A DNA stretch of 64,000 nt from Alphaproteobacteria bacterium (GTDB taxonomy: Bacteria > Pseudomonadota > Alphaproteobacteria > GCA-2746255), in contig OZ252220.1 of NCBI GenBank assembly GCA_965249135.1, positions 928,001 through 992,000 on the forward strand, given 5' to 3'. The first letter of the stretch is position 1; each line of letters begins with the position of its first letter. A program made the position numbers and the translations under genes. Below are positions 1 through 64,000 of the stretch, in pieces. The notes under the pieces were generated by a model that was given only the letters and a program-made list of their open reading frames with translations, did no database searches and was not told the origin of the DNA.

Positions 1-213
1 CTCGGCACGGGCCTCCTGGATCGTCTCGCAGACGCAAGTTTCCACTTCGATCTGGGAGCGCAGGAATTCCGGCGCCACCTGCCCTTCCAGGCGCTCGGCG
101 CATTCCTCAATCATCGCAGCGGGCGGATCGGTGACCAGATCCCGCGTCTCGGGATCGACGAGAAGGTATTCCTCCTCGATGCCGATCGTGAATTCCGGCC
201 CTTGTCGCGTCAC
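1..213 (-). CDS. Carboxylate-amine ligase (YbdK/GCS2 family), 5' part; runs off the window
   Basis: Hand translation from GTG at 213 gives VTRQGPEFTIGIEEEYLLVDPETRDL...PEFLRSQIEV, with the TxGxEEE family motif. Overlaps the upstream stop as GTGA. Confidence 0.85.
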   Translation of the reverse strand, partial: MTRQGPEFTIGIEEEYLLVDPETRDLVTDPPAAMIEECAERLEGQVAPEFLRSQIEVETCVCETIQEARAE

Positions 214-1031
214 GCGAACCACTCCTGACGGTAAAGATCGGGATCGTCCAGGATCTTCTCCAGCGCAGGGCCCAGGATTCCGACCCATGCCTCGATCCCG
301 TGATGGGTGTCGATCTGGTCCTGACGAAGCTCGAGCAGGACCTGCGGCAGTCCTTCCGCGACCACGTGGTGTTCCATCGTGTAGCCGTAGTTGTCGCGGC
401 CTGCATAGGGCTCGTTGTCGCCGACGACGATGCCGTGGTGGGCCTGCAATACTTCCATCAGCGGTCCGGCCATGCGCGGATCCCGCTCCCACAGAACGCC
501 GATTTGCCAGGGACGCTCGAAGCCTTCGAAGACGGGCGTGAAACTATGGATGGAAAGCACGGCCGGGAAGATGCCGTGGGCGCGAAAATCGGCAATCCGC
601 TCGGCGATCGCGTTGTGATAGGGCCAGTAAAAGGTATCCGCCCGTGCCTGGCATTCCTCGGCGCTAAGCTCCGCATTGCCCGGAATGGCCGTCCCGTCCA
701 CTGCCCGAGGGATGGCCGTGGCTGAATCCAGCGGACGGTTGCAATCGACAAGCAGCCGGGAATAGCCGGAAAGAACGGCCGCCCCATCGAGCCGATGGGC
801 AAGGGCGCGCGTCATCTCGCCGGCCCCGATGTCCCAGGCGATGTGGCGCAAAAACGCAGCTCCATCGAGGCCGATATCCCCCATCGCCTTCGGAATGGCC
901 GCCTTCGCGTGATCGCAGGTCAAAAGAACAGGTGCGGCTCCGGTCGGGTTCACGATCTCGAAGGCCGCCGGATCGTCCGGCCCGATCAGGGCGCCCGCCG
1001 GTGGTTCTTTCTTTTCCGTAAGGCTCGACAT
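210..1031 (-). CDS. N-formylglutamate amidohydrolase family protein
   Basis: Motifs LLTCDHA, HIAWDIGA, SRLLVDCNR, SIHSFTP, GDNEPY; likely start ATG 1031. Confidence 0.9.
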   Translation of the reverse strand: MSSLTEKKEPPAGALIGPDDPAAFEIVNPTGAAPVLLTCDHAKAAIPKAMGDIGLDGAAFLRHIAWDIGAGEMTRALAHRLDGAAVLSGYSRLLVDCNRPLDSATAIPRAVDGTAIPGNAELSAEECQARADTFYWPYHNAIAERIADFRAHGIFPAVLSIHSFTPVFEGFERPWQIGVLWERDPRMAGPLMEVLQAHHGIVVGDNEPYAGRDNYGYTMEHHVVAEGLPQVLLELRQDQIDTHHGIEAWVGILGPALEKILDDPDLYRQEWFA

Positions 1032-1068
1032 GGCAGGAGCATACCCGAAATGGACCCCTTCTGCCCGC

Positions 1069-1108
1069 GTGTCATGAATCCGTAACCTTTCCGTCACACG
1101 CCTGCCAT
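1069..1108 (+). promoter_or_regulatory. Pho box array (PhoB sites) upstream of the phosphate porin
   Basis: Four heptamers at exact 11-bp spacing: GTGTCAT 1069, CCGTAAC 1080, CCGTCAC 1091, CTGCCAT 1102. A -10-like TACATT follows. Confidence 0.75.
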
Positions 1109-1171
1109 CCCGCGCTGTACATTCTCCCAAGTCATGCGAACCAACATTTGCAGATCACCGGAGAGACCAAC

Positions 1172-2428
1172 ATGACCCGATCGCACCTCGTTGCCGGTTT
1201 AGGCGCCCTGTCCGTTGCCGGCCTCATCGCCGCCGCGCCGGCCTTCGCCCAGACGAGCGCGGAACGGCTGGAGCAACTGTTGCACGAGCTTCAAACCCAG
1301 TTGAAATTCGAGTCCGAGGACGGGAACTTCAAGGCCTGGATACACGGGCGCCTCCTGGCCGATTACGCCAATTACGAGGAAGACAAGTCCAAGCTGGACG
1401 ACGACACCGAATTCCGCACTGCGCAATTCAGCCTGAATGGCACGCTCTATAGGGACTGGGTTTTCAAGGCCCAAGTCGATGTCGCGAGGGAAACTCCCAA
1501 CGTCAAGGACCTGTACCTCAGATATAATTTCAAGCCCCACTCGATCACCGTCGGCCAATTCAAACAACCGTTCGGCCTCGAACGGCTGACGAGTTCGAGA
1601 TTCATCACCTTCATGGAGCGCGCCTTGCCGAGCGCCTTCGCCATACCCCGCCTGATCGGTTTGGGCTACCAGACGCACGGCCCGAACTGGTCGTTTGCGC
1701 TGGCGGGCGGCGGATCCGACGTCTCCAGTAAAATCTCCCACCAAGGGGACGAAGGCTATTCGGTGACGAGCCGTGTTCACTTCGCGCCCTTAAGCGAAAA
1801 GACCGAAAATGTTCACCTTGGCGCGGCCTTGTCGTACCGGAAACTAAACGATGATACGTTTCGTTTCCGGCAACGTCCCGAATCGCATGTGACTTCCGCT
1901 CGATTCGTGGACACGGGCAATATCGCCAGTGCCTCCGACCTATTTCTGTATATCCTGGAGGCGGCCACCGTCTGGGGTCCTTTCTCGCTCCAGGGTGAAT
2001 ACACGAATGCAACCGTCGAACGGGAAGCCGGCTTGTCCGATGTGGATTTCTATGGCTGGTACGGTTACGTGAGTTTCTTTCTCACACCGGGCGACCACCG
2101 CAGCTACGACCCCAAGAAAGGCGCCTTCGGTCGCGTCAAACCGAAGCGTCCTTTCTCCGAAGGGGGGGGATACGGCGCCTTGGAACTCGGCGTTCGGTAT
2201 AGTGGCATCCTGCTGACGGACGAGGACATTTTGGGTGGTGGCGAACGAAACCTGACGGTTGGTTTGAATTGGTACGCAACGTCACACATCCGGTTCATGC
2301 TGAACTACATCAATGTAAACAACGACAACAACGCGACGGGAAACTTAGCCAATCTTCTTCCGCAATTCACGTCGGCAGCCAGTGACGACCCACACATCAT
2401 TCAACTACGGGCCCAGTTCGACCTCTAG
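1172..2428 (+). CDS. Phosphate-selective porin, OprO/OprP family
   Basis: Signal peptide, GQFKQPFGLE-x-LTSSR-x-ITFMER motif, GLNWY, aromatic C-terminus; Pho boxes upstream. Confidence 0.88.
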   Translation: MTRSHLVAGLGALSVAGLIAAAPAFAQTSAERLEQLLHELQTQLKFESEDGNFKAWIHGRLLADYANYEEDKSKLDDDTEFRTAQFSLNGTLYRDWVFKAQVDVARETPNVKDLYLRYNFKPHSITVGQFKQPFGLERLTSSRFITFMERALPSAFAIPRLIGLGYQTHGPNWSFALAGGGSDVSSKISHQGDEGYSVTSRVHFAPLSEKTENVHLGAALSYRKLNDDTFRFRQRPESHVTSARFVDTGNIASASDLFLYILEAATVWGPFSLQGEYTNATVEREAGLSDVDFYGWYGYVSFFLTPGDHRSYDPKKGAFGRVKPKRPFSEGGGYGALELGVRYSGILLTDEDILGGGERNLTVGLNWYATSHIRFMLNYINVNNDNNATGNLANLLPQFTSAASDDPHIIQLRAQFDL

Positions 2429-2456
2429 GAAGCGAAGCGCAACCAATCATGCTTCG

Positions 2457-2984
2457 TCACTCGCCTTCGAACTCGAAAAGGGTGAGCACCTTTTGCCCCA
2501 TCGCTTCGAGGCGCGCCTGGCCACCCAGGTCGGGCAGGCCGATCACGAAGCTTGAGCCCACGATTTCACCGCCGGCCCGCTCGATCAGCTGAATGGTGGC
2601 GGCCGCCGTGCCGCCGGTCGCGATCAGGTCATCGACGAGAAGAATCCGATCCCCTTTCTCGATCGCATCCGCATGAATTTCGACGCAATCCGTCCCGTAT
2701 TCGAGCTCGTATTCCTGGCCGAGCGTCTTCCATGGAAGCTTTCCCTGCTTGCGGACCGGCACGAAGCCGATGGAAAGCTGATGGGCGACGGCGCCGCCAA
2801 GGATGAACCCCCGGGCCTCGATGCCGGCGACCTTGTCGATGCGCACCCCGGCATGCGGCTGGACGAGCTCATCGACGGTCTTGCGAAAGCCGACGGCATC
2901 CTGCAGCAGCGTCGTGATGTCCCGGAACAGAATGCCCGGCTTCGGATGGTCCGGGATGGTGCGGATCTTCGCTTTGATGTCCAT
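2457..2984 (-). CDS. apt: Adenine phosphoribosyltransferase
   Basis: [30 protein letters not shown] motif [10 protein letters not shown]. Confidence 0.97.
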
Positions 2985-3152
2985 GGGGGTTGCGGCTCCT
3001 TTTCCTTAAAACTCAGCGCACCGAAGAAGAGCGGCGTATACGAAGTGTAGAAGCTCGCGGGCCCGAAGCCAACCGGAGGAACGCTATCCAAGCACTTGAT
3101 TCACTGTCATAAAACGCTTTCCGAGCGGCGTTGGGAGGATTAGGGTGCCGTC

Positions 3153-4574
3153 ATGCGGCACGATCGAAAGGCGAAGATTGTCGCCACCCTTGGGCCCGCC
3201 TCGGACGATCCGGGTACGATCCGCGCGCTTGCCGAGGCCGGCGTGAGTGTCTTTCGGTTGAACTTCAGCCACGGCACCCATGCCGATCACCGGCGGCGCT
3301 TTGCCGCCATTCGAAGAGCCGAAAAATCCGTCGGCCGTCGCCTCGGCACGGTGGCGGATCTTCAGGGACCGAAGCTCCGGCTCGGCGAATTCAAGGACGG
3401 CCACGTCACCCTCGAAGCGGGCAAGCCCTTCCGTCTCGATCTTTCGAAGCGGAAAGGAGACGCGGCGCGCGCCCCCCTTCCCCACCGCGAGGTGTTTGCG
3501 GCCCTGAAATCGAAGATGGACCTGCTGCTCGACGACGGCCTGATACGCCTGCGTGTCCGCAAATGCGGCCCTGATTTTGCGAACACCCTCGTCGTTACCG
3601 GCGGTTCGTTGAGCAACCATAAGGGCGTCAACGTGCCCAACGTCGAATTGCCGATCTCGCCTCTGACGGCAAAGGATCGCGCGGATCTGGGGGCCGCCCT
3701 CAAAATGGGGGTCGATTGGATCGCGCTCTCCTTCGTCCAGCGGCCAAGGGATATTCGAAAGGCACGTAAATTGATCGACGGCAAGGCGGCCGTCATGACG
3801 AAACTCGAAAAGCCGGCCGCGATCGAATATCTCGACGAAATCGTTCACCTGTCGGATGCGATCATGGTGGCCAGGGGCGATCTTGGCGTCGAGCTGCCGC
3901 CGGAGGACGTACCCAGCGTGCAAAGGCAAATCATCCGCGTCTGCCGCCAGGCGGGCAAGCCGGTCGTCGTCGCCACCCAGATGCTGCTGTCGATGGTGGG
4001 GGCGCCGACGCCCACCCGGGCCGAGGCCTCCGACGTCGCCACCGCCGTCTACGAAGGGGCGGATGCGGTGATGCTGTCGACGGAAACGGCGGCCGGCGAC
4101 TATCCGGTCGAAGCCGCGAAGATGATGGACCGCATCATCGCCCGCGTCGAACAGGATGCCCACTACCAGGCGATCATCGATGCGGAAAGCGCCGCCCCTG
4201 AGGCGACGGAGGCCGACGCGATCACGGCCGCCGCCCGGCAGGTGGCGCGCACGATCTCGGCCGCCGCCATCGTCACCTATACGACGTCCGGCTCGACGAC
4301 GCTGCGCGCCGCCCGGGCGCGGCCCGACGTGCCCATTCTGTGCTTGACGACCCGGCCCCAGACGGCGCGGCAATTGACCCTTGCCTGGGGCGTGCACAGC
4401 GCCGTCAGCGAAGAAATCCGGGACTTCAACGACATGGTCGAGAAGGCGGAGCGGGTGGCGCGCCAGGAAGGCATCGCCAAGCCGGGCCAGAAGATCGTGG
4501 TGACGGCCGGCATGCCCTTCGGCACGCCGGGCAGGACGAACATTCTTCGCATCGCCACCGTGAAGAAACGCTAA
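3153..4574 (+). CDS. pyk: Pyruvate kinase
   Basis: KIVATLGPAS, RLNFSHG, DLQGPKLR, MVARGDLGVE, ATQML, PTRAE. Confidence 0.97.
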   Translation: MRHDRKAKIVATLGPASDDPGTIRALAEAGVSVFRLNFSHGTHADHRRRFAAIRRAEKSVGRRLGTVADLQGPKLRLGEFKDGHVTLEAGKPFRLDLSKRKGDAARAPLPHREVFAALKSKMDLLLDDGLIRLRVRKCGPDFANTLVVTGGSLSNHKGVNVPNVELPISPLTAKDRADLGAALKMGVDWIALSFVQRPRDIRKARKLIDGKAAVMTKLEKPAAIEYLDEIVHLSDAIMVARGDLGVELPPEDVPSVQRQIIRVCRQAGKPVVVATQMLLSMVGAPTPTRAEASDVATAVYEGADAVMLSTETAAGDYPVEAAKMMDRIIARVEQDAHYQAIIDAESAAPEATEADAITAAARQVARTISAAAIVTYTTSGSTTLRAARARPDVPILCLTTRPQTARQLTLAWGVHSAVSEEIRDFNDMVEKAERVARQEGIAKPGQKIVVTAGMPFGTPGRTNILRIATVKKR

Positions 4575-4583
4575 AACCAGCGG

Positions 4584-5135
4584 CTAAACCGGGTCGCCCA
4601 GCCGCTGCTTCAGCTCTTCGATCTTGCTGCGGGCCTGCTCGAGATGGGGGTTGAAGCGTAACGCGCGTTCGAACGCGTCCAGTGCGGCCCGATCCTCTCC
4701 CATGTTCACGTACATCATGCCAAGCCCGACCAGCGCTCCGAAATGACGCGGCTCAAGGGCCAGCGTCCTTTCGACATCCTTGATGGAGGATTCGTAATCG
4801 CCGATGACATAAAAGATCGTCGCCCTTAAGTTCCAGCCTTCCGCATGATCCGGATCGAGCCGTACGATCTTCGTAGCAAGGTCAAGTGCGGTTGCGTAGT
4901 CATCGCGCAGCATTAACTCGCGGCTACGGGCGAAAAGATTCATGATCTCCTCGTTCTCCGTCTCGATCCAAAGCTGCCAGATAAATTCCTGCAGATTTTC
5001 CGCTTCGATCGGATCCGTCGTCGCTTTCAGACGCGTGAACAGCTCATCGAGACGCGAATCCGCCTGGGTTGCAAACGAAGGCGCGGCCATAAGCAGGAAG
5101 AAGGCGGCGGCGAGCGTGACAGAAAACGTCTTCAT
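4584..5135 (-). CDS. Secreted TPR protein
   Basis: Signal peptide; AEGWNLRAT and LEPRHFGAL TPR motifs. Confidence 0.85.
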   Translation of the reverse strand: MKTFSVTLAAAFFLLMAAPSFATQADSRLDELFTRLKATTDPIEAENLQEFIWQLWIETENEEIMNLFARSRELMLRDDYATALDLATKIVRLDPDHAEGWNLRATIFYVIGDYESSIKDVERTLALEPRHFGALVGLGMMYVNMGEDRAALDAFERALRFNPHLEQARSKIEELKQRLGDPV

Positions 5136-5139
5136 GAGG

Positions 5140-5725
5140 TTACTGCTGGCGGCGATGGAGCCGTTTGTCTTTCAGTCGCATTGCGATTTCATCGGCGATC
5201 TCGCGTGCCTGGACGAGATTGCGGGTCCACTTCGAGCGCCTGCCGAAGGGCGGCAAGCGCTTCTGCATCTCGCCTTTGCTGCATATGGATGACACCGATC
5301 CCCATCAGGGCCGGAAAGTGGCGCGGCTCCAGTTTGACCGCCTTCTTCGCATAGCTGAGCGCATACTCCATGTCTCCCATCTGATAAAAGATGGTCGAAC
5401 CCATGTACCAGCCTTCCGCGAAATCCGGCGCCCGACCGGTGACTTCCGTGCTTATGGCAAGCGCCACTTCCATGTCGCCGCGCAGCAAGGCCTCCCGTCC
5501 CTTGCTGAACAGCCGGTCGATGCCGGCATCGCCCGACGCCGTCCACAGATGCCAGATATCGTCCTCGATGGCCTCGGCCCGCGCCGGGTCCGTTTCCGCC
5601 TTCAGTTGGACAAAAAGCGCATCCAAACGGGGATCGTCCTGGGCCGCCTTCGCCATCGAAAGCGCCATGGCCAGCCCAGACGTAGCCAGCCCAAACGCCA
5701 ACAGCGCGGCAAGGAAGCTTCGCAT
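5140..5725 (-). CDS. Tandem paralogous TPR protein with an apparent +1 frameshift near 5222
   Basis: Similar to its neighbour (LEPRHFPAL). The shifted frame continues PNLVQAREIADEI... to a TAA at 5140-5142. Confidence 0.75.
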
Positions 5726-5801
5726 GCCGAAAGCATAGGCTCAGGCCATGGCCCGGCCAAGCAAATCCGATTCCCGTTCGTCGTTACGCCTTAAGGCGCG
5801 T

Positions 5802-5927
5802 TCAGCCCTGGCGGGCCTTGAAGCGGGGGTTTCGCCGATTGATGACGTAGACGCGGCCCCGCCGGCGGACGACCCGGCAGTCCTTGTGCCGCTTCTTCAC
5901 GGTTTTTAGCGAATTAACGACCTTCAT
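5802..5927 (-). CDS. rpmJ: 50S ribosomal protein L36 (type B, YkgO-like)
   Basis: Hand translation: [41 protein letters not shown] (41 aa, below the ORF-track cutoff). Confidence 0.95.
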
Positions 5928-5998
5928 CTTAAACCCTGCTTCCCGCTTTTACGTGTGGCCTCAAAAAGCGCGGCCACCATAGGGAGATGGGCCTTCCC

Positions 5999-6054
5999 TG
6001 TCAATTTACCCGTGCCAATTTGCCCCCGTCAATTTGCCCTCGTCAATTTGCGAC
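5999..6054. repeat. Four degenerate 14-bp tandem repeats at the rpmJ promoter
   Basis: tgtcaatttacccg/tgccaatttgcccc/cgtcaatttgccct/cgtcaatttgcgac; the first unit gives TTGACA-N17-TATGGT on the minus strand. Confidence 0.7.
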
Positions 6055-6089
6055 AAGCGGGCTTTTCGGCCTGCCTCAGCCAGCCTGCA

Positions 6090-7115
6090 TCAGAAGCCGA
6101 GTTCCGTCTGCTTGATCGCGTGGATCCGGTAGACGCGAAGGCCGCCGCGATCGAAGGCGAGGATCCGCCGCGCCCAGATCTCGACCTCCAGAAGAAGCGC
6201 ATCCAGCATGGCCGGCGTGGATGCCCCCTGTTTCTTCAGCCGCTCGACGTAGTCCGACCAACCGCGAAGCGCCATCTGCCGATAGCGCGCCGTCATGTCC
6301 TCCGAGATGCGAAGGTTCAGCTCGAGACTTTTGAGACACGTGATGGTCTGCTCGACGGTCCAAAGATGCGGCCGGTGCGGCTCGACGTTCATCCACGCCT
6401 CCACCTCCTGGCTGATTTCGCCCGCTTCCGCGAGTACGTAGTCCGTGAAAAGAAGCTGGCCGTCCGACTTCAGGTGATCGTAGATCGCCGAAAAAAGTTC
6501 TTTTTTGCGCTCAACCTTGAAGAAGCCCTCCTTCGCAAAGATGCTGTCGTACTGGCGCCCGTCCTGCTTAAGCCGCTCGCGAAGGTGCTCGTGATCGCAA
6601 AACTCAATGGGCGCACGCTTGGCAAGGCCTCCCCGCGTCGACATCTCCATGCCGATGCGGGCAAGGGTCTCGTCCGGCTCGAAGGCGTTCACCCACATTT
6701 GGTAGGCGTTCGCAATCGTGCGCGCCGTGCCGCCAAGGGTGGCGTTTAGATTAAGGAGGCTCATCTTCGAATTCGGCGCAAGCGGCTTCACCAGTTCCAT
6801 GCCGAATTTCTGGCCACCCGGCGACGTGAATCCCGACCCCCAGAGCTCGGCGAGGAGAAGCAGCCGCTCCCGCGACCACGGATTGGGCTTAGCCCCCTCG
6901 ATGCTTTCTTCCACCAGCTCGACGGGGATCGACGGCGCGACCTCGGGCGCCGCCGTCGTCGTTCGTTCTTCTCCTTCCACCACCGCCACCTTCGGCAGAT
7001 GGGGGTGGTGGCCCTTCCACCAGGCCTTCAGGCGCGTCTGCAGGTCTTCCCCGCGCTCGACCAAGGCCGAGCCCTTCCGGTGGGCATAGAGCCGTAAGGC
7101 AAGGGATAGCGACAC
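6090..7115 (-). CDS. Class I SAM-dependent methyltransferase-like protein
   Basis: ELWGSGFTSPGG, degenerate motif I (LNLNATLGG), YDSIF...LKSDGQLLFTDY. Confidence 0.7.
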   Translation of the reverse strand: MSLSLALRLYAHRKGSALVERGEDLQTRLKAWWKGHHPHLPKVAVVEGEERTTTAAPEVAPSIPVELVEESIEGAKPNPWSRERLLLLAELWGSGFTSPGGQKFGMELVKPLAPNSKMSLLNLNATLGGTARTIANAYQMWVNAFEPDETLARIGMEMSTRGGLAKRAPIEFCDHEHLRERLKQDGRQYDSIFAKEGFFKVERKKELFSAIYDHLKSDGQLLFTDYVLAEAGEISQEVEAWMNVEPHRPHLWTVEQTITCLKSLELNLRISEDMTARYRQMALRGWSDYVERLKKQGASTPAMLDALLLEVEIWARRILAFDRGGLRVYRIHAIKQTELGF

Positions 7116-7190
7116 GTTCCCCCCCCCCCTTTTTTTTCGCCTTATTTTTAAGGCATGCAGCGGAGTTAGGGAACCATCCCCTGAAAAGGC

Positions 7191-7205
7191 TTAAGCGTAC
7201 GTTAA
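7191..7205. promoter_or_regulatory. CtrA box
   Basis: TTAA-gcgtacg-TTAA (N7) upstream of 6090..7115. Confidence 0.6.
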
Positions 7206-7273
7206 ATCACGGGAAATTCCAAAACGGGGGCCCGGCGACCGGCCTTAGGCAAGGCCGATCGCCGGGTGGGGGG

Positions 7274-8269
7274 CTATCGGAGATGGGTCTTAAGGAAACG
7301 GCGGATCTGGGCGGCGATCACGTCCCCGTCTTCCTCGAGCGCGAAGTGGCCGGTATCGAGCAGATGGAACTCGATCGTCTCCAGGTCGCGTTTATACGGG
7401 TGCGCCCCTTCCGCCGGGAAGATGAAGTCGTTCTTGCCCCAGACGATCAGCGTCGGCGGCTGGTGGGCGCGGAAATAGGCCTGCCACGCCGGATAGAGCG
7501 GCGGGTTCGAGCCGTAATCGTAGAAAAGCTGCAACTGGATCGCCGCATTCCCGGGACGGTCCAGCAGATACTGGTCGACGGTCCAGGTGTCCGGGCTGAT
7601 GGTTTCCGCATTCCGCGTGCCGTGGGTGTATTGCCACTTCGTCACGTCGAGCTTCAGGAATCCCGCCAACGGTTTCGCGGTCTCCGGGTTGTGGTCCTTC
7701 CAATAGGCGCGGAAGGGCTTCCAGAACTCGCGCAGGCCCTCCACATAGGCATTGCCGTTCTGAACGATCAGCGCCTGGACGCGTTCCGGATGCTTGGTGG
7801 CCAGGCGATAGCCGACCGGCGCGCCATAATCCATGACGTAGAGGCTGTAACGCGTAAGCCCGAGCTTCTCGGTGAAGGCCGCGATGACGCGGGCCAGATT
7901 GTCGAAGGAATAGTCGAATTCTTCGACACTCGGCATCGAGCTGTTGCCGAAGCCGGGATAATCCGGCGCGATGACCCGATAGCGATCGGCAAGCTTCGGC
8001 ATCAAGTTGCGGAACGTCTGGGAAGAGGTGGGAAAGCCGTGCAGCAACAGCACGGCCGGCGCCGCCTTATGCCCGGCCTCCCGGTAGAAGATGGTAAGCC
8101 CGTCCACTTCGACGGTCTTGTGCAGGGTCTGGGTGACCGGCACGGCGGAAGCCACCAGCCGGGCCTCGGAGGCCAAGCCGAGGCGCGGGGCAAGCACGAG
8201 GGCGGCTGCGAGCAAAAGCCACAGATATGGCCGCAGCGGATGGATCAGCGGATGGATACGGGTGGTCAT
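7274..8269 (-). CDS. Alpha/beta fold hydrolase (epoxide hydrolase-like) with signal peptide
   Basis: [18 protein letters not shown], nucleophile MDYG, GHFALE. Confidence 0.9.
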
Positions 8270-8341
8270 CACGTCTCTCCTTGAGTGTAGGCGTTTCAGG
8301 CCCCCCACAGGGGTCGTGGGTCCAATGACGGCGGAGAATAT

Positions 8342-8461
8342 ACAGACTTGTCTGTTCTGTCAAGCCCCCTTATATGGATGATCTTCGAATCTTTCGAGGA
8401 AGGATCGGAGGAGCCTCCAAGGGGGTCGGAACGAACCCTTGAAACTAGACAGAATGGTATA
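8342..8461. promoter_or_regulatory. Candidate TetR operators in the divergent intergenic region
   Basis: Palindrome ACAGACTTGTCTGT (8342-8355) and TAGACAGAATGGTATA (8446-8461). Confidence 0.5.
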
Positions 8462-8488
8462 TATAGCTTAAGGGAAAGGAGACCAAGC

Positions 8489-9052
8489 ATGGCCCAAAGC
8501 CGCCGCGACCACCTCGTCGATACCGCCCTCGAGCTCTTCAACCGGGACGGCTACCACGCCACCGGAATCGACCGCATCCTGGCCGAATCTGGGGTCGCCA
8601 AGATGACGCTTTACAAGCACTTCAAGTCGAAGGACGGCCTCATCCTCGCCGTCCTTCGCCGCCGCGATCAGTTGTTCCTTGAGCGCCTCACCGGCCGCAT
8701 CGAGGCGCTTGCCACCACCCCGAAGGCGCAGCTACTTGGCCTCTTCGACGCGCTCGACGAATGGTTCGGCGAGAAGGACTTTTCGGGCTGCATGTTCATC
8801 AACGCGGCCAGCGAATTCGCCCCGCCCGAAGATCCGATCCATGCCGTGGCAAGCGAGCACAAACACCTGCTGCTTAGACACCTGCGCGAGCTCACCGCCG
8901 CCGCCGGCGCCAGCAAGCCGCGCGAGCTTGCCGCCGGGCTCATGCTGCTCGCGGAAGGGGCGATCGTCATGGCCCATGTCGCCGGCGAGCGCGATGCGGC
9001 GAAGCTGGCGAAGCGCACCGCCCGCGTGCTCCTCGAAAACGCTGGGCTTTAG
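8489..9052 (+). CDS. TetR/AcrR family transcriptional regulator
   Basis: GYHATGIDRILAESGVAKMTLYKHFKSK HTH, GCMFINA; RBS AGGAG before ATG 8489. Confidence 0.92.
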   Translation: MAQSRRDHLVDTALELFNRDGYHATGIDRILAESGVAKMTLYKHFKSKDGLILAVLRRRDQLFLERLTGRIEALATTPKAQLLGLFDALDEWFGEKDFSGCMFINAASEFAPPEDPIHAVASEHKHLLLRHLRELTAAAGASKPRELAAGLMLLAEGAIVMAHVAGERDAAKLAKRTARVLLENAGL

Positions 9053-9067
9053 ATAAAGAAAAAGAAA

Positions 9068-9132
9068 TGGTGGGCGCGGCTGGGCTTGAACCCTTGAGCG
9101 CCAACGGCGATCAAGCACCTACGATGTCACCG
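9068..9132 (-). repeat. att site: duplicated 3' half of tRNA-Val(GAC), interrupted by a 25-nt insert
   Basis: 9068-9092 equals 26715-26739. 9118-9132 (cctacgatgtcaccg) matches the tRNA anticodon arm. Confidence 0.85.
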
Positions 9133-9196
9133 ACTCGCTTTCGCTAGTTTCGTTGCCTTCGGCGCAGTAGTTAAGCCTATTTCTATCGCTGGAACC

Positions 9197-10248
9197 TGAG
9201 GTGGCCTCGGTTTGTCGGACAGCTTGGCGGCTTGATTAAGGTGTATTCCGGTTGTCGTTCATGCTGCCAGAATCCCTTTGCATCGATCTCCTTGCCGTTG
9301 TTGTTGCGCCTGTGGGGATGTGGGCAAGGTGCGTAGCGGCTTGTCCATCATATCCACAGGCGGGGCACCGCGGTAGGCCTCGGCCGGCGTTTCCCCCCCG
9401 AGCGCCGAGTGCGGCCTCTCGGTGTTGTAGAAGTCGATCCACTCGCCGATGACGCGCCGGGCCTCGAAGCCGTCGGCGAGCTCGCGCAGATAGACGGCCT
9501 CGTATTTGAGGGAGCGCCACAGCTGCTCAATGAAGATGTTATCCAGGCACCGGCCCCTGCCGTCCATCGAGATCCGGATGCCGGCCTCCCGCAAGCGCCC
9601 GGTGAAGGCGAAGCTGGTGAACTGGCTGCCCTGGTCGGTATTGAAGATCTCCGGCGTGCCATGGCGGGCCAGCGCCTCGTCGAGCGCGTCTGTGCAGAAG
9701 CCCGCATCCAGGGTGTTCGACAGACGCCAAGCCAGCACATGCCGGCTGGCCCAGTCCATGATCGCCACCAGGTAAAGAAAGCCGCGGCGCACCGGGATGT
9801 AGGTGATGTCGGCGCACCAGACATGGCCCGCCCGCTCGATCATCAAGCCTCTGAGCAGATAGGGGTAGACCCGGTGCTCGGGATGCGGATCGCTGGTGCG
9901 CGGCGCCCTATAGATCGCCTGAAGCCCCATCAGGCGCATCTCAGACGACCGGCCCGGCGACGACCGATGCGCACGCCCTCGCGGCGCAGATGACGGACCG
10001 TCTGACGGGCGCCGTAGAACGGATACTTCAGGAACAACTCATCAATGCGCCACATCAGCGCCAGAGTCTCCGGGCTCTCGCCCTTGGGCGTGTAATAGAG
10101 CGAGGAGCGTCCGATCGACAGCAAACGCCTCAAGCGCGATCTTCGCCTTCAGCTCCCCGGAAAACCTGCGTCTCCTGCTCATCGCGTATCCCTCCTCAGT
10201 CGGGGGAATACACCTTAAACACCTGTCCGATTTTCCGGGGCCACCTCA
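9197..10248 (-). mobile_element. IS3-family element, internally deleted copy
   Basis: TGAGGTGGCC...GGCCACCTCA ends. Near-identical to 23993-25336 but lacks 292 bp between two AAACG microhomologies. Confidence 0.9.
9259..9939 (-). CDS. IS3-family transposase OrfB integrase core (partial)
   Basis: WCADITY, FNTDQGSQF, DNIFIEQLWRSLKYE, YNTERPHSAL. Confidence 0.9.
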   Translation of the reverse strand: MRLMGLQAIYRAPRTSDPHPEHRVYPYLLRGLMIERAGHVWCADITYIPVRRGFLYLVAIMDWASRHVLAWRLSNTLDAGFCTDALDEALARHGTPEIFNTDQGSQFTSFAFTGRLREAGIRISMDGRGRCLDNIFIEQLWRSLKYEAVYLRELADGFEARRVIGEWIDFYNTERPHSALGGETPAEAYRGAPPVDMMDKPLRTLPTSPQAQQQRQGDRCKGILAA

Positions 10249-11486
10249 AGCATCTCGTCCTTTATCTGTGCCGTCGTGGAGCAGCCGCAATTGATGGAGG
10301 GCCTGAAAAACATCGATTTGATGGTCGACGATGTCGCGGCCTTTGCTCAAACGAAAGGCTTCTCCTTCTCCGCTGACGACCTGGAAGCCTTTCTCGAAGA
10401 CAGGATGGAAAAAGAACTGGATGTGGCGGAGCTGGATTTACGCCGGGCGTTTCAAGACCGTTCCGATCGCGGCGAAATTCCAGCGCCCGTTTCCATGAAC
10501 AAAACCGCTTCCATAAAAGAGCATGTGCTTGATTTCAGTTCGGATTCCGACGGAAATCTCTCCCTGGATCGCGCCGAAATCCTCGAAGGCGGCGTCACGG
10601 TCATCCGTCAAGCGCTGGCAATAGATCGCCTGACTTCGGTTCTGCGGAAAATTCTAGAAGAACATTTCAAGCCCCACGATCCGCTCGTCGCGCACGAAAA
10701 ACTGGGGGATTATATACGAAAGTCACATTTTGGCGTTGACATTACTGGGCCGTTCCTTTACAGTAAAGTCACATTACAAGAGGACGGATCATGAGCAAGA
10801 AAGCACCGGGAAAGAGCCACCGCTGAACTGCCAGAGATGTGGCGAAATCGTGACTTAAATGACACCTTTTCTGTTGCAGATGCACCGGCCATCCTCTTTA
10901 CCGGTAAAATGTGACTTTCGTATATAATCCCCAAAAACTGAGCATTGCATCCTATAAGGCGCGCGTCGATGCGGCCTACGAAGCCCTGCTGGAAGAGAAA
11001 AGAATCCCCCCCATCATCACCACCTTCATGGAAGAAATCAGCTTCCCCCCGAACCAGACAGTTTTTGAATGGCCGGGCTTCCGCCTGACATTCCCTCATG
11101 GCAGTGAGTCACAAGGCTACTACCGCACCACCTGCTCCGGTTTGCTACCGCCCCACCGCGACACCTGGTACGGGTCGCCCCAGCAACAGATTAATTTGTG
11201 GGGGCCGATCTATCCTTTGGAAACGAACGAGACCCTTCGCCTGCTGCCCGCTTACTACTATCGGAGCATCAAAAACAGCTCCCGGGGTTACGATGTTTGG
11301 CGCAATGCCGTGGGCCTCAATCTTCCTCCCATGTTGCGCGAGCATGTGGACGTCTCAAATCCCATAGCGCCGCCTCTGGCGATGGGCGATGTTCTGGTTT
11401 TTGCCGCTCACCATCTTCACCACAGCGCCTTGAACCAGCGCGAGACGACACGCATCGTTTTTGAATTCCGTCTTCTTTGTAGATAA
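10249..11486 (+). pseudogene. Nif11-like leader domain fused to a PhyH-like 2OG-Fe(II) dioxygenase; 5' cut by IS3, split by a MITE
   Basis: SFICAVVEQPQLMEGLK...VAAFAQTKGFSFSADDL. Removing the MITE plus one TSD joins HEKL to SIASYK in frame. Contains PHRDTW...HLHHS...TRIVFEFR. Confidence 0.7.
10705..10932 (+). mobile_element. 228-bp MITE derived from an IS1595-family element
   Basis: Perfect 27-bp TIRs GGGGATTATATACGAAAGTCACATTTT; 8-bp TSD AAAAACTG (10697-10704, 10933-10940); residual transposase start MSKKAPGKSHR* at 10791. Confidence 0.92.
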
Positions 11487-11591
11487 AGGGGCGAATTATG
11501 TCCCACCCAATACTGATTATTTCGGTTTTGGGGAAATCTACAAAGGCTGGTTCCAAAGCGATGGAGAGAAAGTATTTCATAAGCCCTGAGC

Positions 11592-11808
11592 AGGTGCTGT
11601 CAGTCGAATGCCACCAGTCTCCGAAACACCAGACAACCTCTCTTTCAGGTCGCCAATTGACGTCATTCGACCGGGGCAGCTGAGCGCTTCTGCTTGAAGA
11701 TATCTCGACAGTTCAGACGGCGCTCATGGTTGAAATTGTTGTGGATCGAGGCATGGGTGGCAGCAAATTTCTGGAGGGTCTTGACGTCCCTGAACCGTGC
11801 CATCGCCC
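11592..11808 (-). pseudogene. IS6-family transposase C-terminal remnant
   Basis: Minus frame reads AMARFRDVKTLQKFAATHASIHNNFNHERRL... Confidence 0.7.
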
Positions 11809-12111
11809 CCCGGCCGGGGAAACCGGACTGCGGAATGGCGCCATAGAGAAAATATTCGCGCTACCGCGGATCTCATGGAGTGACCTCGTTCTCCCGGTCC
11901 GGTTCAAGACGCGAGCCTGCGCGAAGGCCTGCGGAACGCCGCGAAGGGAATTTGCTGACGGAGATGATCAAGTGCTTAAAGAAAGAAGTGGGCGAAGTCG
12001 GCGAACTTCAGCCAAGAGCGCGATGAGGAAGTCATCTATCTTTTGAGCCATGCAGCGGAAATGGCGAAGGAGGAAAACGCTCACGAAGGATAAGGAAGAA
12101 GGATAAGGAAA

Positions 12112-12744
12112 ATGAACATTCTTGTTGTTGGTGCGACCGGAGGGACTGGCCGTAAACTTGTTGAACAGCTCAAGAAGAAAAATCACGAACCAATTGCGAT
12201 GGTTCGCGACGGCGCGGATACATCCGGGTTACCGGCGGATGTAGAACGTCGCTGCGGCGACGTGGAGGCTCTCGAGCGTAGTGTCCTAAAAGGCGTCGAC
12301 GCGATCATCTTCGCCGCCGGCTCGGGATCGAAGACCGGCCCGGAAAAGACCATCGATGTAGATCAGGAAGGTGCCAAGGCGCTTATTGACCTCGCGAAGG
12401 CGGAAGGCATCTCGCATTTCGTCATGCTGAGCGCGAAAGGCGTGGATTCACCTGAGGCAGCCAGCGAGGGCATGCGCCATTACATGCGAGCGAAACGGGA
12501 TGCGGACGATTATCTTATTGCCTCGGGTCTCGACTACACCATCGTCCGGCCTGTCCTGCTGACCCACAACGCCGGGACCGGGCGGGTCACCTTGGCTGAG
12601 ACCGTCGATCCGCACACCGAAGTCTCTCGAGAAGACGTCGCGGCAATATTGGCCCAGAGCCTCGACGTGCAAACCGCTAGAAACCGGATCTTTGAGCTGA
12701 CCTCGGGCGGGACGCCGGTCGAGGATGCTTTGGAAGCTGCCTGA
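12112..12744 (+). CDS. NAD(P)H-binding atypical SDR oxidoreductase
   Basis: ILVVGATGGTG, FAAGSG, YMRAK, YTIVRP, SREDVA. Confidence 0.9.
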   Translation: MNILVVGATGGTGRKLVEQLKKKNHEPIAMVRDGADTSGLPADVERRCGDVEALERSVLKGVDAIIFAAGSGSKTGPEKTIDVDQEGAKALIDLAKAEGISHFVMLSAKGVDSPEAASEGMRHYMRAKRDADDYLIASGLDYTIVRPVLLTHNAGTGRVTLAETVDPHTEVSREDVAAILAQSLDVQTARNRIFELTSGGTPVEDALEAA

Positions 12745-12972
12745 ATACCGAACCAAAATCGCGATGCTATTAGGCTGGAAAACACGAGCAAGAAGAGATG
12801 TGATGGCAGATAGCACTTTAAACCGCGCTTATCCTAAGGCCTGTTATGCAACAGCGGGTTCTCCTTCCCGCAGCACCAAGCTTACCGCGAAGGTCTCCTG
12901 CTTTAGATTTACGAATGATTATTATTTTTATGTAGAACAGGGGTAGTCTCACTGGAAAGGGTTTGGAGCCGA

Positions 12973-13290
12973 ATGTTCAGAACTTGCTGTCTCTTGCGTT
13001 ATCTCCTCCTTGTGGCGGTTGTCACCCTATTCGTTGGCGTCGCGAGGGCTGAGGTCGAAAAACATTGCTGGGTGAGCTATGAGGAGTTCGAACACAACGT
13101 GCCGCATGTCGATATTCGACGCTGCCCGGAGGATCATGTAGAGGAAGGATTCTGTCGGCTCGTCGTCACGGCAGATCAGGTGACGGTTTTCTATTTTTCC
13201 TTGGAAGGTGATATCTGCCTCTACGATCGGCGAAGCTATCCTTTCTCCGAGTTCCTTAAGCGGTTTGGCCCGACATACTCGACCGAATGA
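12973..13290 (+). CDS. Small secreted Cys-containing hypothetical protein
   Basis: Signal peptide (ARA|E), four Cys in the mature part, RBS GGAG; Fur-like box near 12910. Confidence 0.65.
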   Translation: MFRTCCLLRYLLLVAVVTLFVGVARAEVEKHCWVSYEEFEHNVPHVDIRRCPEDHVEEGFCRLVVTADQVTVFYFSLEGDICLYDRRSYPFSEFLKRFGPTYSTE

Positions 13291-14294
13291 TCGTCCACGA
13301 AGATGGCCGCGACATCGATGAGGCCGGCGAGAATCTCCGTTGCGCGATCCCGTGGCACGATGGTAAGCGCGGTCGATAAGGCGTCCGCGGTCGTTGCATC
13401 CGGCGCGATTACCGTGACGCTACGATGATACGACGCACTTCGGCCTGAGGATGGATCGAACAGATGATGGTGATGGCCGCTTGCGTCGAAAGGCATCCCG
13501 TAGCCACCGGAGGTAGCCATAGCGCGATCATGGAGCTCGACCATTCGCAAAGGCCGCCAGGGCCGTTTCGGATCCGCGATGCCGATCCGCCAAGGCCGGC
13601 TATCCGGATGCGTGCCCAAGGCCCGGAACTCACCAAGCTCGACGAGCACTCGATCCATACCTTCGGCCTTTAGAAATGCCGCTATGCGATCCGTGATGTA
13701 GCCTTGAGCAATCCCATTGAACGTCAGCGCCATTCCCGTTTTTTCAAGCCGTACATGGTTTGGGAAAATGGCGATCTGCCTGGCGTCGACCAGGGCACGC
13801 ATGCGCAGGATGTCCTCCACCGCCGGCCCGCCTGGGTCGGCGGCTGGCGTCGCGAAATGGCGGACGTAAAGCTCCCATAGCGGCTGGACACTGACGTCGA
13901 AAGCACCTCCCGTCTGTCGATGCCATTCCTTGGTGGTGATCAACAACCGGAGGAAGTCTTCGGGCGGCGCCGCAAGCTTGCCGGTTCGGTTCAGGCGGCA
14001 AAGCGCGGAATTCGGTCGGTAGAGGCTGAACAAAGATTCGAGCCGTTCGATCTCATCGGCGCAACGGCCAAGGAGAGTTTGGGCTTGCCGGGCGTCGGTA
14101 TGGTAGAGCGTGATCGATCCCTCGGCCCCAAGAGCGGTTCCCTCCCAGCGATGCGAAGGCATGGGTCGGGCGGCCGCTGCGCTGATAGTTGACCAGGGAA
14201 GGCAGGCCATCCCGGCTGCGCCGGCGACAATGCGTAATGCGCGTCGACGGTTGACCCGGGATAGGGGTAGAGGTGTATGCCCAATATCCATCAT
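13236..14294 (-). CDS. apbE: FAD:protein FMN transferase (ApbE)
   Basis: Tat-like NRRRAL, FSLYRPNS, AFDVSV, NGIAQGY, ATSGGYG, HLFDP, ADALST. Confidence 0.93.
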   Translation of the reverse strand: MMDIGHTPLPLSRVNRRRALRIVAGAAGMACLPWSTISAAAARPMPSHRWEGTALGAEGSITLYHTDARQAQTLLGRCADEIERLESLFSLYRPNSALCRLNRTGKLAAPPEDFLRLLITTKEWHRQTGGAFDVSVQPLWELYVRHFATPAADPGGPAVEDILRMRALVDARQIAIFPNHVRLEKTGMALTFNGIAQGYITDRIAAFLKAEGMDRVLVELGEFRALGTHPDSRPWRIGIADPKRPWRPLRMVELHDRAMATSGGYGMPFDASGHHHHLFDPSSGRSASYHRSVTVIAPDATTADALSTALTIVPRDRATEILAGLIDVAAIFVDDHSVEYVGPNRLRNSEKG

Positions 14295-15040
14295 CAAGGC
14301 CTTCTCGCGAAGGTCATGTACAAGCCGGTCCCGACGAGGACGAGGAGCAAGATCGCCACGCCATCCATGAGATACGGCCCCCACGCACCCAATAGCCGAC
14401 CACTATGGAGGTCGAAGAGCACGCGCTCCCAGCTGAGCCCGCGCCCGCGATAAACTTGACGAACGGCCTCAAGCACCTCGTCCGGTGCACGGCTCGCTGT
14501 TGACCAGCTCGCGGATATGTCTGACGCCTCCCAAATGATCAGACCGGCATCCGCGAGAAAGCCGCCCTCCAGCGTTTCAATGCGAACGCGTCCTTTGGAC
14601 GTAACCCCGATCCTCTGCACGCTTGCCGGGATGGCGCTTCGGGGCAGGCGTTCGACCGGCTCCCCATCCGGCGTTAGCAGAAGAATCTCCCGCTTGGCTG
14701 CAATGACGAACATGCCGCCGGTCTTCACGGCACCCAGCAGTTTACCGGTGATCCCGGCGACGTGCTTTCCATCGAGATAGAGTTGCCCCTCGAGCCCGGT
14801 GATCCAGTATCTACCATCGACCTCGTAGCTGACGGCATCTGTCCTCGGGGCAATTCCATACCAATCGAGTAGCCACTCACTGGCCACGTATCGCTCATCA
14901 AGTTTCAGCTTTTCCGTGTGGTTGAGGGCAACGCCACTCACCGCGAGAAACAAGAAAAAGAAGGCCGCGGTTAGGCCGATATAGCGGTGCCATTTGTAAA
15001 TAGGACTTCGCCAAAGTTCGTTTGTGATTTGTTTAATCAT
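14294..15040 (-). CDS. PepSY-associated TM helix protein
   Basis: KWHRYIG...SGVALNH and DLHSGR...GLYM heme-ligand-type His motifs. Confidence 0.85.
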   Translation of the reverse strand: MIKQITNELWRSPIYKWHRYIGLTAAFFFLFLAVSGVALNHTEKLKLDERYVASEWLLDWYGIAPRTDAVSYEVDGRYWITGLEGQLYLDGKHVAGITGKLLGAVKTGGMFVIAAKREILLLTPDGEPVERLPRSAIPASVQRIGVTSKGRVRIETLEGGFLADAGLIIWEASDISASWSTASRAPDEVLEAVRQVYRGRGLSWERVLFDLHSGRLLGAWGPYLMDGVAILLLVLVGTGLYMTFARRP

Positions 15041-15593
15041 CGTTTTGCATGACTTCGCGATGCAAGAGTAGGGCGAGCCGTGCGAGGCGGGTCAGCGCGC
15101 GCACGGATAGGGTTGCTCCCGAAATGCCGTCGATGTGGCGGTCGAGCCGAAGATCGCCCGTCAATGTCGCGCCTTCGAATTGATCCGTGAAAACAGGATA
15201 GCGCACCTCCCAACCGCGGCTTTCCCGGTAGATGAGAACATGGAGCCGCTCGATTCGTCCATCCGCGACGACGATGCCGGTCGTGATGGGCTGTTCTTTG
15301 CCAATCTCCTCGAGGATCCAGGCGGTGCGTTCGCCTTGTCGCCAATAGCGTTGGCGCAAAACCCCCAGGCCATGACCGAGGATTTGTCGGACCGTCTCCT
15401 TGCGGTTCGCCGTGATCCACAGAACGTCGGGTTGTGGCACGCCGCTAGGGAAGACCTCGGTGAGGAAGCCCTCCGGCTCCTGAAAGATTTCAGCAGCGAG
15501 TGGTGTGCGCATAGGGAACAATGCGCATGCCGTTAGGACCGCAAAGAAGGACACACATGGCAGCGACCGTCGGCTGCCGACCATTTGAATCAT
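15033..15593 (-). CDS. FMN-binding domain protein (ApbE flavinylation substrate)
   Basis: IGKEQPIT, YRESRGWEV, flavinylation motif DGISGAT; start uncertain. Confidence 0.85.
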   Translation of the reverse strand: MIQMVGSRRSLPCVSFFAVLTACALFPMRTPLAAEIFQEPEGFLTEVFPSGVPQPDVLWITANRKETVRQILGHGLGVLRQRYWRQGERTAWILEEIGKEQPITTGIVVADGRIERLHVLIYRESRGWEVRYPVFTDQFEGATLTGDLRLDRHIDGISGATLSVRALTRLARLALLLHREVMQNDD

Positions 15594-15597
15594 CACA

Positions 15598-16842
15598 TCA
15601 GAATTGGAAACCAAGGCCTAGGTTTATGCGATTGTCCTCCGTCTCTCCGGCGGGCGAATCCTGGATTCGAAAATCGGCTTTCACGACGACGTCTGAGTGT
15701 GGCCAATAGTTTACACCAAAGTCGATTTGTTGGAACTTGCTATCCGCACTGGTGCCTGCATTGTTGTCCCACTCATTGAAACGCGTGAAGAATCCGATCT
15801 CGCCGATACCGGTCATGAAGCGATACGAAGGCTCGATGTACCATCCCTCTTGAACGTCACGGCCAAGCGTCTCCGGTGCATTGCCGCTCAGATCCCAGCG
15901 TGCGTAAAGCGCTCGTATACCCCAAGGTCCACGACGAATGTCCGCGTGCGCCTCGAAGAGTGTCGCATCAACATCAAGGTCCCCTTGGGTAAGATCGCTC
16001 TGGTACTGGCCGGTGACGCCGAGTTCGATCCCCGGCCAGCCGGTCCATCGAAGCCGGGCCGAATAGGCGCCATCGCCGGCCGGTGCTTCCGATACCTTCT
16101 GGCGGCCATTCCGGATCTTGAAGGCATTGTCACCCGTAGTGGGCGTGTTGAGGCCGGAGTGTGCTATCACGTCGTATTGCACACCTTGCCATAGCTCACC
16201 GCTTAGCCCGGCACCGGCTTCCCACCAGGTCGTCGGGATAATATTGGCCTCGACCGGATTACGCTCGACACCGAAGAACGTCGGCGGTTCATGCGTCGGG
16301 TTCAGGATGCCGACGGGGATCAGTTGAAGACCAAGATTGGCTTGATGGCGTTCCCATAGATCGAACTGGATATAGGCTTGCTCGATCTCGACCTCGCCGT
16401 TCTTGCCTTCCCCGGCGACGGAGTGCTCGAGCTCGAGTTCCGAGAAGAAGCGAATGCGGTCCGTGAGGCGATGTCCGACAAACAGGACAAAGCGGTGGAA
16501 ATCAACTTCATCCTTGTCGCCCCCGTTGTAATGTAGCTCGCCATAGCCACCAAGGTGGGTCCGCTGCCACCAGCCAGGTCCGGCATGGCGTGCCTCGCGC
16601 ACTTCCTCGACCATGGCGCCGGCGGCTTCGACCTTCTTCTCGGTAGTTTCGACCTTCTCGGTTGTCCTATCCAGTCGCTCCATCAACACCTGGATTTGCT
16701 TCTGCTGCTCCTGAATGATCTTCCACATCTCCTCCCGGCTCGGTGGCTCCTGGGCCGCAACTAGGGTGGGCATGGCGGCAAGAATAAACCCTCCGATCAG
16801 GATGCGTGGCCAGACAAACGTTTTTCGACCCATTCGATCCAT
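15598..16842 (-). CDS. Outer-membrane porin with N-terminal coiled coil
   Basis: Signal peptide, GGYGELHYN, FFSELELEH, HEPPTFFGVERN, C-terminal GFQF. Confidence 0.85.
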   Translation of the reverse strand: MDRMGRKTFVWPRILIGGFILAAMPTLVAAQEPPSREEMWKIIQEQQKQIQVLMERLDRTTEKVETTEKKVEAAGAMVEEVREARHAGPGWWQRTHLGGYGELHYNGGDKDEVDFHRFVLFVGHRLTDRIRFFSELELEHSVAGEGKNGEVEIEQAYIQFDLWERHQANLGLQLIPVGILNPTHEPPTFFGVERNPVEANIIPTTWWEAGAGLSGELWQGVQYDVIAHSGLNTPTTGDNAFKIRNGRQKVSEAPAGDGAYSARLRWTGWPGIELGVTGQYQSDLTQGDLDVDATLFEAHADIRRGPWGIRALYARWDLSGNAPETLGRDVQEGWYIEPSYRFMTGIGEIGFFTRFNEWDNNAGTSADSKFQQIDFGVNYWPHSDVVVKADFRIQDSPAGETEDNRINLGLGFQF

Positions 16843-16915
16843 CTAGTGTCTCCAACATTTTTATTCAAGTTCAATGCGTTAGCTTGCGAATGGGAAGAAC
16901 GTGCCCCAATGTTTT

Positions 16916-16983
16916 ATTGCGAATGATTATTAATTGCAGATATGTGGGCCCGGCGCAAGATGAAAATGAGAATTATTCGCAAT
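16916..16983. promoter_or_regulatory. Two Fur/iron-box-like sites upstream of the porin operon
   Basis: ATTGCGAATGATTATTAAT and AATGAGAATTATTCGCAAT, mutually inverted and resembling the Fur consensus. Confidence 0.65.
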
Positions 16984-17421
16984 TTTTTTCAGGGCCTGGA
17001 AATTTCGGAATTCCGGGAGCAAGAAGGATCCTGTTCCTACCGAAAATTAGATCCAGCTAAAGGAATGGTGCAGGCCGCCAAGGTGCAGGGTGATTGCAGC
17101 GATCGAAGAGTTACAAGAGAAAGAGCGGCCGACAGGGGTCACCCATTCGTCAGGATCGGAGGGTTTGATTGGGGCTTTCCCCAAGGCCGGTTATGCGACA
17201 CTTGGTTCGAATCCCCCTAAAGTGTCGCCGGCGGAGCAAAATTAGCCCACCCGGGCGGAGCAAAACTAGTCCACTTGATGTGATGCGGTACGCGGTGTTG
17301 GGGGTTGTCCTGGTAGTCCATAGGAGGGACCCGCGCTGCTTCCGTGTAGCGCTTACGTTAGGCGAAGCGAAGCAGCGTGGGAGGTTCCTGTGGACTACCA
17401 GGCCAACCATTGCACCGGCGG

Positions 17422-18192
17422 TTAAGCAGGCATTTTTAGGGATTTCCGCTGTTTTCGGCTTTGGTTGAGACGATAGCTCTCGCCATTCATTTCCAGGATA
17501 TGGACATGGTGGGTGAGACGATCCAGCGACGCCCCGGTCAGGCGTTCGGAGCCGAATATCTCGGTCCACTCATCGAACGGCAGATTACTGGTCACCAGGG
17601 TGGAGCCACGCTCGTAGCGCTGGCCGAACACCTCGAACAAAAGTTCGGCGCCGGTCTTCGAGAGCGGCACGAAGCCGAGTTCGTCGATGATCAGAAGGCG
17701 ATATTTTGCCAGTTGGTTCTGCAGGCGCAACAGACGCTTCTCGTCCCGTGCCTCCATCAGTTCGTGCACCAGGGCGGCGGCCGTGGTGAACCCCACTGAG
17801 AGCCCCTTCTGGCAGGCCGCCAGACCGAGGCCGAGGGCGATATGGGTTTTGCCGGTACCTGAGTTGCCGAGCGCGATGACGTTCTCACGGCGCGCGACGT
17901 ATTCACATCGCGCCAGTTCCAGGACCAGCATCTTGTTGAGCGATGGGATGACCTTGAAGTCGAAGCTGTCGAGGCTTTTGACGGCGGGGAACCTGGCCTG
18001 TCTGATCCGCCGCTCGACCATGCGGCGCTCACGGTCGATTAGCTCCAGCTCGGCCAGGCGGACAAGATAGCGCACATGGTCGGCGCCCGCGGCGGCGCAT
18101 TGCCGGGCCAGCTTGTCGTATTCGCGCAGGAACGTCGGCAGCTTCAGGGTCTTGAGGTGATGCGCCAGCAACACTTGCGGTGTATCGGTCAT
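17422..18192 (-). CDS. istB: IS21 helper ATPase IstB
   Basis: GNSGTGKTH Walker A, LLIIDELG, TSNLPF, DRLTHH. Confidence 0.95.
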   Translation of the reverse strand: MTDTPQVLLAHHLKTLKLPTFLREYDKLARQCAAAGADHVRYLVRLAELELIDRERRMVERRIRQARFPAVKSLDSFDFKVIPSLNKMLVLELARCEYVARRENVIALGNSGTGKTHIALGLGLAACQKGLSVGFTTAAALVHELMEARDEKRLLRLQNQLAKYRLLIIDELGFVPLSKTGAELLFEVFGQRYERGSTLVTSNLPFDEWTEIFGSERLTGASLDRLTHHVHILEMNGESYRLNQSRKQRKSLKMPA

Positions 18193-19687
18193 GACGCGCC
18201 TCCACCCAACAAGCTCATATAACTGGCGGCGGCCGTGGTCGCCACGTTGGCCCGAGGCAGATAGGGATAGATATCCAGGTCGAGTTTAGGCGGGCGTCGT
18301 CGATACGGCACAGCACAAGGTGTTTGACGGCGTCGTAGCCGATCGCACCCAGGCGCAGGGCGTCCTTGACCGCGCCGTGAAGCACCTCGAGATCGAAGGT
18401 CTCCAGAAGCCGAAGGACCTGGACGTATTCCCGCTTGCCGGCCTTGCCCATGCGCGCCTCCAGGAGACGGCGCAGGGTTGGGAAGGCATCAGGCAGTTCC
18501 CATCCGGCTAGCGGCGCGGCCTGGTCCAGGGCGCCGATCTTGTGCTCCAGCAAAGGCAGGTAGTGGATCGGATCGAAGACCATATCTTCCCGGTCGTAGG
18601 AACGGGGGTGCCGGGCAATGATCCCGGCGCCGCAACCGATAACCACCTCGTGGACATAGCCACGGATCCAGACGTCCTGATGGCCGTAGGCGACGGGCAC
18701 GGAATAGTCATTCGTCTGGTAGCGCACCAGGGACAGCGAGCTGACCCGCGTGCCCTGCTTGTCGCACGCATCGAACGGCGCCGGCAGTGGCGACATCAAC
18801 GCTTCGCGGTCACGCACAAACCGTTCGCCGATGCTCTCGCGGCGGCCGCGCAGGACGTCGCCTTGCCGGTTGCGGCATTGCTCTTCCAGGTGGACATTGA
18901 AGGCGTCCTAGCTCGCAAACCGGGGAAGCGGCGTCATGAAGTTCCGCCGGGCGTAGCCGACCACCCCCTCAACATTGCCTTTGTCGTTGCCCTTGCCGGG
19001 ACGGCCGTAGCGGTCCTCGAAGAGGTAATGGGACTGCAGCCCGCTGAACGCCCGCGTTCGTTGCCGCGTGCCATCTGGCAAGATGCGCGACACCAGACAC
19101 TTGTCGTTGTCGTAGAGAATCGATTGGGGAACGCCACCGAAAAAGACAAAGGCTCTGTTGTGCCCGTCCAGCCAGGCCTCCGTCGCCGCCGCCGGGTAGG
19201 CCGCAGCGAAGCAGGCATCGCTGTGGGGAAGGGTCATAACGAAAAAATACGCCCGATACTTGACGCCGGCGATGATCGCATCCGCCTCGCCAAAGTCCGC
19301 TTGAGCATGGCCCGGAGGATGTGACAACGGCACATACATCTCACGCAGACGACGGCGCCGTTCACGAACATAATCCTTTACGATGGTCTCCTTACCCGTG
19401 AAGCCATGTTCGTCGCGAAGGCGTTCGAAGATACGCTTCGCCGTGTGGTGCTGCTTACGGTGAACCGTTCAGTCCTCCTCCAGAATACGGTCGATGATAT
19501 CCGTGAAGGGGGCCAGCTTCGGGCGTTTCGGTGGCTGACGTCGCCGATATCCCGGCGGTTCCGAATGCCGGAGCATCTTCTTCACCGTCTCGCGCGCAAT
19601 GCCAAACCGACTTGCCGCCTCTCGCTGGCTCAGCCCATCAACATGGCAGGCCAGCCGTACGCGTAGATAAAGATCCACGGTGTGCAT
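18189..19687 (-). pseudogene. istA: IS21 transposase IstA pseudogene
   Basis: Collinear with 20148..21653; in-frame stops at 19469 and 18908, frameshift near 18298. Confidence 0.88.
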
Positions 19688-19801
19688 CCTCCCACCTTCC
19701 ATCCCCAAATGGATCGAAGGCTACAGGTGGCAGAGTTTTATTCCGCCCGCGGCTGGTAAATCCCGCCGCTTCCGTGGACTAATTTGTCACCGCCGTTCTC
19801 A

Positions 19802-20030
19802 CGAATCATCGCTTCGGTGATTTGTTCGGCCTGCCGCCACGCACCGCAGAGGAGGCCCTTACGCAGCATCACATGGATATGGCCGCCTCGGTACAAGCCG
19901 TTATCGAGGAAGCAACGTTGCGTCTTACCCGTTCGATCCATCAAGAGACCGGAGCCAAAAACCTTTGTCTTGCCGGTGGTGTGGCGCTGAATTGTGTGGC
20001 GAACGGAAAAATCCTGCGCGATGGCAAGTT
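19802..20030 (+). pseudogene. Internal fragment of a NodU/CmcH-type carbamoyltransferase
   Basis: DMAASVQAVIEE...NLCLAGGVALNCVANGKI; trimmed at both ends by IS21 elements. Confidence 0.85.
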
Positions 20031-20147
20031 TGAGAACGGCGGAGCAATAATCCCCCATCTGAGCGTCGGTTAGCTGCGGCTGCGGCGGCGCAAAAATGTA
20101 CCGGGTATGGCCTTCTGTCAGTTTGAGACTGGCTGAGGGTCGGGGGG

Positions 20148-21653
20148 ATGTATCGAGTGGAGTTGTACGCGCGGGTTCGACGGGCCTGTCACGTTGAGAG
20201 GATGAGCATCCGGGAGGCGGCCCGGGTGTTCGGTGTGGACCGGCGGACGGTGGCCAAGATGCTGGCCTATGCGGTGCCGCCGGGCTACCGGCGGAGCAAG
20301 CCGCGGGCGCGTCCCAAGCTCGATCTCCATGTCGGCGTCATCGACCGGATCCTGGAGGAGGATAAGGCTCGCCCGACCAAGCAGCGGCATACGGCGAAGC
20401 GGATCTTCGACCGGCTGCGGGACGAGTACGGGCTCGTGGGCGGCTACACGATCGTCAAGGACTACGTGCGCGAGCGCCGGCGGCGGACGCGGGAGATGTT
20501 CGTGCCGCTGTCGCACCCGGCGGGTCATGCCCAGGTCGACTTCGGCGAAGCGACGGCGGTGATCGCGGGCAAGGAGCAGAAGGTCCGCTTCTTCGCGATG
20601 GACCTGCCGCACAGCGATGCGTGCTTCGTGAAGGCGTACCCCGGGGAGACGAGCGAGGCGTTCTGTGACGGCCACAATGCGGCCTTCGCCTTCTTCGGCG
20701 GGGTGCGGCGGTCGATCCTCTACGACAACAGCACGCTGGCGGTAGCGCGCATCCTGGGCGATGGCAAGCGACAACGCACCCGGGTGTTTGCCGAGCTGCA
20801 GTCCCATTACCTGTTCCAGGATCGCTTCGGTCGGCCGAGGAAGGGGAATGACAAGGGCAAGGTCGAAGGGCTGATCGGGTTCGCCCGGCGTAACTTCATG
20901 GTGCCGCTACCGCGCTTCCCGAGCTTCGCGGCCTTCAACGCCGATCTGGAGGCGCGGTGCCGGAGGCGGTTCAGCGATCGGCTGCGCCGGCATGAGGAGA
21001 CGATCGAGGAGCGCTTGACGCGGGACCAGGATGCCTTCCTGCCGGTGCTGCCGTCGCCCTATGACGCCTGCGACAAGTGCCCGGGACGGGTGAGTTCGCT
21101 CTCGCTGGTGCGCTACAAGGGCAACGACTACTCGGTGCCGGTAGTCTACGGCTGCCACGAGGTGCTGATCAAGGGCTACGTCGACGAGGTGGTGATCAGC
21201 TGTGGCACAGAGGTGATCGCGCGCCACCGGCGCTCCTACGAGCGCGAGGACCTGGTCTTCGATCCGCTGCACTACCTGCCGCTCATCGAGAAGAAGATCG
21301 GCGCCCTGGACCAGGCCGCCCCGCTCGAGGGCTGGCAGCTGCCCGAGGTCTTCGCCACCTTGCGCCGACTCCTCGAAGCGCGCATGAGCAAGGCGGGCAA
21401 GCGCGAGTACGTCCAGGTGCTCCGGCTGCTGGAGAGCTTCCCCCGCCATGAGGTCGAGGCCGCCATCCATCAGGCCATCAGGCTCGGCGCCATCGGCTTC
21501 GACGCGGTCAAGCACCTGGTGCTATGCCGCATCGAGCGACGGCCGCCCAGGCTCAACCTCGAGGTCTATCCCTACCTGCCCCGGGCCAAGGTTCGCACCA
21601 CCGATGCCGGGTCCTACATGAGCCTGCTCTCGGGGGCAGGGCAAGGCCCATGA
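20148..21653 (+). CDS. istA: IS21 transposase IstA
   Basis: N-terminal HTH, AQVDFGE, ILYDN, KGKVE DDE motifs. Confidence 0.95.
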   Translation: MYRVELYARVRRACHVERMSIREAARVFGVDRRTVAKMLAYAVPPGYRRSKPRARPKLDLHVGVIDRILEEDKARPTKQRHTAKRIFDRLRDEYGLVGGYTIVKDYVRERRRRTREMFVPLSHPAGHAQVDFGEATAVIAGKEQKVRFFAMDLPHSDACFVKAYPGETSEAFCDGHNAAFAFFGGVRRSILYDNSTLAVARILGDGKRQRTRVFAELQSHYLFQDRFGRPRKGNDKGKVEGLIGFARRNFMVPLPRFPSFAAFNADLEARCRRRFSDRLRRHEETIEERLTRDQDAFLPVLPSPYDACDKCPGRVSSLSLVRYKGNDYSVPVVYGCHEVLIKGYVDEVVISCGTEVIARHRRSYEREDLVFDPLHYLPLIEKKIGALDQAAPLEGWQLPEVFATLRRLLEARMSKAGKREYVQVLRLLESFPRHEVEAAIHQAIRLGAIGFDAVKHLVLCRIERRPPRLNLEVYPYLPRAKVRTTDAGSYMSLLSGAGQGP

Positions 21654-22414
21654 GCGACATGCCCCAGCTCCTGCTCGCCCATCACCTTAAGACCCTGAAG
21701 CTGCCGACTTTCTTGCGCGAGCACGACAAGATCGCCCGGCAGTGCGCGGCCGAGGGCGTCGATCACGTCCGCTACCTCTTGCGGCTCGCCGAGCTCGAGC
21801 TCATCGATCGCGAACGCCGCCTCATCGAGCGCCGCATCAAGGCGGCCAGGTTCCCGACCGTCAAGAGCCTCGACAGCTTCGCGTTCACTGCCATCCCCGC
21901 GCTCAACAAGGCCCTGGTGATCGAGCTCGCCCGCGGTGAATACATCGAGCGCCGCGAGAACGTCATCGCGCTCGGCAACAGCGGCACCGGCAAGACCCAC
22001 ATCGCCCTCGGCCTCGGGCTTGCCGCCTGCCAGAAGGGTCTCTCGGTGGGCTTCATCACCGCCGCGGCGCTGGTCCATGAGCTCATCGAGGCCCGCGATG
22101 ACAAGCAGCTGCTGAGGTTCCAGAAGAAGCTCGCCGGCTACAAGCTCCTGATCATCGACGAGCTCGGCTTCGTGCCGCTGTCGAAGACCGGCGCCGAGCT
22201 GCTGTTCGAGGTGTTCAGCCGGCGCTACGAGCGCGGTTCGACCCTGGTTACCTCTAACCTGCCCTTCGACGAATGGACCGAGGTGTTCGGCTCCGAGCGG
22301 CTCACCGGCGCGCTGCTCGACCGCCTCACCCACCACGTCCATATCCTCGAGATGAACGGCGACAGCTACCGCCTCAAGCAGAGCCGATCACAGCAGGCCA
22401 CCAAGGCTCGCTAA
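21650..22414 (+). CDS. istB: IS21 helper ATPase IstB
   Basis: ATGA overlap with istA; GNSGTGKTH, LLIIDELG. Confidence 0.95.
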   Translation: MSDMPQLLLAHHLKTLKLPTFLREHDKIARQCAAEGVDHVRYLLRLAELELIDRERRLIERRIKAARFPTVKSLDSFAFTAIPALNKALVIELARGEYIERRENVIALGNSGTGKTHIALGLGLAACQKGLSVGFITAAALVHELIEARDDKQLLRFQKKLAGYKLLIIDELGFVPLSKTGAELLFEVFSRRYERGSTLVTSNLPFDEWTEVFGSERLTGALLDRLTHHVHILEMNGDSYRLKQSRSQQATKAR

Positions 22415-22753
22415 CCCGCCAACGCCGCTTGCCCCCGTGGGTCCACAGGCCCCACCCACGCGCGCCGCCGCGTCAGCCTGTTGGGGGCACGCCGCGCCGC
22501 GCGCGGGGCCCGCCCATGGACTACGGGGACAAGCTCAGAGACACGTCATCGGGTGGTACATTTTTACACCGCCCCACTGGTGGACTTTTACGCCGCCGTT
22601 GACACGAGCGCTGGACCCGCAGATTGCCGGGGCTGATCGGGCGGCAGGTGCGATCAGGATGAAGCAAGAGGCGGTCGAGGTCGAGCTTACCAGCGGCACA
22701 ATTTGGACCCGATCCTCACGGTCACAGCTGCCCATTTGGGACCAAATATCGCG

Positions 22754-23464
22754 CTATGTTCCCTGGAACAGGGCGTAACTCCTGAAATCCATATAAAGAT
22801 ACTCCTGGATTTTCGTCGCCTCAGCCCCATGCAAAATCATATGTTCTCTATACGTCGGTGAAGGAACGACGAAACTGTAGTCATGCTTTCCAAGAGGACG
22901 GTCTGGGGGAGCTACTGATTGTTCGATAACCTCATCAAACAAGCTTTCCATCGAAGACAGCACATCTTCTCTAGGTGGAGCAAGACCGCCCGAACCCACT
23001 TCATAGGTATGTGATGCACAGACCAATCTCGAAATTGCATCACTTGGCCAGTGAAACGGATCAGCACCGCTGAGCGTAAAATATAACCATTCAACCGGAA
23101 CGAAGGTCCGAGCAGTTCTGATCATTTCGGGACTGGAGATATTAAACCTCTTAACTATGTAATCATGTGTTCTTTGCCCGATGCGAGCACAGATAAAATC
23201 AATACTTTCAAAATCAGTTTGTGGAAAAGATACAGTCCCTTTCAAGTGCCAATAATAGGGGTCATCCACCATCTCGGGGAGCTTTTCCAAATACCCTCTG
23301 TCCTTGAACATTACATCTGGGAACTGCTCTTTAAGTTTCGCCGAGAACTCCTCCAAGGATGAATCCACCCATTCCGCAGCTTTGAAAAAATCTGTGGGCG
23401 ATTGAGCGAAAGCGGGCTGCCCAAAGCTCAAAGACATGACAAGAGCGAGAATTAGCTTTTGCAT
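22754..23464 (-). CDS. Low-GC secreted hypothetical protein (moron-like)
   Basis: 236 aa, signal peptide (AFA|Q), AT-richer than its flanks. Confidence 0.7.
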   Translation of the reverse strand: MQKLILALVMSLSFGQPAFAQSPTDFFKAAEWVDSSLEEFSAKLKEQFPDVMFKDRGYLEKLPEMVDDPYYWHLKGTVSFPQTDFESIDFICARIGQRTHDYIVKRFNISSPEMIRTARTFVPVEWLYFTLSGADPFHWPSDAISRLVCASHTYEVGSGGLAPPREDVLSSMESLFDEVIEQSVAPPDRPLGKHDYSFVVPSPTYREHMILHGAEATKIQEYLYMDFRSYALFQGT

Positions 23465-23593
23465 GTTTCAAGCTTCCTTATGGGAGCTGTGGGTACCGTC
23501 ATCGCGGCCCTTTCAGTTTCGCCCCCCTGCCGGACCGTCAATACACGGCCTCCGGCATCGATGGCGACAAGATCGACTCCGGAATTATCCGCC

Positions 23594-23992
23594 ATGCCCA
23601 GCAAGACCGAACAAGTGCTGACCGCGCTGGGTGATCGCCTGCGCACGGTGCCTAGAGCCAAGATCGAGCGTAACACGGCCGCACCCGAGAAGATCCCCGC
23701 CGGCGGCCTGATCGTGCTTCGCGACGGCGACCCCGGAGAGCCGGAGCAGGTGCTGGGTGGCGTCGGCAGCGTCTATTACGCCCATGCAGTCGAGATCGAG
23801 ATCTATGTCGAGGCGGGCGGCACTAGCGCTCGCGATGCCGTGTTCGACAACCTGGTTCAAGAGATCGGCGCGGTGCTCGACGGCGATCCCACCCTCGGCG
23901 GGCTCGCCTTCGGCATGACTTACGCCCGGCCCGAGATCGAAACCGAGGCGGTGGTCGGCGCGCCCGCCATCAAGACCGGCGCCATCGAAGTC
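23594..23992 (+). pseudogene. Phage tail-completion-like protein, 3' truncated by IS3
   Basis: MPSKTEQVL...IPAGGLIVLRDGDPGEPE...YYAHAVEIE...DPTLGGL resembles alphaproteobacterial prophage neck/tail genes. Confidence 0.7.
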
Positions 23993-25336
23993 TGAGGTAG
24001 CCTCGGTTTGTCGGACAGCTTGGCGGCTTGATTAAGGTGTATTCCGGTTGTCGTTCATGCTGCCAGAATCCCTTTGCATCGATCTCCTTGCCGTTGTTGT
24101 TGCGCCTGTGGGGATGTGGGCAAGGTGCGTAGCGGCTTGTCCATCATATCCACAGGCGGGGCACCGCGGTAGGCCTCGGCCGGCGTTTCCCCCCCGAGCG
24201 CCGAGTGCGGCCTCTCGGTGTTGTAGAAGTCGATCCACTCGCCGATGACGCGCCGGGCCTCGAAGCCGTCGGCGAGCTCGCGCAGATAGACGGCCTCATA
24301 TTTGAGGGAGCGCCACAGCTGCTCAATGAAGATGTTATCCAGGCACCGGCCCCTGCCGTCCATCGAGATCCGGATGCCGGCCTCCCGCAAGCGCCCGGTG
24401 AAGGCGAAGCTGGTGAACTGGCTGCCCTGGTCGGTATTGAAGATCTCCGGCGTGCCATGGCGGGCCAGCGCCTCGTCGAGCGCGTCTGTGCAGAAGCCCG
24501 CATCCAGGGTGTTCGACAGACGCCAAGCCAGCACATGCCGGCTGGCCCAGTCCATGATCGCCACCAGGTAAAGAAAGCCGCGGCGCACCGGGATGTAGGT
24601 GATGTCGGCGCACCAGACATGGCCCGCCCGCTCGATCATCAAGCCTCTGAGCAGATAGGGGTAGACCCGGTGCTCGGGATGCGGATCGCTGGTGCGCGGC
24701 GCCCTATAGATCGCCTGAAGCCCCATCAGGCGCATCTCAGACGACCGGCCCGGCGACGACCGATGCGCACGCCCTCGCGGCGCAGATGACGGACCGTCTG
24801 ACGGGCGCCGTAGAACGGATACTTCAGGAACAACTCATCAATGCGCCACATCAGCGCCAGAGTCTCCGGGCTCTCGCCCTTGGGCGTGTAATAGAGCGAG
24901 GAGCGTCCGATCGACAGCAAACGGCATTGACGGCTCAAGCTCAGCGCCCGGTGATCGCGCATCACCATCGTTCACCGCTCGGACCGGCTCATCGACCGGA
25001 CCCTCGAGACAAAAAATCCCGCCCCACCGTCAACTCGCCGATCTTCGCGTGAAGATCACGGATCTCGCTCTCATGGTCCCCACGGCGGCGCTCGCCCCCG
25101 TTCGAAAACACCTCGCCAAGACCATCAATCGCCTGGCGCTTCCATGTGCTCACCTGGTTCGGATGAACCTGGTGCTTCGAGGCAATCTCCTGAAGCGTCC
25201 GGTCGCCACAAAACGCCTCAAGCGCGATCTTCGCCTTCAGCTCCCCGGAAAACCTGCGTCTCCTGCTCATCGCGTATCCCTCCTCAGTCGGGGGAATACA
25301 CCTTAAACACCTGTCCGATTTTCCGGGGCCACCTCA
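23993..25336 (-). mobile_element. IS3-family element, full-length copy (1344 bp)
   Basis: Terminal IRs; orfA 24989..25270 (RRRFSGELKAKIALEA); orfB 24055..24968 with a frameshift near 24735 shared with copy 1. Confidence 0.92.
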
Positions 25337-26096
25337 GGATCACCAATGTAATTTTCCAAGGCTGGGTAGATTCAAGCTTTTCTCTATTACAGGAAAGGAT
25401 ATTGACGTAAGCCCGCAACTGGCATTCGGCTGTTTGAGATTGAACGGCGATTGCTGCTCTGGCTACTGCGGTTGCTTCTCTGGCTTCACCAACCGACCGT
25501 TGGGCTGTGGACGCAGCAATTCTAGTGTGTTCAGCAGCGCTGCGTGTGTAAAGCAAGGTGCACCAAAGCAGGGCCAAGCCGATAACGGTCAGAGCTACCC
25601 CACCCCACGCAGCGTAATTCATCCAGAAAGTAGATTTAGCCACACTCTGTTGGGCGACGAGATCACACTCCAGAATGTTGTCAAATTCGCAGTCGGGGTA
25701 GCGATTGCGTTTCTTAGTTTTTACATCGGCGGGTGGGGAACTGATCGAACTGTCAGGCGCGACCTCGGCTTGCGCGGGTGATTGCTCGGGTGGGACGGCC
25801 TCGCCGCTGGTACCGGCGTTGCCGTCTTCGGAGCCTGTATTGCTATTTTCGACAACGTCGCTGGGGGCAGCTTCTTGTTTGAGCGGGGTAGGCTCAGGCG
25901 ACGGGGCGGGTTGGGCTTGTTCGGCTTTGGGTTGCTGGGCCTGTTCGGCGTCTTCGCTTGGGCTGCTGGGTTGCTGGGCTAGGGCTGCACCGATCCACAG
26001 AATTACCGCTAGGCATCCTCCAAGTGCCGTGCCCGGCAAACTCCCGCCCGATCTTGCAACTAGCCAGAGGCACGTCAATCGGATAGTTCCCCTCAT
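25337..26096 (-). pseudogene. Hypothetical membrane protein, C-terminally truncated by IS3
   Basis: Hydrophobic segments, Pro/Gln/Ser-rich linker, QLRAYV; reading frame runs into the IS end. Confidence 0.6.
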
Positions 26097-26617
26097 TAAC
26101 TGCAATATTCTTCCAGCTTCATTGCAGACATACAAGCGCCACCGTGTTTTTTGGCAACGGTTTCCAGATTTTTGTCATCGGTGATAAGGGTATATTCCTG
26201 CACAATTGCCGTTTCAGCGATAAGTGCATCCTGCACGTTGTTTGGTTCCTTCCTCAAAAGGTCTAGGTCTTCTTTCAAAGCAGAATACAGATCATCCTCC
26301 ATTCCCCATCCGGCTTCGCCCCAGCGAGACACCCCCCATACCGCAGAGGTAGTCGGTACTTCTCTTCTTTCTCTCAGACGAGCTTGGTCTAGTCGAGAAG
26401 CGTCGAGAGCCAATGAATCCGTTGGCAAGGATTTAGCCACCAGATCAACGAATGCTTGGTTTAGCTTGTCCCTCCGCTCAACAGAGCGGGTATTGTTGAG
26501 TTCATCTCGCTGAACGTGGGTCGCATAAACAACAACTTTTCCTTGCAGAGCCTCAGTATGGAGAATGCCGTCCAAGGCCCTGTTGAAGACGTTGGTGTCG
26601 AACATACATTTCAGCAT
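26096..26617 (-). CDS. PIN-domain protein
   Basis: MFDTNVF, RDEL, DALIAETA, LITDD acidic motifs. Confidence 0.8.
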   Translation of the reverse strand: MLKCMFDTNVFNRALDGILHTEALQGKVVVYATHVQRDELNNTRSVERRDKLNQAFVDLVAKSLPTDSLALDASRLDQARLRERREVPTTSAVWGVSRWGEAGWGMEDDLYSALKEDLDLLRKEPNNVQDALIAETAIVQEYTLITDDKNLETVAKKHGGACMSAMKLEEYCS

Positions 26618-26714
26618 CAAACCCGCTTCTCGTTTAAAATTTCGATAGACGCGCAAAATAGACGCGCAAAGAAGTCAAAAAAGCAAAAACTTAAGTTTTC
26701 CCTTGGACTTCCGA

Positions 26715-26789
26715 TGGTGGGCGCGGCTGGGCTTGAACCAGCGACCCCTACGATGTCACCGTAGTGCTCTACCGCTGAGCTACGCGCCC
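26715..26789 (-). tRNA. tRNA-Val(GAC)
   Basis: GGGCGCGTAGCTCAGCGGTAGAGCACTACGGT-GAC-ATCGTAGGGGTCGCTGGTTCAAGCCCAGCCGCGCCCACCA; full cloverleaf with encoded CCA. Confidence 0.97.
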
Positions 26790-26876
26790 CTCTCATGCCC
26801 CCAAGGTGGCCGGGCGGGGATTATGACGGAACGAACCCACTTTTTGAAGGCTCACCCGCCCGCTTCAAGCCGCCGC

Positions 26877-27248
26877 TCACGCAGCTAGGATCGTCTCGAC
26901 CTCGTGGATCAGGTCCTTCAGGTGAAAGGGCTTCGACAGCACCTTCGTCTTGTTGCCGAACGCCTCCTTGGCACGAACGGCGACGGCGGCAAAGCCGGTG
27001 ATCAGCATGATCTTCAAATTCGGGTATTCGCCGGAGACGCGCTGGGCAAGCTCGATGCCGTCCATGCCCGGCATGACGATGTCGGCGAGCAGAAGGTCGA
27101 AGTCCTGCTCGCGGCGGATAAGACCCAAGGCCTCGCTGCCGTCGCCGACGTCCTCGACGGTGTGGCCTGCGCGTCGGAGCGAACGGGCGAGGAATTCCCG
27201 CATCGAACTGTCGTCCTCGGCAAGTAGGGCAAGTAGAATGTAGGCCAT
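26877..27248 (-). CDS. cpdR: Single-domain response regulator CpdR
   Basis: LLAEDD-x-SMREFL, DIVMPGMDG, ITGFAAV, KVLSKPFHL; located between tRNA-Val and hutG; TTAACCAT half-site upstream. Confidence 0.88.
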   Translation of the reverse strand: MAYILLALLAEDDSSMREFLARSLRRAGHTVEDVGDGSEALGLIRREQDFDLLLADIVMPGMDGIELAQRVSGEYPNLKIMLITGFAAVAVRAKEAFGNKTKVLSKPFHLKDLIHEVETILAA

Positions 27249-27421
27249 GGGGAAATGGGGCTCCTTATGAAAGACGCATCCAACGCGCGCGTCGCGGCTG
27301 CCAAGATAAGGCGTCATCCGCGATTGGCAAGCCTTTCGAAAGGGCGGACCCATTAACCATGCCGGACCCTTGTCCCTTGCCCTTTGACGAAGTGTGGCTT
27401 CCGAAGTTAGCTTAAACCGCG

Positions 27422-28342
27422 ATGACGACGCTTCCCTCAAAACGGATCGAGCCCGAACCTGGCCCCTTGAGCGCCAACGGCGATCAAGCCCCGGCCAAGG
27501 GTGAGGCCTGTGAGGTGCGTGCGCCCGCCTTGCAGAAATTTCCTTGCGTCTTTGCCTCGCCCCACAGCGGGGCGGAATACTCCGACGAATTCCTCGCCGC
27601 CTCGACGCTCGACCCTTTGCGCCTTCGAAGCTCGGAAGACTGCTACGTGGACGAGCTGTTCGGCGCCGCACCGATGCTCGGCGCACCGCTCCTTTGCGCC
27701 CTTTTTCCGAGGGCCTATCTGGATCCGAACCGCGGGCCTTACGAGCTCGACCCGGCGATGTTCCGGGACGCGCTGCCTCCTTACATCGAAATTCGCACCC
27801 ACGCCGTCACGAAGGGGCTTGGCACGATCGCCCGGGTCGTCGCGGATGGAATGGAGATCTATCGGAAAAAACTTTCCTTCGCGGAAGCAAGGTGCCGCAT
27901 CCAAAGCTTCTACCGTCCCTACCATGCGGTACTTCGAAGCCTGATTGACGAAGCGCAGGCCCGTTTCGGTTGCTGCGTGCTGATCGACTGCCACTCGATG
28001 CCTTCCACCGACGGTGGCGGCGGGTTCAAGCCGGCCGACTTCGTGCTCGGCGATTGCCATGGCACGTCCTGCGATCCAAGTGTGACGGAAAGCGTCGACA
28101 CATTTCTTCAAGGCTTTGGCTACGTGGTTCAGCGCAACCGTCCCTATGCGGGCGGCTTTACGACTCAGCACTATGGCCATCCGAATGAAGGCGTGCATGC
28201 GCTCCAGATCGAAATCAACCGCGCCCTTTACCTGGATGAGAAAACGCTGAAGCGGCTTTCCGGTTTCGCGCCTTTGAAATCCCGCATCGGCGGGCTGATC
28301 GCTCAACTGAACGAGCTGCCCAGGGAACGACTCCTGCCTTAA
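27422..28342 (+). CDS. N-formylglutamate amidohydrolase (HutG-like)
   Basis: ASPHSG, SEDCYVD, RAYLDPNR, DCHSMPS, PYAGG, QIEINR. Confidence 0.92.
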   Translation: MTTLPSKRIEPEPGPLSANGDQAPAKGEACEVRAPALQKFPCVFASPHSGAEYSDEFLAASTLDPLRLRSSEDCYVDELFGAAPMLGAPLLCALFPRAYLDPNRGPYELDPAMFRDALPPYIEIRTHAVTKGLGTIARVVADGMEIYRKKLSFAEARCRIQSFYRPYHAVLRSLIDEAQARFGCCVLIDCHSMPSTDGGGGFKPADFVLGDCHGTSCDPSVTESVDTFLQGFGYVVQRNRPYAGGFTTQHYGHPNEGVHALQIEINRALYLDEKTLKRLSGFAPLKSRIGGLIAQLNELPRERLLP

Positions 28343-28357
28343 GCCACGAAATCCGCC

Positions 28358-28435
28358 AAAAAATCGGGGCCGCGTTGCGCGACCCCGAAAGTCGTTAAGG
28401 GAGGATACATCTTAGATAAGGACGCGATACCGGTT
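28358..28435 (-). ncRNA. Probable MmgR/suhB (alpha-r8) small RNA
   Basis: Anti-SD TATCCTCCCT, then hairpin TCGGGGTCGCG-caa-CGCGGCCCCGA plus T run, convergent with hutG as in the known synteny; 5' end approximate. Confidence 0.65.
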
Positions 28436-28645
28436 TTCCAGGGGGGGGGGCACCGCGGGCCCTATTGCGATGCACAATATACCCCATTTTGATGCACTGC
28501 AACAAGAAAATCCGGATCTCACCGCCGTCCGGATCGGGATCTTTTCCAAAACCCGAATGTTTCTGGTGTTTTTTGCGAGGCCCCCGGCCCTCGTCCACTC
28601 CATTGCGCCGCAAAAAAAGGCCCCATACGGGGCCGGACGAAGGCC

Positions 28646-28877
28646 GCTTTTCTTGCAAGCGTGCCATGCCGAAGGAGCGAAAACTTCGTTACACTCCGCC
28701 TCCCAATCCCCCGCCATCGTTTAAAGAGCAGACCCAGTGAGCGTACCCGAATCCAAAATTAAACCGGCCACGCCGGCGAATTTGAAGCTTGCCGGAAAGC
28801 AGCTTCGCGAAGGCGGCCTCGTCGCCTTTCCGACGGAGACCGTCTATGGCCTCGGCGGGGACGCGACGAACGACCAG
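28646..28877 (+). repeat. Direct repeat copy 1: upstream region plus first 47 codons of tsaC (truncated copy)
   Basis: 232 bp matching 30736-30967 with one mismatch (28720 vs 30810). Confidence 0.95.
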
Positions 28878-28972
28878 CGCAGACCTAGCGGAATGCTCTA
28901 CTTAATGGCCGTTGATACTGCGGCAGTGCACCCCGTGTCGAGGCAATGGAAAGACTACTAGCAACGCAGGGT

Positions 28973-30535
28973 CTAGCCAAACTCAAGAAATCGTGGATCG
29001 ATGTAGTCGGAGTCGTCCGCTATGGTGCTTTTCTCTCCCTCGATTTCGAACATGATTTCCAATTGATCCCTGCGGGTTTTTCTCCGAACTTTCCGCGAGC
29101 CAGCTACCGGCTTTGGGATCGGAGGAAGAACAGGCATCCTCCCCGCCAACAAGTCCTCAACGGTGGCAATTTGAATGGTTGGGAGCCGACCGTGGGCGGA
29201 GCGATTGACAAAGCCGTAGGCGGCAGCTTGGGAACGCATCGGTTGTGTTGGCTCCGCAAGAGTGATTAGAAGCCCCATCTGTGCGCCTTCCGCTTGAATA
29301 ACACCCTCCAACTCCCTCACCATCGCGACCCCAACATTCACGCCCCCTTTTACCGAGATGATGATCTTGCCAGTACCGTAAGGCCCATTCTTGAAGTAGA
29401 GCCGACCATCTACTCCTTTGTCCGCGCCACGGGTCTCGGTCTTATATGCCTGAGCGCCTAGCAGCCAACTAGCCCACCATTGAAACTGATGCTTGTCACG
29501 TTGAGCCAAATTACGGGCGCCCACTATGTCAGTCGGGCGACCGTGTACAGAATAGGCTGAGGGTAGAGTTCCGCGCTTCAAACGTTCCTCAATTAAACTG
29601 ATTGCATAATGAGTGACATCAATCCCGATCCAGCGGCGGTTCAACCGCTCTGCTGCCTCCACCGTGGTTCCACAGCCGCAAAATGGATCAAGGACCAGAT
29701 CTCCTTCGTTAGATGCCGCCATCAAGATGCGCTCCAAAAGTGCCAACGGCTTTTGCGTGGGGTATCCCACACGCTCCTTGGAAACGGGCGCGATGATGGG
29801 TATGGACCAAACATCGTTCAGCGCCACTCCCGCGCTATCCTGTTCTAACTCTTCAGTAGGTTTGCGGCGGCCGTCTTCAAAGAATGACACCTGCTGCTTC
29901 TTGCCCCCCCATCGCTTCTTAGAACTCTCCGTAGGTTCTTGGTAGAGCGTGTTGAAAGTGTTTTGCTTCGGATCGGCGGAATAGAAAAGAATCGTATCGT
30001 GCATTCTTTGAAAACGGCGCGCAGTAGTTGGCCATCTTCTGTAACTCCAGACTATTTCATTCTGAAATGAATTATGGCCGAAGGTCGCGTCTAAGATGAG
30101 CTTCAAATAATGACTTGCCGTAGGGTCACAGTGCAGGAAGATAGAGCCAGTATCTTTGAGCACATGCTTCAGCTCCAATAGCCTTACCGTCATCATGCAT
30201 AGATAGGCCATCATCCCGTTCTGACCGAGCCAACCTTTGAGGCTAGACACAAGCTCTGCCGGATCACCCCCGCGGACCATCACATTGTCATAAGCTTCCG
30301 CCGCTGGGCGCTCCCAACGCCAGGTATCGCGGAAGGCCTCAGCCTGTGCCTCCGATGGATCTCCAGCCTCAGAGGCGAAAAGCACGTTGTAGTTAGCGTC
30401 GGAATTGAAGGGCGGATCGAGGTAAATCAAGTCAACACTGGCGGGTTTCACATGTTCTCTGAGGACATCCAGATTGTCGCCAAAACAAAGCACGTTCAGA
30501 TTGTCGCCAAAATAAAGCACGTTTTCCATTTCCAT
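28973..30535 (-). CDS. Beta-class N6/N4 DNA methyltransferase fused to an Mrr-like nuclease domain
   Basis: IYLDPPF, YPTQKP, DPFCGCGT; C-terminal DKGVDG...IISVK; lower GC. Confidence 0.9.
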   Translation of the reverse strand: MEMENVLYFGDNLNVLCFGDNLDVLREHVKPASVDLIYLDPPFNSDANYNVLFASEAGDPSEAQAEAFRDTWRWERPAAEAYDNVMVRGGDPAELVSSLKGWLGQNGMMAYLCMMTVRLLELKHVLKDTGSIFLHCDPTASHYLKLILDATFGHNSFQNEIVWSYRRWPTTARRFQRMHDTILFYSADPKQNTFNTLYQEPTESSKKRWGGKKQQVSFFEDGRRKPTEELEQDSAGVALNDVWSIPIIAPVSKERVGYPTQKPLALLERILMAASNEGDLVLDPFCGCGTTVEAAERLNRRWIGIDVTHYAISLIEERLKRGTLPSAYSVHGRPTDIVGARNLAQRDKHQFQWWASWLLGAQAYKTETRGADKGVDGRLYFKNGPYGTGKIIISVKGGVNVGVAMVRELEGVIQAEGAQMGLLITLAEPTQPMRSQAAAYGFVNRSAHGRLPTIQIATVEDLLAGRMPVLPPIPKPVAGSRKVRRKTRRDQLEIMFEIEGEKSTIADDSDYIDPRFLEFG

Positions 30536-30545
30536 AACTGTCCCC

Positions 30546-30566
30546 TTATCCACAAGCTGTGGATAA
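30546..30566. promoter_or_regulatory. Inverted pair of perfect DnaA boxes next to the methyltransferase RBS
   Basis: TTATCCACA-agc-TGTGGATAA. Confidence 0.6.
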
Positions 30567-30735
30567 TCACCGAAAGACTCTGTAGAATCAATAAGATATC
30601 AATAGCTGCTAAAGCGTAATGTTAGCACATCTTGTGCCATCGCTTTGCCCAAGTACCAGTGGTTGAGTCGGCAATTTAACACGCCACGATCAGCGCCCGA
30701 TTTCCCAAAGCATAAATTGCCCCGGCTCCTGTTCT

Positions 30736-30967
30736 GCTTTTCTTGCAAGCGTGCCATGCCGAAGGAGCGAAAACTTCGTTACACTCCGCCTCCCAATCCC
30801 CCGCCATCGCTTAAAGAGCAGACCCAGTGAGCGTACCCGAATCCAAAATTAAACCGGCCACGCCGGCGAATTTGAAGCTTGCCGGAAAGCAGCTTCGCGA
30901 AGGCGGCCTCGTCGCCTTTCCGACGGAGACCGTCTATGGCCTCGGCGGGGACGCGACGAACGACCAG
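30736..30967 (+). repeat. Direct repeat copy 2 (5' end of intact tsaC)
   Basis: Matches 28646-28877 at an offset of 2090 bp. Confidence 0.95.
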
Positions 30968-31852
30968 GCGATCGCGCGCATCTTCGCGATCAAGTCGCGG
31001 CCCTCCTTCAATCCCCTGATCGTCCACCTCGCCGACCGGGCGGCGGCCGAGAAGGTGGCGGTGTTCGATGACCGCGCACGCCTGCTCGCCGAACGTTTCT
31101 GGCCGGGATCGCTGACCCTCGTGCTGAAGCGGCGCGCCGACACGAAGGTGTCCGCACTTGCCAGCGCCGGTCTTCCGACGGTGGCGCTCCGGGCCCCTTT
31201 GAACGACGTCGCCCAGACGCTGCTGAAACATGCCGGCCGGCCGATCGCCGCCCCCAGCGCCAACCGCTCCGGCAATGTCAGCCCGACCACGGCCGAGCAC
31301 GTCGCGGCCTCGCTGGGCACGGCGGTCGATCTCATTCTCGACGGCGGCACTTGCGAGATCGGTATCGAATCGACGGTGCTCGACGTAAGCGGCGATCCGG
31401 CCCTTTTGCTGCGCCCCGGTGCCGTCACGGAAACGATGCTGCGTGATGCAATCGGCGACATCGAAGTGGTGACCGCCAGCGACGAGAAACGGCCCCGCTC
31501 GCCCGGCATGTCGGACCGCCACTACGCGCCCTCGATCCCGGTGCGGCTCGACGCCACCTCCGCCGAACCGGGAGACGCGTTGCTTTCGTTTGGAACCCAC
31601 ACGATCACCGGCTTCGCGGCGGAGCGCAATCTGAGCGAGAAGGGCGACCTCACCGAAGCGGCGGCGAATTTCTACCGGCTGTTGCGCGATCTCGATTGGT
31701 CCGGCTTCCGGACGATCGCCGTCACGCCGATCCCCGAGGAGGGGCTGGGCATCGCCATCAACGACCGCTTGCGCCGGGCCGCGGCGGCGACCGGGGAGGT
31801 GGCGCCGGACCTTGCGCCGAAGCCGAAGAAGCGGCGCAAGAAGAAGGCGTAG
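30827..31852 (+). CDS. tsaC: Threonylcarbamoyl-AMP synthase (Sua5 type)
   Basis: VAFPTETVYGLG, KSRPSFNPLIVH, APSANRSG, GIESTV, PGM-x3-HYAP. Confidence 0.95.
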   Translation: MSVPESKIKPATPANLKLAGKQLREGGLVAFPTETVYGLGGDATNDQAIARIFAIKSRPSFNPLIVHLADRAAAEKVAVFDDRARLLAERFWPGSLTLVLKRRADTKVSALASAGLPTVALRAPLNDVAQTLLKHAGRPIAAPSANRSGNVSPTTAEHVAASLGTAVDLILDGGTCEIGIESTVLDVSGDPALLLRPGAVTETMLRDAIGDIEVVTASDEKRPRSPGMSDRHYAPSIPVRLDATSAEPGDALLSFGTHTITGFAAERNLSEKGDLTEAAANFYRLLRDLDWSGFRTIAVTPIPEEGLGIAINDRLRRAAAATGEVAPDLAPKPKKRRKKKA

Positions 31853-31856
31853 AGCG

Positions 31857-33275
31857 ATGGCGGAGACGCGAGCAGCGCTCGCCGAATTGCAGGCCGCCCT
31901 TGGCCCCATTGGCTGGTCCGAAGATGAAGGCCTGCTCGCGCCGCACCTGATTGATGCCCGTGGTCGCTACGAAGGCAAAGCGCTGGGTCTCGCCAGGCCC
32001 GCCTCCACGGAAGAGACGGCCAAGCTGGTGCGCATCTGTGCCGCGCACCGCATCGGGATCGTGCCCCAGGGCGGCAACACCGGCCTCGTCGGCGGGGCGA
32101 CGCCGGAAGGGCCGGGCGATGAGGTCCTCCTGCAGATGGGCCGGATGAACCGCATTCGCGAGACCGATCTTGGCAACGACACGATGACCGTCGAGGCGGG
32201 CGCCATCCTCGCCGACGTCCAGGCGGCAGCCTTTGGCGTCGATCGCCTTTTTCCTTTGAGCCTCGCCTCCGAAGGCTCCGCCCAGATCGGCGGCGTGCTT
32301 TCCACGAATGCCGGCGGCAACGCCGTGTTGCGTTACGGAAACGCCCGCGAGCTCGTGCTTGGGCTGGAGGTCGTGCTGGGCGATGGCAGTGTGTGGGACG
32401 GCCTTAAGGGTCTTCGTAAGGACAACACCGGCTACGACCTGAAACAGGTCTTCATCGGTGCGGAAGGCACGCTCGGCATCCTCACGGCCGCCGTGTTGAA
32501 ACTTTTTCCCAGTCCCAAGGAATGGGCGGCGGCCTTCGTCGCCGTGCCGGGGCCTGAGGCTGCGATCAAATTGCTAAGCCTTGCCAAGCACGAAGCGGGT
32601 GAGGCCTTGAGCGCGTTTGAGTTGATGCCCCGCATCGGGCTCGACTTCGTGCTCGCCCATATCGCGGGCACGCGCGATCCCCTTGCTGCGCGTCACGACT
32701 GGTACGTCCTGGTCGAGCTCACCGCGTCCGGCGCCGGCGATCGCTTGAAGCCGCTTCTCGTCCAACTCCTGGAGAAGGGAATGGCCGAAGGGCTCCTTCG
32801 CGATGCCGCCGTCGCCGAGACGCTCGAACAGAAAGACGCGTTCTGGCGGCTTCGCGATTCGTTGCCGGAGGCCCAGAAGCACGAAGGCGGCAGCATTAAG
32901 CACGACGTCTCCGTACCGGTCTCGAAGATTCCGGAATTCATGGCGCGCGCGGCGGCCCTCGTCCAGGATCGGCTTGCCGGCGTGCGCATCTGCGCCTTCG
33001 GCCATGTCGGCGACGGCAACCTTCACTTCAATCTGAGCCAGCCGGAAGGTGCGGACAAGGACGCCTTTCTTGCGCAGTGGGAAGACGTGAACGCCCGCGT
33101 CCATGACCTTGCCACCGAAATGGGCGGCTCGTTTGCCGCCGAGCACGGCGTCGGCCAGATGAAGCGCGCCGCCCTCAAGCGCTACAAATCCGAGGTCGAG
33201 ATCGAACTGATGCGGCGCCTGAAATCGGCCTTCGACCCGCAAGGCATCCTGAACCGGGGCAAGATTCTCTTTTGA
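31857..33275 (+). CDS. FAD-linked oxidase (D-2-hydroxyacid dehydrogenase-like)
   Basis: PQGGNTGLVGG, LRKDNTGYDL, GAEGTLG, FGHVGDGNLH, AEHGVG. Confidence 0.92.
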   Translation: MAETRAALAELQAALGPIGWSEDEGLLAPHLIDARGRYEGKALGLARPASTEETAKLVRICAAHRIGIVPQGGNTGLVGGATPEGPGDEVLLQMGRMNRIRETDLGNDTMTVEAGAILADVQAAAFGVDRLFPLSLASEGSAQIGGVLSTNAGGNAVLRYGNARELVLGLEVVLGDGSVWDGLKGLRKDNTGYDLKQVFIGAEGTLGILTAAVLKLFPSPKEWAAAFVAVPGPEAAIKLLSLAKHEAGEALSAFELMPRIGLDFVLAHIAGTRDPLAARHDWYVLVELTASGAGDRLKPLLVQLLEKGMAEGLLRDAAVAETLEQKDAFWRLRDSLPEAQKHEGGSIKHDVSVPVSKIPEFMARAAALVQDRLAGVRICAFGHVGDGNLHFNLSQPEGADKDAFLAQWEDVNARVHDLATEMGGSFAAEHGVGQMKRAALKRYKSEVEIELMRRLKSAFDPQGILNRGKILF

Positions 33276-33279
33276 TCCT

Positions 33280-34551
33280 TCAGACGAGCAGATCGTCCAC
33301 GGTCACGAAGAGACCGCCCAGCTCAATGCCGGAAAAGCTGCCGGGATCGGCGCTGTAGCCATCGACGCGAAACAGCGGCTGGAAAAGCACGAAGGGGGCA
33401 GCCGGATCCTGGGTGAAGACGACGAGATCGCCGTTCGCATCAAGGCCGGCGGTCGCCTCGGTGGTCGGCGAAAAATCCTCGAGCGTGGCCGAATTCACGC
33501 CTTGCCCGTCCTGGATGACGTCGAACCCGGTCTCGTCCCCGTAGAACAGGTAAACGTCGTCGCCCCCGCCGCCAGCGAGGAAATCATCGCCTTCGCCGCC
33601 GGCAAGACTGTCGCCGCCGCCCATGCCGGAAAGAAAGTCATCGCCCGCACCTCCCCAGAAGGCATTCGCGCCCGCGTTCCCCGTGATCGTGTTTGCATCT
33701 ACGTTGCCGACGGCGTTCGCCGCCACCGCCTCGAGCAGGTGAAGCGTCTCCACGAAGTCGCCGAGAAAGAAGAGATGATCGGCATCGACGGCCATCCGCG
33801 CATCGATCGCGGCACCCGAAAAGGCGAAGCTCGCCGGCGCCGTGCCGGCGCCGATCGCCGCGATCAGTGGATCGCCCGCCTCGATCGTATCGAAACCGCC
33901 ACCGTCACCACTCGGCAGTTCGATGACGGTATCGTTCGGATCGTTCAGCCGAAAGACGTCGTCGCCGGCACCCCCGGTCAACTTGTCCGTGCCGGCGCCG
34001 CCATCGAGGAAATCATTGCCGCCGCCGAAGCCGAACAGGGAATCGGCGTTGGGGCCGCCGGTGAGCGTGTCGGCACCCGCCCCACCGAAAAGGGTCTCGC
34101 CGAGCGGCACCGGCGCGGCGGCGCTCGCCACGAACGGCGTGAAGAAGAACTCGATTGGTGTGAAGGGACCGGGCTCGCCGCTCAACACCTGTTCGGCAAA
34201 GAATTCGGCTTCCGGCGGCGTCTCGAAGGTCGAAGGAAAGCCGGGATCGCCGGTTGGCTCCTCAAGGATCGTAAAGCCGGGCCCGCCAGGCTCAAAGCCG
34301 GGCCCATCGAAAGCCGCCGCCGCGTTTGCCTCACCACCCGCGTCCGCCTCGCCGTCTGCGTCTGCCGCCGGTTCCAGCAAGGCCACGTCCCTGCCGTGTT
34401 CCCCCTCACGCCCGCCGGCGCCCCCACCGGTGCCGAACAGCGGATCCAGGAAATCCGCACCGGCCAACGGCGCGCCCGTCCCCAAACCCGGCACCTCCTC
34501 GGGGAGCACCGGGGCTGGTTTCGCGGGATCGGGGACCGCCATGACCGCCAC
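33280..34551 (-). CDS. RTX/hemolysin-type calcium-binding protein
   Basis: Multiple GGxGxDxL nonapeptides; very acidic; start uncertain. Confidence 0.8.
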   Translation of the reverse strand: MAVMAVPDPAKPAPVLPEEVPGLGTGAPLAGADFLDPLFGTGGGAGGREGEHGRDVALLEPAADADGEADAGGEANAAAAFDGPGFEPGGPGFTILEEPTGDPGFPSTFETPPEAEFFAEQVLSGEPGPFTPIEFFFTPFVASAAAPVPLGETLFGGAGADTLTGGPNADSLFGFGGGNDFLDGGAGTDKLTGGAGDDVFRLNDPNDTVIELPSGDGGGFDTIEAGDPLIAAIGAGTAPASFAFSGAAIDARMAVDADHLFFLGDFVETLHLLEAVAANAVGNVDANTITGNAGANAFWGGAGDDFLSGMGGGDSLAGGEGDDFLAGGGGDDVYLFYGDETGFDVIQDGQGVNSATLEDFSPTTEATAGLDANGDLVVFTQDPAAPFVLFQPLFRVDGYSADPGSFSGIELGGLFVTVDDLLV

Positions 34552-34919
34552 CCTTTGCCAGCAAGAGAAGAATCGCCCGAAGGGGCCTTCTACTTAAAGT
34601 TAAAAAAGTAATAGCAAATAAAACTTATCGGCTATCTTCTCTATATACTTACGACTTAAAGTGTTTTCTCTTACCCTTAACGGACTACACTGTTCGGATT
34701 AACCATACATCCGTCAAGGCCTTTGTCTTTCTTCTTCCTCTTCTCTTACTCTCTTCTTGAGGATGCGCCGCGGCGCAGGCCCGGCCGCCGGTCGCAAACG
34801 CCGAGCCCCGCGCCAGCAGTTCCCCTTGCATGCGCCCCGACAAGCGGGCAGATTTTTGTCTTGCGTTGCGCCCGGCGATAAGCGAAACAACGCGGCCGAT
34901 CTTGAGATTTGATGTGGAG

Positions 34920-35393
34920 ATGCTGGCGATGGCACGGAGAGCATCCGTTGCAAACACGGTGATTTCCCGTGGCGAGGAGCGCGCCGACGCGACGCCGTCC
35001 TTGAAGGCCGCGACGCTTTCGACGGATTACTTCGTCGAGAAGGACGGCCTTACCTTCGCCGGTCTGCACGTGCTGCTCGACTTCTGGGGCTGCAGGAAAC
35101 TGGACGAAATGAAGGCGGTAGAACGCGCCCTTCGCGCAGCCGTCGTGGCGGCCGGTGCGACCCTTCTTGACCTCAGCCTCCATCGCTTCACGTCGAGCGG
35201 CGGCATTTCCGGCGTCGCCGTTCTTGCCGAATCCCACATCAGCATCCATACTTGGCCGGAACGCGGTTACGCGGCGCTCGACATCTTCATGTGCGGCGGC
35301 TGCGACCCTTACAAGGCGGTCCCCGTACTTCGCGAGGCCTTCCAGCCGGACAATGTGCAGCTGCACGAACAGCGGCGGGGACTCACGGTTTGA
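34920..35393 (+). CDS. speD: S-adenosylmethionine decarboxylase proenzyme
   Basis: GLHVLLD, LAESHISIHTWPE, DIFMCG. Confidence 0.95.
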   Translation: MLAMARRASVANTVISRGEERADATPSLKAATLSTDYFVEKDGLTFAGLHVLLDFWGCRKLDEMKAVERALRAAVVAAGATLLDLSLHRFTSSGGISGVAVLAESHISIHTWPERGYAALDIFMCGGCDPYKAVPVLREAFQPDNVQLHEQRRGLTV

Positions 35394-36238
35394 CGGGCAA
35401 GTGGTTCGAAGAAACGCTCCATCCGGACTTCCACCAGCGGCTGAAGATCTCCGACGTTCTCCACCACGAAAAGACGGATTACCAGGGCCTCCTCATCTTC
35501 GAGAACTCCGCACTCGGCCGGGTGCTGGCGCTGGACGGCGTCGTCCAGACGACGGAGGCCGACGAGTTCTTCTACCACGAGATGCTGACCCATCCCGCCA
35601 TCCTGGCCCATGGCGAGGCGAAGCGCGTCCTCATCATCGGCGGCGGCGACGGCGGCGCGCTCGAAGAAGCGCTGAAGCACCCGATCGAGAAGGCGACGGT
35701 CATCGAGATCGACCCCGCCGTCGTCGAACTTTCGAAGAAATACCTGCCGTCGATTTCCGCCGGCGCCTTCGACGATCCGCGCACCGAACTGATCATCTGG
35801 GACGGCACGAAGTTCGTCGCCACGACGGAAGAACGCTTCGATGTCATCCTCGTCGATTCGACGGATCCTGTCGGCCCGGCGATGGTCCTCTTCCAGGAAG
35901 AGTTCTATGCGAACTGCAAGCGCTGCCTCACCGAGCGGGGAATCCTGATCACCCAAAGCGGCGTTCCCTTCCTCCAGGCCGCCGAAGCGCGCAGCACCAA
36001 CCGCCATTTCCGGGCGCTGTTTGCGGACCACAGCTTCTACCTGGTGCCGGTGCCAAGCTATGTCGGCGGCTTCATGACGCTCGGCTGGGCAAGCCTCTCG
36101 GAGGCAAACCGTGCCGTCTCCCGGGATGAGATCGAGCGCCGTTACGCGGCCGCCCAGATCGCGACCCGCTACTACAATCCGGACATCCACCTTGCCGCCT
36201 TCGCGCTCCCCAACTATATCCGTGAGTTGATGGGCTAA
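35390..36238 (+). CDS. speE: Spermidine synthase
   Basis: LDGVVQTTEADEFFYHEM, VLIIGGGDGG, DSTDP; TTG start overlapping the speD stop. Confidence 0.95.
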   Translation: MTGKWFEETLHPDFHQRLKISDVLHHEKTDYQGLLIFENSALGRVLALDGVVQTTEADEFFYHEMLTHPAILAHGEAKRVLIIGGGDGGALEEALKHPIEKATVIEIDPAVVELSKKYLPSISAGAFDDPRTELIIWDGTKFVATTEERFDVILVDSTDPVGPAMVLFQEEFYANCKRCLTERGILITQSGVPFLQAAEARSTNRHFRALFADHSFYLVPVPSYVGGFMTLGWASLSEANRAVSRDEIERRYAAAQIATRYYNPDIHLAAFALPNYIRELMG

Positions 36239-36264
36239 GCCCGCCTCTTTCCCTTAAAGCAAAA

Positions 36265-37116
36265 ATGGCCCGCAAAACGAACATGGCAGCAACCACCGAA
36301 CGGCAAGACCCTCTCCCCGGCATCCGCGCCGTCCTTGCGGTCGCCTCCGCCAAGGGCGGCGTCGGCAAATCGACGACCGCCGTCAATCTGGCGGTCGGCC
36401 TGAGCGGACGGGGCAAACGGGTGGCGCTGCTGGATGCCGACGTCTATGGGCCCTCGGTGCCCCGGCTGCTCGGCCTCCGGGGCCAGCCCACCACCCTTGC
36501 GGACGGGCGGCTCAAGCCGATGGTGAACCACGGCGTCAGCTGCATGTCGATCGGTTTCCTGGTCGAGGAGGCGACGCCGATGATCTGGCGCGGCGCCATG
36601 GTGATGGGGGCCATCGAGAACCTGATCAAGGACGTCGCCTGGGGCGAGCTCGACGTGCTGGTGCTTGATCTGCCGCCCGGCACTGGCGATGCCCAACTCA
36701 GCATCACCCAGCGCATCCCCTTGACCGGTGCCATCATCGTGTCTACGCCCCAGGACATCGCCCTTATCGATTCGCGAAAGGGGATCGCCATGTTCGAAAA
36801 AGTGAACGTGCCGATCTTCGGCCTCGTCGAGAACATGAGCACTTTCGTTTGTCCAGGCTGCGGGGAGCGTTCCGACATCTTCGGTCACGGCGGCGTGCGC
36901 GAAGTGGCCATCGAGCTTGGCATCGGGTTCCTCGGCGAAATTCCCCTTGAGGTTTCGATTCGCGAGGCCTCGGACGCCGGCACCCCGATCGTGGCCCACG
37001 CGCCGGAAAGCGCAGCGGCCGCCTGCTATGGGCGCATCCTCGATTCGCTCATCGAGAAGATCGATGCAAGCTTAGGCGATGGCGAGCGCTTGGCCCCGCG
37101 CATCGTCGTAGAGTAA
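36265..37116 (+). CDS. mrp: Mrp/ApbC Fe-S cluster carrier ATPase
   Basis: KGGVGKST, DADVYGPS, DLPPGTGD, ENMS-x-FVCPGC. Confidence 0.93.
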   Translation: MARKTNMAATTERQDPLPGIRAVLAVASAKGGVGKSTTAVNLAVGLSGRGKRVALLDADVYGPSVPRLLGLRGQPTTLADGRLKPMVNHGVSCMSIGFLVEEATPMIWRGAMVMGAIENLIKDVAWGELDVLVLDLPPGTGDAQLSITQRIPLTGAIIVSTPQDIALIDSRKGIAMFEKVNVPIFGLVENMSTFVCPGCGERSDIFGHGGVREVAIELGIGFLGEIPLEVSIREASDAGTPIVAHAPESAAAACYGRILDSLIEKIDASLGDGERLAPRIVVE

Positions 37117-37127
37117 AAGAGCCCCGC

Positions 37128-37487
37128 TCAAGGTTCGCGGCTCAACCCTTCCTTCTCCAGACGATCGAGGTAGTGCCGCCACAGCTCGTCCTGGCGGCTT
37201 CCCAGTTCGTACAAATAGTCCCACGAATAGATGCCCGTGTCGTGCAGGTCGTCAAACGCGATCTGGACCGCGTAATTGCCGACCGGCTCCACCTTTAGAA
37301 TGCCGACATGCCGGCGCCCGCCGATCAGTTTCCCCGGCCCCGACCCATGGCCGCGCATTTCGGCGGACGGGCTCTGGATACGCAGGAACTCGGCCGGCAG
37401 GCTGAAAGTCTGGCCGTCATCGAAGTCGATTTCAAGAACCTTCTCCTTCGATTTCAGCCGCACCTCGCTCGGCCACGGCCGCCCCAT
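37128..37487 (-). CDS. DUF971 / GBBH-like N-terminal domain protein
   Basis: AEFLRIQSPSAE-x-RGH, PVGNYA, FDDLHDTGIYSW. Confidence 0.9.
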   Translation of the reverse strand: MGRPWPSEVRLKSKEKVLEIDFDDGQTFSLPAEFLRIQSPSAEMRGHGSGPGKLIGGRRHVGILKVEPVGNYAVQIAFDDLHDTGIYSWDYLYELGSRQDELWRHYLDRLEKEGLSREP

Positions 37488-38218
37488 CAGGACGCCCAAC
37501 CGCCGCAGAACGGGATGAGCTGACTGGTGACGAAGTTCGACTCGTCTGCGGCGAGAAAGGCAACCAGCGCGGTCAACTCCTCCGGTTTTGCGTAACGCTT
37601 GATCGGGCATTCCTCTTCGATGAGCTTCCGCATGAATGCCTCGCCCAGAATATGCTTCGGAAAGTAGGTCGGATTTTCCGCATAGTTCGGCCCGATCGCG
37701 TTCACCTGGATGTTGGACTCGCCAACCTCGAGCGCCAGCGCCTTCATCAACGCCGTCGCCCCGCCCCTTGCCGCACAATAGGTGGAAAGGTTCGGCAAGC
37801 CCTTCATCGGCCCGGCCGACGTCATGAAGACGATCTTGCCGGCCTTTTGCTTCTTCATGTACGGGATGGCGGCCCGCGCCAGCCGGAAGGGCTCGATCGT
37901 CAACCCCTCCAGATAGTCCCGGTAGACCTCAACGCTGGCCGTCTCCACCGCCGATGGGAAAAGCGGCACGAAATTGTTGGAAAAAAGAAGATCGATCCGC
38001 CCGCACCGCTTGACGACGGCTTCGACCGCACCTTCCGGTTCCAACTCGTCGATGATCTCGACATCCGGGTTCGCGGACCTGAACGCCTTGCGGCTTTCCG
38101 CATCGGCAAAGCTGCGATCGTTGCAAAGCACCTTCCAGCCGCCGTCCAGCAACGCCTTCATGGCAGCAGGCCCGCCATAGCCGGTGACGAGGGTAATCAG
38201 TGCGACTTTATCCTTCAT
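37487..38218 (-). CDS. Halohydrin dehalogenase (SDR fold)
   Basis: Both HHDH signatures present: T-X4-Y-X-G (TLVTGYGG) and S-X12-Y-X3-R (SAGPMKGLPNLSTYCAAR); also PNYAENPTYFP. Confidence 0.85.
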   Translation of the reverse strand: MKDKVALITLVTGYGGPAAMKALLDGGWKVLCNDRSFADAESRKAFRSANPDVEIIDELEPEGAVEAVVKRCGRIDLLFSNNFVPLFPSAVETASVEVYRDYLEGLTIEPFRLARAAIPYMKKQKAGKIVFMTSAGPMKGLPNLSTYCAARGGATALMKALALEVGESNIQVNAIGPNYAENPTYFPKHILGEAFMRKLIEEECPIKRYAKPEELTALVAFLAADESNFVTSQLIPFCGGWAS

Positions 38219-38253
38219 CGTCGTTCCTCCCTTAAGACCCCCTTGCCTGCGCA

Positions 38254-38982
38254 TCACGTCCAGCCGCCGGCGAAGGGAACGACCTCGCCGATGATGAAAT
38301 CCGATCCTGCGCCTGCGAGGAAGGCGACAAGCGCGCCGGCCGCTTCCGGCGCAGCTTTTCGCATGCCCGAGCCCGGACCCACGATCACCTTCTCGGCGTC
38401 CGTCTCGCCCATCATCTCCTTCGGGAAATAGGTGGGCGCAACTGAAGCGCCCGGTCCGATCGCGTTCACCTGGACGTTCGCGTCTGCAAGTTCCTGAGCC
38501 AGCGTGCCCATCAGCGCGTTCGCAGTTCCTTGCGCCGTGCAATAGACCGTGTGGCTGGCAAGCCCATAGCGCGACGCATCCGAGGTGACAAAGATGATCT
38601 TGCCGGATTTCTGCTTCTTCATGTGCCGGCTTGCCGCCTTCGCCAGCCGGAAGGGCTCGATGGCAAGCACGTCCAGCGCGTGGCGGAGGTCTTCGACCTT
38701 CGTCTTCTCGATCTGGGCAGGCTTCGCCGGCAACCAGGCATTCGAGACCAGCACGTCCACCCTGCCGTGCCGTGCCACCACCTCCTCGACCAGCCGTTCC
38801 GGATCGAGCGTGGCGGTGACCTCGAGCTTCGGATGCGCCTTGGCGTAAGACTTAACCTCAGAATCGTCCGCGAAGCTCGCGTCGTTGACGATGACCTTGG
38901 CCCCCTCGACCGCCAGGGCATCCGCACCGGCTTGCCCGATCGAGGCGGCCACATGGGTGACGATGCAAACCTTGCCTTGCAT
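38254..38982 (-). CDS. HHDH-like paralog with a degenerate active site
   Basis: Collinear with its neighbour, but S-X12-Y-X3-Q and T-X4-S-X-G. Confidence 0.75.
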   Translation of the reverse strand: MQGKVCIVTHVAASIGQAGADALAVEGAKVIVNDASFADDSEVKSYAKAHPKLEVTATLDPERLVEEVVARHGRVDVLVSNAWLPAKPAQIEKTKVEDLRHALDVLAIEPFRLAKAASRHMKKQKSGKIIFVTSDASRYGLASHTVYCTAQGTANALMGTLAQELADANVQVNAIGPGASVAPTYFPKEMMGETDAEKVIVGPGSGMRKAAPEAAGALVAFLAGAGSDFIIGEVVPFAGGWT

Positions 38983-39061
38983 GACCCCTCCCTCCCCTTA
39001 TGCCTTGCCGTTTGGCTTCGATAAATTCTGCAGAGCGATCAACGAAATAGCAAGGGCCCAA

Positions 39062-39940
39062 TCAGGCCCGGCGCGGCCAGTGGGCAAGGGCGGTGAGCGC
39101 GACGCCGATGAGGATGGCGCATAAACCCCCAACCAGGCTCGCCGTCAATGCCTCGCCAAGCCAAAGCGCCGACGCGCCGACCCCGACGACGGGGATGACA
39201 AGGGAACCAAGCGCCATCGTCATCGCCGGCAGGTGGCGGTTTACTTCGATGAACGCCCAGAAGCAAAACGCGGTGCCAAGGGTGCCGTTATAGGCAAGAA
39301 TCAGCAGGGTCTTCGTATCCTCAGGCCAACGCGGCGCCCCCTCCGCGCCCCACGCCCAGGCCGTGAGCAGCAGAAAGGCGAGTACAAACTGCCAGAAGAC
39401 GGTGACGAGCGGCGGGCCGTGCCAGCCATGGGCGCGGACATGGGTCATGGCGACCGCCCAGCAAAGGGCGGCGAGCAGCAAAAGCCCGTTGCCGAGGCGG
39501 GCTTCGGCGTCCTGCCAGTCGAAGGCGAGCGGGTTGAACAGAAGACCGAGCCCGACCAGCCCGAAAAGCACCCCAAAGAAGCGGTAAGCGCCGAGGCGCT
39601 CGCCGATCCACAGCCAGGCGATCGGCGCGATCCAAAGCGGCATCGTGTAGGAAAGCACCGCCGAGCGGCCCGCCTCGACGACGTCGAGCCCGAGATAGAC
39701 GAGCCCCATGCCGACGCCCATCTGCAGGATGCCGACGCCTGCGATGATCGGCATGTCGCGTCTGCTGGGCCGGACGGAATGCCCCTGGATCAGCACGAAG
39801 GGCGCCAGGCAAAGGACACCGATCCCCATTCGGAACGCCGCGAACCAGAGCGGCGTCAAATCCTCGAGGCCGAGCTTCATGATCGGCCAGTTGAAACCCC
39901 AGACGAGGACGACGCCGGCGAACAGGTAGAAGAAACGCAT
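39062..39940 (-). CDS. DMT/EamA family transporter
   Basis: WGFNWPIMK, about 10 hydrophobic segments, two LGE/IGE repeats. Confidence 0.9.
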   Translation of the reverse strand: MRFFYLFAGVVLVWGFNWPIMKLGLEDLTPLWFAAFRMGIGVLCLAPFVLIQGHSVRPSRRDMPIIAGVGILQMGVGMGLVYLGLDVVEAGRSAVLSYTMPLWIAPIAWLWIGERLGAYRFFGVLFGLVGLGLLFNPLAFDWQDAEARLGNGLLLLAALCWAVAMTHVRAHGWHGPPLVTVFWQFVLAFLLLTAWAWGAEGAPRWPEDTKTLLILAYNGTLGTAFCFWAFIEVNRHLPAMTMALGSLVIPVVGVGASALWLGEALTASLVGGLCAILIGVALTALAHWPRRA

Positions 39941-40004
39941 GCGCGCCCGCCTTTCCCGCCTGGCTTAGGCCAAGGCAAGCGGGCCGGCCAACGGCGAAGG
40001 CTGC

Positions 40005-41697
<1,693 letters not shown>

Positions 41698-42566
41698 GTG
41701 TTTTCCCCCTGGCGTTGGTTCGCTGGTCCCGGCCTTAACGGCTCTGCCAGCGTCACCCAATGCGTCTTTGGCGCATTCGCCGAGCACCCTACACCAGGAA
41801 GGAAAGCCTCGAAAGCGCCAAGATAGGCCCCCGCCCGGGTCGCTTTCTTTGACGGGAACGCGCTAGTATTACTCAACTTAAAGTTGAAATACAGGACCCA
41901 TTCGTTAACGGGAAATTAGCCGTCTTTCTTCCAATCTCTTCCGATCCGGCGCCTCGACCCTTGCCGCCCATCGCCATCGGAAACCAATCGTTGAAAATCC
42001 GCTCCAAGGATCTCCAGAAGAACAACCACCGCCGCCGCAAGGGCGATCGCCGGCGCGACGAAAGCGAGCGCCGCCTGCGCGCCATCGTCGACGCGGCCCC
42101 GGTGCCGCTCTTCATCACCCGTGCCGAGGACGGCGAGATCCTCTACGCAAACGATAAGTCCGATCAGATCTTCGGCCTGCCGCCCGAAAAGGTCCTCGGC
42201 CGCAAGGCGACGGATTTCTATGTCGAGCCGGAGCAGCGAAAGCAGCTCGTCGCCACGCTTGAGCGGGAAGGCGTCGTCAAGGACTTTCCGCTTGCGGGGC
42301 GCTCATTCCCGGGCGAGGAAATCTCCGTTCTTCTTTCCGCCCATCCGATCATCTACGACGACGACTTGGCCCTGCTTTCGACCGTCACCAATCTGACGGA
42401 ACAGATGCGCGCCGAGAAAGCGCTCCGCGAAAGCGAGGAACGCTTCCGCAGCGTCTTCGAGGCGGCTCCGCATGGCTTCGCCCTCGTCGACCTCGACGGG
42501 AAATTGCTGAAGGTGAACCGCGCGCTCTGCGAGATCATCGGCTACAGCGAAGCGGAACTGCTGGCA

Positions 42567-44490
42567 GTAGAGTCGAGGAAGGGCGCGGTGGTTTGTACCG
42601 CATTGGCATCACTCCGTTTCCCTTCCCCGCTCATCAAGCCGGACGTGCGAATTTCCCGCATCCGGCTTTCCGACTGGCTTCATCCCGGGGCACACGGCGG
42701 GGGGCCAAGATGAACCCGGCGCAGCCGAAGCACGCCGAGATCCCCGAACACGGTCCCAGCAGAGAACCGCGTGGTGCCGCGCGACGGCACCTTGTGACGC
42801 CTGACCAGAGAATGCCGCACGCGCTCATAGACGTAATTGTCGACCGCTCGATAGGCCGGCAGGCGCGTCCCGTAGCCGAAGTAGTGCGGCCAGCCGCGCA
42901 GCACGCTGTTCAGCTGGTCGCGCCTCGGGCCAGGGTGCCTGGTTGCCGGGCCGCAGGAGCCCTCGGACCTTCAGCTTGAGCCGAGCCACGCTCTTCCTGG
43001 ACGGGCTCGCCCCCAGATACCAGTGGCCATCCTTGCGAAAGCGCTGCGGGCCGAAGCTATAGCCCAGGAAGTCGAAGCTCTCCTTGCGGCCATCGCGGAC
43101 GCTGGTCTTGGCCTCGTTCAGGGTCAGTCCCAGCCGGGTCATCACCTGCCGCGTCCAGACCAAGGCCTCCCTCGCGTGTCCGCGACTGAGGATGACAAGG
43201 TCATCGGCATAGTTCACCACCTCGGCGCGGAACCTTGTGCCCTGCCCGGTGATCCGCCAGTACTTCAGAAAGCGGTTCATGTAGAGCGCGGCGAGCAGCG
43301 GCGAAACAATCCCGCCTTGCGGGGTTCCCCGTGTGCTCCCCCGGCCGCCCGTCATGCGCCGCTTGCCATCCCCGTCGGTCTCCTCGACCGGTGTCTTGAG
43401 CCACAATTTGATCAGGCGCAGGACGTTGCGATCGACGATCCGGCGCGCAACCGATTGCATCAGTTCCGCATGGGGAATCGTATCGAAGTACTTGGACAAA
43501 TCCGCGTCAACCACGTCCGTGTAGCCGCGACAGAGAAGCTTGTGGACCGCCTGGACGGCATCGCCCGCAGAGCGTTTCGGTCGGTAGCCATAGGCACTGG
43601 GCTCGAGATCGGCCTCGAAGATCGGTTCGATCACGAGCTTGACGGCGCCTTGCACCACCCGGTCCCGGATCGTCGGGATGCCGAGCGGTCGTTCGCCGCC
43701 GCCGGGCTTTGGGACCATCGCCCGCCGCACCGGCTCAGGTCTGTACGTCTTGGCGCGAAGGTCGTCCCTGATCCCGGACAGCCACCCCTCCAGCCCCATC
43801 GCCTCGATCTCCTCGAAGCTCTGTCCATCCACCCCCGGCGCGCCCTTGTTGGACCGCGCCAGTCGGTAGGCATGGAACAGGATGTCTTCGCGATAGACCT
43901 TGTCGTAGAGCAGGTAGAAGCGGAAGTCCGGTTCCGCCTTCGCCTTGAGATAGAGCTTCCTCTGGAGAGTCCGGATCTTTTCAGGTGTTTGCAGGCGCAT
44001 CGCCAATCACCCCGCCTCCTCTCCGTCAAAAGCGCACCAGAAGTAAGGGTGCTTCCCTCCGCCGGCATTACCCGGCATCAACGGTACTATCACCCTTTCC
44101 GATTCCCGCCCGCGCCGCCACCCGAGGTGACGTTGAGGCCGCTACCCTCGCCCGCGACGGGCCTCCCCCGATTACCCGTATCACCTTCCTTGCGTGCCGT
44201 GCCCACTACCCCGGCGGACCGGAACGGGTGCATTCGTCGGTTACTCCCCCGTTCCACGCGGCCTTCCCCTAATCTCAGGAGGGTCGGCGTCCATATCTTC
44301 ACTTTCGAGGCCTGCTCAGGCTTCACTCGCGTTCGGCCCGCAAGGTCGCTCAACCGCCCAAGGCGGCCTTTGTCACAGGACTTCGGTCCCGCCGGTTACC
44401 CGACAAGACCGCCTGTCAGCTACCAGATCAAACCGACAACTGTCTGGGTGGATCCTTCCTCCACTGGTGTTACGCGCCGTCGGGGCGCAC
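42567..44490 (-). mobile_element. Group II intron, antisense to the host gene
   Basis: 5' GTGCG at 44490, 3' ...CTCTAC at 42567; domain V GAAAGCCGGATGCGGGAAATTCGCACGTCCGGCTTG; RT ORF inside. Confidence 0.93.
42680..44006 (-). CDS. ltrA: Group II intron reverse transcriptase/maturase, frameshifted near 42922
   Basis: APGVDG, RPLGIPTIRDR, GTPQGG, NYADD, FDFLG; the X domain (LRGWPHYF) lies in another frame; no En domain. Confidence 0.9.
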
Positions 44491-47400
44491 AGAGACTTTC
44501 GGGCGATCACCCATCCGGACGACCTCGAGGAAGACCTCGCCTACTTCGAAAAGGCGCTGGCCGGTGAGATTACCACCTACCAGATGGAGAAGCGCTATCT
44601 CCACAAGGCGGGCCACGCGGTCTGGGGCCTTCTAAGCGTCAGCCTGGTCAGGGATTCGGAAGGCAAGCCCCTTTACTTCGTCGGCCAGGTCTACGACCTC
44701 ACGCAACGTAAACAAACGGAAGCCGCCCTCGAGGAAAGCACCCGCCGGCTTCAGGGCATCCTCGACTACAGTCCGCTGCTGATCTCGATCAAGGACGTCG
44801 AGGGTCACTACAAGCTGTTCAGCCACCGCTACGAAGAGCTTCTGGGCAAGACCGGCGCGGAACTCGTCGGCCAGACGATCAAGGAGCGCTACCCGGACGA
44901 CCGCGAGATCGTCGCCCAGACGAAGCGCGAGGACCGCGAGCTCCTCAAGACCGGCCGGCCCCTTGAAAAATACATGACGACGCGGCGCTTCCAGGGCATG
45001 GAGCGGACGACGCTGGTCACAAAATTCCTGCTGCGTGGGCCAGATGGCGAACCGAACGAGATCTGCGGCATCGGCATCGACGTCACGGAACGCCGCGAGG
45101 CCGAAAAGGCGCTCGAGGAAAGCACCCGCCGGCTCCAGGGCATCCTCGACTACGCGCCGATCTACATCACGATCAAGGAGGCCGACGGCCGCTACAAGAT
45201 CTTCAATCGCCAATACGAAGTGAGCTCGGGCATCAAAAGCGAAGACATCGTCGGCAAGACGATCAATGAGCGTTTCCAGGACACCCCGGAGCTTCTCGCA
45301 GAGATCGAACGGCAAGACAAGGAACTGCTCCGGACCGGCAAGGCGAAGCAGGGTTACGAGTCCACCCGCGTCTTCAAGGGCGAGGAACGGATCCTGCTCA
45401 CGACGAAGTTTCCGCTTGAAGGCGCGTACGGAGCGCCCGGCGAGATCGTCTCCATGGCGATGGACATCACCGAACGCAAGCGGGCCGAGGAGGCCTTCAA
45501 GGAACGCCACCGGCAATTGCAGGGCATCCTCGACTACGCGCCGATCGGCATCTCGCTCAAGGACACAGCAGGAAACTACAAGTGGGTGAACCGGCATTAC
45601 GAACAACTGACCGGCAAGACCAACGACGAGATGGTCGGAAAAAAGTGGACGAAGCCTATCGGAAAACCCCCGACAGCGCCACGTTCTCCGGAGATAGCGC
45701 GCGTACGGACCAGGAGGTGATTCGAACCGGCGAGCCCCTTCGCCAAGAGAACTTCCTATTCCTTAACCGCACCCTCCAGCGCACGAAGTTCCTGATCCTG
45801 GATGAGGACGGCACGCCGAACGAGGTCTGTTCCATCGTCCACGACGTCACCGACCGTGTGACGATCGAGGAAGCGCTGCGTGAAAACGAGGAACAGCTGC
45901 GCCTGATCCTGGAGGCGGTCGGCGAAGGGATCTACGGGCTCGACCTCGAGGGAAGGGGCACCTTCGTCAATCCCGCCGTCGCCGAAATGACCGGGTTTCG
46001 GGTCGACGAGCTGATCGGCCAGATGCTCCACCCGCTCATCCACCACGGCTACCCGGACGGTACCCCCTACCCCGTCGACACGTGCCCGATGTACGCGGCC
46101 TTCACGGACGGCACCCCCCACCAGATGAAGGACGAGGTACTGTGGCGGAAGGACGGGACGAGCTTTCCCGTCGAATACACCAGCACGCCGCTTCGCAAGG
46201 AGGGGAAACTGGTCGGCGCCGTCGTCACCTTCAACGACGTCACGGAACGCCGCGCCGCCGAGCAGGCGTTGGAGGAAAGCCTGCGCCGGCTCCAGGGCAT
46301 CCTCGATAACAGCCCGATGCTGATCTCGGTCAAGGGCCGCGACGGCCGCTACAAGATCGCCAACCGCTATTACGAGGTGCTTTCCGGGATCAAGGGCGCC
46401 GACATGATCGGCAAGACGGCTTCCAAGCGATTCCCCGACAACCCCGATCTCGCCACGCGGACCGAGGCGGAAGACGCCGAGATATTCCGGACCGGCGAGG
46501 CGAAGCAGGATTACGAGACGACCCGCATCTTTCATGGCGAGGAGCGGTACTTCCTGACGACGAAGTCGCCGCTGATGGGCCCGGACGGAAAGCCCAACGA
46601 GATCGTCGCCATCGGGATGGACATCACCGAACGCAAGCGGGCCGAAGGCGCCCTTCGCGAGAGCCACCTGCAACTGCAGGGCATCCTCAATTTCGCACCG
46701 CTCTGCGTCTCGCTCAAGGACCTCGAAGGCCGCTACAAATGGGTCAACCGTTATTACGAAGAGATGTTCGGCGTGCGCTCCGAGGACCTGATCGGGAAAA
46801 CGGCACTCGAGGCTTACGCGGAGGGCCCCTTAAGCCCGGAGGTACTGAAGAAGACCCATGAGGCGGATCAGCAGGTCATCCATTCCTCCGAGCCGATCTA
46901 CGAGCAGAGCTTCGCGCAAACGCTGCCGGACGGAAAGACCCACTACTTCCAAAGAACGAAGTTCACGCTCAAGGACAGCGACGGCAACCCGACCGAGATT
47001 TGCGCGATCACCGCCGACGTCACCCAGAACGAGGAGATGGAGCGGGCCCTTCGGGAAAGCGAGGCGCGGTTCCGGAACATCGCCGAGCGGGCGCCGGTCC
47101 CCATTGCCATCACCCGGATCTCGGACGGCAAGATCCTCTATGCGAACCCGGCGGTGGCCGCCTTTTACGGCGTCGGCGAATTGACCGGCCGACGGTCACA
47201 GGACTTCTATCGGGACCCGGCGGACCGCGTCGGCATCATGGAGCGCCTCCTCGAGGAAGGCTATCTCCACGACGTCGAGGTGAATCTGAAGAAGGCGGAT
47301 GGTTCGCCGATCGCGGCGATCGCTTCCCTTGCCCGGATCACCTTCGACGACGAGGACGCGGCGATGAGCGTCGTTCACGACGTGACCCAGATTAAAGAGG

Positions 47401-49070
47401 CCGAGGTAGCGCTTCGCGAAAGCGAGGCGCGGTTCCGCGCCGTCGTCGAAGGCTCGCCCCTGCCGCTGATCATCGCGCGGCTTTCCGACGGGCGCATCAC
47501 CTTCGCCAACTCCCATGCCGGCCCGGCCTTCGGCTTAGGCCCGGACGAGATCGTCGGCCGGCACACCCAGGAATTCTATCAGCACCCCGAGGACCGGGAC
47601 GCCATCAAGACCCTCCTCCAGGAGAAGGGCGACGCGCACGGCTTCGAACTCAAGATGAAGAAGGCGGACGGCACGCCGATGATTGCCCTCGTCTCCACCC
47701 ACGTCGTCACCTACGACGGCGAGCAAGCCCTGCTCTCCGGCTTCCAGGACATCACCGCCTTCAAGGAGGCCGAGGAACAGCTTCGCCAGGCGACGAAGAT
47801 GGAGGCCATCGGCCAGCTGACCGGCGGCATCGCCCATGACTTCAACAACCTTCTCGGCATCATCATCGGCAATCTGGAACTGCTGGACGAGCGCAACTCC
47901 GATGAGGCGACCCATAACTTCGCGCGGCGCGCACTGGGGGCGGCGGATCGCGGGGCGACGCTTACCCAACGCCTGCTTGCCTTCTCGCGCAAACAGGCCC
48001 TGGAACCGCTCTCTACCGACTTGAACCGGCTCGTCTCCGGCATGATGGAACTGTTCGAATACAGCCTCAACAAGACCATCGAGATCGAAACCCATCTCAC
48101 CGACGACCTCTGGCCCGCCATGATCGACCCGAACCAGTTGGAAAGCGTGATCCTGAACCTTGCCCTGAACGCCCAGGACGCGATGCCGAGCGGCGGCCAT
48201 CTGACATTCGCGACCGAGAACGTCGACGCCGATGCCCTCGACCTTGCCGACGAAGAACTTCGTTCCGACTGCTATGTCCTGCTCACCGTCCGCGACACCG
48301 GCATCGGCATCCCGAAGGAGGACCTGGCCCGCGTCTTCGACCCGTTCTTCACGACGAGGGGCATCGGCAAGGGAAGCGGGCTTGGCCTAAGCGTGGTCTA
48401 CGGGTTCATCCGGCAATCCGGCGGCGTGATCCGGATCGAAAGCAAGCTCAGCCAAGGAACGGCCATCCAGGTCTACCTGCCGGTGGCAGACGAAAGCGCC
48501 GAGGCGGCCGAAACTGCGTTGCCCGAGTTGAAAGAGCTCGAAGGTAACGGCGAGACGATCCTGATCGTCGAGGACGACGTCGAAATGCGCAGCATGGCGA
48601 AACGGATGCTGACCGGCCTCAACTATCGGGTGATCGAGGCCGGGGATGCGTTCGCGGCACTCGAACTCCTCGAATCGACGCGCGGCATCGACCTCCTGTT
48701 CACGGACGTCATCCTGCCGAAGGGCCTGAACGGCGTCGAGCTTGCGAAGAAGGCGCGGAGGCGCCATGAGGATCTGAGGGTACTGCTGACGTCCGGCTAT
48801 CTGGGTGAATTTCCCGAAGCCGTCGACCCGGGCGATCTAGGCGTCGACCTCGTCGAGAAGCCCTACCGCAAGCGGGTGCTCGCCAAGAAAATCCGCGAAG
48901 CTTTGGCCAGCGCCGCTTGAGACCCTTATCGTCTGAGGCGGCCCGCCTGGGGACAATTCTCATAACTTCCTGAAATTCACGGCTTTTTGGCACGCTCATC
49001 GTTTGCCTTTGAGGGGCGTTTATGGTTAATTTTCGTTAACTATAAGCATCCTCAAGGCACGAGGCATGCG

Positions 49071-50544
49071 ATGAAGGCCTATGAGGAGCTGGTTGGGGAG
49101 GAAGGCCACCGGGTCAACTACCGGGCCGACCGTTACAAGGTCGGGGATCTGTTTCGCCGGGTGTTGCCCGATGTTGAAATCGACCATCTTCCCTACGCGC
49201 TCCATGACGTAAGCATGAGCGGCATCGCCGTCTTCGCGAACCGTCAGACGAACTGGTCCGGCGAGCGCGGCGATGAGGTGCCGATTCATCTCCGCCTCGG
49301 GGACACCGTCCTGCACGAGGGGCGTGGGCGCATCTGCCGCATCGAGCCGACGCCGTTTGGCACGAAGATCGCCATGCAATTGACGAGCGGCTACCTCAAT
49401 ATCCCGGAACTTATTGCCAAGCACGAGGAGATCTGCCTCCACCGCGAGCTTGAAGATGGTCTCAACGCTACGAACGCGCATATTCCTGCCGCCTACCGTG
49501 AGTTGGTTTCCGACGTGCTGCATCTGCTGCACCGCTACCGCGTGGCGCTCGAGAAATTCGAGGCGGACCAAGACCCCCACACGCCGGCGGACGACGCCCG
49601 GCTGGCCAATGTGCTTTCGATCTGTGAAGAACGCATCCTGCCTGAGTACCGCGCCCTTTGGTACCAGGCGAACGCGCTCGTGCAACCCGTCATGGAGGAT
49701 CCGGAAGCGCTGAAGGAGACGAAGCGCTTCACCGAGTTGGTGCTGATGCCGGAATTCATGGAGGGTCCGATCTGGAGACGCAGCTACGAGAAGCCGCTTG
49801 GCTATCCGGGCGACTTCGAGGTCATGAACTACGTCTACGCCTGGCGTCGGCAAGGGGCGAGCGCGTTTGGAAAACTCCTTCACCGTATCGGCCTCGACGG
49901 GGGGGTACATCGCAAACCGCATGGTCATGATGCAACAGACGATTGCCGAAGTCGTCGCCGGGAAGACCGGCCCCGTCCAGATCACGAATCTGGCCTGCGG
50001 CCCCGCCCGGGAGATCGTCAACTATTTGCGTCTCGGAGCACTTCCCGAGGCCGTCTGCGTCACGCTGATCGACCAGGATCATCGGGCGCTTGCCCAAACC
50101 TATGAACGAACCTATCCGGAAACCCTGCGACTGGCAGGGCAAGCCACCGTGAACTGCCTGCATGTCTCCTTCGGACAGCTCCTGAAGGGTGAGAATTTCC
50201 TGAAGAAGATCCCGGCCCAGGACCTGATCTATACGATCGGCCTCGTGGATTATCTAAGCGAGGCGAAGGCCCGTTCCCTCATCGATGGGCTCTACCGGCA
50301 GTTGGCGCCGGGCGGTTCCCTGGTCATCGGCAACGTCAAGCAAGGCCCTTCCTCACTGTTGTGGCCGGCCGAGTTCCTCTGCGACTGGAGCCTCGTCTAT
50401 CGGACGGAGGCCGACATGTTCGACCTCGCGCGCGACCTTCCCTCGGCCGCGGTCACGGTGAAGGCCGACACGACGGATCGCATCCAGCTTCTCTATCTGC
50501 GAAAACCCGACGTAAGCCTGCGAAAACCCGATTTAAGCGCTTAA
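49071..50544 (+). CDS. PilZ-like domain + PhcB-like SAM methyltransferase; frameshift in a G run near 49899
   Basis: R-x3-R...DVSMSG PilZ-like motifs; YEKPLGYPGDFEVM, NLACGPARE, GLVDYL. Confidence 0.7.
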
Positions 50545-51980
50545 GCGGCATCCCCCGAGAGCTTAGGCGGCCCCGCCCCCCTGGGGAGCACCCGCCTGGC
50601 GGGCAGCCGTGCGGTGACGGTCGTGCCGACCCTGATCTCGCTTTCGACCGCGAGCGAGCCGTCATGCAGCTCCATGACTTTCTTGGCCAGCGGCAGGCCA
50701 AGCCCGCTGCCTTCATGGCCGCGGCTAAAGGCGCTTTCCACCTGAACGAAGGGCTCGACGATCTTGACTAGATCCTCCCTCGCGATGCCGATGCCGCTGT
50801 CCTCGATCCGCACATGGACGCTCTCGTCCTCGGCGTGGCCGATGGAAAGGATGACGGAGCCCCCCTTCTGGGTAAATTTCACCGCGTTCGAGATGAGGTT
50901 GATGAAGCTTTGCCGTAACAGGCGCGGATCCGCCCGCACCTGGGTGGCCACGCGCGGCATGTCGAACTGAAGCCGGACCCCGCTTTCCGCGGCGCGTTCG
51001 CGGAACATGCGCATGCACCCATCCAGCACCTCCGTCAGATCGACGACCTCTTCCCGAAGCGCGAGCCGGCCGGCTTCCGCCTTCGAAAGGTCGAGGATAT
51101 CCGTAATCAGGCTTAAGAGGTGCGTGCCGCTGTTGTAGATGTCCTCGATATAGGTCAGATATTTCTTCGATCCGATCGGACCGAACATCTGCTGCTTGAT
51201 CACTTCGGAAAAGCCGAGAATGGCGTTCAAGGGCGTGCGCAGCTCATGGCTCATGAGGGCAAGGAATTCCGTCTTCGCCCGGCTGCTGGCGCGTGCCTCT
51301 TCCAGAAGCTGATCGGTCCGGTCTTTTTCCTTCAGGAGAAGCTGCGTATTGATGAAGTTCTGCCGGATATAGAGTTCCTGCGTGTAGCTCGTGAAAACGC
51401 CGATGGCCAAGGAAACGGTCAGGAAAAAATCATTGTTGATAAGCGTCTCAGTGGGAATCGGATTCACGACCAACGCAACGACCTGGTAAATCGCCAGCAA
51501 CGTCAGGGAAATAGCCGCCGCATACACGTAGCGAAAGACGCTTAAGGACGAGCAATAGATGATGACGATAATGAGGCCGGCGTAATAAAAGTGACTGCCC
51601 GGCGCGTTTGCGACGGCCACCATGCCAAGGATGCCTAACCCGGGGACGAGCATTGCGAGTGCCAGGACAGGCTGCGAGATGCGCAGGAAAAGCTTCGTAC
51701 GCGTGACGAAAAAGATCCCGATCAGAATCGGGCAGACGATCCCGTAACGGATGATCCAGATCTCCGTTAGCTTGTCCGGGACGATGTAGAGATCGAGAAC
51801 GCCGAAGATGACATAGAGGAATAGGCCGGCAAGGGTGAAAACCCAGATGATGGGAAGCGATTGGCGGATATGCATGATCCGGTAGCGCCGCTCCGTCTCA
51901 TCACTCGTGAAACGCAAGTTGAGCTTGCCAAGCTTAAGCGCCTGGGCGTCCCATGCATCTTCCAGACTGTTCCTTGCCAT
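50541..51980 (-). CDS. Membrane sensor histidine kinase, PleC/DivJ-like H box
   Basis: About 6 TM segments; MSHELRTPLNAILGFSE, NLISNAVKFT, GSGLGL. Confidence 0.9.
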   Translation of the reverse strand: MARNSLEDAWDAQALKLGKLNLRFTSDETERRYRIMHIRQSLPIIWVFTLAGLFLYVIFGVLDLYIVPDKLTEIWIIRYGIVCPILIGIFFVTRTKLFLRISQPVLALAMLVPGLGILGMVAVANAPGSHFYYAGLIIVIIYCSSLSVFRYVYAAAISLTLLAIYQVVALVVNPIPTETLINNDFFLTVSLAIGVFTSYTQELYIRQNFINTQLLLKEKDRTDQLLEEARASSRAKTEFLALMSHELRTPLNAILGFSEVIKQQMFGPIGSKKYLTYIEDIYNSGTHLLSLITDILDLSKAEAGRLALREEVVDLTEVLDGCMRMFRERAAESGVRLQFDMPRVATQVRADPRLLRQSFINLISNAVKFTQKGGSVILSIGHAEDESVHVRIEDSGIGIAREDLVKIVEPFVQVESAFSRGHEGSGLGLPLAKKVMELHDGSLAVESEIRVGTTVTARLPARRVLPRGAGPPKLSGDAA

Positions 51981-52050
51981 GCGTCCTCTGCTTCACCGGG
52001 CGAGCCTGTGCCCCCGCCGAAGCGCCTTTCGCCATACGGGCGCCACACGG

Positions 52051-52098
52051 GTTAATGGTCCGTTAAGAGCCTAAGACGAAAGTTTAAAAATTCCTTAA
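52051..52098. promoter_or_regulatory. Two CtrA boxes upstream of the PleC/DivJ-like kinase
   Basis: GTTAA-tggtccg-TTAA (52051-52066) and TTAA-aaattcc-TTAA (52084-52098). Confidence 0.7.
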
Positions 52099-52137
52099 AC
52101 ATGCCCGGAGATGGGCGGTAGACGCGGCGTTCGGCCC

Positions 52138-53361
52138 CTAGAAGAAGCGGCTCAGGCGAAGCGTCAGGAAATCGTCCTCGCTTATCCCGGAAAGCAGGAC
52201 GTCGTCCTTCTCGTTGAAGCTGAAGCGGCCTTCGAGTGCGATCTTGTAGCGATCGCCGATCCGGCGCTCCGCCTCGACGAAGAGGAAGACGGCCTCGGAC
52301 GACCGGTCGATGGTGGCGCCGGCCAGTACCTCCGTGCTCTGAACGTCGTTCAGTGCCAGGCGCGTTCCCAGAAAAAGGTCGCCGTCTGCGGCGGTGAACG
52401 GGGCGCCCGCCTTGTCGCGGCCGTCATATTGGTATTCGGCGAGAAGGCCCAGATCGTAGACCATCTCGAAGATCTGATAGAGCGTGTATTCGAAACCGGC
52501 GACGGTCGCAAAGAACCGTTTCCCATGGCCGCTTCGGGTCATCGCCTCCAATTTCCAGAGCCACGCCTCCATCGTCAACTGGACGTCGAGGCCGGTCTGG
52601 TCGATCTGATCGTAATGGGGAACGAAGACGATTTGCCCGCTTGTTCGCGGCGTGAGGATCAGCCGTGGCTCGCGACTCGTTCCATGAAAATGGGAAATGC
52701 CTAAGTCCCAGTCCTCGATCGTGTGGGACCAGCGAAACGCGAAGTCGACATGGGCCTCCTTGGCGGCCGAGTCGTAGGTCGCATCGTCGTCGTCGATCGG
52801 AAGCGGGCCGCGCAGGCGCGCATCGTCGTCCGGAAAGGTGCGCTCGCGAAAACCGGGCAGCACGAAGGCGGAAATCGTCCCCCAATCCTCCTGCAGCTGG
52901 ACGTTCACCATCGGCTGGCCAAGCTTGTCCTCGTTGTCGACGTCCTCGACCCCGTCGAACTGGTTGATGATGTCGACCAAGTGGCGCGATTCGGTGACCC
53001 CCCAGAAGACGCGGTCGAAGCCTATGACCAGGTCCCAGCCCTTGCCCACATGCAGCCAGTTCGCCTCGCGGATATCGGCGTGGGTGCGGCGGTCGTCGTC
53101 GGCGTCGAACCGCGCGAAGGGAACGAAGGTCAGGCGGTCCTTGCGCCGGCTCCACTCATAGACGACTTCCGGCTCCGCAACCACGGAGGGAGAGATTTCC
53201 GCATTGCCCTGTTCGGGAAAGAGCGCCCGGTTCGGAAAGTACCGCGTCTCGAATGCGACGAAGCCGGAAAGTTCAAACTCACCGGCAGCCGCGCCGTTCG
53301 CAGCGACGGGAAGCTGCGCGAAAACAAGAAGGACGAAAAAAAGAGTGCGCGCTTTCGTCAA
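52138..53361 (-). CDS. Outer-membrane beta-barrel protein of the MMPL/LolA-like operon
   Basis: Signal peptide, FWGVTESRHLVDIINQ, C-terminal LSRFF. Confidence 0.75.
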   Translation of the reverse strand: MTKARTLFFVLLVFAQLPVAANGAAAGEFELSGFVAFETRYFPNRALFPEQGNAEISPSVVAEPEVVYEWSRRKDRLTFVPFARFDADDDRRTHADIREANWLHVGKGWDLVIGFDRVFWGVTESRHLVDIINQFDGVEDVDNEDKLGQPMVNVQLQEDWGTISAFVLPGFRERTFPDDDARLRGPLPIDDDDATYDSAAKEAHVDFAFRWSHTIEDWDLGISHFHGTSREPRLILTPRTSGQIVFVPHYDQIDQTGLDVQLTMEAWLWKLEAMTRSGHGKRFFATVAGFEYTLYQIFEMVYDLGLLAEYQYDGRDKAGAPFTAADGDLFLGTRLALNDVQSTEVLAGATIDRSSEAVFLFVEAERRIGDRYKIALEGRFSFNEKDDVLLSGISEDDFLTLRLSRFF

Positions 53362-54197
53362 CGGGCCCGTTTCAAACGACTGGGCGTGAAATCACTTTCA
53401 TCCACGCCGAGGCGGAAATTGTAGTTCTTAAACTTAAGCGTTGTCGCCTTCCCGGTCTGCACGTTGTCCATGTGCATGCGATGGGGTCGCCAGTATTGAT
53501 CCAGATAGTGGTGGTACTCCGTTTGAACGAGCACTTTCAACAGCTCGTTCTTGCGATCATAATATTCGACCTTCATCACGCGGTACTCGTCCTGATCAAC
53601 CCAGACCGTTTGGCTCGTATAGCCGGAATATTCATAGACCGGATGGCGTTCGACGACGAAGCACTGAAGTTCGCCGCAGGCCTCGTCCCGAAGCCGTTTG
53701 TATGTGTATTTTGCGACCTCCTGAGACGAGATGTCCTCGTAGGCGAACTCGCTGCCGACGAAGGGACCGGATTTGTTGACGGACGAGATGCGCTTCACGC
53801 GCTTGATGGCCGGCAGATAGAGCCATTGATCGTCTGGATCGAGAATCTTCGTATGGGACAGGAACGCCGTGCCTTCGATGTCGCGGGGTTTATCGAACAC
53901 GGTCAGGCTCTTGTCGCCGAGGCCGGTATCCGAAACCTCAAGCGTCTGGATTCGCAAATCGCGGGTGCTGGATTCCCCATTGCGGTTGGTAAGAACCATG
54001 TTCAATTCGACCTCGCTGTCGTTCCAGCCGAGATCGCGGCGATCGATCTCCTCGGCGATGGCGAGACCTTTTTCCTCCGGCGTTTCGGCCAACGCCGTTC
54101 CCACCCAAAGGACAAGCCCGGCAGCGAAGCCAACGGCGGCGAATCCCCGCCCGGCAGCTTTCCTAATTCGCTGGCTTCGTGACGACGTCCTGGACAT
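53358..54197 (-). CDS. Outer membrane lipoprotein-sorting (LolA-like) protein
   Basis: PRDIEGTAFL, DDQWLYLPAIKRVKRI, FVGSEFAYED. Confidence 0.85.
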   Translation of the reverse strand: MSRTSSRSQRIRKAAGRGFAAVGFAAGLVLWVGTALAETPEEKGLAIAEEIDRRDLGWNDSEVELNMVLTNRNGESSTRDLRIQTLEVSDTGLGDKSLTVFDKPRDIEGTAFLSHTKILDPDDQWLYLPAIKRVKRISSVNKSGPFVGSEFAYEDISSQEVAKYTYKRLRDEACGELQCFVVERHPVYEYSGYTSQTVWVDQDEYRVMKVEYYDRKNELLKVLVQTEYHHYLDQYWRPHRMHMDNVQTGKATTLKFKNYNFRLGVDESDFTPSRLKRAR

Positions 54198-56427
54198 GGT
54201 CCGTCTCCTCCGGCGGTTTTCCTCGTGAAAGAACGACAAGCAATGCCGGCAACAAGGTGAAATCCGCAAACAGGGCGGCCGCGATCGACATGGCCGTCAA
54301 GAGGCCTAAGCTTTGATTGAGCTCGAAGGCGGAAAACGCCAGCACACCGAAGCCGGCAACCAGAATGATCGAGGTGATCACAAGCGCCGTTCCGACCGTC
54401 GCAAAAGCATAGCGAACGGCGTCCGCCGAATCCAACCCCTGCTCGCGCCTGGCGCGGAGGTATTTCGAAAGGAAATGCACGGTATCGTCGACGATGATGC
54501 CAAGGCTCGTCGCCACCACGACGGAAGCAGCTAAGCCCATCTCACCCACCACAAGCGCCCAGATCCCGAAGGTGATCACCGCGGGGATCAGGTTTGGAAT
54601 CAGACTTAATAGACCGAGCCGAATGTGGCGAAGCGCGATGATCAGCGACAGCGAAATCAACACGAAGGCCAGCGTCGTTCCCGTCAACATAGCTTTGATG
54701 TTGCGCTCGGAGATGTAGGCGAACATGACGAAGGGACCGCTTCCCTCGATATCGGCGGCTGTCGACATGTTCTTCTCAAGCCAGTCTTCCGAATTGGCCT
54801 TCAAGATGCGCGATTCCCGTGTCGTGATGTTTTTCAGCGTCGCAATCACACGCACGGAAGACTTGTCGACATTGATCTGGTTGTTGATATCCAGCCCGTA
54901 AGGAAGCGACATTTCGAACAGCAATAAATATTGCGCCGCAAGCTCGCGGATATCCGGCAGTTTGTACCAGGCCGGATCGTCGCCATGCATGTTCATGTTC
55001 AGCCGGCGCACGATGTCGGTATAGCTTTGCACATGCACGACTTCCGGCCGGGATCGAAGCCAGTTCGCAAAATTGTCCATCTCTTGAAGGTAGGCCGGCT
55101 CGTTGATGCCGCCGCTTTCTCCGGCGGGAAGCGAATATTGGACTTGATAAATGCCGGAGAGATTCTCCATCGCGAAATCGGTGTCGGCGCGGAACGGAAT
55201 GACCGGATCGAAGTAGTTGACGAACTGATCGTTCAGTTCGATCCGCGGGATCAGGGCGCCCATCGCAAGCACGAAGGCGCTCACTCCCCACAGGAACGGA
55301 TAGCGCCTGCGGATGACAAAATTCGCGAGCTTCTCCATCAAATCCGCGCTGGTGGCCCGGCGCCTGATCAGTTGGGGCGGCAGGACGGACATCAGCGCCG
55401 ACAGGAACAGGACCGAATAGACCCAGGCGGCGATGACGCCAAACGCGGTGATGTTGCCGAGGTCGCGGAAAGGGGGCGCGTCGGAGAAGTTCAGGCTGAA
55501 GAAGCCGATGGCCGTCGTCAGGCTGGTCAGGAACACCGGGTGGAAATTGATCCGCATGCTCTCCAGGATCGCTTCGCGCTTCGTCGCCCCCTTCGCCATT
55601 TGCTGGCCCATCGTGACCAGGACATGAACGCTGTCGGCGATCGCCAAGGTTAGGATAATCGTCGGTGCCGAAACGGAAGGCGGGGTTAATTGGATTCCCA
55701 ACCAGCCGGCAATCCCCATGGCGGTCGAAGCGGATAGGCCGATCACGAGAAGCGTCGCGAAGGTGCCGCTCACGGAACGCAGCAGCACCAACATGCCAAG
55801 CAGCAAATACGCCATACATCAGCGGCACCAGCTTGGTCAGGTCGTTCAGGCTGGCCTCCGTGAAGGCGTTGTTGAGCGCCGAGGGCCCGGTGATGGCGAT
55901 CTTGATGTCCGGGTGTTCGGCCCGCACGCGATCGGCCAGCGCATGGGCGGCGGCCATCGCCTTTGGCACTTCCTCGGCATTTTTTTGCGGCAACGTCAGA
56001 TTGACGTTGACGGCCGTCGTGCGCGCATCCGGCGCGATCAGCCGGTTAATCAGCAGCAGCTCGGCGAGCGCAACATCGCGCACGCGCTCCAAATCCGCCG
56101 CCGAGAGCGCGTCTGGGTGGCGTACCAGGTCCTCGACGGTAAGGTCGTCGCCTTCGGCGTAGCTGTGCTGGAAATTCGCGAGCGAATCGACGCGGGTCGC
56201 GTAAGGGATCTTCCATCCTTCGTATAGACATCCTGAAGCTCTTCGAAAGCCACGAGCTGGGGATTTTCCTTGCTGAAGAACACCCGGTAGTCGGTCGAGA
56301 AGCCAAGGTGGCGGGCACCGCTTGCGATGCCGACCGCCGCCAGCAGGGTGAGCGCCATGACCGCCCAGCGCCAGCGCAGCACCCACTCCGTGTAGCCGGT
56401 GACCGTGATGCCAAGCCTTGCGAACAT
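54163..56427 (-). pseudogene. MMPL/RND family transporter, disrupted
   Basis: AIADSVH, GIIVDDTVH; three frames, with breaks near 56215 (apparent deletion between YTKD and WKIPY) and 55812. Confidence 0.8.
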
Positions 56428-56522
56428 GTCGTTGCGCCCCTCCCGGTTTCGGATCTTCTTGACCATCCCGCCGGCCCGGCAAGGCCTGGACCAAGGCCTG
56501 GACAAGGGCCGCTGGTCGGGTG

Positions 56523-56588
56523 TAAACTAGACGGTGTAGTTTAGTCCGGTCAAACCCCCTGTCAAGGGTAAACTACACGGTGTAGTGT
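56523..56588. promoter_or_regulatory. Two palindromic TetR operators
   Basis: TAAACTAGACGGTGTAGTTTA and TAAACTACACGGTGTAGT between the divergent MMPL and tetR genes. Confidence 0.75.
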
Positions 56589-56637
56589 TTATTCCTTCCT
56601 TGGGAATTTTTGGCCCTGGGGACTTTTGGAGCACAGA

Positions 56638-57282
56638 ATGGCGGAACCCGTCCACCCCCTCGATCCCCTCGATCCGGACGACGCCCCCAGCCCGAAGCGG
56701 GAGGCGATCCTCAACGCCGGCTGCCGGCTGTTCTTGGAATATGGCTACGGCGCCGTGACGATGGACGCCATCGCGCGGGACGCGAACGTCTCGAAGCGCA
56801 CCGTCTACAGCCACTTCGCCAACAAGGAGTCGCTGTTCGCCGGCGTCATGACGGCGATGTGCGACCTGCTCGGCGACCGCGCGCTGCCGACCGAGACCCC
56901 GGAGGGCTCGCCCGAACAGGTCCTCGGGATGTTCGGGGACAAGTTCGTGAACCTGGTGACGTCGCCCAACGGCGTCGCACTTTTCCGGATCGTCGTCGGC
57001 GAGAGCGCCCGCTTCCCGGAACTGGGTGCGAGCTTCTACGCGACGGGCCCGAAACGGCTCGTCGGCGTCATCGCCGCTTACCTGAAGGAGCAGCACCGCA
57101 AAGGCACGCTCACCGTGCCCGATGCGGAGCGCGCCGCCATACAGTTCCTCGACCTCGCGAAATCGGGCGTGCATCTGCGCCTTATCCTCGGCATCGGCGA
57201 GGAGGCGACGGAGGCGGAAAAGAAGGACGCCGTCGATCAGGCGGTCGCCTTTTTCCTCCGGGCCTATGAGTTAAGGCATTAA
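56638..57282 (+). CDS. TetR/AcrR family regulator
   Basis: GYGAVTMDAIARDANVSKRTVYSHFANKESLF; ESARFPELG. Confidence 0.92.
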   Translation: MAEPVHPLDPLDPDDAPSPKREAILNAGCRLFLEYGYGAVTMDAIARDANVSKRTVYSHFANKESLFAGVMTAMCDLLGDRALPTETPEGSPEQVLGMFGDKFVNLVTSPNGVALFRIVVGESARFPELGASFYATGPKRLVGVIAAYLKEQHRKGTLTVPDAERAAIQFLDLAKSGVHLRLILGIGEEATEAEKKDAVDQAVAFFLRAYELRH

Positions 57283-57314
57283 TTTAAAAGAAGAACTTTT
57301 TTTGATTTTTTTAT

Positions 57315-58112
57315 GGACTAATTGGTCCGATATACCTATGCTCGTCAAGAATTCAGGTCGCAGCGCAGCGGCGTGTTTTTTGGATAAATCGGACCGATCG
57401 GTCCAGACTACGAAAGACCAGATTACGAAAGAAAGGAACGACCCATGGAAGCGCAACGGAGCCCAATCGAAAGCCCGACCCAAGCGGCGACGGGGCCGAG
57501 GCTGGTCTGCGTCGAGACGGAGATGGATGCGCACGAAGTGGAGGCGGCGATTGCACCCAAAGGGCGGTGGCATCGTCTTGTGAAGCGGCCCTTCGCCTGG
57601 CTCGCCATCGCCTTCGTCGTCGTCGCCGCCGGCGTCACGGTTGCGAGTCTTCTGTCCTCGCCCGGTTACCAGGTAAACGCGCGTTTCGAAAACGTCGATG
57701 GTTTGAGCGCCGGCGACGAGGTGCGCATCGGCGGCGTCAAGATCGGCAAGGTAACGAGCACGAAGCTGGATACGGAACGCTTCGATGTGCTGGTTCGTCT
57801 CAAGATCGCCCAGGACGTGAGGCTGCCTCTCGATACGGTGGCCGAGGTCAGGAGCGCCGGGATCCTGGGCACGAAATACGTGGGGCTCATCCCGGGCGCG
57901 GAGCCGGAAGCGATCGCGGCCGGTGGCGAAATCGAATTCACGGAAACGCCGCTCACCATCGAGAGCCTGATCGGCCAGGCGGTGTTCGGCAAAAGCCCGC
58001 GCCCAGCCCCTGCCTTCGAGGCGCCCTCCTTCGAAGCAGAGGTGCCGACGGGCGGTTTCAAACTTTCGGTCAAGGAGTGAGATTTTTTCGACCTAATTGG
58101 ACCGATCGGTTC
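57315..58112. promoter_or_regulatory. Three copies of a GGACCGATCGGTCC-type palindrome
   Basis: GGACTAATTGGTCC 57315, GGACCGATCGGTCC 57391, GGACCGATCGGTTC 58099; all intergenic. Confidence 0.65.
57445..58080 (+). CDS. MCE/MlaD family protein
   Basis: TM anchor, ARFENVDGL-x2-GDEVRIGGVKIG, GILGTKYV. Confidence 0.88.
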   Translation: MEAQRSPIESPTQAATGPRLVCVETEMDAHEVEAAIAPKGRWHRLVKRPFAWLAIAFVVVAAGVTVASLLSSPGYQVNARFENVDGLSAGDEVRIGGVKIGKVTSTKLDTERFDVLVRLKIAQDVRLPLDTVAEVRSAGILGTKYVGLIPGAEPEAIAAGGEIEFTETPLTIESLIGQAVFGKSPRPAPAFEAPSFEAEVPTGGFKLSVKE

Positions 58113-58301
58113 ATATGAAGCGAGAACAGGCAAGACCCATGCAAACCACAATCACCCAACGCCTGCCTTTGAACCCCGGCAAATTGCAGCGCGTCTTTCG
58201 CATCACCCTTGGCGTCGTGGTGGTTTTCCCCTGGTCCCTTTTGTTGTTCGTGGCGTCAAGCGCGAGCGGCCTTTGGGGCCTTTTTTAAAAAGGAACGCGT
58301 G

Positions 58302-58961
58302 ATGAAAGCGAATTCAACAGACGAGAAGCAGAAAGCACGAAGCGAGCATGACGAGCTCCTCTTCCTCTTGAACGCTTACGACATCTGGAGCCATACGCCG
58401 AGCGAGGTGGACGAGGAAGCGGCGGAAGACGACGAAGCGGAAGACGACGAAGCGCCCGCGAGGCTGAAGAAGAAGGGCCGCGTTCGTCAATCCATCGCCG
58501 CCGCGTTCCTGGCCTTTGCGCTTTTGCTCATCGCGCCTTCGGCAGTTGAAGCCGGTGCGATCCCGGAAGGGACGACGATCACGGCGGCGAATGTGGAGAA
58601 GCACCTTGATGCGAGCTTCGAGGGCGCGCCCCTTCGCGAGCTTCTTCCCGACGTCCTTCACTGGCAGATCCGCGAGAAGGGGCTTCAACTCACCTTGGCC
58701 CACGCGACGCCGCACGCCAAGGATCCGAAATGGGTCGCAGCCACCAACGCCAACCGGGGCACGGTCCGCCTCGATGCGGCGACGAAGCGGGTCACCGGCT
58801 GGCAGGCCGGCGCGCCTTTTCCCGAGGTCAAGCTCGACGATCCGCAAGCCGGCTGGAAGGTCGCCTGGAATCTCTTCTACGGCCGGCCGCACGGCGATTC
58901 GATCGGCAAGGCCGGCGGCCTGCTTCTGATTGCCTGGGGCGACGCCACGCTCCTCGTCTGA
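58302..58961 (+). pseudogene. DUF1329-like protein, N-terminal part only
   Basis: GTTITAANV...GAPFP...DPQAGWKVAWN; ends abruptly against the next pseudogene. Confidence 0.6.
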
Positions 58962-58976
58962 TCCTAGTAAGGGCTC

Positions 58977-60926
58977 TTATTCTGGTAGGCCGATCCGTTT
59001 GAGGAGTGATTCGAACCTGGGATCCGCACGCAGCGAGTCGCACTCCTCGGTTACCTTGAGCCATGCCATGGACCGGGAGCGCTCCTCGTAGGCTTGCTCG
59101 AGCCATGCAAATGCCTCGTCTTTTTCCCCCAAGCCCGCATGAATCGTCGCCATGTTAAAAGGTGAAACGTAGCCTTTCTTGGCAAGCACCTTCAGCTCAG
59201 CGAGCGCCTTGCGCGCCGCCTCCGCCTTTCCTGAGATGGCATAGGTGTAACCGAGGTGGGTCAAGGGCAACGCATGGCCGCCTCCTACTTCCACCGCTTT
59301 TTGAAACGCTGCGATGGCCTCATCATAGGCGCCTTTTCTCCGGTAATAGTGACCGAACCCCCAATGAACACCCCAGAAATTTGGGTCCAACTCGGCAACG
59401 TTCTCGTACAATTTCCGGGCGCGCTCGAGCTGGCCCCCTCGCATATATTGCTAACCCAGATTCACGTTCGCCGCCAGAGACAGGGGATCGATGTTCTTGG
59501 CCAGCTCGGCCTCACGGATTGCCTCTTCCTGGCGCCCCATCGCTTCCAGAAAAAAGCTGTAGAACAGCCGGGCCTGTGCATAACTGGGATTGAGTTGAAT
59601 CGCGCGCTTAAAAGCCTTCTCCGCGCCGGGCCAATCCTACTCATACTTGAGGCGGATAATGCCAAGGAAGGCATGGGGCTCGGCAAGAGAAGCACCCAAT
59701 TTTATTGCTTCGAGCACCGCTTTTTTTGCCGCCGGCAATGCCTTGCTGGGTTTAATCAGCTCGAAGCCGTGACCACCAAGAAGACAATGGCATGCGACCA
59801 TGCCCGAATAGGCCGGCGCATATTCCGGATCCTGCTTGATGGCTTGCTTAAAATAATCGATGCCTTTTCTATATCCCTCTTCGGTCAGCTTGTTGCGAAA
59901 GTAGAGTCCCTTTAGAAACGCTTCCTACGCCGCTGAATTCGCCAACAAAGCACTTTTTTGGCCAACGCCTGGCTCTGTGGCGGCTTTTCCTGAAAGCTTG
60001 GCCACGATGTGCCGGACAACGTCGTCTTGGATCGTGAGCACCTCGGCCTTATCCCGGACATAATTCTCGGCCCAGATATGCCGGCTCGTTGCCGTCTCGA
60101 TGAGTTGCAAAGAGATTCGAATGCGCTCGCCGACTTGAAACATCGCACCCTCAACGACATGCTCCACGTTCAGCTCACGGGCGATGGTTGCGATCGGTCT
60201 ATTCACATTTTTGTAGGCCATCGCAGAGGTGAGCAAAATGACGCGGACCTTCCGTTGCGTCGCCAAGCTAGTGATCAGCACACTGGTCATGCTGTCGCTA
60301 AAATAATCCAATTCCGGTTTGCCCAAGAGATTACGAAGCGGCAACACGGCAACGGAGTACTCTTGTGCCGTTTGAGCCGTTGTCGAAGAACGATCTTTAC
60401 GTGGGTCAAGCGAGCGACCATCGAACAGGAAGAAAGCCGAAGCGCCAATCAATAGAACAAGCCCAACCGCGATCATGGCGATTCGCGCCGGGGCAATGCT
60501 TGTTCTTCCCCGGGTCGTTAATGGATCGCTCTTCGACGCGCCATCCGGCTCGGGTCTACTGAAAATCGGCACGTAATTGCCGGTTGGAAGAACGATATGG
60601 ACAGGGTCGTCGCGGCCTGCATCCGCATAATATTGCTTAAGCTTTGCCCGCAACCGGCTCGCCTCGACCGGCACCACCGAACTCAACTGCGGATCAAACG
60701 AAGAGTCGCGCTCGAACACCTCTAAAGCGATCGTGTATTCCTTAAGCCCGTCCATTTGGCCGGCAAGCGTCTCCTCGACGACAAATTGTAAGAATTTCTG
60801 CAGCTGGTGCGATTGAGCGAACTCAGGTGCCGACAAAATTCGGCGCATCTGCGCCCTGATTTCGCCCGCCGGGGGATCACGCGATGGCGTTCCATCCCCG
60901 ATTGGATCGCGTTTTGGGTCGCTCAT
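58977..60926 (-). pseudogene. TolB-like/TPR signalling protein, multiply disrupted
   Basis: EYTIALEVF...SRLRAKL, SVAVLPL-x-NL, TPR tail ending LRADPRF; in-frame TAG at 59925 and further breaks. Confidence 0.8.
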
Positions 60927-61141
60927 TCGGGTTATCCCCCCCCCGATTGACCGCTTTCGGTTGCTTTTTGGGGTGATTATACGCCATATCCAGATGTAAC
61001 CGTTACATCGCCATAACTAATTAATTTCATTCATTTTTTCTTCTTATGGGCGAGGGTAGACAGATCGTTCTAGCTACGTTACTTGCCGTGAGAAACTCCC
61101 CTGCATCGGTGGAGCGCGCCAAGTTGCCGTCACGTTTGATT

Positions 61142-61214
61142 CATTTTCTCGATCCATTTTCTCGATCCATTTACTCGGCCATTTACTCGGCCATTTACTC
61201 GGCCATTTACTCGG
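61142..61214. repeat. Compound VNTR abutting the YHS gene RBS
   Basis: CATTTTCTCGATC x2, then CATTTACTCGGC x~4. Confidence 0.9.
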
Positions 61215-61227
61215 AAGGAAAATTGAC

Positions 61228-61719
61228 ATGACGATCGTTCGCAAGCTCACCGCCACCTTGACATTAATTGTCGGTCTTTTTGTTGCAACCGCTGCCATGG
61301 CCGGTCCCGATACGAACATCTCCAACGGCTTGACCTTAAAGGGCCCTGGCCTGGCGATTCACGGTTACGATGTGGTCGCCTACTTCACGCAAGGCCAGCC
61401 CACGGTCGGCGACGCACAATATTCCGTCGCCCATAACGACGCCACCTACCGTTTCTCGAGCCAGGCGCACCTGGATACGTTCAAGGGCAACCCTGAAAAA
61501 TATGCCCCCCTCTACGGCGGCTACTGCGCCTATGGCGTGTCGGTTGGCGCCAAGTTCGATGGCGATCCACATCTTTGGAAGATTGTTGACGGCGCACTCT
61601 ATCTAAACCTCAACAAGCAGATCCAACAGACTTGAAAAAAGGACATCCCCGGTAACATCGAAAAGGCCGATGAGAATTGGCGCGAGATTTCCCATAAGAC
61701 TCCCCAAGAACTGAGCTAA
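61228..61719 (+). CDS. YHS-domain protein with an in-frame TGA at 61633
   Basis: GYDVVAYF, PLYGGYCAYG, LYLN; frame continues KKDIPGNIEKADENW to TAA at 61719. Confidence 0.8.
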
Positions 61720-61730
61720 CGTCTCTAGCT

Positions 61731-61761
61731 AAACGGCAGGGTTTATCCCTGCCGTTTTTTT
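61731..61761 (+). terminator. Rho-independent terminator
   Basis: AAACGGCAGGG-ttta-TCCCTGCCGTTT followed by a T run. Confidence 0.85.
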
Positions 61762-61951
61762 TGGAAGATGCCACCCCGTGTAAGAAGCGAGATAAGCGGC
61801 AAACTCCCTTCTGCTAAATTCCCTGTTAACGGGGAATTTTTGGCGCTGACAGGTGGCTCGTCGCCGAATTTCTAACAGAATCGTGAAACATCGTGGATTT
61901 ACAGAACGCCGTCGCGTCCCCAATTATTCCGGGGAATAAGGAGACGCAACG

Positions 61952-63324
61952 ATGGTTCGGATCCTCCCGGCGGCGCTTGGACTCTTCCTTCTGTTCCTCC
62001 CCGTCTTCCTCCTTGCCCAGGACAGGACGCAGCCAAGCGAGCCGCCTGAGGCGGTTCAAGAACTGCTAGGCCAGTTGTTTACAGCCACCCCACGCCTTCG
62101 TAATGAGGCGCTCGAGGCGCTCAAGCAACGGGGCAAGACGGACGTGGTGCCCGCCTTGATCCAGGCCCTGCGTTTCGTTCCCGACGAAGAGGCCATCAAC
62201 GCAACCCTGGAAGCACTGGTCGGCGAACGGTCCGGCACGAAGTGGCCCGACTGGATGTTGTGGCAGGAGGCCCATCCCGAGATCGAGCCCTTCGCCGGCT
62301 TCGATGCGTTCAAGGCCGAGGTCATGGCCACCATCGATGAGAACTTCCGCCTCTTTCTCAGACCCGGCATCAAGCACGACATACGTCTCGAAGAAATCGT
62401 CTGGAGCGGTGTCCGCAAGGATGGGATCCCGACCTTGATCAACCTCACCCATACCGGCGCGGCGGAGGCCGGATACTTAGACGACGACGAGTTGGTCTTC
62501 GGTGTCGAGATCAACGGCGACGCCCGTGCCTATCCCTTGCGTATCCTCGACTGGCACGAAATGTTCAACGACGTGGTTGGCGCGTGCCCGTGGCGCGTGC
62601 CTATTGCACGCTCTGTGGCTCCGGCATCCTCTACGAGACCCTTCTTCCTACCCGGGCGGAACCCTTCATCTTCGGATCGTCGGGCTTCCTCTACCGGTCG
62701 AACAAGTTGATGTACGACGACCAGACCCATTCGCTCTGGAACCAGTTCACGGGCCGTCCGGTCGTCGGCCCCCTCACCGGCTCCGGGATCGAGCTCAAGG
62801 TGCGGCCGGTGGCGATCACCAACTGGAAGGACTGGTGGCGACGCCACCCAAAGACCAAGGTCCTGTCGCTGGACACCGGATACGACCGCGACTACACGCC
62901 CGGACGCCCCTACGGCGCGTACTTCGACAGCCCCGATCCGATGTTCCCTGCCCTCGTCCCGGACAAGCGGTTGCAGCCCAAAGACTATGTCTTCGCCCTG
63001 CGTGCCGGCGGCCACGAAAAAGCATGGCCGTTGACCGCCTTCGAAGATGCCACGGTGATCAACGATTCCGTGGGCCCGCTCGACGTCGTGTTGATCGGCG
63101 ACGCCGCCACCCGGACCGTCCGCGCTTACGGCGCCGACGACCGCGACTTTGCGGCAGTCGCGGACCAGCCGGACCGCGTCATCGCCGACGGCGAAACCTG
63201 GAAGGTGGAGGAGGATGCGTTGGTCGGGCCTCGGGGACAACGGCTTGAGCGCCTGGCGGGTCACATTGCTTATTGGTTCGCATGGCGGGGATTTAAGCCC
63301 GAGGCACCGCTCTACGGCGACTGA
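61952..63324 (+). CDS. DUF3179 protein with HEAT-like N-terminus; frameshift near 62580
   Basis: GVRKDGIP, ARAYPLRILDWHE, YCTLCGSG, SGFLYRSN, SLWNQ, YWFAW. Confidence 0.85.
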
Positions 63325-63456
63325 GGTGTGCCGGTCCCTTCGCCAAGTTAAAACCAGGGGTCAAGATCCCCTTGGGGTGGGATCCGCGCTTCGGTCAAAG
63401 GCCGCAGACGATGGTCGTCAGCCGTTGGGCAGAGTCCCTTTCAAAGTTCCGGTCTG

Positions 63457-63472
63457 GTTAACAATTCATTAA
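63457..63472. promoter_or_regulatory. CtrA box
   Basis: GTTAA-caattca-TTAA. Confidence 0.55.
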
Positions 63473-63648
63473 TGAATGCAACCTACCGTTGTGAGTAGGC
63501 CCCACAAAACAACTCGCAGGCACGGAGAGGGCTTGTGAGCTTGTCGTGGGCGGATCGGGGCGCTTGTCCATTCGGTTTGGCAAACTCCGCACACACGGCG
63601 TCGCCTTCAAGTACGGGGACACGTTCTTAAACTCCCTCTCCAGGGACC

Positions 63649-63741
63649 ATGGAAATGTCAGCCAGCAGCAATCCACAGCAACAGCAGCAACGGCAACTCC
63701 AGCAGCCCCAGCAGCAGCAGCCCCAGCAGCAGCAGGAATAG
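63649..63741 (+). CDS. Glutamine-rich micro-ORF (candidate leader peptide)
   Basis: MEMSASSNPQQQQQRQLQQPQQQQPQQQQE*; 16 of 30 codons are Gln, mixed CAG/CAA; purine-rich AGGGA just upstream. Confidence 0.55.
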   Translation: MEMSASSNPQQQQQRQLQQPQQQQPQQQQE

Positions 63742-63875
63742 GCTTCGCGGCGGAAACCAGAGCGGCAGGGGCCGACCTTAGGATAAGCGGCGACGCTTTC
63801 CCGCGACCGAGAACAGAAACGTCTGGATGAAGACTTAAGCGGATGCCTTTTCCCTAAGGGGCATTCACGCGTTCG

Positions 63876-63901
63876 CGCCGCTGCACCGGCGGCGTTTTTT
63901 T
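63876..63901 (+). terminator. Rho-independent terminator / candidate attenuator
   Basis: CGCCGCTG-cac-CGGCGGCG followed by T7. Confidence 0.7.
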
Positions 63902-64000
63902 GCTTTCCTGGCGCGTCCGGATGCCCCTTTACTCTGCCGCGGGTGTGAGCCTTCGATGACCTATTGTTTGGGAATTGCGACGTGCGAGGGCCTCATCTGT

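Follow-up and report, generated by a model that had tools for sequence, protein, structure and literature searches.

A glutamine-rich small ORF upstream of an Anbu peptidase gene

We analysed a stretch of 64,000 nucleotides from an alphaproteobacterial genome (the window), near the 3' end of which an intergenic gap of 632 nt separates a DUF3179 gene, which ends at 63324 and looks frameshifted, from a peptidase gene that starts on the plus strand at 63957. The gap holds a micro-ORF (63649..63741, plus strand) that encodes 30 aa (MEMSASSNPQQQQQRQLQQPQQQQPQQQQE) and ends in TAG, and 16 of its codons specify Gln (13 CAG and 3 CAA), as the first-pass annotation of this DNA had described. Long ORFs of the genome use Gln at ~3.2% of codons, and when all six frames of the 2,118,282-base genome were scanned for at least 12 Q in 22 residues, the micro-ORF stretch was the sole match. 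The start codon is likely the second ATG rather than the first, giving a Gln-rich small ORF at 63655..63741 on the plus strand with 28 codons plus TAG (30 codons from the ATG at 63649), because the second ATG lies 8 nt past the Shine-Dalgarno sequence AGGGA (63642-63646), whereas the first lies only 2 nt past it, and because the second aligns with the ATG of the related ORFs at five other Anbu loci (L029, L109, L110, L111 and L115, described below).

In the tract itself, TRF reported periodic arrays of 6 nt and 15 nt, and inside the ORF found a perfect 15-nt tandem duplication (63700..63735, plus strand) with a PQQQQ unit in 2.4 copies. Since part of the tract is a perfect tandem duplication, slippage has shaped it; the first-pass annotation had raised the caveat that CAG slippage may mimic a pattern of this kind. 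The DNA contigs of three sequencing runs carry the tract in identical form, with the same repeat length and no variants; this is weak evidence because the runs come from one sample, possibly the source of the assembly, and are not independent. A Pfam search with the window peptide returned nothing above cut-off, and a predicted complex of two Anbu copies with the 30-aa peptide (alignment A5) gave no usable answer (score 0.01).

Sequence similarity identifies the downstream gene as an Anbu peptidase. It is intact, begins with the ATG at 63957 (63957..64000 within the window, plus strand), encodes 246 aa and extends past the window to position 2897 of locus L001, and msrA is the next gene after it. 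The protein matches Anbu chains in the PDB (5loy at 4e-35, then 5lox, 5nyw, 5nyj and 5nyf, range 4e-35 to 7e-27), scores 22.5 bits against PF00227 with a cut-off of 22.4, and has T2, D18 and K32, which are invariant in the 23 sequences of alignment A5 and agree with the Anbu signature of a proteasome beta fold (a Thr right after the initial Met, and the counterparts of Asp17 and Lys33). The first-pass annotation had looked to a co-oriented gene beyond position 64000 with a nitrogen or glutamine function; the gene is indeed co-oriented, but it encodes a peptidase and not an enzyme of Gln biosynthesis. The supposition that Gln-tRNA is made by transamidation in this organism agrees with the gene content, as no GlnRS reached the cut-off in the genome and GatB is present. 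The genome also has two tRNA-Gln genes and encodes Hfq.

Flanking elements of the small ORF

On the 5' side, motif counting located a TTAA-N7-TTAA box (63458..63472, plus strand) that overlaps a 14-bp palindrome (63464-63477). The motif occurs four times in the window against 0.11 expected, resembles a CtrA box, and lies ~16 nt ahead of the point at which similarity to the leaders of the relatives starts, so placed that this region may act as promoter or operator of the small gene. No sigma-70 consensus match was found, and a sigma-54 promoter, sought by eye, was rejected as the spacing does not fit. Alignments delimit a putative 5' leader of 167 nt (63488..63654, plus strand), of which the last ~39 nt, including the Shine-Dalgarno sequence, resemble the relatives. 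A small hairpin over the Shine-Dalgarno region folded no better than shuffled sequences.

On the 3' side, local alignment revealed a block of ~46 nt (63810..63855, plus strand) similar to the spacer of the low-GC relatives, and folding predicted a first stem-loop (63839..63870, plus strand) followed by an intrinsic terminator (63875..63901, plus strand) with a 9-bp stem, seven G-C pairs, a loop of 3 and T7. The terminator hairpin (63875-63895) begins 133 nt past the stop codon and its T7 lies at 63895-63901, which confirms the GC hairpin with T7 noted in the first reading of this DNA. Folded together, the two hairpins have an MFE of -29.3 kcal/mol and a z score of -2.78, equalled by 2 of 200 shuffles. 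The other pairing proposed in that reading also exists as a complementarity, AGCGGCG (63786-63792) with CGCCGCT (63876-63882), with a predicted duplex energy of -12.4 kcal/mol. The CAR run of the ORF is predicted to be unstructured.

Outside the coding sequence, the window resembles the low-GC loci only weakly, with two of four pairwise tests reaching the level of 1 in 300 shuffles: for the leader, the local alignment with L111 (score 26) reached it and that with L109 was not significant, and for the 3' block, the alignment with L109 (score 24) reached it and that with L111 was not significant. An nhmmer search with leader or spacer models built from the five low-GC loci, window excluded, found nothing in the window's own genome. 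With Rfam 15, no family reached its gathering score in 63200-64000 (best, anti-hemB at 19.7 against 49.5 bits); the nine sub-threshold matches are weak and all to terminator-bearing sRNAs. Neither of the glutamine riboswitch families, glnA RNA (RF01739) and Downstream-peptide (RF01704), matched this region even at E<=10.

Co-oriented polyglutamine ORFs at the closest Anbu homologues

We collected 135 Anbu loci, 80 from genomes (one genome per species) and 55 from metagenomes, and inspected the plus strand upstream of Anbu for Gln-rich ORFs. Among the 80 genome loci, only the closest, the low-GC locus L029 (66% Anbu identity), has one, and among the 55 metagenome loci only four close ones do, namely L109, L110 and L111 (68% each) and L115 (65%), which have ~42% GC. 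These loci share a layout of a ~148-nt leader, an ATG, 94-99 codons and a stop directly at the end of the Gln run, a stop position found in all polyQ copies. The ORFs contain 68-74 Gln (71-75% Gln) with CAA and CAG about equal in number, and in the co-oriented loci 215-260 nt lie between the small-ORF stop and the Anbu ATG, with 259-260 nt in the layout common to these relatives. The frame reading of L029 is broken by a masked run of N. On L115, TRF detected a 33-nt period, equivalent to 11 residues. A homologous-protein search with the L115 polyQ protein returned nothing, and composition correction probably removes such matches.

Between the small ORFs of L111 and L115, 30 synonymous Gln changes stand beside 38 identical codons and 19 non-synonymous changes, a conservation of the Gln frame through synonymous CAA/CAG exchange that the first-pass annotation had named as support for its proposal. 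The window Anbu differs from that of L111 by 0.82 changes per site. Compared with the low-GC loci, 51% of the residues conserved in Anbu are encoded by a different codon, and GC falls from 60% to 42%. With this codon turnover the neutral sites are saturated, and therefore a repeat at the same place is not left over from recent common descent; the ORF has survived saturating divergence and the GC shift. Open frames alone prove nothing, because (CAR)n keeps all six frames open, and an Ala/Val-rich long ORF on the minus strand of L029 was discarded as a by-product of the CAR repeats (in L111 it stops after 22 codons). Triplet repeats are expected to change length in frame, which makes such change weak evidence of selection. 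The 94-99 codons of the polyQ relatives include GAR and AAR but no in-frame TAA or TAG.

None of the three relatives scanned (L029, L109 and L111) has a plus-strand terminator-like site between the ORF and Anbu, and these loci have instead a 17-bp hairpin directly past the stop that has no U tail (z -5.2 and -5.8). RNAalifold, applied to six leaders and six spacers that amount to effectively three lineages, gave covariation terms of only -0.93 and -0.54 kcal/mol. We claim conserved RNA structure for the post-stop hairpin of the low-GC loci alone.

Q-rich genes of the sister clade are transcribed away from Anbu

When both strands were scanned, Q-rich small genes were also found next to Anbu at L039, L047 and L062, on the strand opposite to Anbu and transcribed away from it in all four cases. 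Locus L039 has two cassettes in tandem, in each of which Anbu comes after a Q-rich gene (79 and 67 aa), with 143 and 145 nt between the divergent starts; at L047 a Q-rich gene of 70 aa, counted from an internal Met, starts at 2356, 144 nt from Anbu on the opposite strand; and L062 has a Q-rich gene of 97 aa, again on the opposite strand. The four proteins align well with one another and carry an 11-residue repeat. Their genes show coding-type signatures in complex sequences, with substitutions mostly at the third codon position (e.g. 38 vs 25 and 13), and AGGAG or AGGGA stands ~8 nt ahead of the ATG in the three genes whose upstream sequence was examined (both copies of L039, and L062). Intrinsic terminators on the genes' own strand follow 21-47 nt past the stops at L039 (both copies) and L062. 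Because these small genes carry intrinsic terminators of their own, the terminator of the window is explained without attenuation, and we read it here as belonging to the small gene.

ESM Atlas models the L039 protein as one extended helix (pLDDT 0.74); the ESM Atlas feature search gave no usable match. A homologous-protein search with the L039 Q-rich protein returned nothing, composition correction again being the probable reason, and Pfam gave nothing above cut-off for five Q-rich proteins. Alignments are clear within each Q-rich subgroup, and the window copy fits barely two repeat units. Between the polyQ and sister-clade proteins, hmmsearch found no match at E<=1 and the forward hhalign score equalled its reversed control. 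By eye, a unit of the form R-Q-x-hydrophobic-Q..QQ.Q is common to both groups. We infer that the polyQ and sister-clade genes are homologous from synteny, composition and the 11-residue period, and not from sequence statistics.

Q-rich small ORFs are exclusive to one Anbu subclade

In an IQ-TREE phylogeny of 87 Anbu rows, the five rows linked to polyQ ORFs group together as a clade (SH-aLRT 97), and adding L039, L047 and L062 gives a clade of eight (SH-aLRT 98). The tree was obtained by a quick search from rows of at least 200 aa with no X, a filter that dropped one of 88 candidates, and it leaves out L115, the second L039 paralogue and 48 distant metagenome loci. A Q-rich small ORF adjoins Anbu, in either orientation, in nine of nine loci of this subclade, the window included. 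A scan of both strands for at least 11 Q in 30 residues found open frames in ten of the 135 loci, of which eight are subclade members; the other two, L034 and L155 among the 127 non-subclade loci, have marginal long frames and not small ORFs by Anbu. Lowering the Q threshold added only spurious GC-rich frames. Q-rich small ORFs are thus associated exclusively with this Anbu subclade, in either orientation, an association that rests on about three or four independent lineages. The window ORF fits the group we propose, defined by fewer than 100 codons, at least 16 Q in 30 residues, a distance of less than ~300 nt from a subclade Anbu, a Shine-Dalgarno sequence and a 3' hairpin or terminator of its own.

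The distribution of the cassette is sporadic, as it occurs in one of six genomes in the window's order and in two of 39 in the order of G042. Carriers include Sneathiella, which can be cultivated. Both this intergenic DNA and this Anbu are missing from the five other genomes of the genus, which show no synteny. Neither Alpha-E nor CP_ATPgrasp_2 turned up in the five subclade genomes searched (G000 and G041-G044), and Alpha-E is present in both outgroup genomes searched; PF04168, PF14403 and PF01841 (Transglut_core) were not found in G000, which is 98.75% complete and the sole subclade genome with known completeness. Pup ligase/Dop (PF03136) was found in none of the five subclade genomes searched. 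Judged from these five genomes, the Anbu subclade appears to occur in genomes that do not have the usual Anbu operon partners.

A candidate partner gene of Anbu and the alternatives

We favour, with modest confidence, the explanation that the micro-ORF is a separately transcribed gene for a small Gln-rich protein that is functionally paired with an orphan Anbu, as its substrate or regulator, and that it has been shortened to 28 aa in this genome. We infer that the small gene is transcribed and translated here: a transcript would start near 63488, include the ORF at 63655-63741 and end at the terminator (63875-63901). The window ORF would be a shortened member of a family whose other members have 67-99 aa, the 11-residue repeat and a predicted fold of one long helix. 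The Q-rich gene and Anbu would form a two-gene cassette inherited together in one Anbu subclade, within which the small gene would have been turned in the polyQ clade to face the same way as Anbu. The most likely role of the Gln-rich protein, as its neighbourhood suggests, is that of a dedicated partner of this Anbu with a physical or enzymatic link to it, either as a substrate or as a helical regulator or inhibitor. We propose the Q-rich small proteins next to Anbu as an undescribed family; our full-text literature search, which did not cover subscription journals, found no description of a Gln-rich gene beside Anbu.

In a more specific form of this proposal, the natural substrate of this Anbu clade would be the Gln-rich protein, a ribosomally made, nitrogen-rich polypeptide that the enzyme cleaves or processes, for example to free glutamine under nitrogen limitation, and it would replace, in these genomes, the peptide-making ATP-grasp and Alpha-E partners of canonical Anbu operons. 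We regard this version as unlikely though worth considering; if true, Anbu would for the first time have a physiological substrate, and a bacterial polyglutamine protein would be paired with a protease dedicated to it.

The partner gene may also have lost its function in this genome, the cassette having been inherited and the small gene having shrunk by repeat contraction to a functionless stub of 28 codons, with Anbu acting alone or also being lost. The window ORF has 28 aa compared to 67-99 aa in the nine other copies, has prolines in place of the periodic hydrophobic residues, and contains a perfect 15-nt duplication indicative of recent slippage, while the upstream DUF3179 neighbour looks frameshifted and a search of the five other genomes of the genus did not find the cassette. 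At 28 aa and with these prolines, the window copy is unable to fold into the long helix of its relatives and may be a relic in decay. However, it retains an intact start codon, Shine-Dalgarno spacing, reading frame and stop, the strong two-hairpin 3' end (z -2.78) has been kept, and Anbu is intact with T2, D18 and K32; the identity of the tract in the contigs of three runs adds little, as they come from one sample that may be the source. We consider decay unlikely, yet a serious rival.

The first-pass annotation had interpreted the locus as a glutamine-sensing attenuator. Formulated for the genes found here, the supply of charged Gln-tRNA made by GatCAB would set the speed of translation through the leader peptide and so decide between a stop at 63875-63901 and read-through into Anbu; a Rho site on the CA-rich RNA, which is unstructured, would take the place of this stop in the relatives. 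In favour of this explanation, the ORF lies immediately ahead of Anbu on the same strand in all six polyQ-clade loci, Gln richness is the peptide's only strongly conserved property with free CAA/CAG exchange, the window has a strong terminator separating the ORF from Anbu, and the genome has GatB and two tRNA-Gln genes with no GlnRS. PMC5666114, citing Hervas 2008, reports that Anbu is induced in nitrogen-limited Pseudomonas putida, and because of this reported induction and the conserved Gln richness, the sensor keeps some weight.

The attenuation mechanism is not supported, although the co-oriented gene, the kept Gln frame and the transamidation route agree with the first-pass proposal. We folded the region in four cases (unmasked, and with the stop region, 63655-63724 or 63655-63745 masked), and within this equilibrium model the terminator pairs with probabilities of 0.89-1.0 under every mask, and no plus-strand terminator-like site was found in the three relatives scanned. 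The pairing of AGCGGCG with CGCCGCT, which had been offered as the antiterminator, is weaker than the terminator (-12.4 vs -15.0 kcal/mol) and begins 45 nt past the stop, which is beyond the reach of a terminating ribosome; no coupling of this pairing to ribosome position was found in the folding cases. Known leader peptides have ~14-30 codons, whereas the ORFs of the relatives run to 94-99 codons, of which 68-74 encode Gln, and follow a 5' leader of 148 nt. The Q-rich genes of the sister clade, if homologous as we suppose, are divergent from Anbu in four of four cases, and a leader peptide cannot work in that orientation. Full-text searching found no paper on leader-peptide attenuation with glutamine codons and none on a glutamine riboswitch with ATP-grasp. 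A Gln-sensing leader peptide is doubtful, with a small share of the probability.

A function at the RNA level, as an Hfq-binding small RNA or sponge, is improbable. In another register, the CAG/CAA run reads AGC/AAC and hence (A-R-N)n, and (A-R-N)n is the motif bound by the distal face of Hfq. The run is predicted to be unstructured, a stem-loop with a U7 terminator forms the 3' end in the window as in class II sRNAs, Hfq is encoded in the genome, and all the weak sub-threshold Rfam matches are terminator-bearing sRNAs. Against this, no Rfam family reached the gathering score (19.7 vs 49.5 bits at best), there is conservation of the ATG, of the Shine-Dalgarno region and of a stop placed where the run ends, the 94-99 codons of the relatives are free of in-frame TAA and TAG despite their GAR and AAR codons, no U-tailed terminator was found in the relatives scanned, and the sister-clade genes are complex sequences with a coding-type substitution pattern. 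Finally, the tract could be a CAG microsatellite that arose by chance and is unrelated to the genes around it, a notion to which the 6-nt and 15-nt TRF arrays and weak CAG-repeat matches in other genomes of the class lend some colour. This is very unlikely given the exclusive association of Q-rich ORFs with one Anbu subclade; the genome has no other stretch of this kind, and the same element precedes the closest Anbu homologues despite saturated synonymous sites and the GC shift.

If a dedicated partner gene is the correct explanation, it would supply the first testable candidate partner for Anbu, an enzyme whose substrates and interactors are described as still unknown by Fuchs et al. 2017 (PMC5666114), who also report that it has no identified activator.

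Anbu is a widespread relative of the proteasome, and one of its branches is accompanied by the small gene in widely differing genomes, where the gene may face either way and can even be duplicated in tandem. Proteins with 57-75% glutamine are rare in bacteria, and full-text searching found no report of such a bacterial protein tied to a protease. For annotation, the locus shows that a terminator placed after a mini-ORF rich in one amino acid does not have to signal an attenuator.

Comparison with known systems

Four known systems resemble the locus in part. Amino-acid leader-peptide attenuators of the trpL, hisL and pheL type share with it a short upstream ORF rich in one amino acid, co-oriented with the next gene and, in the window, separated from it by a terminator. 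Unlike these, the window shows no ribosome-coupled alternative structure that we could find, no counterpart of its terminator was found in the three relatives scanned, the ORFs of the relatives have 94-99 codons, the sister-clade copies are divergent, and the downstream gene is a peptidase instead of a gene for Gln biosynthesis. Glutamine riboswitches would likewise tie a short downstream ORF or nitrogen-related genes to glutamine, but neither family matched in 63200-64000 at E<=10.

PMC5666114 gives the canonical Anbu operon as ATP-grasp, Alpha-E, transglutaminase and Anbu. The locus has the same peptidase family and, like that operon, a conserved neighbourhood that hints at a dedicated peptide substrate. 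It differs in that Alpha-E and CP_ATPgrasp_2 were not found in the five genomes nor Transglut_core in G000, and the only conserved neighbour here is the Q-rich small gene.

In the pup-prcB-prcA arrangement, the small disordered protein Pup is encoded directly upstream of the actinobacterial proteasome genes; Pup turns helical upon binding its partner and has a C-terminal Gln. The Q-rich proteins differ from it, as they end in K, E or L and have no GGQ or GGE C-terminus, their Gln content is 57-75%, PF03136 is found in none of the five genomes, and the context has no alpha subunit or AAA ATPase. What the two systems have in common is a gene of fewer than 100 codons for a non-globular protein that lies beside, and is inherited together with, a gene for a beta subunit of the proteasome fold.

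Conserved elements of the low-GC loci

Directly 3' of the stop codon of the long Gln-rich small ORF (polyQ ORF) in the low-GC relatives, a 17-19 bp hairpin is found at 2257-2298 in L029, a genome locus, and at 1757-1798 and 1140-1183 in the metagenomic loci L109 and L111, respectively. One arm of this hairpin is CUG-rich and the other CAG-rich, with G-U wobble pairs maintaining the stem where the sequence has changed. An alternative partner for the CUG arm could be the CAG run within the polyQ ORF itself. This hairpin has no counterpart in the window. The low-GC loci also share a conserved palindrome, GATTGT-N4-ACAATC, about 40 nt 5' of the Anbu ATG (1960-1975 in L109; about 1345-1360 in L111), which might serve as an operator or form a hairpin; this palindrome, too, is not present in the window.

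Distribution of the cassette

The low-GC MAG with the closest cassette, that is, the Q-rich small gene with its adjoining Anbu peptidase gene, is L029, whose record is labeled Enterobacteriaceae. Because its Anbu nests among alphaproteobacterial sequences despite this label, the placement suggests that the cassette was horizontally transferred or that the bin was mislabeled. In a Sneathiella MAG (L039, 2056-4383), the cassette is duplicated in tandem, each copy having Anbu on the plus strand and its Q-rich gene on the opposite, minus strand. The Anbu paralogues share 88% identity, and a separate terminator serves either Q-rich gene.

Surroundings of the small gene in the window

Upstream of the small gene, a frameshift seems to divide a DUF3179 gene (61952-63324): the ORF at 61952..62710 matches HEAT_2 together with positions 1-60 of the DUF3179 profile, and an overlapping ORF in another frame (62584..63324) matches DUF3179 positions 59-291. 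Pseudogenization, an error in sequencing or programmed frameshifting could each account for the split. When the entire putative transcript is folded at minimum energy, 63488-63503 is predicted to pair with 63858-63872, which would join the 5' end to the region just before the terminator. The motif TTAA-N7-TTAA, the CtrA-box pattern, occurs four times in the window (7191, 52052, 52084 and 63458) against 0.11 copies expected; two copies form a pair at 52052-52098 with a spacing of 32 nt, and the copy at 63458 lies just 5' of the putative leader of the small gene.
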